NCBI GenBank assembly: GCA_963817375.1
Contig: CAWFOB010000006.1
Location: forward strand, 285,208-349,207
Direction of reading: 5' to 3'
Length of the DNA stretch: 64,000 bases
DNA from: an uncultured Thermoleophilia bacterium
GTDB lineage: Bacteria > Actinomycetota > Thermoleophilia > Gaiellales > Gaiellaceae
Shown: in pieces, positions 1 to 64,000 of the stretch
How the letters are laid out: each line of letters opens with the position of its first letter
Position numbering within the stretch: the first letter of the stretch is position 1
Notes under the pieces: generated by a model
The model's database searches: none
What the model saw: the letters and a program-made list of their open reading frames with translations, nothing else
What the model was told of the DNA's origin: nothing
Translations under genes and position numbers: made by a program

Positions 1-1
1 A

Positions 2-1207
2 CTGGGAATGTCCGCGCTCGTGCTGGACGTGGGGCGTGCGTACCTGGCAAAGCGACAGCTTCAGGCATCTGCGGATGCAGCCGCGCTGGCGGCCGCGCAG
101 GCACTCCCGAACACGAGCGCAGCGGCCGCGCTGGCCCAGAGCTACAGCGACAAGAACCACCCGGGCAACCTCCCGTCCGTAACGACTTCCGTCACCACGT
201 CGTGTGTCGCCTCGGCGCCATGCAACCCGGTGAACGCGCTCGTCGTCAAGCAGTCGGCCGTCGTTCCGACAACGTTCGCGAAGGTGCTCGGGCTCGACCA
301 CTGGACGATCACCGCGAAGGCGAGCGCGATGATGGGGCAGGGCGTCCCCAAGCCAGCGCACATCGTGATCGTCTTCGATCGGACGAACTCCATGAACGAC
401 CCGTGCTCGGCTGCGGGGGGCACCAAGGTGAACTGCGTCCGTGACGGCATCAAGGCCTTCCTCCAGGGCATGGATCCGGCGTACGACAAGGTGGCGCTCA
501 TCGCGTTCCCGCCGGGCACGGGCAATCCGTGCACCTTCGTGCCGAAGAGCACCGACGGGCCGACGACCGACTACGACGCGTACCCGAACGGCTACCTGCT
601 GGTCCCGCTCGCCAACGACTACAAGACCTCGGCGACGTCGCCACTCAACCCGAACTCGCTGCTCGTCAACACGGTCAACTGTCTGAAGGCGCAGGGCACG
701 ACGGCGACGGCCCAGGCACTCGACAAGGCACAGCAGACGCTGGCCGCGAACCACAGTCCCAACGCCCAGGACGCCATCGTCTTCCTGACGGACGGCGAAG
801 CGAACTACGGCCCGTGCACGGACACGAACCATGACCAGGTGTGCGAAAACAACACGTCTCCGTACCGGGCGACGCCGTGCCACCAGGCCGAGTCCTCAGG
901 CCAGGCTGCAACCGCGGCGGGGACTGCCGTCTACGCCATCGCCTACAACGTCGGCAGCGTCCAGTGCTGGGGATGGAAATCCACGGGCACCGGGACGGAC
1001 GGGCAGACGTGCAACAAGAAGAACGGCTTCCAGTTCCGCTGTGCGGAAGTGCCGAGCACCACCGCGCTGCAAATGGTGTCGGGCATCGCCTCCGATCCGG
1101 CGAAGTTCTTCAACCAGCCGAACCCGGCCGACCTGACCACCGTCTTCAAGACGATCGCGCAGGACTTGACCGGGCCGATCCTGGTCGACGACAGCCTGAC
1201 CGGCTGA
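2..1207 (+). CDS. TadG-like pilus-assembly / von Willebrand factor A domain protein (5' end outside window)
   Basis: The frame of ORF 8..1207 stays open to the window edge. LGMSALVLDVGRAYLAKRQLQASADAAALAAAQAL resembles the TadE/TadG-type N-terminal region. vWA motifs IVIVFDRTNSMND and AIVFLTDGEANYG are present. Confidence 0.75.
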   Translation: MGMSALVLDVGRAYLAKRQLQASADAAALAAAQALPNTSAAAALAQSYSDKNHPGNLPSVTTSVTTSCVASAPCNPVNALVVKQSAVVPTTFAKVLGLDHWTITAKASAMMGQGVPKPAHIVIVFDRTNSMNDPCSAAGGTKVNCVRDGIKAFLQGMDPAYDKVALIAFPPGTGNPCTFVPKSTDGPTTDYDAYPNGYLLVPLANDYKTSATSPLNPNSLLVNTVNCLKAQGTTATAQALDKAQQTLAANHSPNAQDAIVFLTDGEANYGPCTDTNHDQVCENNTSPYRATPCHQAESSGQAATAAGTAVYAIAYNVGSVQCWGWKSTGTGTDGQTCNKKNGFQFRCAEVPSTTALQMVSGIASDPAKFFNQPNPADLTTVFKTIAQDLTGPILVDDSLTG

Positions 1208-1216
1208 ACCTCGTCC

Positions 1217-1249
1217 GAGAGTGCGGCCCGCAGCCCGGGCCGCACTCTC
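1217..1249 (+). terminator. Stem-loop after the vWA gene (13-bp stem gagagtgcggccc / gggccgcactctc)
   Basis: Perfect inverted repeat 10 nt after the TGA at 1205..1207. No clear T-tract follows. Confidence 0.4.
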
Positions 1250-1334
1250 CGCTTAACGTCGGCTTTGCACGGACGTAGACCGGCGAACGACTACCCTTCG
1301 CCGCCGTGCCGGGGCCATGTCGTAGCGCTGCCGC

Positions 1335-2582
1335 GTGAAGCGAGCCCTGGTCGTCGTGGCCGCGCTTGTCGTCCTGGGCGCCGGCGCCGCCGCCGTCTTC
1401 GCGTACACGCGCTGGCAGGCGAGCCAGGACGTGCACGGCTCGTCGTCGGTCGAGTTCAGCACGAACGAGATCGTGCCGCGGAGCTCGCCGCGGAGCCCGA
1501 TCCGCTGGCCGACGTACGGCTTCGACGTCGCGCGGAGGCACTGGGACGAGGGGCTCGGCATCGAGCCGCCGTTCCGTGCGGTCTGGACGTTCAAGGCGAA
1601 GAGGCTGATCGAGTTTCCGCCGGCGCTCGGCTACCGGCGCCTGTTCGTCCAGACGAACGACGGCCGGCTGCTGGCGCTCGACCGCCGCTTCGGGACGGTG
1701 CACTGGAGCAAGTCGTTTCATCGCTGCTCGGCCGCCTCGCCGACGCTCTCCGACTACACCGTCTACGCGGTGTTCATGAACACGCCGCCTTGCAACGCCA
1801 GCGGCGACACCCTGAACGGCGTGCTCGTTGCGCTGCGCGTCCGCGACGGCAAGGAGCGCTGGAGCTTCTCGCTCGGCCCGAGCGAGACGTCGCCGCTCGT
1901 CGTCGACGGCCGTGTCTACGTCGGCGACTGGCGCGGCAACGTCTACGCGCTCGACCAGCAGACCGGGAAGCTGGTCTGGACGTACAAGACCGGCGGCGCT
2001 GTGAAGGGCGCGGTCGCCTATGCGGGCGGCAACGTCTTCTTCGGCTCGTACGACCACCACGTCTACGCGGTGAACGCGAAGACCGGGACGCTCGTCTGGA
2101 AGGCGGCCGCGCAGGAGCGGCTCGGCCCGCAGGGCACCTTCTACTCGACGCCGGCCGTCTCGTACGGGCGCGTCTACATCGGCTCGACCGACGGCAAGGT
2201 CTACTCGTACGGCGCGACGACCGGAAAGCTGCGCTGGTCGCACGGGACCGGCAGCTACGTCTACGCGTCACCGGCGGTGTATCGGGAGCTCGTCCTCATC
2301 GGCTCCCACGACAAGCACTTCTACGCGCTCGACGCGGCGACCGGCGACGAGGTCTGGAAGTTCGACGCCGGTGCCAAGATCTCTGGCTCGGCGACCGTCA
2401 TCGACGGCGTCGTCTACTTCTCGACCCTGGGGCAGCGGACGTTCGCGCTCGACGCGAAGACCGGCAAGAAGCTCTGGACGTACAACGACGGCAAGTACGC
2501 CGGCGTCATCGGCGGTCGCGAGCGCCTGTACCTGACGGGATATACGCGGCTCTACGCGATGCTGCCGAAGGCGACGCCCTGA
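1335..2582 (+). CDS. PQQ-like (BamB-type) beta-propeller repeat protein with N-terminal signal/anchor
   Basis: ORF 1335..2582. N-terminus MKRALVVVAALVVLGAGAAAVFAY. Repeated blades of the type DGRVYVGDWRGNVYALDQQTGKLVWTYKTGG, HHVYAVNAKTGTLVWK and KHFYALDAATGDEVWKF. Confidence 0.8.
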   Translation: MKRALVVVAALVVLGAGAAAVFAYTRWQASQDVHGSSSVEFSTNEIVPRSSPRSPIRWPTYGFDVARRHWDEGLGIEPPFRAVWTFKAKRLIEFPPALGYRRLFVQTNDGRLLALDRRFGTVHWSKSFHRCSAASPTLSDYTVYAVFMNTPPCNASGDTLNGVLVALRVRDGKERWSFSLGPSETSPLVVDGRVYVGDWRGNVYALDQQTGKLVWTYKTGGAVKGAVAYAGGNVFFGSYDHHVYAVNAKTGTLVWKAAAQERLGPQGTFYSTPAVSYGRVYIGSTDGKVYSYGATTGKLRWSHGTGSYVYASPAVYRELVLIGSHDKHFYALDAATGDEVWKFDAGAKISGSATVIDGVVYFSTLGQRTFALDAKTGKKLWTYNDGKYAGVIGGRERLYLTGYTRLYAMLPKATP

Positions 2583-2616
2583 CGGAACCGCGCCGCCGCC
2601 GCGGGTGTAGGAGCCG

Positions 2617-3666
2617 ATGATGCTGCTCGCCGACGCCGCGCCCCCGCCTGTCGCGCTGACCGCCAGCCTGCCGGCGGCGGTCACGGTTGCGAAGCCCTTC
2701 ACCGTTCGCTTCCGGGCGTCCGGCAAGCCGGTCGTGGTCGCCTCCGGGCCGGCGACGGCCGCCTTCCCGGCTCGCCGCACCGCGCCCGGCCGCTTCGCGG
2801 CGACTGTCCGCCTTGTGAGAGGCGGGCGCTGGACGATCGCCGTGCGCACCGGCGGCCGCCGGTACCGCCTCGGGTCGGTCACCGCGCGCCTGCCCGCGCC
2901 GCAGCCCGTCCTCTTCGCGCAGCCGGCGAGCATCGCGGCCGCGGCCGACGGGACGCTCGTGCTCGCCGAGGCTGCTGCCAACCGCATCGTGCGGGTGACG
3001 ACCGCCGGCGCCGTCACCACGCTGGCGACCGGGATCACCAACCCGTACGGCGTCGCGGTCGCGCCCTCCGGCGACGTCTACGCGACGGCGTCCGACGTGT
3101 TGGTTCGCATCGCGGCCGGCCATGTCACGCCCGTCTTCACTCACGCCGACCTCGGGCCGGTCACGGTCGCGCCCGACGGCGGCGTCTACCTGGCGACCTC
3201 CACGGACGTCTTTCGCATCGACCCGGCGACCGGCGCGTCCGCGCACGTCGCCGGCACCGGCACCCGTGGCGGCGCCGGCGACGGCGGGCCTGCGGCGAGC
3301 GCGCAGATCAACCACCCGCATGCGCTGCTCGTCGCTGCCGACGGCGCGCTCCTCATCCCGGACACGGACAACCACCGCGTCCGCCGGATCGACCCCGTCA
3401 CGCACGTGATCACCACGATCGCGAGCGGCATCGCCGGCGTCTCCGGCATCTGCGCCGGCGGGGGCGCGACCTACCTGACGGACTTCACCGGCATGACCGT
3501 CCTCCGCCTCGACGCGGCCGGCCCCGTGATCGTCGCGCGCGGCCTCGACACGCCGCTCTCCTGCGCGGTCCTGGGCGGCGACGTCTACGTCGTCGAGGCG
3601 GGCGGGACCGGGACGATCCGCATCGTCCACGGCGACGGAACGATTTCTTTGCTTTCGCGGCGATGA
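2617..3666 (+). CDS. NHL-repeat beta-propeller protein
   Basis: AGGAG lies 4 nt upstream of ATG 2617. NHL-type repeats: ADGTLVLAEAAANRIVRVT, NPYGVAVAPSGDVYATAS and INHPHALLVAADGALLIPDTDNHRVRRID. Confidence 0.7.
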   Translation: MMLLADAAPPPVALTASLPAAVTVAKPFTVRFRASGKPVVVASGPATAAFPARRTAPGRFAATVRLVRGGRWTIAVRTGGRRYRLGSVTARLPAPQPVLFAQPASIAAAADGTLVLAEAAANRIVRVTTAGAVTTLATGITNPYGVAVAPSGDVYATASDVLVRIAAGHVTPVFTHADLGPVTVAPDGGVYLATSTDVFRIDPATGASAHVAGTGTRGGAGDGGPAASAQINHPHALLVAADGALLIPDTDNHRVRRIDPVTHVITTIASGIAGVSGICAGGGATYLTDFTGMTVLRLDAAGPVIVARGLDTPLSCAVLGGDVYVVEAGGTGTIRIVHGDGTISLLSRR

Positions 3667-3726
3667 CTTTCGCACGCGAGCGCGGTCTGATAGATCGACC
3701 GTGATCTCGACGCGGAGGTGAACGCA

Positions 3727-4806
3727 ATGCCACGGACGCTGCTGCTCGTCGGCACGCGCAAGGGATGTTTTCTGCTGGAGAGCGACGCCGACCGGCGCGA
3801 CTGGGCCATGCGCGGCCCGTACTGCGAGGGCTGGCCCGTGTACCATGCCGTCCACGACGCGGGGACGGACACGATCTTCGCGGCGGCCGCGAGCGAGTGG
3901 CACGGCTCGGCCGTTTGGCGCAGCTCCGACCGCGGGGAGACGTGGGAGCACTCGAGCGAGGGCATCGCGTACGACGCGGACGCCGGGCGCAAGGTCTCGA
4001 AGGTCTCGAACCTCGCCGTCAAGAACGGGCGCGTGCTCGTCGGCGTCGAGGCGCCGGGGATCTTCGAGAGCCGGGACGGCGGCTCGACCTGGTCGCTGCT
4101 CTCGACGCTGTCCGGCGAGCCGGGCAGCGAGGTCTGGGACGACCCGGCCAGCCAGCCGCCGGGCCACCTCGGCATCTCCGCGCTGATGTTCGACCCGGAC
4201 GAGGATGACCGCTTCTGGGCCATCGTCCAGGGCATCGGCCTGTTCGAGACCGCCGACTATGCCGAATCGTGGACGCCGCGGAACCGCGGCCTGCGCGCCG
4301 ACTGGCCGCGCGAGCACGAGGAGGTCGGCTTCTGCGTCCACAAGCTCGTGCGCTCCCCCGTCGACGGCGACCGCATGTACCAGCAGAACCACGTCGGCAT
4401 GCACCGCTCGGACGACGCCGGCCACACGTGGACGGAGATCACCGAAGGGCTCCCCACCGAGTTCGGGTTCGCCGCCGCGACGCACCCGCACGACCGGGAC
4501 ACGTTCTACGTCGTGCCGCTCGACCCCCTGCACGCGCGGACGATGCCTGACGGCCACGCCGCCGTCTGGCGCACGCGGGATGCGGGCTCGAGCTGGCAAC
4601 GCCTCGACCGCGGCCTGCCGCAGGACAACGCGTTCGTCGGCGTGCTCCGCGAGGGGATGGCGATCGACACCTACGACCAGCCGGGCCTCTACTTCGGCAC
4701 GAGCACCGGCCAGATCTTCTCGAGCGTCGACGAGGGCGAGACGTGGAGCCAGATCGCCGACTACCTGCCGGCGATCTCCTCGGTCGAGGTCGCGATCGTC
4801 GACTGA
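3727..4806 (+). CDS. BNR/Asp-box repeat propeller protein (sialidase-like fold)
   Basis: Five Asp-boxes (SxDxGxTW): SSDRGETWE, SRDGGSTWS, SDDAGHTWT, TRDAGSSWQ and SVDEGETWS. GGAGG lies 8 nt before ATG 3727. An in-frame GTG at 3718 is also possible. Confidence 0.8.
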   Translation: MPRTLLLVGTRKGCFLLESDADRRDWAMRGPYCEGWPVYHAVHDAGTDTIFAAAASEWHGSAVWRSSDRGETWEHSSEGIAYDADAGRKVSKVSNLAVKNGRVLVGVEAPGIFESRDGGSTWSLLSTLSGEPGSEVWDDPASQPPGHLGISALMFDPDEDDRFWAIVQGIGLFETADYAESWTPRNRGLRADWPREHEEVGFCVHKLVRSPVDGDRMYQQNHVGMHRSDDAGHTWTEITEGLPTEFGFAAATHPHDRDTFYVVPLDPLHARTMPDGHAAVWRTRDAGSSWQRLDRGLPQDNAFVGVLREGMAIDTYDQPGLYFGTSTGQIFSSVDEGETWSQIADYLPAISSVEVAIVD

Positions 4807-5069
4807 TGGCCGACGTCCACCTTCCGCGCACGCTGATGCCGCTCTTCGACGGCCTGCCGAACCGCCTCGACGTCGAGGCGCCGACCGTCGGCGCCGCCAT
4901 CGACCGGCTCGACGACCAGTGGCCCGGGCTCCGCGATCGCCTGTGCGAGCCCGGGCCGCTGCTACGCCCGCACATCCACGTGTACGTCGATCGGGAGCGG
5001 GCCGCGCTCGACACTCCACTTGCAACCGCCGCCCGCGTGGACGTGATCGCGGCGATCAGCGGCGGCTGA
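4806..5069 (+). CDS. MoaD/ThiS-family beta-grasp protein ending in Gly-Gly
   Basis: ATG 4806 overlaps the upstream TGA (ATGA). The 87-aa product ends ...ARVDVIAAISGG-stop. The layout ...TVGAAIDRLDDQWPGLRDRL...IHVYVDRE... is typical of the sulfur-carrier / ubiquitin-like fold. Confidence 0.7.
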   Translation: MADVHLPRTLMPLFDGLPNRLDVEAPTVGAAIDRLDDQWPGLRDRLCEPGPLLRPHIHVYVDRERAALDTPLATAARVDVIAAISGG

Positions 5070-5428
5070 CGAGCCGCGACTGCCGCTCACTGGGGTTCCT
5101 GGACCGCCACCCAGACGAGGCCGCTGCCGGTAGCGACTGCCGCCCGCAGGGTGGGAGCGGTGGCGATCCGCGCGACAACACGTCCTGTGATCGGGTCGAT
5201 CGGGGTGAGCGTGCCGAGCCCTCGACGCGCCCCAGCCTCGAGCAAGTCGCTCCTGCGGCCAAGCGACTCGTCTCGCTGACTGGGGCGCGTCCAGGGCTGC
5301 CGCTCCGGCCCCTGTGCTCTGGCCATCGGCGGGTGCTCGCCGGACTGGTCCCTCGAACGGGGGTCGCCACGTACGGTGGCTCCAGGCCGAAGCCCGCGGC
5401 GGCGCTCCACACACCACGGGCTGTTCTA

Positions 5429-5510
5429 TGGGGGCGGGAGGATTCGAACCTCCGAAGGCTGAGCCAACGGGTTTACAGCCCGTCCCCTTTGGCCGCTCGG
5501 GAACACCCCC
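5429..5510 (-). tRNA. tRNA-Tyr (anticodon GTA), class II with long variable arm, CCA not encoded
   Basis: The reverse complement folds by hand as follows. Acceptor GGGGGTG/CGCCCCC. Anticodon loop CTGTAAA. Variable arm TGGCTCAGCCTTC. T-arm GGAGG-TTCGAAT-CCTCC. Discriminator A. Confidence 0.9.
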
Positions 5511-5549
5511 GGGACGCCGGATTGTAGCCGGGGCGTAGCATCGACCCCG

Positions 5550-6689
5550 ATGGAGCGGTTCGACGTCGTCGTCGTTGGTGCAGGGCCCGCCGGGTCGACG
5601 GCCGCACACAATCTCGCGCGCGCGGGCGCCCGCGTGGCGCTGCTCGAGCGTGCGACCTTCCCGCGCGACAAGCCGTGCGGCGGCGGGCTGACCGGCCGCG
5701 CGCTGCGCGAGGTCCCCGTGGACGTCTCGCCCGTCGTCGAGCACGAGGTCGACCGGATGGAGCTCGGGCTGCGCTACAGGCGACGGATCTCGCGACGCTC
5801 GCGCGGCCGCCTCGTGGCGATGACCCAGCGCATCCGTCTCGACGCGTACCTCGCGGAGCAGGCCGCCGCGGCCGGGGCCGATCTGCGTGACGGAACGAAG
5901 GTCACAGCCGTGCGCGACGGCCAGGTGGACACGGCCCACGGCACGCTCTCAGCCGAGGCCGTCATCGGCGCCGACGGCGTCAACGGCGTGACCGCGCGCT
6001 CGTTCCGGCTTGAGCAGCGGATCACCTATGGGGTGGCGCTCGAGGGCAACGTCCCGAACGCCGCGGCCCGGGCCGAGCGCTTCGCCGGTACCGCCGTCGT
6101 CGAGCTCGGCACGATCGCGGGCGGATACGGCTGGGTCTTCCCGAAAGGCGACCATGTCAACGTCGGGGTCGGCGGGTGGGAGCACGAGGGACCGCACCTC
6201 CGCGAGCACCTGTGGCGCCTGTGCGACGAGCACGGGATCCCGCGGGCAGCTGTCGAGGCGCTGCGCGGCTACCGGCTGCCGCTCCGGCGGCCGCCGACGT
6301 CACCTGCGCGCGGGCGGGTCGCACTCGTCGGCGACGCCGCCGGCCTGGTCGACCCGCTGTCGGGCGACGGGATGTACGAGGCGTTCGTCAGCGGCCGGCT
6401 CGCCGCGGGCGCGGCTCTCGACCTCCTTGCCGGGCGCGAGCAGACGCTCGAGCCGTACTCGGCGGCGCTCGACCGCGCGATCGGCGCCCACGCCGCCGCC
6501 TCGTGGAAGGCGAAGCTGGCTCTCGATCGCTTCCCCCGGCTCACGTTCGCGCTGCTCGCACTGCCGCCGGTCTGGCAGGCCGTCGACGCGCTCGTCCGCG
6601 GCGACCTCGCCCATCCCGGCGAGGCGCGCGGGGTGGCACGTGTGCCGCTGCGCGCCGTCGACGTGATCGGGCGCCGCGGCAGCGCGTAA
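5550..6689 (+). CDS. Geranylgeranyl reductase family FAD-dependent oxidoreductase
   Basis: N-terminal dinucleotide fold MERFDVVVVGAGPAGSTAAHNLARAGARVALLER followed by FPRDKPCGGGLT, plus GDAAGLVDPLSGDGM. Confidence 0.85.
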   Translation: MERFDVVVVGAGPAGSTAAHNLARAGARVALLERATFPRDKPCGGGLTGRALREVPVDVSPVVEHEVDRMELGLRYRRRISRRSRGRLVAMTQRIRLDAYLAEQAAAAGADLRDGTKVTAVRDGQVDTAHGTLSAEAVIGADGVNGVTARSFRLEQRITYGVALEGNVPNAAARAERFAGTAVVELGTIAGGYGWVFPKGDHVNVGVGGWEHEGPHLREHLWRLCDEHGIPRAAVEALRGYRLPLRRPPTSPARGRVALVGDAAGLVDPLSGDGMYEAFVSGRLAAGAALDLLAGREQTLEPYSAALDRAIGAHAAASWKAKLALDRFPRLTFALLALPPVWQAVDALVRGDLAHPGEARGVARVPLRAVDVIGRRGSA

Positions 6690-6775
6690 CTCGACCGAAC
6701 CTGGCAAAAACTAGGCGCAGCTCCCTCGTTCGGGGTAAACCGTTCTGCGTTACCTGCCGATCCCTGCGTCGCGGC

Positions 6776-7972
6776 ATGGATCTCGACGCCCTCCTTCTGC
6801 ACGCGGTCGAGCGCGGAGCAAGCGACGTCCATCTGAAGATCGGACGCCCGCCTGTCCTGCGCGACGACGGACGCCTGCGCCCGCTCGACGACTGGCCGGT
6901 CCTCGACGCCCAGGCGCTCGACGCCGTCCTCGGGCAGGTCACCGCCGCCGTCCCCAAGCGGCTCAACGACTTCTACGAGACCGGCGAGCTCGACGTGGCC
7001 TACACGGCCCACGACCTGCCGCGGTTCCGGGTCAACGGATTCCGCCAGCGCGGCGCTGTCTCGTTCGCCTTCCGCGCGATCCCTACCGACATCCCCACCT
7101 TCGAGCGCCTCGGCCTGCCGGCCGGCGTCGAGCGGCTCGCCAGCGAGGAGCGCGGGCTGGTCCTCGTGACCGGCGCGACGGGCTCCGGGAAGACGAACAC
7201 GCTCGCCTCGATGATCGGCCACGTCAACAGCACGCGAGCGCAGCACATCGTCACGATCGAGGACCCGATCGAGATCATCCACCCGGACCTCGGCTGCATC
7301 GTCAACCAGCGCGAGGTCGGCCTCGACACCGATTCGTTCCAGCAGGCCCTGCGGCGCGTCTTGCGCCAGGACCCGGACGTGATCCTCATCGGCGAGCTCC
7401 GCGACGCGGAGACCGCCCAGACGGCGCTGCAAGCCGCCGAGTCCGGCCACCTCGTCTTCTCGACGATGCACACGATCGACGCCGCCGAGACCGTCGGGCG
7501 GCTCGTCGAGTTCTTCCCGCCGCTCAAGCAGCAGCAGGTGCGGTCGATCCTCGCCGGTGTGCTGCGCGGCGTCATCAGCCAGCGGCTGCTCCCGCGCATC
7601 GGCAGCGGCCGCGTCCCGGCCGTCGAGATCATGGTCACGAACGCGCGCATCGCCGAGCTCCTCCGGGAGGGACGCTCCGACGAGATCGAGGACGCCGTCG
7701 ACGACGGCGGGTTCCTCGGCATGCAAACGTTCAAGCAGGCGCTGATCGCGCTCGTCCTCGACGGCAGCGTCGACCGCGAGGTCGCGGCCGCCGCGGCGAC
7801 GAACCGCCACGACTTCCTCGTGGCGCTCGAGCACGAGGAGAAGCGGCTGCGGGCCGGCGAGGAAGAGGAGCAGGCCGTGGCCGAGACCGACGACGAGGGG
7901 CCTACGCCCTTTCTCCTGCGGACACCGGACGGCGCCGACGGCGCCTCCATTCGCGTGGCGGAGCACTCGTGA
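6776..7972 (+). CDS. pilT: Type IV pilus PilT/PilU-family (retraction-type) ATPase with acidic C-terminal tail
   Basis: Internal ATG 6776 of ORF 6176..7972. The upstream part of that ORF is Arg-rich shadow sequence. Walker A GATGSGKTNT, IVTIEDPIE, Walker B DPDVILIGELRD, HLVFSTMHT, and a C-terminal ARIAELLRE motif. Confidence 0.9.
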   Translation: MDLDALLLHAVERGASDVHLKIGRPPVLRDDGRLRPLDDWPVLDAQALDAVLGQVTAAVPKRLNDFYETGELDVAYTAHDLPRFRVNGFRQRGAVSFAFRAIPTDIPTFERLGLPAGVERLASEERGLVLVTGATGSGKTNTLASMIGHVNSTRAQHIVTIEDPIEIIHPDLGCIVNQREVGLDTDSFQQALRRVLRQDPDVILIGELRDAETAQTALQAAESGHLVFSTMHTIDAAETVGRLVEFFPPLKQQQVRSILAGVLRGVISQRLLPRIGSGRVPAVEIMVTNARIAELLREGRSDEIEDAVDDGGFLGMQTFKQALIALVLDGSVDREVAAAAATNRHDFLVALEHEEKRLRAGEEEEQAVAETDDEGPTPFLLRTPDGADGASIRVAEHS

Positions 7973-9381
7973 CGCGGCGCCTCATGCTGCTGGCGGCGGT
8001 CGCCGTCCTGGTTCTCCCGGCCGGCGCATTCGCGGCCGACACGTTCGTCGTCGTCCCCGAAACGCTCGCCCCCGCGACCGCGCTGCCAAGCGCCCTGGCG
8101 CCGAATGCGCCCGGCGAGATCGCGGTCGACCAGAGCTTCACCACCCGCCCGCTGTGGGTCGAGCAGCTGCCGGTCGACCAGCTCCAGCCGATCTGGGAGC
8201 GCGCCGGCGCCGCCTACGGCGTGCCGTGGCAGGCGCTCGCCGCGATCAACAAGATCGAGACCGACTTCGGTAACAACATGGGCCCGAGCTCGGCCGGTGC
8301 CGTCGGCTGGATGCAGTTCATGCCGGACACCTGGCTGCGCTGGGGCGTCGACGCCAACGGCGACGGCGTCGCCGACCCGTGGAGTGCCGAGGACGCGATC
8401 TTCGCCGCGGCGCGGTATCTGGCCGCGTCCGGCGCGGCGACCGACCTTCCGCACGCGCTCTATTCCTACAACCACGCCGACTGGTACGTGAACGAGGTCC
8501 TCGCGTTGACGTCGCTGTACGGCGGCGGCACGACCCCGAGTGCCACGTCCGGCTTCGCGCCGGCGCCCGTCGACGTGTCGGCGCTGGTGGACCAGGTGAA
8601 CGCCACGCGCGACGCACTGGCCTCGGCGCGCGCCGCCGAGCGGCGCCTGGCCCCGGCGGTCGAGTCGGCCCAGGCCACATTGACACACACGTCGCTTCTG
8701 TCCGATCAGCTGGCCGCCGAGAAGCGGCTGACGATCGTGGGCGTGCGCTACGACCGCGCACATGCCCTCACGCGCCGTCTCGAGCAGCAGCTCGCCGACG
8801 CACGGAGCGGGCTCGCGGACGCACGGTCCTCCGTCGCGGCAACCACGTCGGTGCCATTCGGGGGAGTGCCGGGAATCGCCACGTCCGACCTGTTCGGCGC
8901 GCCCGCGGCCGCGTACGCGGCCCCGGAGGCGGATGGGCCGGCCGGCGGAGCGCTGCGCTTCGCAGTCGGCAAGCTCGGGACGCCGTACGAATGGGGTGCC
9001 GAAGGCCCGTTTACCTACGACTGCTCGGGCCTCGTGCAGGCGGCATACGCCAGCGCGGGCATCTCGCTGCCGCGCGTGGCGCAGGAGCAGTTCGATGCCG
9101 GCCCGCGGGTGCCGCCGAGTGAGCCGCTCCAGCCCGGCGACCTCGTCTTCTTCGGGAGCGACGCCGCGCACATCGTCCATGTCGGGATGGTGAGCAGCGC
9201 CGGGCTGATGGTCGACGCGCCCTACACCGGGACGGTCGTCCGGTTCGACACCTACCTGCGCGCCGGGTACGTCGGCGCCACCCGCCCGGCGGCCACCGCC
9301 GCGGACCAGGTCATCGAGTTCTCGGCCTCGCAGCCGGAGTCACCCGCTGCGGGCGAGATCCTCTTCACCAAAAACCCTTAA
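7969..9381 (+). CDS. Secreted peptidoglycan hydrolase: lytic transglycosylase (SLT-type) domain plus C-terminal NlpC/P60 endopeptidase
   Basis: GTG 7969 overlaps the pilT stop (GTGA). Signal-like MTRRLMLLAAVAVLVLPAGAFA. SLT-type GAVGWMQFMPDTWLRWGVDANGDG...AARYL. NlpC/P60 GTPYEWGAEGPFTYDCSGLVQAAY...GDLVFF...HVGMV. Confidence 0.85.
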   Translation: MTRRLMLLAAVAVLVLPAGAFAADTFVVVPETLAPATALPSALAPNAPGEIAVDQSFTTRPLWVEQLPVDQLQPIWERAGAAYGVPWQALAAINKIETDFGNNMGPSSAGAVGWMQFMPDTWLRWGVDANGDGVADPWSAEDAIFAAARYLAASGAATDLPHALYSYNHADWYVNEVLALTSLYGGGTTPSATSGFAPAPVDVSALVDQVNATRDALASARAAERRLAPAVESAQATLTHTSLLSDQLAAEKRLTIVGVRYDRAHALTRRLEQQLADARSGLADARSSVAATTSVPFGGVPGIATSDLFGAPAAAYAAPEADGPAGGALRFAVGKLGTPYEWGAEGPFTYDCSGLVQAAYASAGISLPRVAQEQFDAGPRVPPSEPLQPGDLVFFGSDAAHIVHVGMVSSAGLMVDAPYTGTVVRFDTYLRAGYVGATRPAATAADQVIEFSASQPESPAAGEILFTKNP

Positions 9382-9415
9382 GGACGGGCGACTCCCTGCC
9401 GAAAAGGAGGAGGGT

Positions 9416-10282
9416 ATGGCGGCCAAGCTCACACCGATCGTCCTGCGTCTCGCGATCCCGGCGGTCGTCGTCGTCCTGTCAACGGCGGCGATCTCCTTCG
9501 CGGCCGCCGGTGGCAGCACGCCGCGCCCCGTCGCGGCGGCGCCGGCCGCCCGCCCGGTCGTTCGCGTCCCGGACGTCACCGGCCAGGTCTTCGTCTTCGC
9601 CAAGGGGATGCTCGAAGACGCCGGGTTCGCCTGGCGCGTCCAGGGCTCCATCGGCGGCTATGCGGCCAACGTCGTAACCTCGCAGTACCCCAGCGCGGGC
9701 ACCCGCGTCGTGGACGACGGCATGCCGACTGTCCGCGTCACGCTCACCGCGAGCCGCAGCTACCCGCAGCGGGGCGAGCCCGAGAACACCTCGCCCTACA
9801 CGGGCAGCGCGATCGTCCTGCCCACGGCCAAGCCGGTGATCAAGAAGCCGGTGGTCAAGAAGCCGGTGGTCAAGAAGCCGGTGGTCAAGAAGCCGGTCGT
9901 CAAGAAGCCGGTCAAGAAGCCCGTGGTCAAGAAGCCCGTGGTCAAGCGGCCGGTCGTCACGCCGGCGCAGCGCCCCCCGGCGTTCGTCGTCCCCGGCGCG
10001 CCGAAGGAGCCGCTCGACGAGATCACGCTGACGGCGCGCGCCGACGAGCTGAGCGCGTGGGTCCAGGCGCATCCCACCAAGACCGACGCCAACGTCAACC
10101 ACTGGCTCTACCAGCACGCCTGGATCGTGACCGGCGCGAACTTCGGCTGGTACCACGGCGACCAGGCACTGAAGAAGCTCGTTGTCGTCGACAATCGCGT
10201 CATCGATCTCTGGGGTGTCGGCTCGCGCAGCCGCGCAGTCGCCACCCGCGCCCTCAGGGGGGTCGAGGCAAAGGCGCGGTGA
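9416..10282 (+). CDS. Membrane-anchored PASTA-domain protein with (KKPVV)n linker
   Basis: TM helix LRLAIPAVVVVLSTAAISFAAA. PASTA-like VRVPDVTGQVFVFAKGMLEDAGFAWRVQGS...VVTSQYPSAGTRV. Lys/Pro/Val pentapeptide repeats. The C-terminal domain is unassigned. Confidence 0.7.
   Translation: MAAKLTPIVLRLAIPAVVVVLSTAAISFAAAGGSTPRPVAAAPAARPVVRVPDVTGQVFVFAKGMLEDAGFAWRVQGSIGGYAANVVTSQYPSAGTRVVDDGMPTVRVTLTASRSYPQRGEPENTSPYTGSAIVLPTAKPVIKKPVVKKPVVKKPVVKKPVVKKPVKKPVVKKPVVKRPVVTPAQRPPAFVVPGAPKEPLDEITLTARADELSAWVQAHPTKTDANVNHWLYQHAWIVTGANFGWYHGDQALKKLVVVDNRVIDLWGVGSRSRAVATRALRGVEAKAR
9830..9958 (+). repeat. In-frame 15-bp tandem repeat (aagaagccggtggtc, about 8 units, one 12-bp unit) encoding KKPVV
   Basis: Read directly from lines 9781-9960. 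Units differ only at synonymous or near-synonymous positions. Confidence 0.9.
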
Positions 10283-10851
10283 GAGGCGTGCGTGCGTTGA
10301 GGCAGCGCCTCCGTAAGCAGGGCGGCTATTCGCTCGTCGAGCTCCTCGTCACGATGTCGATCCTCGGCCTCGTGATGGCCGGCCTGACGCAGCTCTTCAC
10401 GTCGGGCATCAAGGCCGAGGCGGAGGCGACCTTCCGCTTTCAGGCACAGTCTGAGGCCCGCGGGGCCCTGTCATACCTCCGGCGTGAGGCGCACTGTGCC
10501 GACAGCGCCGCCGTCGCGACCTCCGGCTCGGCGCCGAACCAGGTCCAGACGCTGACGCTGACCCTTCCGTCCGGCTGCGCGACGGGCAGCGGCACCGTCA
10601 CGTGGTGCACCGTCGGCTCGTCCTACCGCTTCAAGCTGTACCGCAAGGTCTCCGCGACCTGTGACAGCGCGGGCAAGCAGTACGCCGACTACCTGACGTC
10701 CGGCGTCCCCTTCACCTACACCGCGCCGTCGCCAACCGCGCTCGGCTCGATCGGCGTCGACTTCTCCGTGGACCCGAACAGCCAGGCGGTGAGCCCGAAC
10801 GCCTACCGCCTTCAGGACAGCCTCGTGCTCCGAAACACGGTGCGCGCATGA
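10279..10851 (+). CDS. Prepilin-type minor pilin (PilW/GspJ-like)
   Basis: GTG 10279 overlaps the upstream TGA. Class III signal ...RKQGG|YSLVELLVTMSILGLVMAGL with Glu at +5. Confidence 0.8.
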   Translation: MRGVRALRQRLRKQGGYSLVELLVTMSILGLVMAGLTQLFTSGIKAEAEATFRFQAQSEARGALSYLRREAHCADSAAVATSGSAPNQVQTLTLTLPSGCATGSGTVTWCTVGSSYRFKLYRKVSATCDSAGKQYADYLTSGVPFTYTAPSPTALGSIGVDFSVDPNSQAVSPNAYRLQDSLVLRNTVRA

Positions 10852-12224
10852 CGACCGTCCGGCAGTTCTTCGCGCGGCCCGCGTTCGCGGCCGACGGTTA
10901 CGCCCTGCCGATGGCGATCGGCACGATGATGATTCTCACGATCATCGCCGGGGTCCTGATGGTCCTGAGCGGCGCCAACCAGGCCGCGACGTCGCGGGCG
11001 TCCGGCGACGCCACCGCGCTGGCGCTGGCGGAAGACGGCCTCAACAACGCGCTCGCGGTCCTCGCTGCGGCGGACGCTCCGCTCAGCCCGACGGCCATCC
11101 AGCCGGGGTCCCAGGCGCGCGACGACGGGACGGCCGCGTACGACGCCTCGCTCTCCGGCTCGACGTGGACGATCACCGGCACCGGAACGGCCCCGTCGAC
11201 GACGGCCGGCACCGGCGACATCGTTCGGACGGCGTCCGTCCAGGTCGTGGTGACGACGGACGGCACGACGTGGCAGTACCTCTTCGCCGACGACCAGGCG
11301 GGATGCCTGACCGTCCCCGCGGGTGCGACGGTGGCCACGCCCATCTACGCGCGCGGGAACCTCTGTCTCGGCGCCAACGCCGGGGTCGTCGGCGCGCCCG
11401 TCCAGGTGGACGGCACGGTGACGCTCGGCCCCGGGGCGTCGATCGGGACGGCTGGGACGCCGGTCGCCGAGGCCGACCTCGCCGGCGGCTGCACAGGTGG
11501 CGCCCCGGACCCGCATCCGTGCAGCGCCGCCGACGGCGTCTACGCAACGTCGCTCACCCAGACGACGGCCGGGCTGACCAAACCGGCCGTCGACCTCAGC
11601 GGCTGGTACGCCAACGCCAAGCCCGGCCCGAGCAACGCGTGCACGTCCGGCAATGTCCCCGGCGACTTCGACGACGACACGGCGCTCAACCGCAGCCGCG
11701 CGACGTTCGACCCGACGAGCGGCGCCGCCTACGATTGCCAGTACTGGGCCGGCGGCAAGCTCCTGGGCCGGCTCGCGTGGAGCCCGGCGACGAACACGCT
11801 CACCGCGCTCGGCACGATCTTCTTCGACGGCCCCGTCACGTTCGCCGGCGACGCCACGTACAGCGGGCGGGCCACGATCTACTCCTCGTCCACGATCACG
11901 ATCGGCGGCGGCGTGCACGTCTGCGGCGTCCCCGCCTGCGACGCGACGTGGGACCCAGGCACGAACCTGCTGGTGCTCGTCGCCGGCGATCCGGCGGCCA
12001 CGTACGGCGCCGACCTCGGCAACGACGCTGTTTTCCAGGGCGCCGTCTACGCGGTCACGGACTACCGGGCCGGCACGGACACGCAGAACTGGGGCCCGGT
12101 CATCGCTCGGCAGCTCTCACTCAACGACGACGTGGGCCAGGCGATCCCGCTTGGCTCGCTTCCGCCCGGCGCCCCCGGAGCGGCTTCCACCATCCACACG
12201 GTTTCCGGCACCTGGAGGGGCTGA
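10848..12224 (+). CDS. PilX_N-like pseudo-prepilin protein, 458 aa (paralogue 1)
   Basis: ATGA overlap with the upstream gene. N-terminus ...AADGYALPMAIGTMMILTIIAGVLMVLSG. The C-terminal module is shared with the next two ORFs (DGVYAT...TKPAVD..WYANAKPGP..CTSG...YDCQYW...GTIFFDG...). Confidence 0.7.
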   Translation: MTTVRQFFARPAFAADGYALPMAIGTMMILTIIAGVLMVLSGANQAATSRASGDATALALAEDGLNNALAVLAAADAPLSPTAIQPGSQARDDGTAAYDASLSGSTWTITGTGTAPSTTAGTGDIVRTASVQVVVTTDGTTWQYLFADDQAGCLTVPAGATVATPIYARGNLCLGANAGVVGAPVQVDGTVTLGPGASIGTAGTPVAEADLAGGCTGGAPDPHPCSAADGVYATSLTQTTAGLTKPAVDLSGWYANAKPGPSNACTSGNVPGDFDDDTALNRSRATFDPTSGAAYDCQYWAGGKLLGRLAWSPATNTLTALGTIFFDGPVTFAGDATYSGRATIYSSSTITIGGGVHVCGVPACDATWDPGTNLLVLVAGDPAATYGADLGNDAVFQGAVYAVTDYRAGTDTQNWGPVIARQLSLNDDVGQAIPLGSLPPGAPGAASTIHTVSGTWRG

Positions 12225-12228
12225 GGAC

Positions 12229-14190
12229 ATGAACAAGCTACTGAGAAGGCTTCGAGGGGAAGACGGGCAGGCGCTCGTGATGGTCATCGTCATGATCATC
12301 ACGCTCTCCGTCACGACCGTCACGGTCGTCGAGTTGACAGGCGCCGGGTCACGGAGCGGAAAGCGCGACGCGGCCAATAGCAGCGCATACGACCTGGCGG
12401 AAGCCGGGCTCGCCACCGCGTTCTCGAAGCTCTCGGCAGCGGCCGACCCGACCGTCAGCACGCTGCTGCCAAGCACGGTGGTGAACATGAACGGGGGCAC
12501 CGTCACCTACTCGGGCACCTACTCGCAGCCCACCTGGTCGATCACCTCGACCGGGTCGATCAAGAACCCGTCCGACCCGACGGGCGGCGCGGTCAAGCGC
12601 ACGCTCACGGAGACGGCGACGCTGAACCCGTTGGTCCCGGGCGCGACCGTGGCGGCGTGGGACCGCGTCTTCCAGGCCTTGCCCGGCTGTCTGAACATCC
12701 CCGACACCGTCCACATCCCCGCGTCGGTGGGGGCAAAGGGCGACATCTGCCTGCACGGCGACGCGACCATCACGGGCGCGAGCTCGAACGTCGAGGCGGG
12801 CGGGAACGTCGTCATGGACGGCACCCCGTCGTCCAACCAGCCTCAGGACCCGGCAACCGCGTCGGGCTGGACGACCAGCACCAACGTGTACACGAGCAAC
12901 AACACCTACGCGACCAACTCGGTCGCGAAGAGCTCGAACGGCGCGTATCTGACGGTGACCAACTGGGGCTTCACCATCCCGGCCGGCGCGACCATCCTCG
13001 GGATCCAGCTCAACATCGAACACAAGGCCTCGGCGACGAGCTCCCTGAAGGACGAAACGGTCCAGCTGCTGAAGGCAGGCACTGCAACCGGCGCCAACAA
13101 GGCGGTGACCGGCACGCTCTGGGGCACGACGGACACGACCGTCGGCTACGGCGCTGCGAACGACCTCTGGTCGGCCGCGTGGACGCCGACGGACATCAAC
13201 GCGAGCACGTTCGGCGTGCGCCTCCGGGTCGCCAACGCGAACAGCTCGAGCTCCCGCACCGCCAGCGTCGATTACGTGAACATGACCGTGACCTACCAGA
13301 CGGTGAGCGCGGTGATCGGGACGTCGGGGACGCCGGTCAACAGCGTCCAGGTCGGCGGAAAGTGCCAGTACGGGTCGATGCCTCAGCACACGCCCTGCAG
13401 CTCGTCGGACGGCGTCTACGCAACGACGGTCGGCACGTCGCCGCCAGACCTGACCAAGCCGTCGATCGACTTCGCCTACTGGTACGCGAACGCGAAGCCG
13501 GGCCCGATGCACAACTGCACGAGCGGAAGCTTCCCGCGCGGCTTCGACAACAACGGCGTCTATGACAACAGCCTCCCGTCGTCGAACGACAGCTTGGAGG
13601 GCGACATGACCCCGCATAGCTCGAGCTACGACTGCCAGTACTGGGAGAACGGCCAGATGGTGGGGCAGATCGCCTGGGACCACGTGTCCCACGTGATGAA
13701 GATCAAGGGGACGATCTTCATCGACGGCGACGTTCGCTGGGACGAGGACGGAGCGGTCAGCGACTACCAGGGCCGCGGGATCATCTACTCCGCCGGCGAC
13801 ACCGAGTTCGACGAGGTCGTCTGCGCCGGCGGAAACGGGACGAACGATTGCTACACGGGCAACATGAGCGCCTGGGACCCGAACCAGAACATGTTGATCA
13901 TCGTCGCCGGCGGGTCGGCCGAGTACGACCAGGGCGCCACCTGCTGCCCGTTCCTGCCCGGCGCGTTCCAGGGGGTGATGTGGGCGAAGGACACGTGCCA
14001 CATCCACCAGGACTTCCGCTCGAGCGGGCCGATCATCTGCGACACCGTCCTGATCGACGACGAGCAGGGCCCGTCCGACCCGACGTTCTATTCCTGGCCG
14101 CCGCTGCAGTCGCTGATCGCGGGCCAGATGTACGGGTCGTTCGGCAGCGCATCGGGCTACAGCCTGACCTTAGGAGGAGAGAAGGGGTGA
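12229..14190 (+). CDS. PilX_N-like pseudo-prepilin protein, 653 aa (paralogue 2)
   Basis: Internal ATG 12229 of ORF 11653..14190. N-terminus MNKLLRRLRGEDGQALVMVIVMIITLSVTTVTVVELTG. Alignable over its full length with 14190..16178. Confidence 0.7.
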   Translation: MNKLLRRLRGEDGQALVMVIVMIITLSVTTVTVVELTGAGSRSGKRDAANSSAYDLAEAGLATAFSKLSAAADPTVSTLLPSTVVNMNGGTVTYSGTYSQPTWSITSTGSIKNPSDPTGGAVKRTLTETATLNPLVPGATVAAWDRVFQALPGCLNIPDTVHIPASVGAKGDICLHGDATITGASSNVEAGGNVVMDGTPSSNQPQDPATASGWTTSTNVYTSNNTYATNSVAKSSNGAYLTVTNWGFTIPAGATILGIQLNIEHKASATSSLKDETVQLLKAGTATGANKAVTGTLWGTTDTTVGYGAANDLWSAAWTPTDINASTFGVRLRVANANSSSSRTASVDYVNMTVTYQTVSAVIGTSGTPVNSVQVGGKCQYGSMPQHTPCSSSDGVYATTVGTSPPDLTKPSIDFAYWYANAKPGPMHNCTSGSFPRGFDNNGVYDNSLPSSNDSLEGDMTPHSSSYDCQYWENGQMVGQIAWDHVSHVMKIKGTIFIDGDVRWDEDGAVSDYQGRGIIYSAGDTEFDEVVCAGGNGTNDCYTGNMSAWDPNQNMLIIVAGGSAEYDQGATCCPFLPGAFQGVMWAKDTCHIHQDFRSSGPIICDTVLIDDEQGPSDPTFYSWPPLQSLIAGQMYGSFGSASGYSLTLGGEKG

Positions 14191-16178
14191 TGAAGAGGCT
14201 GCTCCTGGAGAGACTCGCCATGCGTTCGCATGTGGGCTTCGCCCTCATGCGTTCGCATCAGGGCTTTGCCCTCCCGATGGCGATCGGCGTGATGATGGTG
14301 CTCTCGATCACGACGGTCGCAGTCATCGAGTTGACAACGGCCGGCGCCCGTAGCGGCAAGCGCGACGCGGCGAACGGCTATGCGTACCAGCTGGCCGAGG
14401 CTGGGCTCGCGGCCGCGCTCTCCAAGCTCGACGCGGCGGCGGATCCGACCGTGTCGACGCTCCTCCCGAGCACGACGATGAACCTGGCCGGCGGCTCGGT
14501 CACCTTCTCCGGCAGCTACACGCAGCCCGACTGGACGATCACCGCGACCGGCACGTCGGCCAACCCGACGTCGAACGCCGGCTCCGTGCGCAGGACGGTG
14601 ACCCAGGTGGCGACGATCCAGCCGCTCGTGCCGGGCGCGACCGCCGCCGAATGGGACCGTGTCTTCCAGGCTTCGAACAGCTGTTTCACCATCCCCAGCG
14701 GCGTCCACGTGCCGAGCAACCTCACCGCCAAGGGCAGCATCTGCCTGCAGGGCAGCGCCACCATCACCGGCAGCTCGACCACCGTCGAGGCTGGTGGCAA
14801 CGTCACCCTGACCGGCGCCTCCGCGTCGTCGTCCTTCGGCGATCCGGCCGCCGCCACCGGCTGGACGAACAGCACGCGCGTCAGCTCGAGCAACGACTCC
14901 TACGCGACCGCGTCGATCGCGAAGAGCGCCAACAGCGCCTACCTGGACTCGACCAGCCTCGGGTTCTCGATCCCGAGCACGGCGACCATCCTGGGCATCC
15001 AGGTGCAGATCGAGCGCAAGGCCTCGAACACGAGCTCGATCGACGACGACACCGTGCAGCTGATCAAGGCCGGGACGGCGACGGGCGCGAACAAGGCGGC
15101 GTCCGGCTCGATGTGGGGGACGAGCGATGCGACGGTCAGCTACGGCAGCGGGTCAGACATGTGGTCGACGACCTGGACGCCGGCGCAGGTCAACGCGACC
15201 AACTTCGGCGTCCGCCTCCGCGCGACGAACAACAACACGTCCTCGTCTCGAACGGCGAGCGTCGACTACATCCGCGTCGACGTCACCTACGAGACCGTCA
15301 ACCCGCTGATCGGAACGTCCGGCACGCCGGTCGAGAGCGTCCAGGTGGCCGGCACGTGCAAGTACGGCTCCGCCACGGCGCACACGCCGTGCAGCTCAAC
15401 GGACGGCGTGTACGCCTCGTCGGTGACGACGAGCCCCACGGACCTCGTCAAGCCGTCGATCGACTTCAACTACTGGTATGCGAACGCGAAGCCCGGTCCG
15501 ATGCACAACTGCACGAGCGGAAGCTTCCCGGGCGGATTCGACAACAACTCGGTCTACGACAAGAGCCTGCCCGACTACGGCAACCAGAACGAGGACCTCG
15601 ACGTCACGCCGACGAACACGAGCTACGACTGCCAGTACGTCGAGAACGGCACGCTGATCGGGCGGATCGCCTGGAACCACGTCTCACACGTGATGACCAT
15701 CAAGGGGACGATCTTCATCGACGGCGACGTCCGCTGGGACAAGGACGGCCAGCTGACGAACTACAACGGGCGGGCGATCATCTACGCGGGCGGCGATACC
15801 GAGTTCGACGAGGTCGTGTGTGCCGGCGGGAGCGGCTCGTACAACTGCCGCAACGGCGACATGACCGCCTGGGATCCGAACGCGAACATGATGATCATCG
15901 TGGCCGGCGGCTCGGCCGAGTACGACCAGGGCGAGAACTACGACCCGGCGGCATTCCAGGGTGTGATGTGGGCGAAGGACACGTGCCACGTCCACCAGGA
16001 CTTCCGCTCGAGCGGGCCGATCATCTGCGACACCATCCTGATCGACAACGCCGAGGGCAACGGCCTGCCGACGTTCTACAGCTGGCCTCCGCTCCAGTCG
16101 CTCATCGCCGGGCAGATCTACGGCTCGTTCGGCAGCGCCTCGGATTACGCGCTCCTCCTGGGGCCGGAGCGGGGTTGA
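14190..16178 (+). CDS. PilX_N-like pseudo-prepilin protein, 662 aa (paralogue 3)
   Basis: ATG 14190 overlaps the upstream TGA. N-terminus ...HQGFALPMAIGVMMVLSITTVAVIELTT. Tandem paralogue of 12229..14190. Confidence 0.7.
   Translation: MKRLLLERLAMRSHVGFALMRSHQGFALPMAIGVMMVLSITTVAVIELTTAGARSGKRDAANGYAYQLAEAGLAAALSKLDAAADPTVSTLLPSTTMNLAGGSVTFSGSYTQPDWTITATGTSANPTSNAGSVRRTVTQVATIQPLVPGATAAEWDRVFQASNSCFTIPSGVHVPSNLTAKGSICLQGSATITGSSTTVEAGGNVTLTGASASSSFGDPAAATGWTNSTRVSSSNDSYATASIAKSANSAYLDSTSLGFSIPSTATILGIQVQIERKASNTSSIDDDTVQLIKAGTATGANKAASGSMWGTSDATVSYGSGSDMWSTTWTPAQVNATNFGVRLRATNNNTSSSRTASVDYIRVDVTYETVNPLIGTSGTPVESVQVAGTCKYGSATAHTPCSSTDGVYASSVTTSPTDLVKPSIDFNYWYANAKPGPMHNCTSGSFPGGFDNNSVYDKSLPDYGNQNEDLDVTPTNTSYDCQYVENGTLIGRIAWNHVSHVMTIKGTIFIDGDVRWDKDGQLTNYNGRAIIYAGGDTEFDEVVCAGGSGSYNCRNGDMTAWDPNANMMIIVAGGSAEYDQGENYDPAAFQGVMWAKDTCHVHQDFRSSGPIICDTILIDNAEGNGLPTFYSWPPLQSLIAGQIYGSFGSASDYALLLGPERG
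14220..14273 (+). repeat. 27-bp in-frame tandem duplication (MRSHVGFAL / MRSHQGFAL)
   Basis: atgcgttcgcatgtgggcttcgccctc is followed directly by atgcgttcgcatcagggctttgccctc. Confidence 0.9.
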
Positions 16179-16179
16179 C

Positions 16180-16926
16180 GTGGGAAACGTGATCGTCGCA
16201 ACGGCCTTCGCGCCTGCGCTCGCCATCGGCAGCTTCCTGAACGTCGTGGCCGCGCGCATGCCGCAGCGGGTTTCGCTCGTGGGCGGCCGCTCGGCCTGCC
16301 CGGCGTGCTCGGCGCAGATCGCCTGGTACGACAACATCCCGCTCGTCTCGTACGCCGTCCTGCGTGGCCGCTGCCGCTCGTGCGACGCGCGGATCAGCTG
16401 GCGCTACCCGGCGGTCGAGCTCGCCACCGCCGTCCTCGTCGTCGCGTGCCTGCTCGAGTTCGGGCTCACGGCGGACGCGCTCGTCGCGTCCTACTTCTGC
16501 GCGGCGCTGGTCGTGCTCTCTGCGATCGACATCGAGCACCAGATCCTCCCCGACCGGATCACGCTGCCGTCCGCGGCGATCGTGCTCGTGGCGCAGACCG
16601 CGCTGCATCCGAGCGTGGAGTGGATCGCCGGCGCGCTGGGCGCCTCGCTGTTCCTCTTCCTTGCGGTGCTCGCCTACCCGCGCGGCATGGGTTTGGGCGA
16701 CGTGAAGCTCGCGCTGCTGCTCGGGGCGATGCTCGGCCGCACGGTCCCGGTCGCCCTCATGCTCGGCATGCTGAGCGCGCTCGTGCCCTCGGTGGTGCTG
16801 CTCACGCGGCACGGCATGGCGGCGCGCAAGATGAAGATCCCGTTCGGCCCCTTCCTCGCCCTCGGCGGCGTGGTCGCCCTGTTCGCCGGCGGCCACCTCC
16901 TCGACCTCTACCTGACGACGCTGTGA
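16180..16926 (+). CDS. pilD: Prepilin peptidase (A24 family)
   Basis: FLNVVAARMP......CPACSAQIAWYDNIPLVSYAVLRGRCRSCDARISWRYPAVEL. Polytopic, with GDVKL and PFGPFLALG motifs. Confidence 0.9.
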   Translation: MGNVIVATAFAPALAIGSFLNVVAARMPQRVSLVGGRSACPACSAQIAWYDNIPLVSYAVLRGRCRSCDARISWRYPAVELATAVLVVACLLEFGLTADALVASYFCAALVVLSAIDIEHQILPDRITLPSAAIVLVAQTALHPSVEWIAGALGASLFLFLAVLAYPRGMGLGDVKLALLLGAMLGRTVPVALMLGMLSALVPSVVLLTRHGMAARKMKIPFGPFLALGGVVALFAGGHLLDLYLTTL

Positions 16927-16973
16927 GCAGCGCGGGACACGACGGCGTCCGCAATGCCACGTACGCTGGCGAG

Positions 16974-17288
16974 ATGAACGACGAGCTCGCGACCGAGACC
17001 GAGGCGCTGATCGCGTCGGATCCGCCGGACGAGTACCTCGTGTTCCTGCGCCTCGTTGACGGCGAGCGCATCGAGGCCGGCTCGTTCGCCGACGAGGGAG
17101 AGGCGCACTCGTTTGCGGGGCAGTTCATGGCGGCGGCGTCGCCCGGTATGACGCGATGGCCCCGGGTCGGTGATCGCTACCTGCGTCCTGAGACGATCGC
17201 TTCGATTGACGTCGAGCGCAGCGCTCAGCCCCGCTGGACCGGCTCGACGGGGCGCGCCAGCACCTGGGGCAAGTCGGGCGCTGCGTAG
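16974..17288 (+). CDS. Hypothetical acidic protein (104 aa)
   Basis: Internal ATG of ORF 16305..17288, 47 nt after pilD. The composition is protein-like (MNDELATETEALIASDPPDEYLVFLRLVDGERIEAG...). I recognise no family. Confidence 0.45.
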   Translation: MNDELATETEALIASDPPDEYLVFLRLVDGERIEAGSFADEGEAHSFAGQFMAAASPGMTRWPRVGDRYLRPETIASIDVERSAQPRWTGSTGRASTWGKSGAA

Positions 17289-17497
17289 GTCGGGCGGCGC
17301 TCGGCGGGCGTCACACCGCGCGGCCTCGGCGGCGGCGTGATTTGCCCCACGTCGCCAGGGTCGAGGCAGAGGGAGCTGGCCCAGCGGGCCGTCTTGTAGC
17401 TCGGCAGCAGTCGTTGAGCATCGGATTCCGGCGCGGAGGCTCTTTCGAACAAGCCTGGGTTGGTGCTGTCACTCGCTTAGGAGCCGGTGAGCGCTTC

Positions 17498-18268
17498 ATG
17501 ACCCTCCGCGAAGATGTGGCTGTGGGATGGGCGGCACTAGACCAGTGGGGCGACGTCGCTCGCATCGAACCGCTCACTGGCGGAGTTGGCGTCAACGAGG
17601 TGTGGAGCGTGTGCGTCAACGGGCAGCTCGCCATCGGTCGGCTCGGCAAGCGCGGCGACGCCGACCTCTCGTGGGAGACCGAGCTATTGCGCCACCTCGA
17701 CCGTGAAGGGATGACGGTGCCGGTGCCGATCCCAACCACGGACGGCCGGCACTTCGCAGACGGTCTGGTCGTGATGACCTACGTGGAGGGCGGACCGCCC
17801 GAAACGGAGGCCGACTGGCGTCGCGTCGCCGACACACTCCGCCAGCTGCACCGACTGACGCACGGCTGGCCCCAACGCCCGGGCTGGCGATCGTCGACCG
17901 ACCTCCTGCACGCGGAAACCGGGACGAAGATCGACCTCGGCGCGATGCCGCCTGAGGGTGTCGTTCGATGCCGAGCAGCGTGGGCGCGCCTCACCGGACG
18001 AGAGCGCTGCGTCGTCCACGGCGACCCCAACCCGGGAAACATCCGCATGACCGCGGATCGAGTCGCGCTGATCGACTGGGACGAGTCGCACGTCGACGTC
18101 GCCGACCTCGACCTGGTGTTGCCACACAACGCCGCCCGTCTCGAGGACGACAGGCACGACGTTGCCGCGCAAGCACGGGCGGCATGGGAAGCCGCCGCCT
18201 GCTGGGATCCCAGCGGGACCGACGAGTTCGCAGTCAAGCGGCTCGCCGAAGTTCGAGCGGTCGGGTGA
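17498..18268 (+). CDS. Aminoglycoside-phosphotransferase-like (APH/choline kinase fold) kinase
   Basis: Catalytic-loop VHGDPNPGNIRM and ALIDWDESHVD motifs. The start is uncertain; ORF 17342..18268 begins at a TTG, and ATG 17498 is preceded by AGGAG. Confidence 0.7.
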   Translation: MTLREDVAVGWAALDQWGDVARIEPLTGGVGVNEVWSVCVNGQLAIGRLGKRGDADLSWETELLRHLDREGMTVPVPIPTTDGRHFADGLVVMTYVEGGPPETEADWRRVADTLRQLHRLTHGWPQRPGWRSSTDLLHAETGTKIDLGAMPPEGVVRCRAAWARLTGRERCVVHGDPNPGNIRMTADRVALIDWDESHVDVADLDLVLPHNAARLEDDRHDVAAQARAAWEAAACWDPSGTDEFAVKRLAEVRAVG

Positions 18269-18390
18269 CATTCCCGAACACTGGCCCAATTTGCCGCTCG
18301 TTCCTCTGGCCTAGACTTCACGCGTTGGCGAGACTCCGAAGCTATTGGAGATGGCTCGGTCACCGACTTCGGCTCTCCCAGCCCGGCCGA

Positions 18391-18591
18391 GTGTTCTTCA
18401 CCGTTGCAATTCTGGTCGGCGTTGCCGAAATTGTGGTCGCACGGGCTCACGGCGACCGTGAGGGCGGCGCCCCACTGGTGGTGTTCGCAATGTTGTTGGT
18501 CGGCGTGGTCACCCTGGATGCCGTCGGCCGGGGAGTCGTCGCTGTTGTTCGCCGTCTCATCCTGGACGGTGGGCTCAGGCGTCATTCCTGA
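18391..18591 (+). CDS. Possible small two-TM membrane protein (start uncertain, TTG 18325 or GTG 18391)
   Basis: Tail of ORF 17968..18591: VFFTVAILVGVAEIVVARAHGDREGGAPLVVFAMLLVGVVTLDAVG.... The mirror frame on the - strand looks equally codon-like, so this call is weak. Confidence 0.25.
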   Translation: MFFTVAILVGVAEIVVARAHGDREGGAPLVVFAMLLVGVVTLDAVGRGVVAVVRRLILDGGLRRHS

Positions 18592-18648
18592 AACATTCGC
18601 GCAAACGACGGCCACGTCACCAACCAGCGGCGCGGTAAACATCCGTCT

Positions 18649-19023
18649 ATGCGGTGGGTGGGTGACGGGTCGGAACTCTGGCGCGTACGCGTCGATCTGT
18701 TTGCCCCGGACGAGGAGCGAGCCCGTGTGCCGGCAGCTCATCAAGCCCTCCAGCGTCGGTTGACGGGCTCGGATGAGCTAGCGAGGCGGTCGGGAGAGAG
18801 CAGCGCCGATCAAGGGACGGGGATCGCAGGTCGTCCCGTAGTTGGTCTGTCCTTCTGGGTACGAGCCGAAGACGTTGGACAAGCCGCGAGAACCGCTGTC
18901 GAGACCGCGCGCCGAGCTGGGGCGGATAGCGGTGTCGGCACCGACTTGTACGACGTCGTCGTCATACCGAGCTCAGCGGTGGCGCGGCCGGACGACCCGG
19001 CCTATCCGCCTATGCCCGATTAG
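18649..19023 (+). CDS. Hypothetical protein (124 aa)
   Basis: ORF 18649..19023. Moderately high third-position GC by eye. Globular-looking C-terminal half (LSFWVRAEDVGQAARTAVETARRAGADSGVGTDLYDVVVIP). Confidence 0.4.
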   Translation: MRWVGDGSELWRVRVDLFAPDEERARVPAAHQALQRRLTGSDELARRSGESSADQGTGIAGRPVVGLSFWVRAEDVGQAARTAVETARRAGADSGVGTDLYDVVVIPSSAVARPDDPAYPPMPD

Positions 19024-19260
19024 AACCGTTCGGCGGACATTCCCGCACGACGGCGAGCTCGACCGCCCCGCCGGTCCGCGTGCGTGAGATCCTCGACACG
19101 CCAAGGTCGCCGCGGCATCGCGCTTCGAGGGAGCTGTGCTACTTCCGGAGCGCACGGGTCTCCCATTGGGCATCGCCGCGACCGCGTGTCGAGGCGAAGC
19201 AACGATCAGCGGGAGGGATTCCGGACGGTGAGTGTGCCGTACGAGCGGGCGGCGTGCCGC

Positions 19261-19830
19261 TCAGCTCGCCGCGGCCGCTGCCGCTCGGGCGTCTGCGACG
19301 GCCTGGACGACCGTGGCGCGATCGACAAACCCGGAGACCTCGAACGAAACCGTCACGGGGCGGCGGAGCACGATCAGCGCGGGGTCGTCCTTGATGCCCA
19401 GCTTCGCCTGGAGCGGCGCGATCTGCGACTGGCGGAACGCGTCGACGCGCACGAACCCTGCGTGCGCGGCCGCTGCCCCCGCCTGCGCTTCGCGGACGGC
19501 GACGTCGTCCACCGCGCCGCGGGGAGCGACGACGGAGACGACGACGACCGCGTTGCGTACAAGCGCGTCGGCGACCGCACGTGGCAGACCGTTCGCCGCC
19601 ACTGCGTGCGCCGGCCGAGCGTGGGGCCGACCCGGCTTCTGCGTCGTGTGGCTCGGCGTCGTTCGGTGCAGCCGGTGCCCGACGGAGGCATGAAGAAGCT
19701 TCGGCTGCGACGAGCTCGTGCTGCTCCCGCCGCCGGTGGTGGTCTTCAGCACGAAGACGCCGGCCGCGAGCGCGGCCGTCATGCCCACCAGGGCGACGAG
19801 GCGAACGGGGTTGGCGCTGGCAAGCTTCAT
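19261..19830 (-). CDS. Membrane-anchored thioredoxin-fold-like protein lacking CxxC
   Basis: N-terminal anchor VRLVALVGMTAALAAGVFVL and a Ser/Thr/Pro linker. The C-terminal roughly 100 aa align by eye to thioredoxin: VVVVSVVAPRGAVD replaces the WCGPC region, and DDPALIVL sits at the cis-Pro position. Confidence 0.6.
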   Translation of the reverse strand: MKLASANPVRLVALVGMTAALAAGVFVLKTTTGGGSSTSSSQPKLLHASVGHRLHRTTPSHTTQKPGRPHARPAHAVAANGLPRAVADALVRNAVVVVSVVAPRGAVDDVAVREAQAGAAAAHAGFVRVDAFRQSQIAPLQAKLGIKDDPALIVLRRPVTVSFEVSGFVDRATVVQAVADARAAAAAAS

Positions 19831-19874
19831 TGACTCTCCTATCGGCAGTTGGCTAACCCGACTTGAGGGAACGA

Positions 19875-20300
19875 TCAGAGGGATGCGGGGCAGGCTCCAG
19901 AGACAATGTCCCCGCCCGGGCCGAGCAGGCTGTGCACGTTGTGGCCCGGATCGAACGCGGCGGTCGGAGGCCGTCCGTTGTGGGTGCTTTCGAGGCAGAA
20001 GGTCTTGCCGTCGGCGGCGATGACCGGGTCCGCGCTCAGACGGACGCCCGCGTCCAGCGACTCGAGCGCCGCGGTCGTCATGCCGTTGTAGGTGTCGTGG
20101 TGCGCGTAGAAGAGCTGCGCAGCGGGCAGCGCCTCGCGGACGTTCAGCTCCGCCGCAGACTTCTCACCACGGTCGCGCATGCTGACGAAGCCGCCCACGG
20201 CGATCGACAGCAAGATCCCCATGATCACCAGTACCACGAGGAGCTCCATCAGCGTGAAACCCGCCTCGCGGTCGGTGTGCGAACGCCGTGAGCTCCTCAC
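19875..20300 (-). CDS. Type IV pilin-like protein (divergent third pilin)
   Basis: Class III signal MRSSRRSHTDREAG|FTLMELLVVLVIMGILLSIAVGG. Two Cys residues in the C-terminal half (FCLEST...GACP). Confidence 0.85.
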   Translation of the reverse strand: MRSSRRSHTDREAGFTLMELLVVLVIMGILLSIAVGGFVSMRDRGEKSAAELNVREALPAAQLFYAHHDTYNGMTTAALESLDAGVRLSADPVIAADGKTFCLESTHNGRPPTAAFDPGHNVHSLLGPGGDIVSGACPASL

Positions 20301-20350
20301 GGCTCCCCTATCGGCGGGTCGCCCGCCCGGGGTTAGCCCGTGCCCCTCGG

Positions 20351-20386
20351 GCGGGGGAGGGCGCGGTAGCCCGCACCCTCCCCCGC
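20351..20386 (-). terminator. Stem-loop just downstream of pilin copy 2
   Basis: gcgggggagggcgcgg-tagc-ccgcaccctcccccgc, 4 nt beyond the stop at 20391..20393. Confidence 0.5.
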
Positions 20387-20390
20387 GGCA

Positions 20391-20831
20391 TCACGTCGCC
20401 GCGTTGCAGTCCGTGAGGACCGGGCCGGGATCCTGTGTGATGGAGCCGGCCGGGCTGTTCTTGAAGTAGGTCGAACCGCCCTGGGTGGCGTAGATGCAGT
20501 AGGTCGTCGTCGTCGGGGCCGGGCTGGCCGAGACGTTCACCTTGGCTGCGCTGCCCGGGTCGTAGTACGAGATGCCCGGCGTGGCGGCCGTCGATGCGTT
20601 GCTGAGGCCGACGTAGGTGCCGTTGTCGGCGTAGAACGCCTCGACGGCGGGGACGGCGGCCCGGACGTTGGCCTGGGAGGCCGTGGCCTCGGCCTTGCTC
20701 TTGAAGCCGATGTAGGACGGGACGGCGATCGCGAGCAGGATGCCGAGGATGATGATTACGACCAGGAGCTCGATGAGCGTGAAACCGCCCTCGACGTTCC
20801 CCTGTGCGATCCGATTCTTGAGCCTGTTCAT
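20391..20831 (-). CDS. pilA: Type IV major pilin, copy 2 (146 aa)
   Basis: MNRLKNRIAQGNVEGG|FTLIELLVVIIILGILLAIAVPSY. C-terminal Cys pair (YCIY...TDCNAAT). GGAGG precedes ATG 20831. Confidence 0.9.
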   Translation of the reverse strand: MNRLKNRIAQGNVEGGFTLIELLVVIIILGILLAIAVPSYIGFKSKAEATASQANVRAAVPAVEAFYADNGTYVGLSNASTAATPGISYYDPGSAAKVNVSASPAPTTTTYCIYATQGGSTYFKNSPAGSITQDPGPVLTDCNAAT

Positions 20832-20999
20832 GGTGCCTCCGTTCGGCGTGCGGTACGGCTTGGCCGCGGCCGGGGCGCCCACTGAGGGGGATGCCGCACG
20901 GGATGAATCGGCTCCCGATCGAATACGGCGTACCCTCGATCGGGGGTGCCGATCCTCCAGTGGGGGGCGCGCCGTTTCCCCGAACGCTCCCCGAAATGA

Positions 21000-21027
21000 C
21001 GGAGGGCGCGGTTGCCCGCGCCCTCCC
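21000..21027 (-). terminator. Stem-loop downstream of pilin copy 1
   Basis: cggagggcgcgg-ttgc-ccgcgccctccg, about 22 nt beyond the stop at 21050..21052. Confidence 0.5.
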
Positions 21028-21049
21028 GCACCGTTCGTGAAGCCGTGGC

Positions 21050-21490
21050 CTAGGTGGCCGCGTTGCAGTCCGTGAGGATCGGGCCGGGATCCTTCGTGAT
21101 CGCACCGGCCGGGCTGTTCTTGAAGTAGGTGGAACCGCCCTGGGTGGCGTAGACGCAGTACGTCGTCGTCGTCGGGGCCGGGCTGCCCGAGACGCTCACC
21201 TTGGCCGCGCTGCCGGGATCGTAGTACGAGATGCCAGGCGTGGCGGCCGTCGATGCGTTGCTGAGGCCGACGTAGGTGCCGTTGTCGGCGTAGAACGCCT
21301 CGACGGCGGGGACGGCGGCCCGGACGTTCGCCTGGGCGGCCGTCGCCTCGGCCTTGCTCTTGAAGCCGATGTACGACGGGACGGCGATCGCGAGCAGGAT
21401 GCCGAGGATGATGATTACGACCAGGAGCTCGATGAGCGTGAAACCGCCCTCGACGTTCCCCTGTGCGATCCGATTCCTGAGCCTGTTCAT
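21050..21490 (-). CDS. pilA: Type IV major pilin, copy 1 (146 aa)
   Basis: MNRLRNRIAQGNVEGG|FTLIELLVVIIILGILLAIAVPSY. By hand alignment it differs from copy 2 at 8 of 146 residues. Confidence 0.9.
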   Translation of the reverse strand: MNRLRNRIAQGNVEGGFTLIELLVVIIILGILLAIAVPSYIGFKSKAEATAAQANVRAAVPAVEAFYADNGTYVGLSNASTAATPGISYYDPGSAAKVSVSGSPAPTTTTYCVYATQGGSTYFKNSPAGAITKDPGPILTDCNAAT

Positions 21491-21657
21491 TGAAGTCCTC
21501 CGTTCGTGGTAGGCGTTGGTGGCTCGCCGCCTGTATCGGCCTCCCGCGGATCGCGCCTGCTCCCCCAACCAGGTGATTGGCACCCACGCGCTGGGTGACG
21601 CGCAGAAATCACTCAAGCCAGCGAGGGCACGTGCCGATAGCTGCCGTCGAGGTAGCC

Positions 21658-22791
21658 ATGACAAACACCGTGCTCAACATCGATGAACTGCTCGAGGCGC
21701 TCGTCAAGCACAACGGGTCCGACCTCCACGTGACGGTCGGCTCGCATCCGGTCGTCCGCGTGCGCGGGTCGCTGGAGCGGCTCGAAGACTTCCCCAAGCT
21801 GACCGCCGAGGACACCCTCGCGATGCTCTACCGGATCATGTCGACCGAGCAGCAGAAGCGGCTCGAGGTCGACCGGCAGCTCGATCTGTCCTACTCGATC
21901 CCCGGCCTCGCGCGCTTCCGCGTGAATGTGTACTCACAGCGCGAGAGCCTCGCGGCGGCCTTCCGCCTGATCCCGATGGGGCTGAAGACACTCGAGGAGC
22001 TCAATCTCCCGAAGAGCCTGCACGAGCTGACGCACAAGCCTCGCGGCCTCGTGCTCGTGACCGGCCCGACGGGCTCCGGCAAGTCGACGACTCTGGCGGC
22101 CCTGATCGACGAGATCAACCGCACCCGCGCCGACCACATCATCACCATCGAGGATCCGATCGAGTTCCTCCATCGGCACAAGAAGTGCATCGTCAACCAG
22201 CGCGAGATCGGCGCCGATGCGCCGACGTTCAGCGCCGCACTGCGGGCCGCGCTCCGCCAGGACCCGGACGTCGTCCTCCTCGGCGAGATGCGCGACCTCG
22301 AGACCACGTCGACCGCGCTCACCGCGGCCGAAACCGGTCACCTGGTGTTCGCCACGCTGCACACGCAGAGCGCGCCGGGCACGGTCGACCGCATCATCGA
22401 TCAGTTCCCGGCCGAGCAGCAGGAGCAAGTCCGGATGCAGCTCGCCGGCACGCTCCAGGGCATCGTCACGCAGGCCCTGCTGCCGACGGCCGACGGCACC
22501 GGGCGCGTCCCGGCGCTGGAGATCCTTCTCCCGGACGACGCGACGCGGAACCTGATCCGCCAGGCGCGCGTCGAGCAGATCTACAGCGTCATCCAGACCG
22601 GCACGCAGCGCGGGATGCAGACAATGGAGCAGGCGCTCGCGGAGATCGCTGGTCGCGGCGTGGTCACCACGGAGGCGGCGCTGTCGTGCTCGAGCCGCCC
22701 GGACCAGCTGCTCGGCCTGCTCGAGCGGGCCGGCGTCGGGGACAACACGCTGGCGCCGCTCGGCGGCGGACTTCGACTGGCGGAGAGCTAG
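21658..22791 (+). CDS. pilT: Type IV pilus twitching-motility ATPase PilT
   Basis: Internal ATG 21658 of ORF 21577..22791. GPTGSGKSTT, IITIEDPIEF, DPDVVLLGEMRD, HLVFATLHT, and the PilT-type ATRNLIRQAR motif. 377 aa. Confidence 0.92.
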   Translation: MTNTVLNIDELLEALVKHNGSDLHVTVGSHPVVRVRGSLERLEDFPKLTAEDTLAMLYRIMSTEQQKRLEVDRQLDLSYSIPGLARFRVNVYSQRESLAAAFRLIPMGLKTLEELNLPKSLHELTHKPRGLVLVTGPTGSGKSTTLAALIDEINRTRADHIITIEDPIEFLHRHKKCIVNQREIGADAPTFSAALRAALRQDPDVVLLGEMRDLETTSTALTAAETGHLVFATLHTQSAPGTVDRIIDQFPAEQQEQVRMQLAGTLQGIVTQALLPTADGTGRVPALEILLPDDATRNLIRQARVEQIYSVIQTGTQRGMQTMEQALAEIAGRGVVTTEAALSCSSRPDQLLGLLERAGVGDNTLAPLGGGLRLAES

Positions 22792-22794
22792 CTC

Positions 22795-24462
22795 ATGGAC
22801 TGGAAGAAGGAGATCAAGCTCGGCGACCTCGTCGGGCGCAAGAGCTCGGAGGGAGCCGGCGTGGCCGAGGTCCCCGAGGAGAAGCCGGCCGAGCAGCCCG
22901 CGACCGAGCAGCGAGCATCGGTCTGGAAGCGCGAGTTGCGCGTCGGCAAGCCCAAGGACGAACCGACCACTACCGAGCGGCTGGGCCTGTCGCGATTCGC
23001 CGCGACGCCCTCGGCCGGAGACACGCCGCCGGAGGCGCCGAAGCAGCCGGTGGAGGAACGGCGCAGTCGCTTCTCGCCGTTCGCGCGCGCGAGCGCGCCC
23101 GCGCCCGCAGGTGACCAGGCCCCTACCGAGCAGGCTCCTACCGAGCGGAAGCCGAGTCGGTTCGCGCGGCCCCGCAAGGCCGACGACGCCGCCTCCAAGC
23201 CAAGCGGTCCCGGCCTCCTCGTCCGCCTCGGCTCGGTCCGCCTGACGCGGCCGAAGCCGGCCGGCGACGCGAAGGCGCCTGCCAAGGAGAAGAAGGCGAA
23301 GAGCGCCAACGCCCGTTCGCGCCGCTCGCTCGAGCTGCCGTTCCGCCGCACACCGCGAACGGCGGAGGCGAAGGCCGCCTCGTCTGCGCACCGGCCGGGA
23401 AAGAAGAGCAACCTGGTCGGGCTCAAGATCGGCGCGTCGCACATCGCGGCCGCCCAGGTGACGTCGAATGGCCCCCACGAGCTCGTGCAGTTCGCACGCG
23501 AGCCGCTGCCGAAGGGCATTGTCGTCGCGGGCGAGGTCCGCGACCCCGACGCGCTCGCGGTGGAGCTCAAGAAGTTCTTCAGCAAGCACAAGCTGCCGCA
23601 CCGGGCAGTCCGGCTCGGGGTCGGCACCAACCGCGTCGGCGTCCGCCGGTTCGAGATCAGCGGTCTCTCCGACGCGTCGCATCTCGAGAACGCAATCCGC
23701 TTCCGGGCGCAGGAGGTGCTCCCGATCCCGCTCGAGGAGGCCGTCCTCGACTACCAGGTCGTCGGCGAAACGACCGACGAGCATGGCAAGAAGGTCTACC
23801 GCGTCCTGCTGGTCGTCGCCTACCGGGACCTCGTTCAGCGCTATGCCATCGCCTGCCGTGCCGCCGGCGTGAAGTTGACCGGCATCGACTTCGAGGCCTT
23901 CGCGCTGCTGCGCTCGCTCGGTCCGATCGGCGAGTCGGACGCCAAGGACGCCGCCGTGGTCGTCGTCTCGATCGGTCACGACCGCTCGACGTTCGTCGTC
24001 GCCGACGGCTCGACGTGCGAGTTTGCCCGCGTGCTCGACTGGGGCGGCGGCGCGCTCGACGTCGCGGTCGCCCGCACGCTCGACCTCACGCCCTCGCAGG
24101 CGGAGCCGATCAAGCAGACGCTCACGCTGAACGCAACGCAGGAGCGGCTCGAGGGCTACACCGACGAGCAGGCGAGCGCGGTCTACGAGGCCGTGCGCAA
24201 CGAGCTGCAGACGTTCGTTCGCGAGCTCGTCTCGTCGCTCCACTTCTACCAGAACCAGCCCGGCTCGCTCGGCATCGGCGAGATCACGATCACGGGCGGG
24301 ACGGCGCAGCTGCCCGGCCTCGCGGCTGAGCTCCAGCGCCTGGTCGGCGTCACCGTCCGCGTCGGCGATCCGTTCGCCCGCGTCAAGTCCGCGACCCGGC
24401 TCGACTCGCACGCCGAGATGGGCTCCCTGGCCGTCGCCATCGGACTCGGGATGGAGGTCTAG
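22795..24462 (+). CDS. pilM: PilM (actin-like ATPase fold) with roughly 200-aa disordered N-terminal extension
   Basis: The conserved part starts near residue 205 (NLVGLKIGASHIAAAQV...RVGVRRFEISGLSD...AQEVLPIPLEEAVLDYQVV...ITGGTAQLPGL). Confidence 0.85.
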   Translation: MDWKKEIKLGDLVGRKSSEGAGVAEVPEEKPAEQPATEQRASVWKRELRVGKPKDEPTTTERLGLSRFAATPSAGDTPPEAPKQPVEERRSRFSPFARASAPAPAGDQAPTEQAPTERKPSRFARPRKADDAASKPSGPGLLVRLGSVRLTRPKPAGDAKAPAKEKKAKSANARSRRSLELPFRRTPRTAEAKAASSAHRPGKKSNLVGLKIGASHIAAAQVTSNGPHELVQFAREPLPKGIVVAGEVRDPDALAVELKKFFSKHKLPHRAVRLGVGTNRVGVRRFEISGLSDASHLENAIRFRAQEVLPIPLEEAVLDYQVVGETTDEHGKKVYRVLLVVAYRDLVQRYAIACRAAGVKLTGIDFEAFALLRSLGPIGESDAKDAAVVVVSIGHDRSTFVVADGSTCEFARVLDWGGGALDVAVARTLDLTPSQAEPIKQTLTLNATQERLEGYTDEQASAVYEAVRNELQTFVRELVSSLHFYQNQPGSLGIGEITITGGTAQLPGLAAELQRLVGVTVRVGDPFARVKSATRLDSHAEMGSLAVAIGLGMEV

Positions 24463-24464
24463 CC

Positions 24465-25070
24465 GTGCGCCCCGCCAATCTTCTGCCCGCCGATCTCCGC
24501 CGGGCAAGCAACCGGACGTTCCCGCCCGAGGCCATCGCGGCCGTCGGCGCCGGCGTCGCCGTCGCGGCGCTGCTGGTCGGCGCGTATACCGTCGAGCACG
24601 GTGCCGTCACCCGCCGCGAGCAGAGGCTCGCAGCCGTCGAGGCTCAGATCCGTGCCGTGCCGGCGCCCACCAAGCCTGCCGTGGCGGTGTCGCCAGAGCT
24701 CGCCGCCGACAAGGATGCGCGCACGGCAGCCGTCAACACGGCGCTCGACCAGCGGACCTCCTGGGACGCTGTCCTGCGGGAGCTGTCGCTCGTCCTGCCC
24801 TCCGACGTCTGGCTGACCACCCTCAGCGCCCAGGGCGCCACCACGCCGACGACGGACCCGTCCGCTCCTGCGCAGACGGGCACCAGCCTCACGCTGACGG
24901 GCTCCACGTACTCGCAGGCGGGCGTCGCGCGCCTCCTGACGCGGCTCGCCCTCGTCCCGTACTTCAGCAACGTGAGCCTCCAGACCGCTGCAGGCTCCAA
25001 CGCCGGCAAGCGCTCAATCGTCGGCTTCACGATCAGCGCCCAGATCCGCAACCCGGGAGGTTCCTCGTGA
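24465..25070 (+). CDS. pilN: PilN-like pilus assembly protein
   Basis: N-terminal NLLP motif (MRPANLLPADL), a single TM helix, periplasmic-type domain, and its position after pilM. Confidence 0.75.
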   Translation: MRPANLLPADLRRASNRTFPPEAIAAVGAGVAVAALLVGAYTVEHGAVTRREQRLAAVEAQIRAVPAPTKPAVAVSPELAADKDARTAAVNTALDQRTSWDAVLRELSLVLPSDVWLTTLSAQGATTPTTDPSAPAQTGTSLTLTGSTYSQAGVARLLTRLALVPYFSNVSLQTAAGSNAGKRSIVGFTISAQIRNPGGSS

Positions 25071-25711
25071 CGAGCTCGCTCTTCTCGATGAGCAAGCCGC
25101 GGAACGCCAAGGCCCTCGCGGCCGTCGCGGCAGCGCTCGTCGGCTTCGCCGTGCTCGGCTACCTCGCGGTCATCGCGCCGCAGCGCAGCCGCGCGGGGTC
25201 GCTCGACGGCAAGATCACGGCTGCCGAACAGCAGCTTGTCGCCGCCGAGGTCTCGAGCCAGGCCAAGCCCGAGCCGACCCGGGTCGATGACTACTTCCGC
25301 CTGACGAAGGCGATGCCCGACAGCACGGACATGCCCGGCATGCTGCTGGAGCTCAGCAAGGTCGCATCGGCGACGGGGATCGATTTCGACTCGATCACGC
25401 CGAGCGCGCCCGTCGCCGCGACCGGCTACGAGACGGTGCCCATCGAGCTCTCCTTCCGCGGAACGTACTACCAGCTGTCCGACTTTCTGTTCCGCCTGCG
25501 CAACCTCGTGAACCGGCCGGACGGGAAGCTCGACGTCGGCGGGCGCCTCTACAGCGTCGACGGCATCACGTTCTCGCAGGGCACCGGCAAGTCGCTCCAG
25601 GCGAAGGTCACCGCCAACGCGTACGTGTACGGGACCGCCGACGCGACGGGAGCCGCTCCCGCCGCGCCCGCACCCGCGACCCCTGCTCCGGCGACCGGGA
25701 CGGGAAGCTGA
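25067..25711 (+). CDS. pilO: PilO-like pilus assembly protein
   Basis: 4-nt overlap with pilN. TM helix, coiled segment, and LLELSKVASATGIDFDSITPS...IELSFRGTYYQLSDFLFRLRNL. Confidence 0.75.
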   Translation: MTSSLFSMSKPRNAKALAAVAAALVGFAVLGYLAVIAPQRSRAGSLDGKITAAEQQLVAAEVSSQAKPEPTRVDDYFRLTKAMPDSTDMPGMLLELSKVASATGIDFDSITPSAPVAATGYETVPIELSFRGTYYQLSDFLFRLRNLVNRPDGKLDVGGRLYSVDGITFSQGTGKSLQAKVTANAYVYGTADATGAAPAAPAPATPAPATGTGS

Positions 25712-26481
25712 TGCCTGCCGCCACGGTCGGCATGTCGCCTGCGCGGGCCAAGGCCGCGCGCCAGAAGAAGATCGCCATCGCCGGCGCGGTTCTCCTCGTG
25801 ATCGTAGGCGCGATCCAGGGGCCGAAGCTCATGAAACAGCTGAGCGGCCCGTCGACCAGCTCGACGCCGGCCCCGGCGGTCACGCCGCCGCCCATCGTGC
25901 CCGGTACGCCGGCCACTCCCGTGGCGACGGCACCGGCTGCGGGCACCGCGACCGATCGCCTGGCGTCGTTCGATACGTTCTCGAGCAAGGACCCGTTCAT
26001 CGTTCAGGTCAACGCAGACGGTACGGGTGGTACGTCCCTGTCGCAGAGCGGCTCGTCGGGCTCCAGCTCCGGCGCCGCAGCGCCTTCGGGCGGTACCGGC
26101 GGTGAGAGCACGTCCTCCACGGCCTCGGGCGGCACCGGCTCCTCCACGCCGGCAGGCGGAACGCTCGCGGCCAGCGCGGGCTTCACCGTCGCCGGCAGCG
26201 AGACGACTCCGCCCGCCTCGGCCGCGTTCGCCAGCGCCTCGCTCGAGGTCAACGGCAAGGTCACGACCGTCGATCAGGGAAGGACTTTTCCGGGCGACGA
26301 CCCTGTCTTCAAGCTGGCGAGCGTCTCCGCGAGCTCGGTCGTGATCGGGATCGCCGGAGGCTCGCTCAAGACTGGCGGCAAGACCGTCACCGTGGGCAAG
26401 GGCCAGCAGGTGACGCTCCAGAACACCGCGACCGGCAAGCGCTATCGCATCAAGGTCGTCTCGACGACGCCGAAGGGGTAG
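25711..26481 (+). CDS. PilP-like / unassigned membrane-anchored T4P accessory protein
   Basis: 1-nt overlap with the pilO stop. TM anchor, Pro/Thr linker, KDPF motif, Gly/Ser/Thr low-complexity stretch, and a C-terminal beta-rich domain. Confidence 0.5.
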   Translation: MPAATVGMSPARAKAARQKKIAIAGAVLLVIVGAIQGPKLMKQLSGPSTSSTPAPAVTPPPIVPGTPATPVATAPAAGTATDRLASFDTFSSKDPFIVQVNADGTGGTSLSQSGSSGSSSGAAAPSGGTGGESTSSTASGGTGSSTPAGGTLAASAGFTVAGSETTPPASAAFASASLEVNGKVTTVDQGRTFPGDDPVFKLASVSASSVVIGIAGGSLKTGGKTVTVGKGQQVTLQNTATGKRYRIKVVSTTPKG

Positions 26482-26485
26482 CGGC

Positions 26486-26992
26486 GTGCGGAAGGTTGTG
26501 CGCAGCGAGGAGGGGTTCGGGCTCGTCGAACTGACGATCGCGATGGCGATGATGTCGGTCGCGCTGCTCGCGCTCGTCGCGGCGATCAGCTCGGGCATCG
26601 TGACGCTCTCCCGCTCGGGTGTGGCGGCGACTGCCTCGACGCTCGCGGACAAGCAGATGGAGCGCTACCGCGCGCTGACGTATGCGGCGATCCAGCTCGA
26701 TTCCGCGTCGGTGACGACCGCGAATGGCAACAGTGTCTACAGCGGCGACTCGGCCTGGAGCGCAAGCCAGGTGACCGGTACCTGCTCGGGCGTGCCTGCC
26801 GAATGCAATCCCATGCAGACGGTGACGGGGCCGGACAACAAGAGCTACCGCATCGACTCCTACGTCGTCTACACGACGCCGTCCGGCGGCCGGCAGCTCA
26901 AGCAGGTCACCGTCGTCGTCCGCGACCCGAAGCACCTGACGGGGCCGGCACTTTCGCGCCTTCAGTCCCTGTTCGACCCGAACACGGGTTAG
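26486..26992 (+). CDS. Prepilin-type minor pilin (PilV-like)
   Basis: MRKVVRSEEG|FGLVELTIAMAMMSVALLALVAAISSG, with Glu at +5. Confidence 0.8.
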   Translation: MRKVVRSEEGFGLVELTIAMAMMSVALLALVAAISSGIVTLSRSGVAATASTLADKQMERYRALTYAAIQLDSASVTTANGNSVYSGDSAWSASQVTGTCSGVPAECNPMQTVTGPDNKSYRIDSYVVYTTPSGGRQLKQVTVVVRDPKHLTGPALSRLQSLFDPNTG

Positions 26993-27037
26993 CGCCTCAA
27001 GCACGGCGGACTGCGTGCCGATCACTACGGAGGAAAC

Positions 27038-28252
27038 ATGAGCACCTGGGCTTACACCGCGATCAACGAGCAGGGCCTCGAGTTCAAGGGTGAGCTCGAG
27101 GCGGGCGACGTCCGCACGGCGCGCGAGCAGCTGCGCTCCAAGGGCCTGCTGCCGTCCAGCCTGAGCCAGGTCGGCGCCGCCGAGCACGTGGCCGGCTCGG
27201 CCGGCTCGAACAAGAAGGTCAAGCCGAAGTCGCTCCAGGTCTTCTCCCGGCAGTTCGCGACGATGATCGAAGCCGGCATCAGCGTCGTCGGCGCGCTCGT
27301 CGTGCTCGAGCAGCAGACGGAGGATGCGACGCTGCTCGAGGTCATCAGCCAGGTCCGTTCGGACGTCGAGGCCGGGATGCTGCTCTCGGAGGCGATGGCC
27401 AAGCATCCGCGCGTCTTCGACCGGCTGTACATCGCGATGGTGGAGACGGGCGAGGCGGCCGGGATCCTGGACAAGGTGCTCGACCGCGTCGCCTTCCAGA
27501 TCGAGAAGGAGACGAAGATCAAGCGCCGGGTGAAGGGCGCCATGCTCTACCCGACGATCGTGCTCACGTTTGCCTCGATCGTCCTCGCCGGGATGCTGAT
27601 GTTCCTCGTCCCGATCTTCACGAAGATCTTCACCCAGCTGAACGGAGACCTGCCGACGCTGACCCAGTACGTCGTCACCGCGTCCAACCTGCTGCGCTCG
27701 TACTGGTTCGTGATCTTCCCGTCGATCGGCGCGGCGATCTACGGTTTCCGCCGCTGGAAGCAGAGCGCGGGCGGCCGGCGAATCTGGGACTCGCTCAAGC
27801 TGCGCATGCCGATGAAGATCGGCGACACCGTGCGCAAGGTGACGCTCGCGCGCTTCTCGCGCACGCTCTCGACGCTCGTCTCGGCCGGCGTCGACATCAT
27901 CAGGGCCCTCGAGATCACCGCGGCGACTGCCGGCAACTGGGTGATCGAGCAGTCCCTGCTCGAGGTGCGGGAGCGCGTGCACGACGGCGTGCCGATCTCG
28001 ACGCCGCTGGCCGAGGACCCGGCCTTTCCCGCAATGGTCGCGCACATGGTCAAGGTGGGCGAGGAGACCGGGGAGCTCGACAAGATGCTCGGCAAGGTCG
28101 CCGATTTCTACGAGGACGAGGTCGACACCGCGATCCAGACGCTGACGTCGATCATCGAGCCGGTGATGATGATCTGCGTCGGCATGGTCGTCGGGGTGAT
28201 CATCATCTCGATGTACCTGCCGATGTTCAAGATGCTCTCGCTCGTCAAGTAG
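27038..28252 (+). CDS. pilC: Type IV pilus platform protein PilC (GspF family)
   Basis: Two GspF repeats (FSRQFATMIEAGISVVGAL... / FSRTLSTLVSAGVDIIRAL...) and MVKVGEETGELDKML. 404 aa. Confidence 0.92.
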   Translation: MSTWAYTAINEQGLEFKGELEAGDVRTAREQLRSKGLLPSSLSQVGAAEHVAGSAGSNKKVKPKSLQVFSRQFATMIEAGISVVGALVVLEQQTEDATLLEVISQVRSDVEAGMLLSEAMAKHPRVFDRLYIAMVETGEAAGILDKVLDRVAFQIEKETKIKRRVKGAMLYPTIVLTFASIVLAGMLMFLVPIFTKIFTQLNGDLPTLTQYVVTASNLLRSYWFVIFPSIGAAIYGFRRWKQSAGGRRIWDSLKLRMPMKIGDTVRKVTLARFSRTLSTLVSAGVDIIRALEITAATAGNWVIEQSLLEVRERVHDGVPISTPLAEDPAFPAMVAHMVKVGEETGELDKMLGKVADFYEDEVDTAIQTLTSIIEPVMMICVGMVVGVIIISMYLPMFKMLSLVK

Positions 28253-28290
28253 CGGTTAGGTACTCGCGCGCGCGAGGGCGCGGCCGTCCG

Positions 28291-29304
28291 CTACAGCAGG
28301 CGCGGGTCGAGCAGCGCCCGCAGGCCGGACACGACCCGGTCGGCGCCGAACCCTTCGAGGAGCGCCGACGCATGGCCTGACCCGACGCCGATGACGTGCA
28401 TTCCGGCCGCGTGCCCGGCTGCGACGCCGGCGGGCGCTCCGGTGATCGCGACTGCGGAGGCCGGGTCGACGCCGAGGCGATCGCAGGCGAAGAGCAGCAC
28501 GTCAGGGGCAGGGCGCGAACGGAGCTCGGTTGCACTCCTGACACCCGCGTCGATGCGTTCCTCGACGAGGGCGTCCAGGCGCGCGCGCTCGAGGATCTCC
28601 TCGGTGCTCGCGCTCGCCGAGACGACGCCGCGCTCGATGCCGGCGCGGCCGGCGGCGTCGAGGAAGCGATGCGCTCCCGGCACTGCGCGCACGCCACGGC
28701 TGTGCAGAGCGTGTTCGAGGGCGACGCCCTTGCGGAGCGCGACGCCGCACGCGGTGTTCGCGTCTGCCCCTTCGTCCCACCGCCCCTCCGGGATGCGGAT
28801 CCCGCGGCTGGAGAGGAACGCATGGATCGCCTCGAGCCGGGGCCGTCCGTCGATGTACTCGACGTAGTCGGCGTCGGGGTCGAAGGGGATGAAGCGCCAG
28901 CCGAGCTTGTCGCTCAGCTGAAGGAGCAGGTTGTCGAAGACCTCGGCCCAGGCGGCCGCATGCAGCGCGCCGCTGTCGGTCAGGACGCCGTCGAGGTCGA
29001 CCAGGCATGCCTGCGTGGCGCGCGGCAGGCCGAGGAGCTCGGCCGTCACCGGCACCGGTGACAGCCAGGGCGCCGGACGCGCGCCCGTATCGTGTGCGAG
29101 CGCGGCGAGGAGCAGGACGGTCTCGGCGCGCTCGTGCTGGAGCTCGGGGCCGCGTCCCAGGCCGTTTGCGTCGACGGCGCGCTGCTCGGCGTCGAGCGCG
29201 TGCTGCCAGAGGTCGGCGAGGCGCTGAACCGAGACCTGCTCGGGTGGGACGAGCTCCAGTGGTGCGGGGGAGGTCTCTCGCCGGATCGGTGCCTCTGCGA
29301 TCAC
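28291..29304 (-). CDS. HAD-superfamily hydrolase (beta-phosphoglucomutase-like) with N-terminal extension
   Basis: Motif I CLVDLDGVLTDS, then ...GVVSASAS... and ITGAPAGVAAGHAAGMHVIGVG. GTG 29304 overlaps the upstream TGA (GTGA). The literal ORF extends to 29391. Confidence 0.8.
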   Translation of the reverse strand: MIAEAPIRRETSPAPLELVPPEQVSVQRLADLWQHALDAEQRAVDANGLGRGPELQHERAETVLLLAALAHDTGARPAPWLSPVPVTAELLGLPRATQACLVDLDGVLTDSGALHAAAWAEVFDNLLLQLSDKLGWRFIPFDPDADYVEYIDGRPRLEAIHAFLSSRGIRIPEGRWDEGADANTACGVALRKGVALEHALHSRGVRAVPGAHRFLDAAGRAGIERGVVSASASTEEILERARLDALVEERIDAGVRSATELRSRPAPDVLLFACDRLGVDPASAVAITGAPAGVAAGHAAGMHVIGVGSGHASALLEGFGADRVVSGLRALLDPRLL

Positions 29305-30113
29305 GTTTCCAGCGTGGCCGCACGCGGTCTGCGCCGCATCCGGATTCTGTACCGAGCCCGGTGCCGCTTTAGCGCAGCCGCGCGACGGCACGGTCCAGCT
29401 CTGCCGGGGTCGCCCCGGCGTCGAGCAGGAACTGCCCGGACCGAGCCGTGCCGCCGCTCGAGCTCGGCGAGCACGCCGCGCATCGCGTCGGGCGGGCAGA
29501 AGCCGATCTGGCGGCGCCGCTCACGGTCGTCGTCGGTCTCGGCGTCCGCCTCCCAGGCCTGCTGGATCGAGGTCAGGTTGCGCTCGCTGATCGCGTAGTC
29601 GGCGGCGATCTCGTCGTCGGGGACGCCGGCCAGGCTCAGCAGCAATGCGACGACGAGGCCGGTGCGGTCCTTGCCGCCCTGGCAGTGGACGAGCACGCCG
29701 CCGGGCGGCGCGTCGGCGACGGCGCGGACCGCTGCCGCCCAGTTGGGGCCGAAGCGCTCGAGGAAGTCGAGGTAGACGGCCTTCGTCTTCTCGGCCGGCG
29801 TCTCGATAGCGTCGACGAGCGCGTCCAGCTGCTCGCCGTAGTCGGCCGGCGAGCCGGCCAGCACGTTGACGTGCACGACCTCGATGGGGATCTCCGCCGG
29901 CGGATCAGCCTCGCGCTCCTCGTCCATGCGCAGGTCGACGATCGTCGAGATGCCGTGGCCGGTGAGCTCGCGCCAGCCCTCGTCGGTCAGGCGCTTGAGC
30001 GCGTCGGAGCGGACGATCGCGCCCCAGCGCGTCTCGCCGTCGGGAGTCGGGTGGCCGCCGAGGTCGCGGACGTTCAGGCACGCATCCCACCTGAGTTGGC
30101 GTTCGGTCTGCAC
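29301..30113 (-). CDS. Protein tyrosine/serine phosphatase (Y_phosphatase3-like)
   Basis: P-loop VLVHCQGGKDRTG (CX5R). ORF 29301..30113. Confidence 0.8.
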   Translation of the reverse strand: MQTERQLRWDACLNVRDLGGHPTPDGETRWGAIVRSDALKRLTDEGWRELTGHGISTIVDLRMDEEREADPPAEIPIEVVHVNVLAGSPADYGEQLDALVDAIETPAEKTKAVYLDFLERFGPNWAAAVRAVADAPPGGVLVHCQGGKDRTGLVVALLLSLAGVPDDEIAADYAISERNLTSIQQAWEADAETDDDRERRRQIGFCPPDAMRGVLAELERRHGSVRAVPARRRGDPGRAGPCRRAAALKRHRARYRIRMRRRPRAATLET

Positions 30114-30144
30114 CGCGACAGGATACGAGCGTACGACGCGCGGC

Positions 30145-30934
30145 TCACGCGACCTCGATCGACGCGCGCCGGCGCGCCTGGCGCTCCATGAGGCGGATCA
30201 GGCCGTAGCCGAGCACGGCGAACGCCGTCCCGAGCGCCGCCTCCTTCGCCACGAGCCCGCTGACATCGGCGAGCGAGGCGCCGTCCGCGACCAGTCGGGC
30301 CGCCTGGATGCCGTGCGTGATCGGCAGCCAGCCCGAGATCGTCGACATCCAGCTCGGGAGCGTGGCGAGCGGGACGTTCGCGCCGGTGAAGATGAGCAGC
30401 ACGCCGAAGATCACGTTGGCGAGCACGGCCGTCTCGCGAATGCGCAGGCCGAGGCCCGCGCTGATCAGGCCGAACCCCGTGCACGAGTAGGCGGTGACGA
30501 GGACGACGAGGGCGAGCGGGGCGAACGAGCCCGGCGGGGACGTGCACCCCGAGCACGAGCCCGCCGAGCAGCAGCGAGAGCGCTGCAACGAACGCGCCGT
30601 TGATGACGACCGGGAGCGCGCGCCCGAGGAAGATCGGGATGCGGCCGGCCGGCGACACGAGGATGTAGGCGAGCGTGTTCTCGTGGCGCTCGCCGGCGAT
30701 GGTGTTGGTCATCGCGAAGAGGCAGGGGATCGACGCGTACTGCAGCGCGTTGCCGATCACGAAGAACTTGTCGGAGGCGATCCCGGTCGTGCGGCCGATG
30801 TACGCGAAGAGGAGGATCTGGAATAGCGGCCCGATCACGAGCGTCGGGATGTAGATCCACGGCGAGACCCAGCCGAACAGCGCGCGGAAGCTCGTCATCC
30901 CGCCGATGAAGAAGATGCGCAGCGAGATGGTCAC
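30145..30934 (-). pseudogene. ABC-2 type transporter permease, reading frame interrupted near 30530..30532
   Basis: GTG 30934 overlaps the upstream TGA. The N-terminal 134 codons lie in the frame of ORF 30074..31255, and the C-terminal part lies in the frame of ORF 30145..30588. The length of 790 nt is not a multiple of 3. Confidence 0.65.
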
Positions 30935-31677
30935 GTCAGGGAGAGCGCGGCGCGGGCGCGCGCGGCCGTCAGCGCCCGCTCGAGCACGAGGATCCCGAGC
31001 GCGATGTACAGGGCGCCCAGGGCGACGCAGAGGGCGAGGTCGGGCCACGGCGTCCCGCCGAGCGACGACTGGCGGATCGCGTTCATGCCCCAGGTCGGCG
31101 CGAGGATCCACGAGATCGGCCGCACCCAGCCCGGGAGCAGCGCGAGCGGCACGAGGAAGCCGCAGATCAGCCAGACGGGATACTCGAGCAGGTTGCCGAG
31201 CGCCCACGCAGTGCGGTAGCGCACGAACGACACGGCCAGCAGGAAGCCCGCACACCCGATCGAGATCACGGTTGCCGGAACGGCGAGCACGAACGCGGGC
31301 CAGTGCACGACGGAGAACTCGATCCCGAACGCGAGCCGTCCCCAGAGGAGCGTCGCGACCATCGAGTAGAGGCCGATCGTCGCCATCGCGACCGTGACCG
31401 GCAGCAGGATCAGCGCGAACGGCGAGGGGGAGGCGACAAGCACCTCGAGCGTGCCGTGCCAGCGCTCACGCTGCATCGCCGACCCGGCGGTCGTGCTCGT
31501 GCAGGCCCAGATCCCCATCACGCCGGCGCCGAGCGCGGCGTAGAGCAGCGATGTGGCGCCGCCGTGGATCCGGAACATCAGGAAGGCGACCGTCGCGAAG
31601 AACATCGGGTAGAGCACGGCGAAGATCCCCGTGAACGGGTCGCGCCACTGCATCTTCAGCTGGAAGAACCAGCCCAT
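30931..31677 (-). CDS. ABC-2 type transporter permease
   Basis: ORF 30931..31677. Six hydrophobic segments, MGWFFQLKMQWRDPFTGIFAVLYPMFF.... Confidence 0.8.
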   Translation of the reverse strand: MGWFFQLKMQWRDPFTGIFAVLYPMFFATVAFLMFRIHGGATSLLYAALGAGVMGIWACTSTTAGSAMQRERWHGTLEVLVASPSPFALILLPVTVAMATIGLYSMVATLLWGRLAFGIEFSVVHWPAFVLAVPATVISIGCAGFLLAVSFVRYRTAWALGNLLEYPVWLICGFLVPLALLPGWVRPISWILAPTWGMNAIRQSSLGGTPWPDLALCVALGALYIALGILVLERALTAARARAALSLT

Positions 31678-31701
31678 CCGCAGCAGGCGCAGCGGAGCGC
31701 A

Positions 31702-32677
31702 TCAGTCGGCGCCCTCGCCGACGAGCGACGACGTAGGCGTCCTCGAGCGTCGGCTCGCGTGCGGCGACCCGCCCGACGCGGATTCCGTCCAGGTGGGCGA
31801 GCAGCGTCTGCGTCAGCTCGAGCCCCCGGGCCGACTGCACGAGCACGAGCTGCGCCTGGTCGCGGTCCTCGACCCAGACCGAGGCGACGCCGGGGATCCC
31901 GCGCAGGCGGTCGACGGCCTCGGCGCCGACGCCGTACGTCTCGATCTCGACCACCGTCCGGTCCGCGACCAGCTGCTTGAGGCTGTCCGGCGTCCCCTCG
32001 GCGACGATCTGGCCCTCCGCGATCACGGCCAGGCGGTCGCAGAGCGCGTCGGCCTCGAACATGTAGTGCGTCGTCAGCAGCACGGTCTTCCCGGCCGCCG
32101 TGAGCGACGCGATGAGGGCGCGGAGCTCGCGCGCGCCGACCGGGTCGAGGCCGATCGTCGGCTCGTCCAGGAAGACGACCGGCGGGTCGTGCAGGAGGCC
32201 GCGGGCGACGTGCAGGCGCTGCTTCATCCCGCGCGAGTAGCCCTCGACGCGCTCCTGCTCGCGGCCCTTCAGCCCGACGAGCTCGAGCAGGTGGTCGATG
32301 CGCGGCCGCTGCTCGCGGCTCGGCACGCCGTAGAGCTCGGCGAAGTAGCGCAGGTTGTCGAGCCCGGACAGGCGCTCGTAGACGCCGCGCTCGCCGCCGA
32401 ACACGTAGCCGATCTGCCTGCGCACCTCGCGCGGCTCGGACACGACGTCGTGGCCGAGCACGCGCGCCGACCCCGACGTCGGGATCAGCAGCGTGATCAG
32501 CATCTTGATCGTGGTCGTCTTGCCGGCCCCGTTCGGGCCGAGCAGGCCGAAGAGCTCGCCCTCGCCGACCTCGAAGCTGACGCCGCGCACCGCCTCCACC
32601 TCGAGCGTCTTGCGACGGATCGTCCCGGTGCTGGTCTTGTAGGTCCGCCGCAGGTTCTCGGCCTCGATCACCGCCAT
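31702..32677 (-). CDS. ABC transporter ATP-binding protein (DrrA-like); 3' end apparently frameshifted
   Basis: Walker A GPNGAGKTTT, signature YSRGMKQRL, Walker B VVFLDEPTIGLD. The literal ORF runs to 31466, across the next gene. A 1-nt shift near 31726..31730 gives ...EDAYVSLVGEGAD-TGA at 31702. Confidence 0.8.
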
Positions 32678-32687
32678 CGGTTACAAC

Positions 32688-34160
32688 CTACTGACCACCC
32701 CAGCCGCCACCGCCCGGCGTCTCGATCGTGACCACCTCGCCGGTCTCGAGCGTGACGTCGGCCTTCGCCGGCAGCGGCTCGCCGTTCAGCAGGTTCCGGC
32801 CCGGCTCGCCTGGCGCGCCGCCGGCCGCGCCCTGCGGCGCTCGCTCCCGCCGCTCGGACACGACCGACAGTCGGCACTCCTCCAGAACGCGCAGCTCGCG
32901 CACCACGCCGTCGCCGCCGCGGTGGCGGCCCGCGCCGCCGGAGCCGAGCCGCAGCGCCCAGCGCTCGACGCGGATCGGGTAGCCGAGCTCGAGCGCCTCG
33001 ACCGGCGTGGCGAGCGTGTTCGACATCGTCACGTGGACGCCGCTCGGCCCATCCGCGTCCGGGCACCCGCCCTGGCCGCCCCCGATGGTCTCGTAGTACG
33101 TGAACCGCTCGTTGCCGAGCGTGACGTTGTTCATCGTCCCCTGGCCCTGCGCCGGCACCGGCACCGCCTCGCCGAAGGCGCGCATGACGACGTCGACGAT
33201 CCGGCACGACGTCTCGACGTTGCCGGCCGCGACCGCCCGGGGCGGGCGCGCGTTCACGAGCGAGCCCGACGGGGCGCGCACCGAGACGGGTGCGAAGGCG
33301 CCGCCCGACGCGGGGAGGTCGGGCTCCGTCAGGCAGCGTACGACGAAGAAGCACGCCGAGCGTGTCACCGAGAGCGGGCAGTTCAGGTTCCCGGCGTGCT
33401 CGGCCGCGGTGCCGGAGAAGTCGATCTCGACCGTGTCGCCCGCGACGGTGACGGCGCAGCGGACGGGAAGCAGGCCTTCGGGCGCCTCGAGCACGTCCTC
33501 GGCCTCGTAGCGTCCGTCGGCGATCCGTGCGATCGCCGCCCGCACGAGCGTCTCCGAATCCCGCAGCAGCGCCGCCGAGGCGTCGCGCAGCCGCGTCGCC
33601 CCCTTGCGGGCGCAAAGCTCGGCCACTCGCCGCTCGGCGAGGCGGTTGGCGGCGAGCTGCGCCCGCAGGTCGCCGCGGCGCTCGTCGGGGTTGCGCATCC
33701 GCGCGACGAGCTCCTCGAGCATTGCCTCGTCGAGGCGTGTCGGCGGGATGACGACGCCCTCCTCGGCGAGCGTGTGCGAGCCCGCGGGCATGCTCCCCGG
33801 CTCGACGGCGCCGACGTCCGCGTGGTGCGCGCGCGTCGCCGCGAAGCCGAGCTCCGTGCACGAGACGGTGGTGATGTCCGGGAGGTGGGTGCCGCCCGAA
33901 TACGGGTCGTTGAGGATCCAGGTCTCGCCCGGCTGGGGGTCGTGCCCGATCACGGCGGCGACGGCGTCGGGCATCGCTCCGAGGTGCACGGGGATGTGCT
34001 CGACCTGGGCGACCAGTTGCCCGCGCTCGTCGAAGAGCGCCGTCGAGCAGTCGCGCCGCTCCTTGATGTTCGCCGAGAACGCAGAGCGGACGAGCACCGC
34101 GCCCATCTCCTCGGCGACGGCGCGGAGCGCGCTGCCGAGCACCTGCAGCTCGACGCTCAC
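32688..34160 (-). CDS. hyuB: Hydantoinase B / oxoprolinase family protein
   Basis: GTG 34160 overlaps the hyuA TGA. ...[23 protein letters not shown]...HIPVHLGAM...[12 protein letters not shown].... Confidence 0.85.
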
Positions 34161-35896
34161 CTCCGCAGGACGAGCGTGCCGTGGTCGTCGGTCTCGCCGC
34201 TCCAGCCGGCCGGCACCCAGCACGTCGCGCCCTCGAGCTCGACGAGCCGCGGCCCGGACGCCTCGACGTGCGCGCCGCCGGCGAGCTCCACGGCCGGGCC
34301 GGGGTCGACCTCCGCCGTGCGGACGGCAACGAGCTCGATCTCACGCGCGGGGTCGGCGTAGCCGTACCGCTCCTCGTGCGCCGCGTGGAAAGCGGCCGGC
34401 AGGTCGGGCCCGAGCTCCACCCTCAGCTCGAACGACTGGCCGCGGTAGCGCAGGTCGGCCTCGCCCTCCGCCGGCAGCTCGCCCGCCTCGGCGAGCGGGA
34501 CGACGTGCGAGCGCACGCGCTCGCGGCGGACGTCGCCGGCGGCCAGGCCGAGCGCCGACAGGACGCCGGCGGCGCGTGGGACCAGCACGGCCGGCACCTC
34601 GAGCTCCTCTGCCAGCGCGCACGCGTGCAGCGGGCCGGCGCCGCCGAAGGCGACGAGCGCCAGCTCGCGCGGGTCGTGGCCGCGCTCGACGGTGACGACG
34701 CGCAGTGCCCGCTCCATCTCGGCGTTGACGACGGCGATGACGTCGGCGGGATCGATGTCGCCGAGTGCCTCGACGGCCGCGTCGGCATCGAGCTCGAGCC
34801 CGGATGCAAGAGTGGGTGGGAGGCGGCCGAGCAGGAGGTTCGCGTCCGTGACCGTCGGCTCGGTGCCGCCGCGGCCGTAGCAGGCGGGGCCGGGACGGGA
34901 GCCGGCGCTGCGAGGGCCGACGTGCAGGGCGCCCGCGGCGTCGCGCCGGGCGAGCGAGCCGCCGCCGGCGCCGACCGTGTGGACGTCGACGGTGGGGAGG
35001 CGGAGCGGCACGCCGGCGACGTCGCGCTCGGCCGAGCGCGACGCCTCGCCGGCGCTGATCAGCGCGACGTCGGTCGACGTGCCGCCCATGTCGAACGAGA
35101 TGGCCGCCTCGAACCCGGCCGTAGCGGCCACGCGCGCGGCACCGACGACGCCCGCGGCCGGCCCGGAGAGGACGACGCGCGCGGCGTGGGCCGCCGCCTC
35201 CGCGAGCGGGAGCAGGCCGCCGGAAGAGGTCATCACCAGCGGCTCGGGCAGCCCTGCGCCGCCGGCCGCCTCCTTCAGCGCTCCGAGCGACGCGGCCACG
35301 AGCGGCCCGAGGTACGCGTCCACGACCGTCGTCGACGCGCGCTCGTACTCCCGGAACTCGGGCGCAAGCTCGTGCGACGCGACGACGTGCGCGGCCGGGT
35401 AGCGGCGGCGGAGCTCCCCGGCGACGGCCTGCTCGTGCCGGGGGTGCCGGAACGAGAAGAGCAGGCAGACCGCGATCGCCTCGGCATCGACCGCAGGGAG
35501 CGTGCCGAGGTCGAGATTCACGATCACGCCGTCCGGGCCGGTTCGCTCGGTCACGCCATGGCAGCGCTCGAGCGGGACGAGCGGCTCGGGGTGCTCGGCA
35601 CAGAGCCGGTAGAGGTCCGCGCGGTTCTGGCGGCGCAGGTGCAGCAGGTGCTCGAAGCCGGCGGTCGTGACGAAGGCGGTCCGCGCGCCGCGCCGTTCGA
35701 GTAGCGCGTTCGTGGCAGCGGTCGTGCCGTGCGCGAAGCGGGTGACGCCGTGCGCGCCGATCGCGCGCGCCGCCGCGACGACCGACGCTTCGTGCCGCTC
35801 CGCGGTCGGTACCTTGGCCGTCTCGACAGAGCCGTCTTCGTGGATCAGGACGGCGTCGGTGAACGTGCCGCCGACGTCGATCCCGAGGATGGCCAC
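34157..35896 (-). CDS. hyuA: Hydantoinase A / oxoprolinase family protein
   Basis: MAILGIDVGGTFTDAVLI..., ...SFDMGGTSTDVALI.... ORF 34157..35896. Confidence 0.88.
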   Translation of the reverse strand: MAILGIDVGGTFTDAVLIHEDGSVETAKVPTAERHEASVVAAARAIGAHGVTRFAHGTTAATNALLERRGARTAFVTTAGFEHLLHLRRQNRADLYRLCAEHPEPLVPLERCHGVTERTGPDGVIVNLDLGTLPAVDAEAIAVCLLFSFRHPRHEQAVAGELRRRYPAAHVVASHELAPEFREYERASTTVVDAYLGPLVAASLGALKEAAGGAGLPEPLVMTSSGGLLPLAEAAAHAARVVLSGPAAGVVGAARVAATAGFEAAISFDMGGTSTDVALISAGEASRSAERDVAGVPLRLPTVDVHTVGAGGGSLARRDAAGALHVGPRSAGSRPGPACYGRGGTEPTVTDANLLLGRLPPTLASGLELDADAAVEALGDIDPADVIAVVNAEMERALRVVTVERGHDPRELALVAFGGAGPLHACALAEELEVPAVLVPRAAGVLSALGLAAGDVRRERVRSHVVPLAEAGELPAEGEADLRYRGQSFELRVELGPDLPAAFHAAHEERYGYADPAREIELVAVRTAEVDPGPAVELAGGAHVEASGPRLVELEGATCWVPAGWSGETDDHGTLVLRR

Positions 35897-35945
35897 CGAC
35901 CGACTCTACGTTTGGAAGAGCGATGACTCTCCGGACCTTCATGAC

Positions 35946-36845
35946 ATGAGCACGACGCTGACCATCCCGCTCGTCGGCCCGGGTGGCGAGCCCGTCAGCT
36001 TCGCGCGGACGATCAACTCGCACGGCGTCGCCGACCTGCCCCCGGCCACGGTCGGCGAGGGCATCTATACGACGACGGTCTCGGTGCCGGGCGGGCGCCC
36101 GCGGACGATCGCGATCGAGGAGGCGCGGCCGGGCGTGGCGTCGGTGACCGTGCAGGGCCCCCGCATCGGTGCGCGAACCGCGGCGGCCCTGGAACGCGCC
36201 GCGCGGCGAATGCTGAACCTCGACGAGGATCTTTCCGGGTTCTATGCCCTGGCCGCGGACGACCCCGACCTCTCCTGGGTGAAAGCCGGCGCCGGCCGGA
36301 TGCTGCGGCCGCCGACCGTCTTCGAGGCCGTCGTAAAGACGATCTGCACGACCAACACGGCCTGGTCAGGGACGGTGCGGATGGTCACCGCGCTCGTCGA
36401 CGTCCTCGGCGAGCCCGCGCTCGGCGGCTCCGGGCGCGCCTTCCCGACGCCGGCGGCGATGGCGGCGCAGCCGGACGCCTTCTACAGGGACGAGGTGCGG
36501 GCCGGATACCGCGGCCCGTACCTGCGCGCGGTCGCCGCAGGCGTGGCCGAGGGAAGCATCGACCTCGAGCCGTTCGCCTCCGATGCCGCGCTGAGCGACG
36601 AGGAGGTGGAGGCCCGCCTGCTGGCCCTCCCCGGCGTGGGCCCGTACGCGGCGGCGCACACGATGATGCTGCTCGGCCGCCACTCACGGCTGATCCTCGA
36701 CTCGTGGACGCGGCCGACCTATGCGCGCATCACCGGCCGCAAGACGGTGAAGGACACGACGATCGTGCGGCGCTTCCGCCGCTACGGGCCGTACGCAGGC
36801 CTCGCGTTCTGGCTCCTGCTCACGCAGGGCTGGGTTACCGAGTGA
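35946..36845 (+). CDS. HhH-GPD family DNA glycosylase (AlkA-like)
   Basis: Internal ATG 35946 of ORF 35667..36845. Helix-hairpin-helix LLALPGVGPYAAAHTMMLLG followed by DSW. Confidence 0.7.
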   Translation: MSTTLTIPLVGPGGEPVSFARTINSHGVADLPPATVGEGIYTTTVSVPGGRPRTIAIEEARPGVASVTVQGPRIGARTAAALERAARRMLNLDEDLSGFYALAADDPDLSWVKAGAGRMLRPPTVFEAVVKTICTTNTAWSGTVRMVTALVDVLGEPALGGSGRAFPTPAAMAAQPDAFYRDEVRAGYRGPYLRAVAAGVAEGSIDLEPFASDAALSDEEVEARLLALPGVGPYAAAHTMMLLGRHSRLILDSWTRPTYARITGRKTVKDTTIVRRFRRYGPYAGLAFWLLLTQGWVTE

Positions 36846-36848
36846 GCC

Positions 36849-37508
36849 CTACCCGGCGAGGCCGCCGAAGAAGGCGAACGGGTTGTTCCCGTACACGTCC
36901 CACACGGGGCCGGCACCGGGCTCCACCTCGATCTGCGCGCCGGACGGCGCCTCCTGCCGGAGCCGCGCTGCGAGCTCGCGGGCGGCGTCCTCGTCCTCGG
37001 CGCCGACGAGCAGGAACGTCCAGCGGCGTACGACCGTGTGGCCCTCCTGCTCGAGCCGATCGGCAAATGCGGTCGCGTCGTCGTGCTCGGCGAATTCGAC
37101 GCGGACCTCCCAGGTCGCCTCGCCGCTCGCACGGGCCTCGGCGTCCTCGTCCGCATCGCGCCGCTCGACCTCGGCCCGGCGCTCGGCATCGGTCGACGGG
37201 AGGGCGACCGTCGGGTCCTCCCAGCGCTCCTCGACCGGGTGCCAGCGCTCGACGGCAATCTCGCCCTCGAGGGCCAGGCCATGCTCGGCCAGCAGTGTCG
37301 AGACGAGGCCGGCCGCCTCTCGTGCCGCGGGCTCGGCGTCGGCGTAGAGGAAGATCCGGTCGTCGTCGCGGCTGACGGCGACGCGGCCGCCGAGCCGCTT
37401 GCGGGCCTCGTGCTCGACGTCGTGCTCGCGGACTGCCTCGAGCGCCCGCGAGACGAGCCCCTCCTCGCCCGGGTCCATCGCGATCGTCACGCGCCAGTCC
37501 TCGGCCAT
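36849..37508 (-). CDS. Hypothetical acidic protein with two similar alpha/beta halves
   Basis: C-terminal 219 codons of ORF 36849..38432, from ATG 37508. The halves WRVTIAM...RIFLYADAEPAAREAAGLV and WEVRVEFAEHDDATAFADRLEQEGH...FLLVGAEDEDAARELA look duplicated. Confidence 0.6.
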   Translation of the reverse strand: MAEDWRVTIAMDPGEEGLVSRALEAVREHDVEHEARKRLGGRVAVSRDDDRIFLYADAEPAAREAAGLVSTLLAEHGLALEGEIAVERWHPVEERWEDPTVALPSTDAERRAEVERRDADEDAEARASGEATWEVRVEFAEHDDATAFADRLEQEGHTVVRRWTFLLVGAEDEDAARELAARLRQEAPSGAQIEVEPGAGPVWDVYGNNPFAFFGGLAG

Positions 37509-37610
37509 CACGGCACCGTAACCCTTGCGCGCAGGGGTGTGCGCAAGGGAGACTCTCCATCCCGTGAATCGCCTGCACGTGCCCGGTTTCTCTCGTAGCA
37601 CCATGCGCCC

Positions 37611-38561
37611 ATGAAGGTGCTCTTCGTCGCCCTTGGCGCCCTGCTCGCGGTCGGCGCCGCCGCGCCGAGCTCCGCGCGGCTGGGGGCGGTCGCGCCGGGT
37701 GTGACGGTGAACGGCGTCAAGCTCGGCGGGCTGGGCTCGGAGTCCGCCCGCGCGGTCGTCCGCGCGAGGTTCGAGCAGCCCCTGACCATCCTCGACGGGT
37801 CTGAGAAGTGGACGGTGCGGCCGGAGGGCCTCGGTGTCCGGGCGAGCGTCGACCGGGCGGTGCGCCAGGCGCTCGACGCGCGGCCGCGCTCGGCGGTGGC
37901 GCTGCCCGTGGTCGTCTCGAGCCGCAAGATTCACGCCTACGTCGAGTACCTGAGCCACAAGTACTCGCGCGCGCCCGTGGACGCCCGGCTCGTCGGCACC
38001 AGTGGCCGCCTCTCGCCGGTGATCGCGGACGGTGTCCCGGGCCGGCGCGTCGCGGCGCGCCTGATGGAGCAGCGGATCTCCAACGCACTGCGTTCGCCGG
38101 TCTACCGCACGATCGCCCTGGCGACCAAACCGGTCAGCCCGAAGGTGACGAAGCAGAACTTCGGCCCGGTGATCGTTATCGGCCGCAGCTCGCACCGGCT
38201 GCGCCTGTTCGACGGGCGCCGCTTCGTGCACGAGTTCGGCGTTGCGACCGGCCAGGCCTCGTATCCGACGCCGCTCGGGACGTTCTCGATCGTGACCATG
38301 CAGCGCGACCCGTGGTGGATCCCGCCGCCGAACTCCGCGTGGGCGCAGGGTGCGAAGCCGATCCCGCCGGGCCCGGGCAATCCGCTCGGCACGCGCTGGA
38401 TGGGCCTGAGCGCGGCGGCCGTCGGCATCCACGGCACGCCGGACGCGGCGTCGATCGGCTATTCAGCCTCGCACGGGTGCATCCGCATGCGCGTCCCGGA
38501 CGCCGAGTGGCTGTTCGACCACGTGCGCGTCGGCACGCCCGTCGCCATCGTCGACGCCTGA
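37611..38561 (+). CDS. L,D-transpeptidase (YkuD domain)
   Basis: Signal peptide MKVLFVALGALLAVGAAAPSSA. Catalytic motif GIHGTPDAASIGYSASHGCIRM. Confidence 0.85.
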   Translation: MKVLFVALGALLAVGAAAPSSARLGAVAPGVTVNGVKLGGLGSESARAVVRARFEQPLTILDGSEKWTVRPEGLGVRASVDRAVRQALDARPRSAVALPVVVSSRKIHAYVEYLSHKYSRAPVDARLVGTSGRLSPVIADGVPGRRVAARLMEQRISNALRSPVYRTIALATKPVSPKVTKQNFGPVIVIGRSSHRLRLFDGRRFVHEFGVATGQASYPTPLGTFSIVTMQRDPWWIPPPNSAWAQGAKPIPPGPGNPLGTRWMGLSAAAVGIHGTPDAASIGYSASHGCIRMRVPDAEWLFDHVRVGTPVAIVDA

Positions 38562-38713
38562 GCACGAGTCACCCTCGCAGCAGCCGAGCTTCCAGCGGCA
38601 CCGCGTGCACTGCCAGCTCTGGTGGAGCCACAACATCTCGGCGCCACAGCGCCAGCACGACTCGCCCACGCCCCTGACCGTACGCGGAGCACCGGCTACC
38701 ATTTGCGCGCCAC

Positions 38714-38786
38714 GGCGGCGTAGCTCAGCGGTTAGAGCGGCGGACTCATAACCCGCAGGTCGGTGGTTCGAATCCACCCGCCGCTA
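38714..38786 (+). tRNA. tRNA-Met (anticodon CAT; could also be a lysidine-modified Ile2 type), CCA not encoded
   Basis: Hand fold as follows. Acceptor GGCGGCG/CGCCGCT. D-arm GCTC-AGCGGTTA-GAGC. Anticodon loop CTCATAA. T-arm GGTGG-TTCGAAT-CCACC. Discriminator A. Confidence 0.9.
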
Positions 38787-39022
38787 CTTCGCGTGGGGGA
38801 ACCCCTGGTTCCCCCCGGGCCCCCCTCCTTGCGTGCGGCGGCTGTATTCGCGTTGTTTCAGGAGCCGCCGCTTCGTCGCGGGGTTCCGATGGTTGCCTCT
38901 CCGGGGTGCGCCTCTCGCCGGAGCAAGTCCGGCTTCGGCGGCGGTTGTTGGTGGTCTGCCGAGGGCGTCTTTCTTGGGAACCTCCGGTTCCCTCGCCCCT
39001 CCCATGTGGGTATCACGCCTGC

Positions 39023-40213
39023 GTGAAGGTCCTTCTGATCCTCATAGCGGCACTGGCGGTCGCGCCCGTCGCGTCTGGCCGCACGCCGCTGGTCGTCGGC
39101 GTGACGGAGGACCGCCTGAAGTCCGATCCGGCCGGCATCAGCCGCGACGCCGACGCGCTCGGCATCGACGCCGTCCGCATCACGCTGACGTGGCACCCCG
39201 GCCTCATCGCGCCCGACGCGGCGCAGCGCGCGCAGCTCGACGCCGCCACACGCAGCCCGCTCCGCATCGTGCTGTCCCTCTTCGGCGACCGTGGACGCGA
39301 TGCGCCGCAAACGGCGGCCCAGCGCGACCAGTACTGCGGCTTCGTGCGCCGGATCGTCGCCGACTACCCGCCCATCCGCGATGTGGTCATCTGGAACGAG
39401 CCGAACAAGGAGCTCTTCTGGAACCCCCAGTACGGGCCTGACGGGCAGAGCCTCGCCCCCGCGCGCTACGAGGCGCTTCTCGCCCGCTGCTGGGACGAGC
39501 TCCACGCCCAGCGCGGCGACGTCGACGTGCTCGGGCCGTCGACGGCGCCACGCGGCAACGACAACCCGCGCGCCAAGAGCAACGTCTCGCACTCGCCGCA
39601 GCGCTTCCTCGAAGGGATGGCCGCCGCCTACCGGGCGAGCGGACGCTCCATGCCGATCCTCGACACGCTTGCCCACCATGTCTACGGCAGCACGCCGGGC
39701 GAGCCGCCCGGGGCGCAGCACCCCGGAGGCACGATCGGCGAGGGCGACTACGCCAAGTTGGTCGACACCCTCGAGCGCGGGTTCCGCGGAACTGCCCAGC
39801 CGATCCCGGACGTCTGGTACCTGGAGGCCGGGTTCGAGACGACCGTACCGGCGGCGAAGCGCGGCGACTACACCGGTCGCGAGCTGGTGCAGGCGATCCC
39901 GCCCGCCGAGCAGGCGGCTCAACTGCGGACGTCGATCCGCCTCGCGGCGTCCCAGCCCGGGGTAACTGCCTGGTTCAACTTCCTGCTCTGGGACGAGCCT
40001 CGCCTCGAAGGGTGGCAGTCCGGGCTCTACTGGGCCGACGGCACTGCGAAGCCCTCCGCGGCCGCGTTCCATGGCGCGGTGGGGGATGCGCACCCGGCGA
40101 GCGGTAGCCGCAGCAAAGCCATCGTCGTTGCAGCAGCCCTTGCGGCCCTCGCCGCGATCGCTATCCTGCTGACCGGCCGCCGGCTCGGCCGGCGTCGCCG
40201 AATCTCCCGCTAG
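39023..40213 (+). CDS. Secreted TIM-barrel glycoside-hydrolase-like protein (GH5-like NEP motif) with C-terminal membrane anchor
   Basis: GTG 39023 inside ORF 38906..40213. Signal peptide VKVLLILIAALAVAPVASG. VVIWNEPNKELFW motif. C-terminal IVVAAALAALAAIAILLTGRRLGRRRR. Confidence 0.6.
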   Translation: MKVLLILIAALAVAPVASGRTPLVVGVTEDRLKSDPAGISRDADALGIDAVRITLTWHPGLIAPDAAQRAQLDAATRSPLRIVLSLFGDRGRDAPQTAAQRDQYCGFVRRIVADYPPIRDVVIWNEPNKELFWNPQYGPDGQSLAPARYEALLARCWDELHAQRGDVDVLGPSTAPRGNDNPRAKSNVSHSPQRFLEGMAAAYRASGRSMPILDTLAHHVYGSTPGEPPGAQHPGGTIGEGDYAKLVDTLERGFRGTAQPIPDVWYLEAGFETTVPAAKRGDYTGRELVQAIPPAEQAAQLRTSIRLAASQPGVTAWFNFLLWDEPRLEGWQSGLYWADGTAKPSAAAFHGAVGDAHPASGSRSKAIVVAAALAALAAIAILLTGRRLGRRRRISR

Positions 40214-40226
40214 AATCAGACGGAGG

Positions 40227-40250
40227 AACGGCATTGGCTGCCGTTTCTTT
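40227..40250 (+). terminator. Rho-independent terminator
   Basis: aacggca-ttggc-tgccgtt followed by tcttt, 14 nt after the stop at 40211..40213. Confidence 0.55.
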
Positions 40251-40281
40251 GCGTCGATCGACCCGATAAGGATCCTCTCAA

Positions 40282-40443
40282 ATGGCCACCGGAGTACGAG
40301 TTGCAATCACGCTCGCCTGCACCGACTGCAAGCGGCGGAACTACCAGTCGAACAAGTCGAAGCGGAACACGCCTGACCGCGTGGAACTGAGCAAGTACTG
40401 CCGCTGGTGCGGCAAGCACACACCCCACCGGGAGACCCGCTAG
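40282..40443 (+). CDS. rpmG: 50S ribosomal protein L33
   Basis: Not in the ORF track because it is only 53 aa. [53 protein letters not shown], with the typical C4 zinc-ribbon form. Confidence 0.9.
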
Positions 40444-40772
40444 TGGCACGTCCGACTCGTCAGGCCCGCCGTGAGCGCCGTGAGCAGCAGCGCGCCGACC
40501 GCGCCGACGGCGCGGGCGATCGCGCGCGCCGGTCGCAGGCCGTGGCCGCGCCCGCCGAGGCGGAGGCGCAGCCCGGCGTCCACCACCGCGGCGGCGTCAT
40601 CGGCTTCATCGGTGAGTGCTGGGCCGAGCTCCAGAAGGTCGACTGGCCGAACCAGAAGCAGGTGATCACGGGCTCCGTCGTGGTGCTCGTCGCCTGCACG
40701 ATCGTCGGCACCTATCTCTGGATCATCGACCTGATCATCAAGCCGCTCATCAACAACGTTCTCATCGGCTAG
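40443..40772 (+). CDS. secE: Preprotein translocase subunit SecE
   Basis: GTG 40443 shares one base with the rpmG TAG. Basic N-terminal extension, then FIGECWAELQKVDWPNQKQVITGSVVVLVACTIVGTYLWIID. Confidence 0.85.
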   Translation: MARPTRQARRERREQQRADRADGAGDRARRSQAVAAPAEAEAQPGVHHRGGVIGFIGECWAELQKVDWPNQKQVITGSVVVLVACTIVGTYLWIIDLIIKPLINNVLIG

Positions 40773-40775
40773 CCC

Positions 40776-41306
40776 GTGTTCCGCTGGTACGTCATCAACA
40801 CCTACTCGGGACACGAGAACAAGGTGAAGGCCAACCTCGAGCACCGGATCGACTCGATGGGGCAGCACTCGCGCTTCCGCCGCGTCGTCGTCCCGACCGA
40901 GCAGGTCATCGAGACGAAGGACGGGCAGAAGGTGCAGACCGAGAAGCGCGTCCTGCCCGGCTACGTGCTCGTGAACATGGACCTGAACGACGACGCCTGG
41001 ACGGTCGTGAAGAACACGCCGGGCGTGACCGGGTTCGTGGGCGCCGGCAACAAGCCGATCGCGCTCTCGCAGCCCGAAGTCGACCGCATCCTCCGGACCG
41101 GCGCGTCCGCGGCCGAGCGCCCGCGCGCGCAGGTCGAGTTCGGTCTCGGCGAGTCGGTCAAGGTGACGTCAGGCCCGCTGTCGGACTTCGACGGCGAGAT
41201 CGTCGACGTCAACCCCGACCAGCAGAAGCTCAAGGTGCTGGTCGACATCTTCGAGCGCCAGGTACCGGTCGAGCTCGCGTTCGACCAGGTCAAGAAGCTC
41301 GACTGA
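40776..41306 (+). CDS. nusG: Transcription termination/antitermination factor NusG
   Basis: [25 protein letters not shown]...[10 protein letters not shown]...PGVTGFVG... KOW motif [21 protein letters not shown]. Confidence 0.95.
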
Positions 41307-41328
41307 CAGCTACGCTGTCGCGCCCCTG

Positions 41329-41751
41329 ATGGCCAAGAAAGTCCTCACGCTGATCAAGCTGCAGATCCCGGGCGGGCAGGCGAACCCTGCGCCGCCGGTC
41401 GGCCCTGCGCTGGGGCAGCACGGCGTGAACATCATGGAGTTCTGCAAGGCGTTCAACGCGCAGACTGCCCAGGCGAACGGTCGCATCACGCCGGTCGAGA
41501 TCACCGTCTTCGAGGATCGCTCGTTCACCTTCATCACGAAGACGCCGCCGGCCGCCGTCCTGATCAAGGAGGCGCTGAACCTCGAGAAGGGCTCGCCCGA
41601 GCCGAACCGCAACAAGGTCGGCCGGCTGACCCAGGCGCAGGTGCGCCAGATCGCCGAGACGAAGCTCGAGGACCTGAACGCGCGCGACGTCGAGCAGGCG
41701 ATGCGCGTGGTTGCCGGAACCGCTCGCTCTATGGGTGTGGAGGTGGAGTGA
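41329..41751 (+). CDS. rplK: 50S ribosomal protein L11
   Basis: [38 protein letters not shown].... Confidence 0.97.
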
Positions 41752-41814
41752 ACTTGACCTTTTCCAATCACCGAGACCTCGTGCCAGGATTCATCCTGGC
41801 GCGTACGTGCTGAC

Positions 41815-42579
41815 ATGGCACAGCACGGCAAGCGCTACAACACGCTCCGCGAGTCGATCGACCGCGAGAAGCTCTACTCGCCGCTCGAGGCGATCCGGAC
41901 GCTCAAGGACGGGCCGGAGGCGAAGTTCGACGAGACGGTCGAGGTGCACTTCAACCTGGGCCTCAACGTGCGCCACGCCGACCAGCAGCTGCGCGGCACG
42001 CTGATGCTCCCGAACGGCACCGGCCGCACGATGCGCGTCGCCGTCTTCGCCGAAGGCGAGAAGGCACGCGAGGCCGAGGAAGCCGGTGCGGACGTCGTCG
42101 GCACCGCCGACCTCGCCACACGCATCGAGGAAGGCTTCGACGACTTCGACGTGGCCATCGCGACGCCGGACCAGATGGGCGTCGTCGGCCGCCTGGGCCG
42201 CATCCTCGGGCCGCGCGGCAAGATGCCGAACCCGAAGACCGGCACCGTGACGATGGACGTCGCCAAGGCGGTCTCCGACTCCAAGGGCGGCAAGCTCGAG
42301 TACCGCACCGACCGCGGCGCGAACGTGCACATGCCGATCGGGAAGCGCTCCTTCGACGTGAAGGCCCTGCTCGAGAACTACGCGACGCTGGTCGACGAGA
42401 TCGTGCGCGCGAAGCCGGCCGCAGCCAAGGGCCGTTACATCCGCGGCGTCACGCTGACGAGCACGATGAGCCCCGGCATCCACATCGACCCGTCGCGCAC
42501 GCGCGGGATCATCGAGGAACTGGAGGACGAATCGGCTGGGGCCGATTCGTCTAGAGAGGCAGCTGCTGTAGCCTCGTAA
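41815..42579 (+). CDS. rplA: 50S ribosomal protein L1 (with short acidic C-terminal extension)
   Basis: MAQHGKRYNTLRESIDREKLYSPLEAI...FDETVEVHFNLGLNVRHADQQLRGTLMLPNGTG.... Confidence 0.95.
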   Translation: MAQHGKRYNTLRESIDREKLYSPLEAIRTLKDGPEAKFDETVEVHFNLGLNVRHADQQLRGTLMLPNGTGRTMRVAVFAEGEKAREAEEAGADVVGTADLATRIEEGFDDFDVAIATPDQMGVVGRLGRILGPRGKMPNPKTGTVTMDVAKAVSDSKGGKLEYRTDRGANVHMPIGKRSFDVKALLENYATLVDEIVRAKPAAAKGRYIRGVTLTSTMSPGIHIDPSRTRGIIEELEDESAGADSSREAAAVAS

Positions 42580-42582
42580 CGC

Positions 42583-42717
42583 AAATAGCGCTAGGCCGCC
42601 GAAGACCGCTGGCAGCTCGAAGAGCAGAAGTCCAGCCGAGGTGGAGCCACAGCTCGGTCTTGCCGTGCCTTGGCCCGCCTCAGTGCGGGCCTAGCCATTT
42701 CCGGAGGAAATGGCCAT
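42583..42717 (+). promoter_or_regulatory. Candidate rplJ (L10) 5' leader with SD-sequestering hairpin
   Basis: Hairpins ggcccgc-ctcagt-gcgggcc (42672..42691) and gccatttcc-gga-ggaaatggc (42694..42714). The second hairpin pairs the GGAGG located 11 nt before ATG 42718. Confidence 0.45.
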
Positions 42718-43488
42718 ATGGAAAAAGCCCAGAAGGAACGTCTCGTCGCGGAGCTGACGGAGCAGCTGCAGCAGGCATCGACGCTGCTCGTCGCGGACTA
42801 TCGCGGTCTCTCGATGACCGAGATCGATTCGCTCCGCACCGAGGTGCTGAAGCACGGCGCGACGTTCCGCGTCGTCAAGAACACGCTCACCCGGCGTGCC
42901 GCCGAAGCGGCGGGCCAGGACGCGCTGCTCGCGATGCTCGAGGGCCCGACCGGCATCGCGTTCCTCGAGTCCGAGGGCGACCCGGTCGCGGTCGCCAAGG
43001 CTCTCTCCGAGGCCGCGCGGACGACGAGGATCCTCGTCATCCGCGGCGGGCTGCTGGAGGGCCGCCCGATGAGCGGGCAAGAGGTCGAGGACCTCGCCAA
43101 GCTGCCGCCTGCGGACGTGCTCCGCGGCCAGGTGCTCGGCGCGATCCTGGGACCGCTGACCGCGATCGCCGGGCTGATCAACGCACCGCTGCAGAACCTC
43201 TACGGGCTGATCGATGCCCGCATCGAGCAGCTGGAGCAGCAGGGCGACACATCGGCGTCCCTCAGTGTGACCGAAGCGGCGCCCGCCGAGGAGGCTCCGG
43301 CGGCCGAGGAGGACGAGGCGCCCGCCGCCGAGCACGAGGAGCAGCAGGCGTCGGTGGACACCGAGACCGGTGAGAGCGCCGCCGCCGAGCAAGACGCGGC
43401 GGTCGCGTCCGCCGAGGCAGCAACGGAGGAGCCCGCCGAGGGCGCACCCGACACCCCCGAAGAGACACAGCAGGAAGAGGAGGAGTAA
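42718..43488 (+). CDS. rplJ: 50S ribosomal protein L10 with roughly 80-aa acidic C-terminal extension
   Basis: Internal ATG of ORF 42670..43488. [43 protein letters not shown].... Confidence 0.93.
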
Positions 43489-43490
43489 CG

Positions 43491-43877
43491 ATGGCAAATT
43501 CGGTCGACACGATCTTCGAGGAGCTCGGGAAGATGAGCGTCCTCGACCTCGTGCAGCTGAAGAACAAGATCGAGGAGGAGTGGGGCATCACCGCCGCCGC
43601 TCCGGTCGCGGCTGTCGGCGTGGCTGCGCCGGCGGGCGGCGACGGTGGCGGCGCAGCCGAGGAGCAGACGGAGTTCAACGTCGTCCTCAACGCCGCCGGC
43701 GGCCAGAAGATCCAGGTGATCAAGGTCGTCCGCGCGGTCACCGGCCTGGGCCTGAAGGAGGCCAAGGATCTGGTCGACAACGCCCCGAACGCGGTCAAGG
43801 AGGGCGTGCCCCGCGAGGAGGCCGACTCGATCAAGGCACAGCTCGAAGAGGCCGGCGCCGAGGTCGAGGTCAAGTAG
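43491..43877 (+). CDS. rplL: 50S ribosomal protein L7/L12
   Basis: ...[68 protein letters not shown]. Confidence 0.97.
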
Positions 43878-43880
43878 TCG

Positions 43881-43939
43881 CCACGCCGCTGACGCGGCGT
43901 GGTTAGGCGGGTAGAGGCGCTGAACGCGCCTCTACCCGC
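43881..43939. terminator. Two adjacent GC-rich hairpins between convergent rplL and the GT-C gene
   Basis: ccacgccgc-tgac-gcggcgtgg (43881..43902) and a perfect 14-bp stem gcgggtagaggcgc / gcgcctctacccgc (43907..43939). The second lies within the last codons of the minus-strand ORF. Confidence 0.5.
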
Positions 43940-45930
43940 ACGCTCCGGCGTCCGGTGTCCATACGGGCTTCGTCGCCCGCATGCCGAGCAGCCGGTTGGC
44001 GCTCAGCACCAGGTGGTCGACGCTGAACGTCGCCCGCCAGCGTGCGCTGCCGCAGGCCGTCAGGCTCGACCGTCCGCGTCTCTCCGGGCAGCATGTGGAT
44101 CCGGCTCCGGCCGGCGGGCGTCCGCACCCAGAGCGTGGCGGCGTCGTCCGTCGCCAAGCGGTGCACCGTGAAGCGGATGCGGCCCGCGATGCGCGGCCCC
44201 CACAACCGGAACGAGCCGGCGTTCCCGAGCCAGCCGTCGCGGTACCAGCCGGTCGCGTAGTAGGTGAGGCGCGGCGTGCCGGCCGGCTTCCAGAGCGCGT
44301 ACGCCTGGGAGGCGGCAACGCGCTGCGCGCCCCGCAGCGCGATCACGGCGGCGCCGCCGTCGACGAGCAGCGGCTGATCGAGGGGGCGGCCGGCGTCGAG
44401 GAGGGTGCCGTCGCGCGCGATTGAGAGCTTGTCCGCGCGGTAGGCGTCGAGCGGCGGGGCGCCGGGGAGCAGCAGGATCCGCTTCACCGAGCGGTTCCAG
44501 AACAGCTGCTCGAGGCCCTCCTTCGGAATGCCCTTGCTGTAGACCAGGGCGACGTCCCCGACGGCTGCGTGGTCGACCCACGAGCGGTCGGCGGGCAGGT
44601 AGTCGCGGCGGACTGCGCGGTCATAGCGGAGGTCGTACGAGGTCGCGGCGAACGCGGTCGCGGCGGGCGCGGCGATCGCCAGCGCGGTCACCAGGAGCGT
44701 CGCCCGGCGCATGCGTGCGAGGAGCGCGCAGGCGACGGCCAGCAGCCCGGCGACGAGGGCGACGACGAGCGAGCCGCCGCCGACGCCGCCGAACACCTCC
44801 TCCGACCGCGTGACCGCGAAGAGCACGGGCGCGTGATCCTTGCCGAGCGCGACGGCGTAGCCCGAGAGCGGCGTCGTCGCGGCGAGGACCAGCAGCCCGG
44901 CGCAGATGAGCGCGTACGCCCGCCACCACGGCCAGCCGCGCCCCGCGTGCACGGCGAATCCGACCGCCAGCAGCGGGACGGCGTAGAAGACGTAGCGCTC
45001 CTGCATCTGGCCCGTGTCGCCCCACAGCGCGGCCTGGAGAAGGAGCGCGGCGACGAAGGGCACCGTGAACGCCGCAAGTGCAAGCTCCGCGCGCGTGCGC
45101 GGGTGTGCGAAGGCGCCGGCGAGCCCGAGCGCTGCGCCGGGGACAACGACCAGCCCGGCGCCGTAGAGCAGCGCGAGGCCCTGCGTCGCGACGCGGTGCG
45201 CCAGGCTTGCCGGCCCGAAGTCGAGGCCCCAGAGGACGTCGCCGTACTGCCCGACGGTGCCGTGCGCGGCGTACGCGGCGGCCGCCAGCACCGCTGCGCC
45301 GAGGACGACCCACTGGCGCCGGAGGGTCCAGAGCAGCTGCCGCTCGCGGATGTCCATGAGCACGGCCGCGGCGAGGAGGCAGAGCGGGAGCACGAGCAGC
45401 TGCGCGCGCGCGAGCCCGGCGAGGCCCGCGACGCCGAGGAACGCGACCTGCGCACCTGCGGTCGGCCGGTCGAGCGCGCGGATGCCGAGCCACGCGGCGA
45501 GCAGCGTGAGCGGATAGGCGAACGGCTCGCTCAGCACCCAGCCGCTGTAGAGGAGGTCGGGCAGGGCCAGGGCAAGCGCGGCGACCGCGACCGCCAGGTG
45601 CTCGGACACGCCGACGCGCCGCGCGAGCAGGTAGACGGGCACGGCCGCGAGCGACATGACGACGGCGTTCGCGAGCTGGATGGCGTGGTAGGCGTCGGCC
45701 ACGTCGCCGAGGAGCCACGCCGGCGCCGTCAGGAGCGGCTGGAGCAGCCCCGGGAACGTCGCGTGCTGCCCGCGCACGAGCGGCCGGCCGACCGTCGCGA
45801 TCGACCGGCCGAGCTCCGAGTACAGGTACTCGTCCGGGAAGTACATGGGCGTCTGGCGCGCGAAGCCCGCGACCGTGCGGACAACGGCGCTTGCGACGAC
45901 GACGAGGGAAAGCGCCTGCCAGCCGGCCAC
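43903..45930 (-). CDS. Polytopic membrane glycosyltransferase-like protein (GT-C fold, ArnT/PMT family 39-like) with C-terminal soluble domain
   Basis: ORF 43903..46020. Its first 30 codons have low third-position GC, so GTG 45930 is preferred as the start. YFPDEYLYSELGRSIA motif after TM1, then about 12 hydrophobic segments. Confidence 0.55.
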   Translation of the reverse strand: MAGWQALSLVVVASAVVRTVAGFARQTPMYFPDEYLYSELGRSIATVGRPLVRGQHATFPGLLQPLLTAPAWLLGDVADAYHAIQLANAVVMSLAAVPVYLLARRVGVSEHLAVAVAALALALPDLLYSGWVLSEPFAYPLTLLAAWLGIRALDRPTAGAQVAFLGVAGLAGLARAQLLVLPLCLLAAAVLMDIRERQLLWTLRRQWVVLGAAVLAAAAYAAHGTVGQYGDVLWGLDFGPASLAHRVATQGLALLYGAGLVVVPGAALGLAGAFAHPRTRAELALAAFTVPFVAALLLQAALWGDTGQMQERYVFYAVPLLAVGFAVHAGRGWPWWRAYALICAGLLVLAATTPLSGYAVALGKDHAPVLFAVTRSEEVFGGVGGGSLVVALVAGLLAVACALLARMRRATLLVTALAIAAPAATAFAATSYDLRYDRAVRRDYLPADRSWVDHAAVGDVALVYSKGIPKEGLEQLFWNRSVKRILLLPGAPPLDAYRADKLSIARDGTLLDAGRPLDQPLLVDGGAAVIALRGAQRVAASQAYALWKPAGTPRLTYYATGWYRDGWLGNAGSFRLWGPRIAGRIRFTVHRLATDDAATLWVRTPAGRSRIHMLPGETRTVEPDGLRQRTLAGDVQRRPPGAERQPAARHAGDEARMDTGRRSVRVEARSAPLPA

Positions 45931-46010
45931 ACGCGGGAACGCCAGGGCAGGACGAACTGCTACCGCGCGTTGCATAAGAAGGCGTATCGGCGTAACCCAA
46001 ATCGGCTTAA

Positions 46011-46415
46011 ATCCGCTCAAGTAGCCTCCATCTCGAGGGGCTGTCCCCGGTCTGCCCTCCGAGCCCCCACTCCCCTTCGTGCCAACAGGGGGCTGTCCCT
46101 CGCGTATCTAGCGACGAAGCGGCTGGCCTTAGCCGCTTGGGCAGGCGCCCCGGTCGCCAGTCACGCGTGGGAGGGGCGGCGGTCGATTCCGCTCAAGTAG
46201 CCAACATCTCGAGGGGCTGTCCCCGGCTCACCCCGCGACCCGTCGCCCCTCTCGAAACGAAGGGGGCTGTCCCTCGCGTGACTCGCGACCGAGGCGCTTG
46301 CCCAAGCGGCTAAGGCCAGCTGCTTCGTTCCTAGATACGCGAGGGACAGCCCCCTGTTGGCTCGAAGGGACGGTGGGGCTTGGAAGGCAGCCGGGGACAG
46401 CCCCTCGATGTTGTG
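46011..46415. repeat. Nested cluster of three copies (two direct, one inverted) of a repeat unit of about 150-176 nt carrying paired GGGGCTGTCCC boxes
   Basis: ccgctcaagtagcc occurs at 46013 and 46189. Boxes occur at 46037, 46088, 46213 and 46262 (+) and at 46342 and 46393 (inverted). The stretch 46082..46167 recurs inverted at 46275..46360 with 6 mismatches by hand count. Confidence 0.8.
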
Positions 46416-46589
46416 CGTCTTAGGCTGCACGTCGGTTGCTACACTGCTCGTTCCTACCCCACGGCGGGCCCGAAAGCCTTGCGCGAGGGTGGGTTCAGCC
46501 GCTACGCTGCACGGTTCGCCACGTCTCAGCTTCGGCTTCGCCTGTCCGCACCCAGTCTTCACAACCAGTTCTGAGGGAGGTCTCTCCTT

Positions 46590-50234
<3,645 letters not shown>

Positions 50235-50265
50235 TCACCCACCGACGGAGAAGGAAAGGAACAAC

Positions 50266-54882
<4,617 letters not shown>

Positions 54883-54904
54883 CAGCTCGTCGGCACTGGC
54901 AGTT

Positions 54905-54940
54905 CGCGAGGCCCGGCATCTGCCGGGCCTCGCGTCGTTC
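54905..54940 (+). terminator. Rho-independent-type terminator after rpoC
   Basis: cgcgaggcccggca / tgccgggcctcgcg inverted repeat followed by tcgttct, 22 nt after the TAA. Confidence 0.6.
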
Positions 54941-54955
54941 TAGGCTTACCCCGGC

Positions 54956-55348
54956 ATGACCGCGAAGCCTCTTCTCGTCCTCCTCGCCGCCGGCACATGC
55001 GCAGCGGCCGCCACGGCGGCGTCGGGCTCGCCGAGCGGGACCCACAGCGCGACGCTCACGGGGGCCAAGCCGGCGGCGCTGAACGGCAGGTGGCAGGTCG
55101 ACTTCGGCACCTCACGGGCCCTTCGCATCGTCCGCAACGGGAAGGTCGTCGTTCTGTCGACGGCAACGCCGCTCGCCGGCCGCCATCTCAGGATCCACGA
55201 TGTCTTCGGGCCATACGCGTGCAGCAAGTCCGACGGCGACGGCGTGTACCGCTACGCGCTCGCAGGGCGTCGGCTTACCTTCACGACGGTGTCCGACCTG
55301 TGCATCGGCCGGAAGCTCGTGCTGACGACGAAGCCCTTCCTGAAGTAG
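54956..55348 (+). CDS. Small secreted protein or lipoprotein candidate (130 aa)
   Basis: Signal-like MTAKPLLVLLAAGTCAAAATAASG. ORF 54956..55348. I recognise no family. Confidence 0.6.
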   Translation: MTAKPLLVLLAAGTCAAAATAASGSPSGTHSATLTGAKPAALNGRWQVDFGTSRALRIVRNGKVVVLSTATPLAGRHLRIHDVFGPYACSKSDGDGVYRYALAGRRLTFTTVSDLCIGRKLVLTTKPFLK

Positions 55349-55480
55349 GGGCTGTCCCCGTGTCAGCGGGGGCTGTCCCCCGTGCGTGCATAGGACAGCG
55401 CCCGGATTCAACCGGACAGTTCTCCCGAAGACCGAGACATCGCCCGATCACTGGGGACAGCCCCCTTCGGGGACAGCCCC
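55348..55480. repeat. Second locus of the GGGGCTGTCCCC-box family: two direct boxes and two inverted boxes forming a long imperfect inverted repeat
   Basis: Boxes at 55348..55359 and 55368..55381 (+) and at 55453..55465 and 55469..55480 (inverted). GTAG immediately precedes the first box. Confidence 0.75.
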
Positions 55481-55519
55481 GGCAGCGTCTTCATACCTAA
55501 CTGGTACAAAGGCCGCGCC

Positions 55520-57280
55520 GTGAAGAAGCTCCTGCTCCTCGGCGCTTTCGCCGCGCTCGCGCTCGCCCCGGCGGCCGCGGCGCGCCCCTTTGCCGCGCCG
55601 CCCGCGACGCCTCCGGGCTGCGACCTCCCGGCGCAGCGCCCGCTCTGGATCGACTTCGGGGACGGCTCCGTCCCGTTCTGGCAGCAGATCTTCGCGAGGC
55701 CGGGGGTCGTCGCCGCCGCCTCGAACTTCCTCGTCCCGCCCAAGCTGCGCGCCGCGGGCGCGAAGACCATCTACTGGGACATGCATCTGTCGAACCGCGT
55801 CGGGACGCCGCAGAAGCCGCTGAGCCCGGCCGGGATCGTCGACCAGGCCGACCGGCTCTTCATGCGCGCGGTCGCCTCCTCGGGCTGCGCGACGCCGGTG
55901 ATCGCGCTGAACGAGCTCTTCGGCGCCGGCACGGCGACGCCCTGGTCGGACTCCAACACGCAGTACCGCGCGAACGTGCTCACGCTGCTCCGGCGGCTCT
56001 CGACGCTCGGCGCCCGCCCCTACCTGCTGATCTCGAGCCCGCCCTACACGGGCGGTGACGCGGCGCAGTGGTGGCGCGACGCCTCGCAGGTCGCCGACCT
56101 CGTGCGCGAGGTCTACTTCTCCGGGCCGCGCATCTCGCAGCAGGGGCCGCTGCTCGGCAGCCGCACGATGCGCGACGCCCTGCGCAACTCGATCGAAGCC
56201 TTCACGGACATCGGCATCCCCCCGTCGGGCCTCGGCGTGATGCTCGGATTCCACACGACGAAGGGGATCGGATCCGGGCGCGAGGGGCTCAAGCCCGCGA
56301 GCGCCTGGTTCGACGTCGTCAAGCTCGAGGCGCTTGCCGCCCGCCAGGTCGCGGGCGAGGAGGCGATCGGCTCCGTCTGGTCGTGGGGCTGGGGCGTCTG
56401 GAGCAAGGGCGAGACCGACCCCGACAAGGAGGCGGCCGCCTGCGTCTGGCTGTGGGCGCGCGACGCCTCGCTCTGTGACGGGCCGAAGCTCGCCGGTGAC
56501 GGTTTCGACGTCTCGCGCACCGAGGGGCTCCTGCCCGCGGGCGTCCAGTGCGCTCTCGGCACGAGCGTGGTGACCCGCTCGGCGCTCACGGCGGTGACGA
56601 AGCTCACCGGCGACACGGACGCCGCGCTGAGCGCGCTCCAGGAACGGCTCGTGCTCGCCCAGGCGACGAACCTGACCAGCTCGGAGCTCGACGCCGCCGA
56701 AGCGCAGGTCGTCGCGCGCTGGTTCGGCGGCCGCTTCGCCCGCTACGAGGCGGCGCTTGCGCACGCGGGCATCTCGCGATCGCTCGCCCGGTCGATCATC
56801 GATACGCAGGCACGCGAGCTCAAGATCCGCCACTCGCTCCACGTCGCCGCGCCGACGTCCGCCGAGATCCTCGACTGGTACACGAGCTACGCCACCGAGC
56901 CCGCGCGCGTCGTCGACGCGACGCCGGCGCCCTGGTGGCTCGGCCGTCGCACGCACGGCGTCGCGCTCTCCGCGACCGCCCCGGCCGCCGTCCTCACTGC
57001 GCTTCCCGGCGCCACGCCGCTGCTCATCCCGACGACGACCGGCTTCACGCGCGTCACCGTCGGCGAGCCGGCGATGCCGCTCGGCGCCTACCCGCTGTCG
57101 CTGGCGACGCCCGCGATCAGCGCCGCGCTGGTCGAGTCGAAGCAGCTGACCGCATTCGAGAACTGGCTCCTTGCGCGCCAGACGGCCGCGCTCCGCAGCA
57201 CCGTCTGCATCCGGGACGAGCTACCGTCGCCCGAACCAGTCGATCTGACTGGGTTCGTGCCGTTCCTCGCGCTCGCCTGA
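55520..57280 (+). CDS. Secreted hypothetical protein (586 aa)
   Basis: GTG start. Signal peptide MKKLLLLGAFAALALAPAAAARP. Protein-like throughout. I recognise no family. Confidence 0.65.
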   Translation: MKKLLLLGAFAALALAPAAAARPFAAPPATPPGCDLPAQRPLWIDFGDGSVPFWQQIFARPGVVAAASNFLVPPKLRAAGAKTIYWDMHLSNRVGTPQKPLSPAGIVDQADRLFMRAVASSGCATPVIALNELFGAGTATPWSDSNTQYRANVLTLLRRLSTLGARPYLLISSPPYTGGDAAQWWRDASQVADLVREVYFSGPRISQQGPLLGSRTMRDALRNSIEAFTDIGIPPSGLGVMLGFHTTKGIGSGREGLKPASAWFDVVKLEALAARQVAGEEAIGSVWSWGWGVWSKGETDPDKEAAACVWLWARDASLCDGPKLAGDGFDVSRTEGLLPAGVQCALGTSVVTRSALTAVTKLTGDTDAALSALQERLVLAQATNLTSSELDAAEAQVVARWFGGRFARYEAALAHAGISRSLARSIIDTQARELKIRHSLHVAAPTSAEILDWYTSYATEPARVVDATPAPWWLGRRTHGVALSATAPAAVLTALPGATPLLIPTTTGFTRVTVGEPAMPLGAYPLSLATPAISAALVESKQLTAFENWLLARQTAALRSTVCIRDELPSPEPVDLTGFVPFLALA

Positions 57281-58111
57281 GCCGGTCGTGTACAGCCGGC
57301 CGCTCGGCCGGTCGAACTCGCGGACGCTGATCGTCACCGGCATGCGCACGGCTCGCGCGTCGCCGACGGCGGCCAGCGCGGGCTCGAGCCTGCGCGCGAT
57401 CTCCTCCAGCAGCTCGAGCTGCGGCGCGCCCAGGGCGGCGGCCGGCGCGCGGGTCAGGATCGCGAGCAGGGCGGGCGTGCTCCCGGGCACCGGCACGGCG
57501 ACGCCGCGCTCAATCCGCCCCGTGGGCAGCTCGTCGTGCGGCTCGCGCTCGTACTCGTAGGCGATCTGGATCGAGCGAGTCCGCACCTTCGGGGACGGCA
57601 GCGTGCTCGCCAGCCGATCGGCCTCATGGCGTGCCAGGCCGAGCGTGCCCACGAACGGGTCGCCGGCCGGCGTCACGGAGACGAGCGCCGCATCCGCCCC
57701 GGGGATCGCGCGCGCCGTCTCTAGCGCCTGTGCGAGGAGTGCCTCGAGCTTCTGCGAGCCGGTGGCGGCGTCCGACGACGGCGCCGCGCGCGGCGACAGC
57801 TCGATCGCGCGTGGCGGCGGCCCCGGGTCAGGTGCCCAGGGCGCCTCGACTGCGCGCGCGGCCACCTGGTACAGCTCGTGATCGAGACGGACGGGCGCCG
57901 GCTCCACGTCCGGTGCGGGGGCCGGCTCCTCGGCGGCAGGCTCGGGCTCGGCGGCGGGGGTGCGCCAGTCGCGCAGGAGCAGGACGGAGAGCACGACCGC
58001 GAGCGTCGCGAGGACCGATGCGGCCACGACGAGGGCGGTCGTCACCGGCTCGCGCTGACGGCGGGGCGTGAACCGTGCTCCATCTCCACCCTCATTGTTG
58101 GCTGTTTGCAC
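57221..58111 (-). CDS. Membrane-anchored GAF-like domain protein (no output domain)
   Basis: ORF 57221..58201; GTG 58111 is preferred as the start. The TM helix VTTALVVAASVLATLAVVLSVLLL, Pro/Glu linker and sensor-like domain are alignable in architecture with the N-terminal half of 59238..60428. Confidence 0.55.
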   Translation of the reverse strand: MQTANNEGGDGARFTPRRQREPVTTALVVAASVLATLAVVLSVLLLRDWRTPAAEPEPAAEEPAPAPDVEPAPVRLDHELYQVAARAVEAPWAPDPGPPPRAIELSPRAAPSSDAATGSQKLEALLAQALETARAIPGADAALVSVTPAGDPFVGTLGLARHEADRLASTLPSPKVRTRSIQIAYEYEREPHDELPTGRIERGVAVPVPGSTPALLAILTRAPAAALGAPQLELLEEIARRLEPALAAVGDARAVRMPVTISVREFDRPSGRLYTTGSGEREERHEPSQIDWFGRR

Positions 58112-58214
58112 AGAAATTTCACGGGGTAGGGAGTAGTCTGCCGCGCAGCGGCACGGGGGCCGTTCGGCGGTCGGCGAAGTACGAGCCGGCCGCCCTCTCA
58201 AGCGGGAGGGGCAA

Positions 58215-58613
58215 ATGTTGAACAGTGGGGGGAACAGGTCGTCCGGTGGCGCGTCGCCCGGGGTCCGGCTGGTCGTGCTCGGCGCGGCGGCGGGCGCGCT
58301 CGGCTACGCCGTCGTCTACTTCTTCGACCGCTCGCTCGGCGAGGAGCGCCGCCGCCGTATGCTCGAGGCGGCACACGCGGCGGTGCAGGAGGTCGTGCTG
58401 CTGTCGCAGCGGCTCGTCGCCGGCGCGCGCCGGAGGTCGAGCGCGAGCCGGCTCGGGCTCCCGCGCCGGAGCCGGTCGTCGCCCCGCGGCGTGACCACTA
58501 CGAGCCGAGGCGCGAGCCGGACATGCCGGGCATGCTCCACGAGAAGGTCACGTTCTTCCGCCCCGGCGAGGACGAGCCCGCGGAGGCGCCCGTGCTCGCG
58601 CCCGTCGCCGTGA
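58215..58613 (+). CDS. Small membrane protein ORF; probably the N-terminal part of a frame-disrupted gene continuing in 58523..59227
   Basis: GGGAGGGG lies 4 nt before ATG 58215. TM segment VRLVVLGAAAGALGYAVVYFF. After about codon 72 the frame turns into Arg/Ser-rich text. Confidence 0.45.
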   Translation: MLNSGGNRSSGGASPGVRLVVLGAAAGALGYAVVYFFDRSLGEERRRRMLEAAHAAVQEVVLLSQRLVAGARRRSSASRLGLPRRSRSSPRGVTTTSRGASRTCRACSTRRSRSSAPARTSPRRRPCSRPSP

Positions 58614-59227
58614 TCACCGAGGAGCTGCCGGGGGAGCCGGCGCGGCACGAGCCGCGGTACGACCCGCCGGCGCTGGCGCCGACGATCATCGCGTACGACG
58701 CCGACGCCAACGCCGAGCCGGAGCCCACCCCCGAGGCGCCGCCGGCCGCCGGCACGCCGGGCAAGCGCCGGACGCTGCTCGCTGCCGCCGCCGTCGTCGC
58801 CGTCCTGGCGGCCGCCGCGGCGCTCGGCGCCTGGGCGATCTGGAGCGGAAGTGACTCGAAGAAGGCGACTGCCACGGTCCCCGCCGGCGCCGCGCAGGCG
58901 ATCAGCCTCATCTCGCAGCCCGGTGCCCGGCGAATCCCGGTGGGCGGGTCGAACGGGAAGATGGTCCTCTACGTGACGAGAACAGGCAAGGCTGTCCTGA
59001 TCGTGTTCGGCCTCAAGGCAGCGCCGCCCGGCAAGGAGTACCAGGCGTGGTTCGTCACGGGGAAGACGCCGCACTCGACGGGCCTGTTCAAGGGCGGCGA
59101 GACGCAGCTCGTCATCCCGCTGCAACAGCGTCTCCCGAAGGGCGCGGTCTTCGCCGTCACGGTCGAGCGGGCGGGAGGCGTGCCGGCGCCGACGCAGGCG
59201 CCGGAGTTCACCGCGAAGTTGAGCTAG
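58523..59227 (+). CDS. Anti-sigma-K factor RskA-like C-terminal domain membrane protein
   Basis: TM helix TLLAAAAVVAVLAAAAALGAWAIW followed by ...GKEYQAWFVTGKTPHSTGLFKGGETQLVIPL...AVTVERAGGVPAPTQAP. The frame looks coding upstream of ATG 58523. Confidence 0.7.
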   Translation: MPGMLHEKVTFFRPGEDEPAEAPVLAPVAVITEELPGEPARHEPRYDPPALAPTIIAYDADANAEPEPTPEAPPAAGTPGKRRTLLAAAAVVAVLAAAAALGAWAIWSGSDSKKATATVPAGAAQAISLISQPGARRIPVGGSNGKMVLYVTRTGKAVLIVFGLKAAPPGKEYQAWFVTGKTPHSTGLFKGGETQLVIPLQQRLPKGAVFAVTVERAGGVPAPTQAPEFTAKLS

Positions 59228-59237
59228 GCCCTACGCG

Positions 59238-60428
59238 TCAGCGGACGTCGCCCTTGCCGTCGCGCTTCGCGCGGTACAGGGCGTCGTCCGCGCGCTGGAA
59301 GAATGACTGGGCGTCGTCGTCGCGGGTGACCTCGGCGACGCCGCCCGACATGCTCACCGTCTGGCCGCCGGCAAGCGGGCGGGCGTTGAGCGCCGCGAGC
59401 AGGCGAGCGTAGAGCTGCTCGGCGTCCTGGACGGTCGACTCCGGGAGCACCACCGCGAGCTCGTCGCCGCCGACGCGGCAGGCGATGTCGGCCGAGCGCA
59501 GGGTCTCGCGCACGCGCCCGCCGATGTCGGCGAGCACGGCATCCCCGCCCAGGTGCCCGACGCGGTCATTGATCTGCTTGAAGTCGTCGAGGTCGAGGAG
59601 CAGCAGCGCCAGGCCGCGCTCGTAGCGCTTGGCGCGCGCGATCTCGCGCTCGAGCACCTCGTCGAAGTAGCGGCGGTTGTGCAGCCCGGTGAGCGCGTCC
59701 ATCTCGGCGAGCTGGCGCGCCTCGAGGTAGCGCGTGGCGTTCTCGATCGCCGGGCCGGCCGTCGCGGCCAGCTCCTCCAGCAGCTGCACCTCCTCGGAGG
59801 CGGCGTCGCGCTCCCGCCCGCGCCAGAAGACGGCGAGCGTGCCGATGAACTGCTCGCGCAGCCCAACCAGCGGCACCATCAGCCCGCCGCGGATGAGGTT
59901 GCCGTCACGGCCGGCGTCCGCCTCCGCGTAGCGGTAGCTGAGCGACACGGCGCGCGGCTGCTGGCTCTCCGGCGGCGGCGCGATCGGCTGGCTCAGCGCC
60001 TCCTCGCGGCTCATGCCGTGCGTGGCGACGAGCGGGCCCTCGCCCGCCTGCGGGAGCACGATCATGGCCGAGTCGATGCCGGAGAGCCCCTGCGCGGCCT
60101 CGAGTGTCCGCCCGAGCACGTCGTCGAGGTCGAGGGCGCCGGACAGCTGCACGACGAAACGGGCGCGCCTGTTCTGGTACTCGGCCCGCTCGAGCGCCTG
60201 CGACAGCTCGCGCACCCTCGACTCGAGCTGGGCCTCGCCCTCGGCGAACGGCTGCAGCTGCCCCGGCGCCTCTACGACGGCAGGCACCGGCGCCGGCGAC
60301 GGGTTCGGCCGGTCGCTCTCACGCGCGCGCGCGGGCGCCTCGCGCGGGCGCCGCAGCGCGAGCAGGACGACCAGCACGACGACGAGCGTCGCCAGCGCGG
60401 CGGTTACCGCTGCCAGCGCCGTTGTCAC
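59238..60428 (-). CDS. Membrane-anchored GAF-GGDEF diguanylate cyclase-like protein (GGDEL variant, RxxD I-site present)
   Basis: GTG 60428 is preceded by AGGAG at a spacing of 6 nt; the literal ORF extends to 60563. DALTGLHNRRYF, LLLLDLDDFKQINDRVGHLGGD, RSADIACRVGGDELAV. Confidence 0.85.
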   Translation of the reverse strand: MTTALAAVTAALATLVVVLVVLLALRRPREAPARARESDRPNPSPAPVPAVVEAPGQLQPFAEGEAQLESRVRELSQALERAEYQNRRARFVVQLSGALDLDDVLGRTLEAAQGLSGIDSAMIVLPQAGEGPLVATHGMSREEALSQPIAPPPESQQPRAVSLSYRYAEADAGRDGNLIRGGLMVPLVGLREQFIGTLAVFWRGRERDAASEEVQLLEELAATAGPAIENATRYLEARQLAEMDALTGLHNRRYFDEVLEREIARAKRYERGLALLLLDLDDFKQINDRVGHLGGDAVLADIGGRVRETLRSADIACRVGGDELAVVLPESTVQDAEQLYARLLAALNARPLAGGQTVSMSGGVAEVTRDDDAQSFFQRADDALYRAKRDGKGDVR

Positions 60429-60714
60429 GGCGTACTCCTGTCTTCGCAGGTGTCTGCCTGCGCACGCATTTCCGGCCCCCCCAGAAAAGCTCTGCCCCAA
60501 GCCATTGCCCACAAGGCTCGTGTCCTCACTGTAGTCGGCCAGTCGCCCTCTTTCATCCCCCATGGCACCAGGCGCGATTCACGCTTGCCGAGCGGGTTTG
60601 CGGCTCCCTCGGCCGTTCGCTACCATGCCGCAGGTGGTTGGCAGGGCCTGCCCCTGCCGACCTTCTTTGTGTGTAGGAAGACCCTCGACCGTCTGGGAGA
60701 CCAGGAGACAACCA

Positions 60715-61089
60715 GTGCCGACTGTTAACCAGCTTGTGCGCAAGGGCCGCAAGGCCGCGCGGGAGAAGACGAAGACCCCGGCCCTTCAGGGGTCGCCGCA
60801 GCGCCGCGGCGTCTGCACGCGCGTCTTCACGCGCACGCCCAAGAAGCCGAACTCGGCGCTCCGCAAGGCTGCGCGCATCCGGCTCACGAACGGCGTGGAG
60901 ATCACCGCGTACATCCCGGGCGAGGGCCACAACCTGCAGGAGCACTCGGTCGTGCTCGTGCGCGGCGGGCGCGTCAAGGACCTGCCGGGCATCCGCTACA
61001 AGGTCATCCGCGCGGCGCTCGACGCCGCCGGGGTCACCGACCGCCGCCAGGGCCGCTCGAAGTACGGCGCGAAGAGGCCCACGAGCTGA
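60715..61089 (+). CDS. rpsL: 30S ribosomal protein S12
   Basis: GTG start inside ORF 60562..61089. [51 protein letters not shown].... Confidence 0.97.
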
Positions 61090-61559
61090 TGCCGCGCCGC
61101 GCCGACATCGAGCCGCGGACCGTGACGGCGGACCCGGTGCACAACTCCGTCCTTGTCCAGCAGGTGATCAACCGCGTCATGCTCGACGGGAAGAAGAGCG
61201 TCGCCGAGACGCTTGTCTACTCCGCGCTGGACACCATCGGCGAGCGCAGCGGCCGGCCGCCGGTCGAGGCGCTCGAGCAGGCGATCAAGACCGTGACCCC
61301 CGTGCTCGAGGTGCGCTCGCGCCGCGTCGGCGGGGCGAACTACCAGGTTCCCGTGGAGGTGCCGCAGCGCCGCGCCCGCACGCTCGCCGTGCGCTGGATC
61401 GTGGAGAACGCGCGCAAGCGCCGCGAGAAGGGAATGGACGAGAAGCTCGCAGGCGAGCTCCTCGACGCGCTGAACCAGCAGGGCGGCGCGTTCAAGCAGA
61501 AGGACGATCAGTACCGGATGGCGCAGGCGAACAAGGCCTTCGCGCACTACCGCTGGTAG
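61089..61559 (+). CDS. rpsG: 30S ribosomal protein S7
   Basis: ATGA overlap with rps[41 protein letters not shown].... Confidence 0.97.
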
Positions 61560-61582
61560 GCAGTCCGGAGAGAAAGAGAGAG

Positions 61583-63676
61583 ATGTCGAACGTTGCAACC
61601 AAGACGGAGGTCGGGCTCGACCGCGTCCGGAACATCGGGATCATGGCCCACATCGATGCGGGCAAGACCACGACGACCGAGCGCATCCTCTATTACACGG
61701 GCCGCACCCACAAGATGGGCGAGGTCCACGAGGGCGCCGCGACGATGGACTGGATGGCGCAGGAGCAGGAGCGCGGCATCACCATCACGTCGGCCGCGAC
61801 GACCGCGTTCTGGCGCGACCACCGGATCAACATCATCGACACCCCGGGACACGTCGACTTCACCGTCGAGGTGGAGCGCAGCCTGCGCGTGCTCGACGGC
61901 GCCATCGCCGTCTTCGACTCGGTCGCCGGCGTTGAGCCGCAGTCCGAGACCGTGTGGCGCCAGGCCGACCACTACAAGGTTCCCCGGATCGCGTTCATCA
62001 ACAAGATGGACCGCACCGGCGCGGACTTCTTCGCCGCCGTGCAGTCCATGATCGACCGCCTCGGCGCCCACCCGGTGCCGGTCCAGCTGCCGCTGGGCCA
62101 GGAGGAGCACTTCCGCGGCGTCATCGACCTGATCGAGATGAAGGCGGTCGTCTACTCGGACGCGCTCGGCACCGAGTACGCCACCGAGGAGATCCCCGAG
62201 GAGCTGCGCGAGCAGGCCGAGGAGTACCACCACCAGCTGATCGACTCGGTCGCCGACCACGACGACGAGCTGACGGAGACGTACCTGGAGGACGAGTCGA
62301 AGGTGACGCCCGAGATGCTGCGCCGCGCGCTCCGCGCAGCCACGCTCGACATCACTGTCACGCCCGTGCTCGCCGGCTCGGCGTTCAAGAACAAGGGCGT
62401 GCAGCCGTTGCTGGACGCCGTCATCGACTACCTGCCGAGCCCGCTGGACGTGCCGCCGATCCACGGCATCGACCCGCGCACCGAGCACGAGCTCTCACGC
62501 CGGGCGGCGGTGGACGAGCCGTTTGCCGCGCTCGCCTTCAAGGTCATGACCGACCCGTACGTCGGCAAGCTGACGTACTTCCGCGTCTACTCCGGCCAGG
62601 TCAAGGCGGGCGACCGCGTCGTCAACACGACGAACGGCCGCACCGAGCGCATCGGCCGCATCCTCCAGATGCACGCCAACCACCGCGAGGAGCGCGACTC
62701 GATCGGCGCGGGCGAGATCGCCGCGGCCGTCGGCCTGAAGCAGACGACGACCGGCGACACACTCGCCATCGACACGGCGCCGATCGTGCTCGAGTCGATG
62801 ACGTTTCCCGAGCCCGTGATTGCCGTTGCAATTGAGCCGAAGACGAAAGGCGACCAGGACAAGCTCGGCGCAGCGCTCCAGCGCCTGTCGGAGGAGGACC
62901 CGACTTTCCGAGTGCAGACCGACGAGGAGACCGGGCAGACGCTCATCTCCGGGATGGGCGAGCTGCACCTAGAGATCATCGTCGACCGCCTCATGCGCGA
63001 GTTCAAGGTGGACGCCAACGTCGGGCGGCCGCAGGTCGCCTACCGCGAGACGGTCGGCAAGCGGGTCGAGAAGATCCGCGGTCGCTTCGTCCGCCAGACC
63101 GGCGGCCGCGGGCAGTACGGGGATGCCACGATCAACATGGAGCCGGCCGGCCCCGGCGAGGGCTACGAGTTCATCGACCGGATCACCGGCGGCACGATTC
63201 CCAAGGAGTACATCCCGTCGATCGACGTCGGGATCCAGGAGGCGATGGAGTCGGGCATCCTGGCAGGGTTCCCGGTCGTGGACGTGCGCATCGAGCTCGT
63301 CGACGGCTCCTACCACGACGTCGACTCGAGCGAGATGGCGTTCAAGGTGGCGGGCTCCATGGCCTTCAAGGAGGGCATGAAGCGCGCGAGCCCGAAGCTG
63401 CTCGAGCCGATGATGGCGGTCGAGGTCGTGACGCCCGAGGAGTACCTCGGCGATGTCATGGGCGACCTCAACTCGCGGCGCGGGCGCGTCGAGGGCCTCG
63501 AGCCGCGCGGGAACGCGCAGGCGATCAAGGCGCACGTCCCGCTCGCCACCATGTTCGGCTACGCGACCGACCTGCGCTCGACGACGCAGGGCCGGGCCAC
63601 GTTCACCATGCAGTTCGACCGGTACGAGGAAGTGCCGCAGTCGATTGCGGGCGAGATCGTCGCCGCCCAGACCTAA
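61583..63676 (+). CDS. fusA: Elongation factor G
   Basis: Internal ATG of ORF 60734..63676. [25 protein letters not shown]...DTPGHVDF...NKMD. 697 aa. Confidence 0.98.
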
Positions 63677-63699
63677 ACGGAAGGATTGACGGAGGAGAG

Positions 63700-64000
<301 letters not shown>

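Follow-up and report, generated by a model that had tools for sequence, protein, structure and literature searches.

In the 64-kb stretch of DNA analysed here (the window), which comes from a soil Gaiellales-like actinobacterium, the gap directly upstream of rpoB contains two copies, one complete and one truncated, of a short repeat, which we read, with moderate confidence, as a non-autonomous, REPIN/BIME-like element probably mobilised by a Y1 transposase of the RAYT/TIRYT type. The window repeats belong to a dispersed, non-coding family of REP/REPIN-like palindromes in Thermoleophilia. An earlier sequence-only reading had proposed a REP/BIME- or MITE-like element, a protein-binding array, or a structured rpoB leader or promoter. 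Its mobile-repeat option is borne out by a dispersed extragenic family of nested palindromes whose box matches the flanks of RAYT-like genes, and its suggestion of a control structure for rpoB is not.

The building block of the family is a 12-nt box, GGGGCTGTCCCC, often directly preceded by (G)TA. Each box is a mini-palindrome, GGGG-CTGT-CCCC, with a 4-bp stem, and the 4-nt core CTGT alone sets its orientation. The general plan of an element is two boxes, a centre of ~70 nt and two inverted boxes (the order '> > centre < <' is kept in nearly all elements), such that each strand could fold into a long hairpin. All six boxes that the sequence-only reading had placed near rpoB were recovered as exact matches to GGGGCTGTCCC (46037+, 46089+, 46213+, 46263+, 46343- and 46394-), and four more exact matches form a second cluster (55348+, 55369+, 55454- and 55470-). 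When up to one mismatch is allowed, the 64-kb window matches GGGGCTGTCCC at 10 places, where 2.8 would be expected, and this number was attained in none of 100 shuffles. Within 46011-46422, a complete element of ~235 nt (46188-46422) follows a truncated copy of 176 nt (46012-46187). The features of the region, together with those of the second family member, are as follows:

43903..45975, minus strand: divergent upstream gene encoding a 690-aa multi-pass membrane protein, with homologues in Gaiellaceae MAGs
46012..46187, plus strand: copy A, the truncated element
46012-46036: outer arm of copy A, TCCGCTCAAGTAGCCTCCATCTCGA
46037-46048: box 1 of copy A
46049-46088: spacer S1 of copy A
46089-46100: box 2 of copy A
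46100-46168: centre of copy A, in 'reverse' orientation (opposite to that of the complete element)
46168-46179: degenerate box of copy A, TGGGAGGGGCGG
46046..46396: large inverted repeat of A and C, arms 46046-46172 and 46270-46396, 127 nt, 87% identical; hairpin or cruciform possible
46188..46422, plus strand: complete type-1 element (B and C of the sequence-only reading), with homologues L079 and L004
46188-46212: outer arm of the complete element
46213-46224: box 1
46225-46262: spacer S2
46263-46274: box 2
46274-46342: centre, 69 nt
46342-46353: inverted box 2
46354-46392: spacer S1'
46393-46404: inverted box 1
46405-46422: right outer arm, TCGATGTTGTGCGTCTTA, with TA at its end
46438..46446, plus strand: putative rpoB extended -10, TG-C-TACACT, the first conserved intergenic block in all relatives
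46590..50234, plus strand: rpoB coding sequence with a TTG start (Pfam RNA_pol_Rpb2 domains on the L088 orthologue)
55346..55481, plus strand: type-2 family member
55369-55380: box of the type-2 member
55381-55452: centre of the type-2 member
55453-55464 and 55469-55480: inverted boxes of the type-2 member

The spacers S2 and S1' of the complete element measure ~39 nt each, and 46188-46422 has homologues of 74-81% identity at the same site in a relative (L079) and at another site of the same MAG (L004). The 176-nt period from A to B described earlier is real: 46012-46076 and 46188-46252 are 78% identical, and the likeness fades past ~65 nt. Likewise, 46082-46167 recurs inverted at 46275-46360 with exactly the 6 mismatches first counted, and in full the inverted repeat spans 127 nt with 87% identity. 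That B and C form an imperfect inverted repeat also stands, as a palindrome centred at ~46308, but its length somewhat exceeds the '75 bp around 57 nt' of the original description (78 of 104 positions complementary, gaps allowed). The occurrence of the centre in both orientations was correctly seen, and it is general for the family.

The junction of A and B is no assembly artefact, because 46066-46227 and 46157-46307 are matched perfectly, one single-base gap aside, by short-read contigs assembled independently from two other soil metagenomes. Moreover, arms A and C differ by 13%, which is unlike a fold-back chimera. Copy A was found in metagenome contigs X25 and X26, and is missing from the orthologue L079 and from a near-identical metagenome contig, X27 (left flank joined straight to 46188).

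A family scan for a box, 60-90 nt of any sequence and an inverted box, with one genome per species, returned at least 83 loci. At least 23 of them come from five uncultured Thermoleophilia MAGs, and at least 10 of those from one MAG, in which the orthologue of the window's rpoB region is found as well (L079, DNA 90-95% identical); another MAG holds L046, the orthologue of window 53.5-59.8 kb. In the closest relative MAG, the family has at least 10 other sites. Two types recur: type 1, like the element at 46.2 kb (L004 and L079), and type 2, like that at 55.4 kb (~20 copies). Copies of both are 71-92% identical to those of the window. The inner boxes lie 51-83 nt apart in at least 20 copies, and predicted folds reach z = -4.6 and -20.5, the latter for 46005-46435 folded as single-stranded DNA (-194 kcal/mol). 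Contigs of soil metagenome X1 have a depth of up to 248 at the boxes vs ~8 in the flanks (~30-fold).

The member at 55.4 kb follows the same four-box plan as that at 46.2 kb, but its spacers are short, at 10 and 5 nt. The TAG stop codon (55346-55348) of a small ORF (54956-55348) overlaps its box at 55348-55359. A non-orthologous copy from another MAG (L001) shares 92% identity with this element, and the segment 54940-55500, comprising the small ORF and the element, is missing altogether in a related strain. Type-2 centres have in common a core that is conserved and asymmetric, CAGTGATCGGGCGAnGTCTCGGTCTTCGG ... GTGCAnGCAC.

All elements are intergenic, and most adjoin gene 3' ends, from which they are separated by -4 to +4 nt; in those cases TA directly precedes the outermost box, usually as part of the neighbour's stop codon. 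With regard to a conserved 5' GT[AG]G foot, TA stands directly before about half of the outermost boxes, with a G before the TA in 8 of 13, and the inner boxes carry GAAG, GCAG or CAG instead. A covariation analysis of 15 type-2 centres against a consensus RNA structure found no covarying pairs except in the box stem. Rfam searches of the whole window and of both loci, at gathering and permissive thresholds, gave only chance microRNA-like hairpin matches. Together, these two results indicate a repeat at the DNA level and not a structured RNA gene. Searching the literature by box sequence returned only unrelated eukaryotic matches.

A link to RAYT-like transposases is suggested by the box itself. 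Its complement, GGGGACAG, fits the GGGGWSAS motif in all boxes, and GGGGWSAS is shared by the inverted repeats that flank RAYT-like 'TIRYT' genes, some of which form families in dimers or clusters (PMC3733652). The published families of such terminal inverted repeats were described as 'moderately abundant', mainly in Proteobacteria and Acidobacteria, and GTAG REPs were found often to supply the TAG stop codon of flanking ORFs (PMC3733652). The TIRYT class, the largest among RAYTs, corresponds approximately to subclass 2.1 (Quentin et al., 2018) or RAYT group 1 (Bertels et al., 2017); in later surveys, no REP or REPIN population was reported for the class with GGGGWSAS repeats (PMC6006769; PMC5581495).

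The box lies next to RAYT-like genes in Desulfuromonadales, in Kiritimatiellae and on two high-GC contigs. In Desulfuromusa (L072), a 221-aa ORF at 4660-5325 matches Pfam Y1_Tnp (1.8e-13) and the NCBIfam model for REP-associated tyrosine transposases (81.5 bits against a cutoff of 80). It is followed after 57 nt by a four-box element and preceded, ~55 nt upstream, by TAGGGACACTCCCC. The same layout surrounds a RAYT-like 90% homologue of this gene at L090/L091, where 20 boxes occur in 6.7 kb. A box element adjoins a Y1 gene fragment in a member of the Desulfuromonadaceae (L052), and box arrays stand on both sides of a RAYT-like gene (73 bits) in Kiritimatiellae (L024). Of the high-GC genes, that of an alphaproteobacterial contig (L094, 70% GC) is flanked by GGGGACAGT ... 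ACTGTCCCC. That of L096-L098 (70-72% GC) encodes a RAYT-like protein 40% identical over its full length to P0125, a homologue of the L072 protein, and is flanked by a perfect 12-nt inverted repeat, CCGGGGACAGCT, with CCGGGGACAGCC at 46391-46402 as its counterpart in the window. Such genes numbered three when ~60 non-Thermoleophilia loci, each of 8 kb, were drawn at random.

The 64-kb window and 25 Thermoleophilia loci yielded no Y1 transposase gene, and the statement of the sequence-only reading that no recombinase or transposase is nearby holds within the window. When the Thermoleophilia loci were searched by regular expression for an ORF of ~230 aa set between inverted boxes, no candidate emerged. 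RAYT genes were also hunted by a profile search of 1.84 billion representatives, filtered by amino-acid composition. The most GC-rich candidate was rejected as a Thermoleophilia gene, being alphaproteobacterial (L094), and L095 was rejected as a cognate candidate for want of a box. The best-matching high-GC RAYT contig was that of L096-L098, which has the matching inverted repeat; a tetranucleotide comparison did not discriminate.

Among known systems, the TIRtrons associated with TIRYT genes (Di Nocera et al., 2013, PMC3733652) resemble the present family in the GGGGWSAS fit, in forming a dispersed family with dimers or clusters, and in that RAYT-like genes of other lineages are flanked by the very box. 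They differ in that the elements described here are regular four-box structures with conserved centres, in an actinobacterial lineage. A similar likeness exists to REPs, BIMEs and REPINs with their RAYT (TnpA_REP), as in the BIMEs of E. coli and the REPINs of Pseudomonas fluorescens. The elements on both sides are extragenic and of high copy number (at least 10 loci in one MAG here), comprise inverted doublets ~70 nt apart that form hairpins and are mosaics of units and linkers. They may also share a (G)TAG foot from which stop codons are drawn, and mobilisation in trans by an HUH Y1 enzyme with a single gene copy would be a further common trait. In contrast to canonical REPs, which are imperfect palindromes of 20-40 nt, the unit here has 12 nt and a 4-bp stem, and only the whole element makes a long hairpin. 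Furthermore, there are two units per side (nested doublets), and the putative GTAG foot is confined to the outermost boxes.

We infer that a Y1 (HUH) tyrosine transposase, present elsewhere in the genome of the window's organism as a single gene of the RAYT/TIRYT type, may copy and excise the element and re-insert it in trans. Its target would be the box in single-stranded form, and pairs of inner and of outer boxes would act as separable modules, which would explain why centres and spacers are met in either orientation. Counting against this reading are the 12-nt box with its 4-bp stem, far shorter than canonical 20-40-nt REPs; the TA flanks and two binding sites per end, which suit a MITE derived from a DDE transposon equally well; and the published surveys without REP or REPIN populations for the GGGGWSAS class.

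Four-box elements of the same plan also occur in other lineages, for example in Desulfuromonadales (GGGACTGTCCCC-10-GGGGCTGTCCC-centre-GGGACAGCCCC-6-GGGGACAGYCCC), and the family scan found box arrays in one Kiritimatiellae MAG and one Flexilinea MAG. A wider interpretation, which we offer tentatively, is that the box GGGRCWGYCCC may mark a cross-phylum system of the REPIN type run by TIRYT / group-1 (subclass 2.1) Y1 transposases in Actinomycetota (Thermoleophilia), Desulfuromonadota, Kiritimatiellota and possibly Chloroflexota. In Gaiellales its products would be nested four-box elements, with replacement or flipping in situ of the inner and the outer doublet separately. If so, strain-level rearrangements 15 nt before the rpoB -10 could tune the expression of RNA polymerase. 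That an 11-mer is common to several phyla could partly reflect convergence or be a product of the search itself. Families of single-box hairpins, such as one in a gammaproteobacterial MAG, were recovered only because the box was the query.

The cross-phylum box, common to the flanks of RAYT-like genes and to four-box elements, is the more interesting by-product of this analysis. It provides a lead that the large and poorly understood TIRYT / group-1 RAYT class may have repeat populations after all, built on a very short box; should this lead hold, the DNA-recognition rule of these enzymes would become directly testable. The family itself adds an actinobacterial (Thermoleophilia) member to the REP/REPIN world.

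The TA ends make a DDE-type MITE a serious rival to the REPIN/BIME-like reading, albeit one to which we give a clearly minor share. On this account, the element would be a deletion derivative of a DDE-type IS (IS630/Tc1-like, with TA target duplication and two transposase-binding repeats per end) that moves by cut-and-paste on double-stranded DNA. Indeed, most copies have TA directly next to the outermost boxes, at one side or both, even though this dinucleotide is rare at 71% GC; the terminal inverted repeats contain two boxes per end, and type-1 ends extend to TAAGAMGC...TCTCGAGGGG. There is also a general likeness to Correia elements (CREE/NEMIS, Neisseria) and to TA-flanked MITEs (RUP, IS630-derived), which are likewise non-coding units of 100-250 nt with terminal inverted repeats and TA ends, lying near promoters and gene ends and variably present among strains. 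The family differs from these in its internal repeated boxes, and neither a parent IS nor a DDE transposase was found in the listed loci. ORF clustering across the 83 listed loci, a limited sample, detected no recurrent ORF beside the elements, transposase-like or otherwise, and no longer element with these ends was seen among the loci examined. Nor was there a clean pair of empty and filled sites with a TA duplication: the junctions in L086, L088 and L089 are too diverged, and the element in L084 replaces terminator hairpins. The TA is mostly that of the flanking gene's stop codon, as in GTAG REPs (PMC3733652), and the genes found beside the box in five lineages are RAYT-like, not DDE genes.

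Comparison of orthologous sites speaks for turnover of the modules. Spacer S1 lies on the membrane-gene side in L079 and on the rpoB side in the window (87.5% identical), with the orientation of the centre unchanged. In orthologous type-2 elements, the position and one outer spacer are retained; the centre is inverted in two of three pairs (window/L046 and L015/L064) and has the same orientation in the third (L026/L076). Orthologous elements or centres are only 57-65% identical, against 78-96% in their flanks. Taken with the 92% match between non-orthologous copies, this divergence would fit replacement or re-insertion better than simple flipping.

The same data bear on the improbable alternative of structural sites maintained by the host and now immobile (terminators, mRNA-stabilising sites or sites for nucleoid proteins), which would spread and reshuffle only by recombination and gene conversion between copies. 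Module shuffling is compatible with recombination at common boxes, the predicted hairpins are strong, and the elements are found at gene 3' ends, where the neighbouring genes converge or run in the same direction. A small type-2 element in L084 even takes the place of two bidirectional terminator hairpins found elsewhere between the membrane-protein gene and rplL. However, this account leaves unexplained the colonisation of new sites, the 92% identity of non-orthologous copies against ~60% for orthologous ones, and the link to RAYT-like genes. Moreover, no element contains a T-tract, a terminator scan at the rpoB locus found nothing, and the rpoB copy sits in a promoter region, not at a 3' end.

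Still less probable is a programmed inverton, in which a site-specific recombinase would flip the segment between inverted boxes and thereby change expression of rpoB or the divergent gene. As in fimS and the Mpi-dependent switches of Bacteroides, a segment bounded by short, here nested, inverted repeats is found in both orientations, and centres or spacers are opposed at orthologous sites (window vs L046, L015 vs L064, and S1 in the window vs L079). Unlike those switches, this segment has no invertase gene nearby (none in the window) and no promoter-like site inside it, the rpoB -10 lying outside; it is dispensable, being entirely missing in relatives, and is dispersed as a repeat family. The orientation differs only between relatives, as judged from the assembled contigs compared, and the far greater divergence of orthologous centres than of their flanks argues for replacement over simple flipping.

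The surroundings of rpoB suggest where its promoter lies with respect to the repeats. The conserved rpoB leader starts only at TTGCTACACT (46437), and we infer that TGnTAnACT at 46438-46446 is the extended -10 of rpoB, after which ~140 nt are conserved. The block TTGCTA(C/T/A)ACT is kept in L079, L084, L086, L088 and L089, with or without repeats; the version in L085 is TGCTACACT, with the first T missing. A sigma-70 consensus scan of the locus returned nothing. A metatranscriptome RNA contig begins at 46471, which is weak evidence on the rpoB start, and a metagenome scan with a 22-mer of the conserved rpoB leader retrieved one contig only. The complete element lies between the putative rpoB promoter and the divergent membrane-protein gene, and 15 nt separate its end from the extended -10. 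The 'GT-C' label given earlier to this upstream gene finds no support: the protein has no Pfam match (PF13231 appears in only one distant homologue), and its homologues bear the NCBI name Gaiellaceae. An exact look-up of the window's RplL found no record.

In relatives, the site varies widely. It is empty in L088 and L089 (upstream proteins 66% and 67% identical to that of the window), and L086 (84%) has 198 nt and no box between the two start codons. L085 (87%) holds three direct GGGACAGTCCC boxes and one inverted box of the GGGAC(A/T)GTCCC type, and L084 (90%) a degenerate type-1 fragment. L079 (DNA 90-95% identical) has a single type-1 copy, being 176 nt shorter than the window. With none, another array, one or 1.5 copies among relatives, presence at the rpoB site is strain-variable. 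The repeats thus appear, from these comparisons, to be dispensable and hypervariable, and to lie upstream of the rpoB core promoter.

A structured leader RNA of rpoB, or a required promoter or operator array, is therefore scarcely credible, although the repeats lie directly upstream of rpoB and have a very strong predicted secondary structure. They are upstream of the conserved TGnTAnACT and missing in L086, L088 and L089, which keep the ~140-nt leader and this motif; from this it follows that they are neither the leader nor a required promoter. In addition, the same repeats occur at unrelated loci, other arrays take their place in some relatives, there is no Rfam match, and the RNA contig start at 46471 points weakly the same way. 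A plain protein-binding array is conceivable, but the idea adds nothing. At this locus the element would seem to be a selfish passenger outside the rpoB transcript and not a control element of rpoB; any effect on the gene, through altered -35 or upstream DNA or through a cruciform, would be incidental. For annotation, this removes a false lead: the nested repeats are best treated as a strain-variable mobile repeat, and the conserved signals (the putative extended -10 and the ~140-nt leader) lie downstream of them.

A further form of the site was encountered in a contig of soil metagenome X1, in which S1 stands on both sides. Elements of this family break short-read assemblies, and they provide polymorphic markers between close strains.

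Upstream of rpoB, all relatives share a conserved block, retained even where the identity of the neighbouring protein falls to 57-66%:

46437-46589: conserved stretch preceding rpoB, about 150 nt long, comprising the putative extended -10 motif TTGCTAnACT and then a conserved leader of about 140 nt

The motif reads TGCTACACT in the related locus L085, and a conserved hairpin region rich in GC (..CGGCGGGCC..CCTTGCGCGAGGGTGG..) lies within the block. A search of Rfam returned no match for the block, which could represent a real leader or regulatory RNA of rpoB.

Hairpins also occupy the gap that separates the stop codon of the membrane-protein gene from that of rplL. In the related locus L084 (2447-2538, corresponding to window 43877-43903), two terminator-like hairpins are replaced there by a small four-box element, that is, two boxes, a centre and two inverted boxes. 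The resident hairpin of other relatives, TAGGGGCGC...GCGCCCCTA, resembles the ends of such an element, and in L088, a locus from a more distant relative, the stems start with the half-box GGGACAG:

L088, about 6640-6760: pair of hairpins, GGGACAGGAT-loop-ATCCTGTCCC, separating the membrane-protein gene from rplL

The sequence-only reading had labelled the product of the membrane-protein gene (43903-45975, minus strand) 'GT-C', a label that Pfam does not support, its sole basis being one distant homologue with PF13231. At E <= 0.01, Pfam yielded no match for this predicted protein or for those encoded at 54956-55348 and 55520-57280 (both plus strand).

The DNA downstream of rpoC differs between strains (window 54940-55500; L046 4944-6541). 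One metagenome contig, X1, is without the small ORF at 54956-55348 and its repeat element, carrying 47 nt in place of 561 nt; in the relative L046, about 1.6 kb of additional DNA (4944-6541) separates rpoC from the counterpart of this ORF.

The gammaproteobacterial MAG JAXHNI01 carries another family of hairpin repeats, about 110 nt long (GGCCAGTGCCGGGGGCTGTCCCCCAGGGC ... inverted), with one copy of the window's box in each arm. It is found in both orientations at no fewer than ten loci of this single genome, at least L008, L011, L013, L031, L032, L036, L039, L048, L059 and L078.

Other repeats in the window are as follows:

1939-2491: coding repeat ..VYALD..TGK.VW.., about 120 nt, five copies
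9814-9989: coding tandem repeat AAGAAGCCGGTGGTC, nine overlapping copies at 15 nt (12 nt once)
11436-16148: paralogous segments, three in tandem and each about 2 kb long, spaced 1876-1997 nt, 66-93% identical
20395-21353: direct repeat of 300 nt, 94% identical, copies 659 nt apart

The five-copy repeat resembles beta-propeller blades, AAGAAGCCGGTGGTC encodes KKPVV-type repeats, and the three paralogous segments are apparently a triplicated gene.
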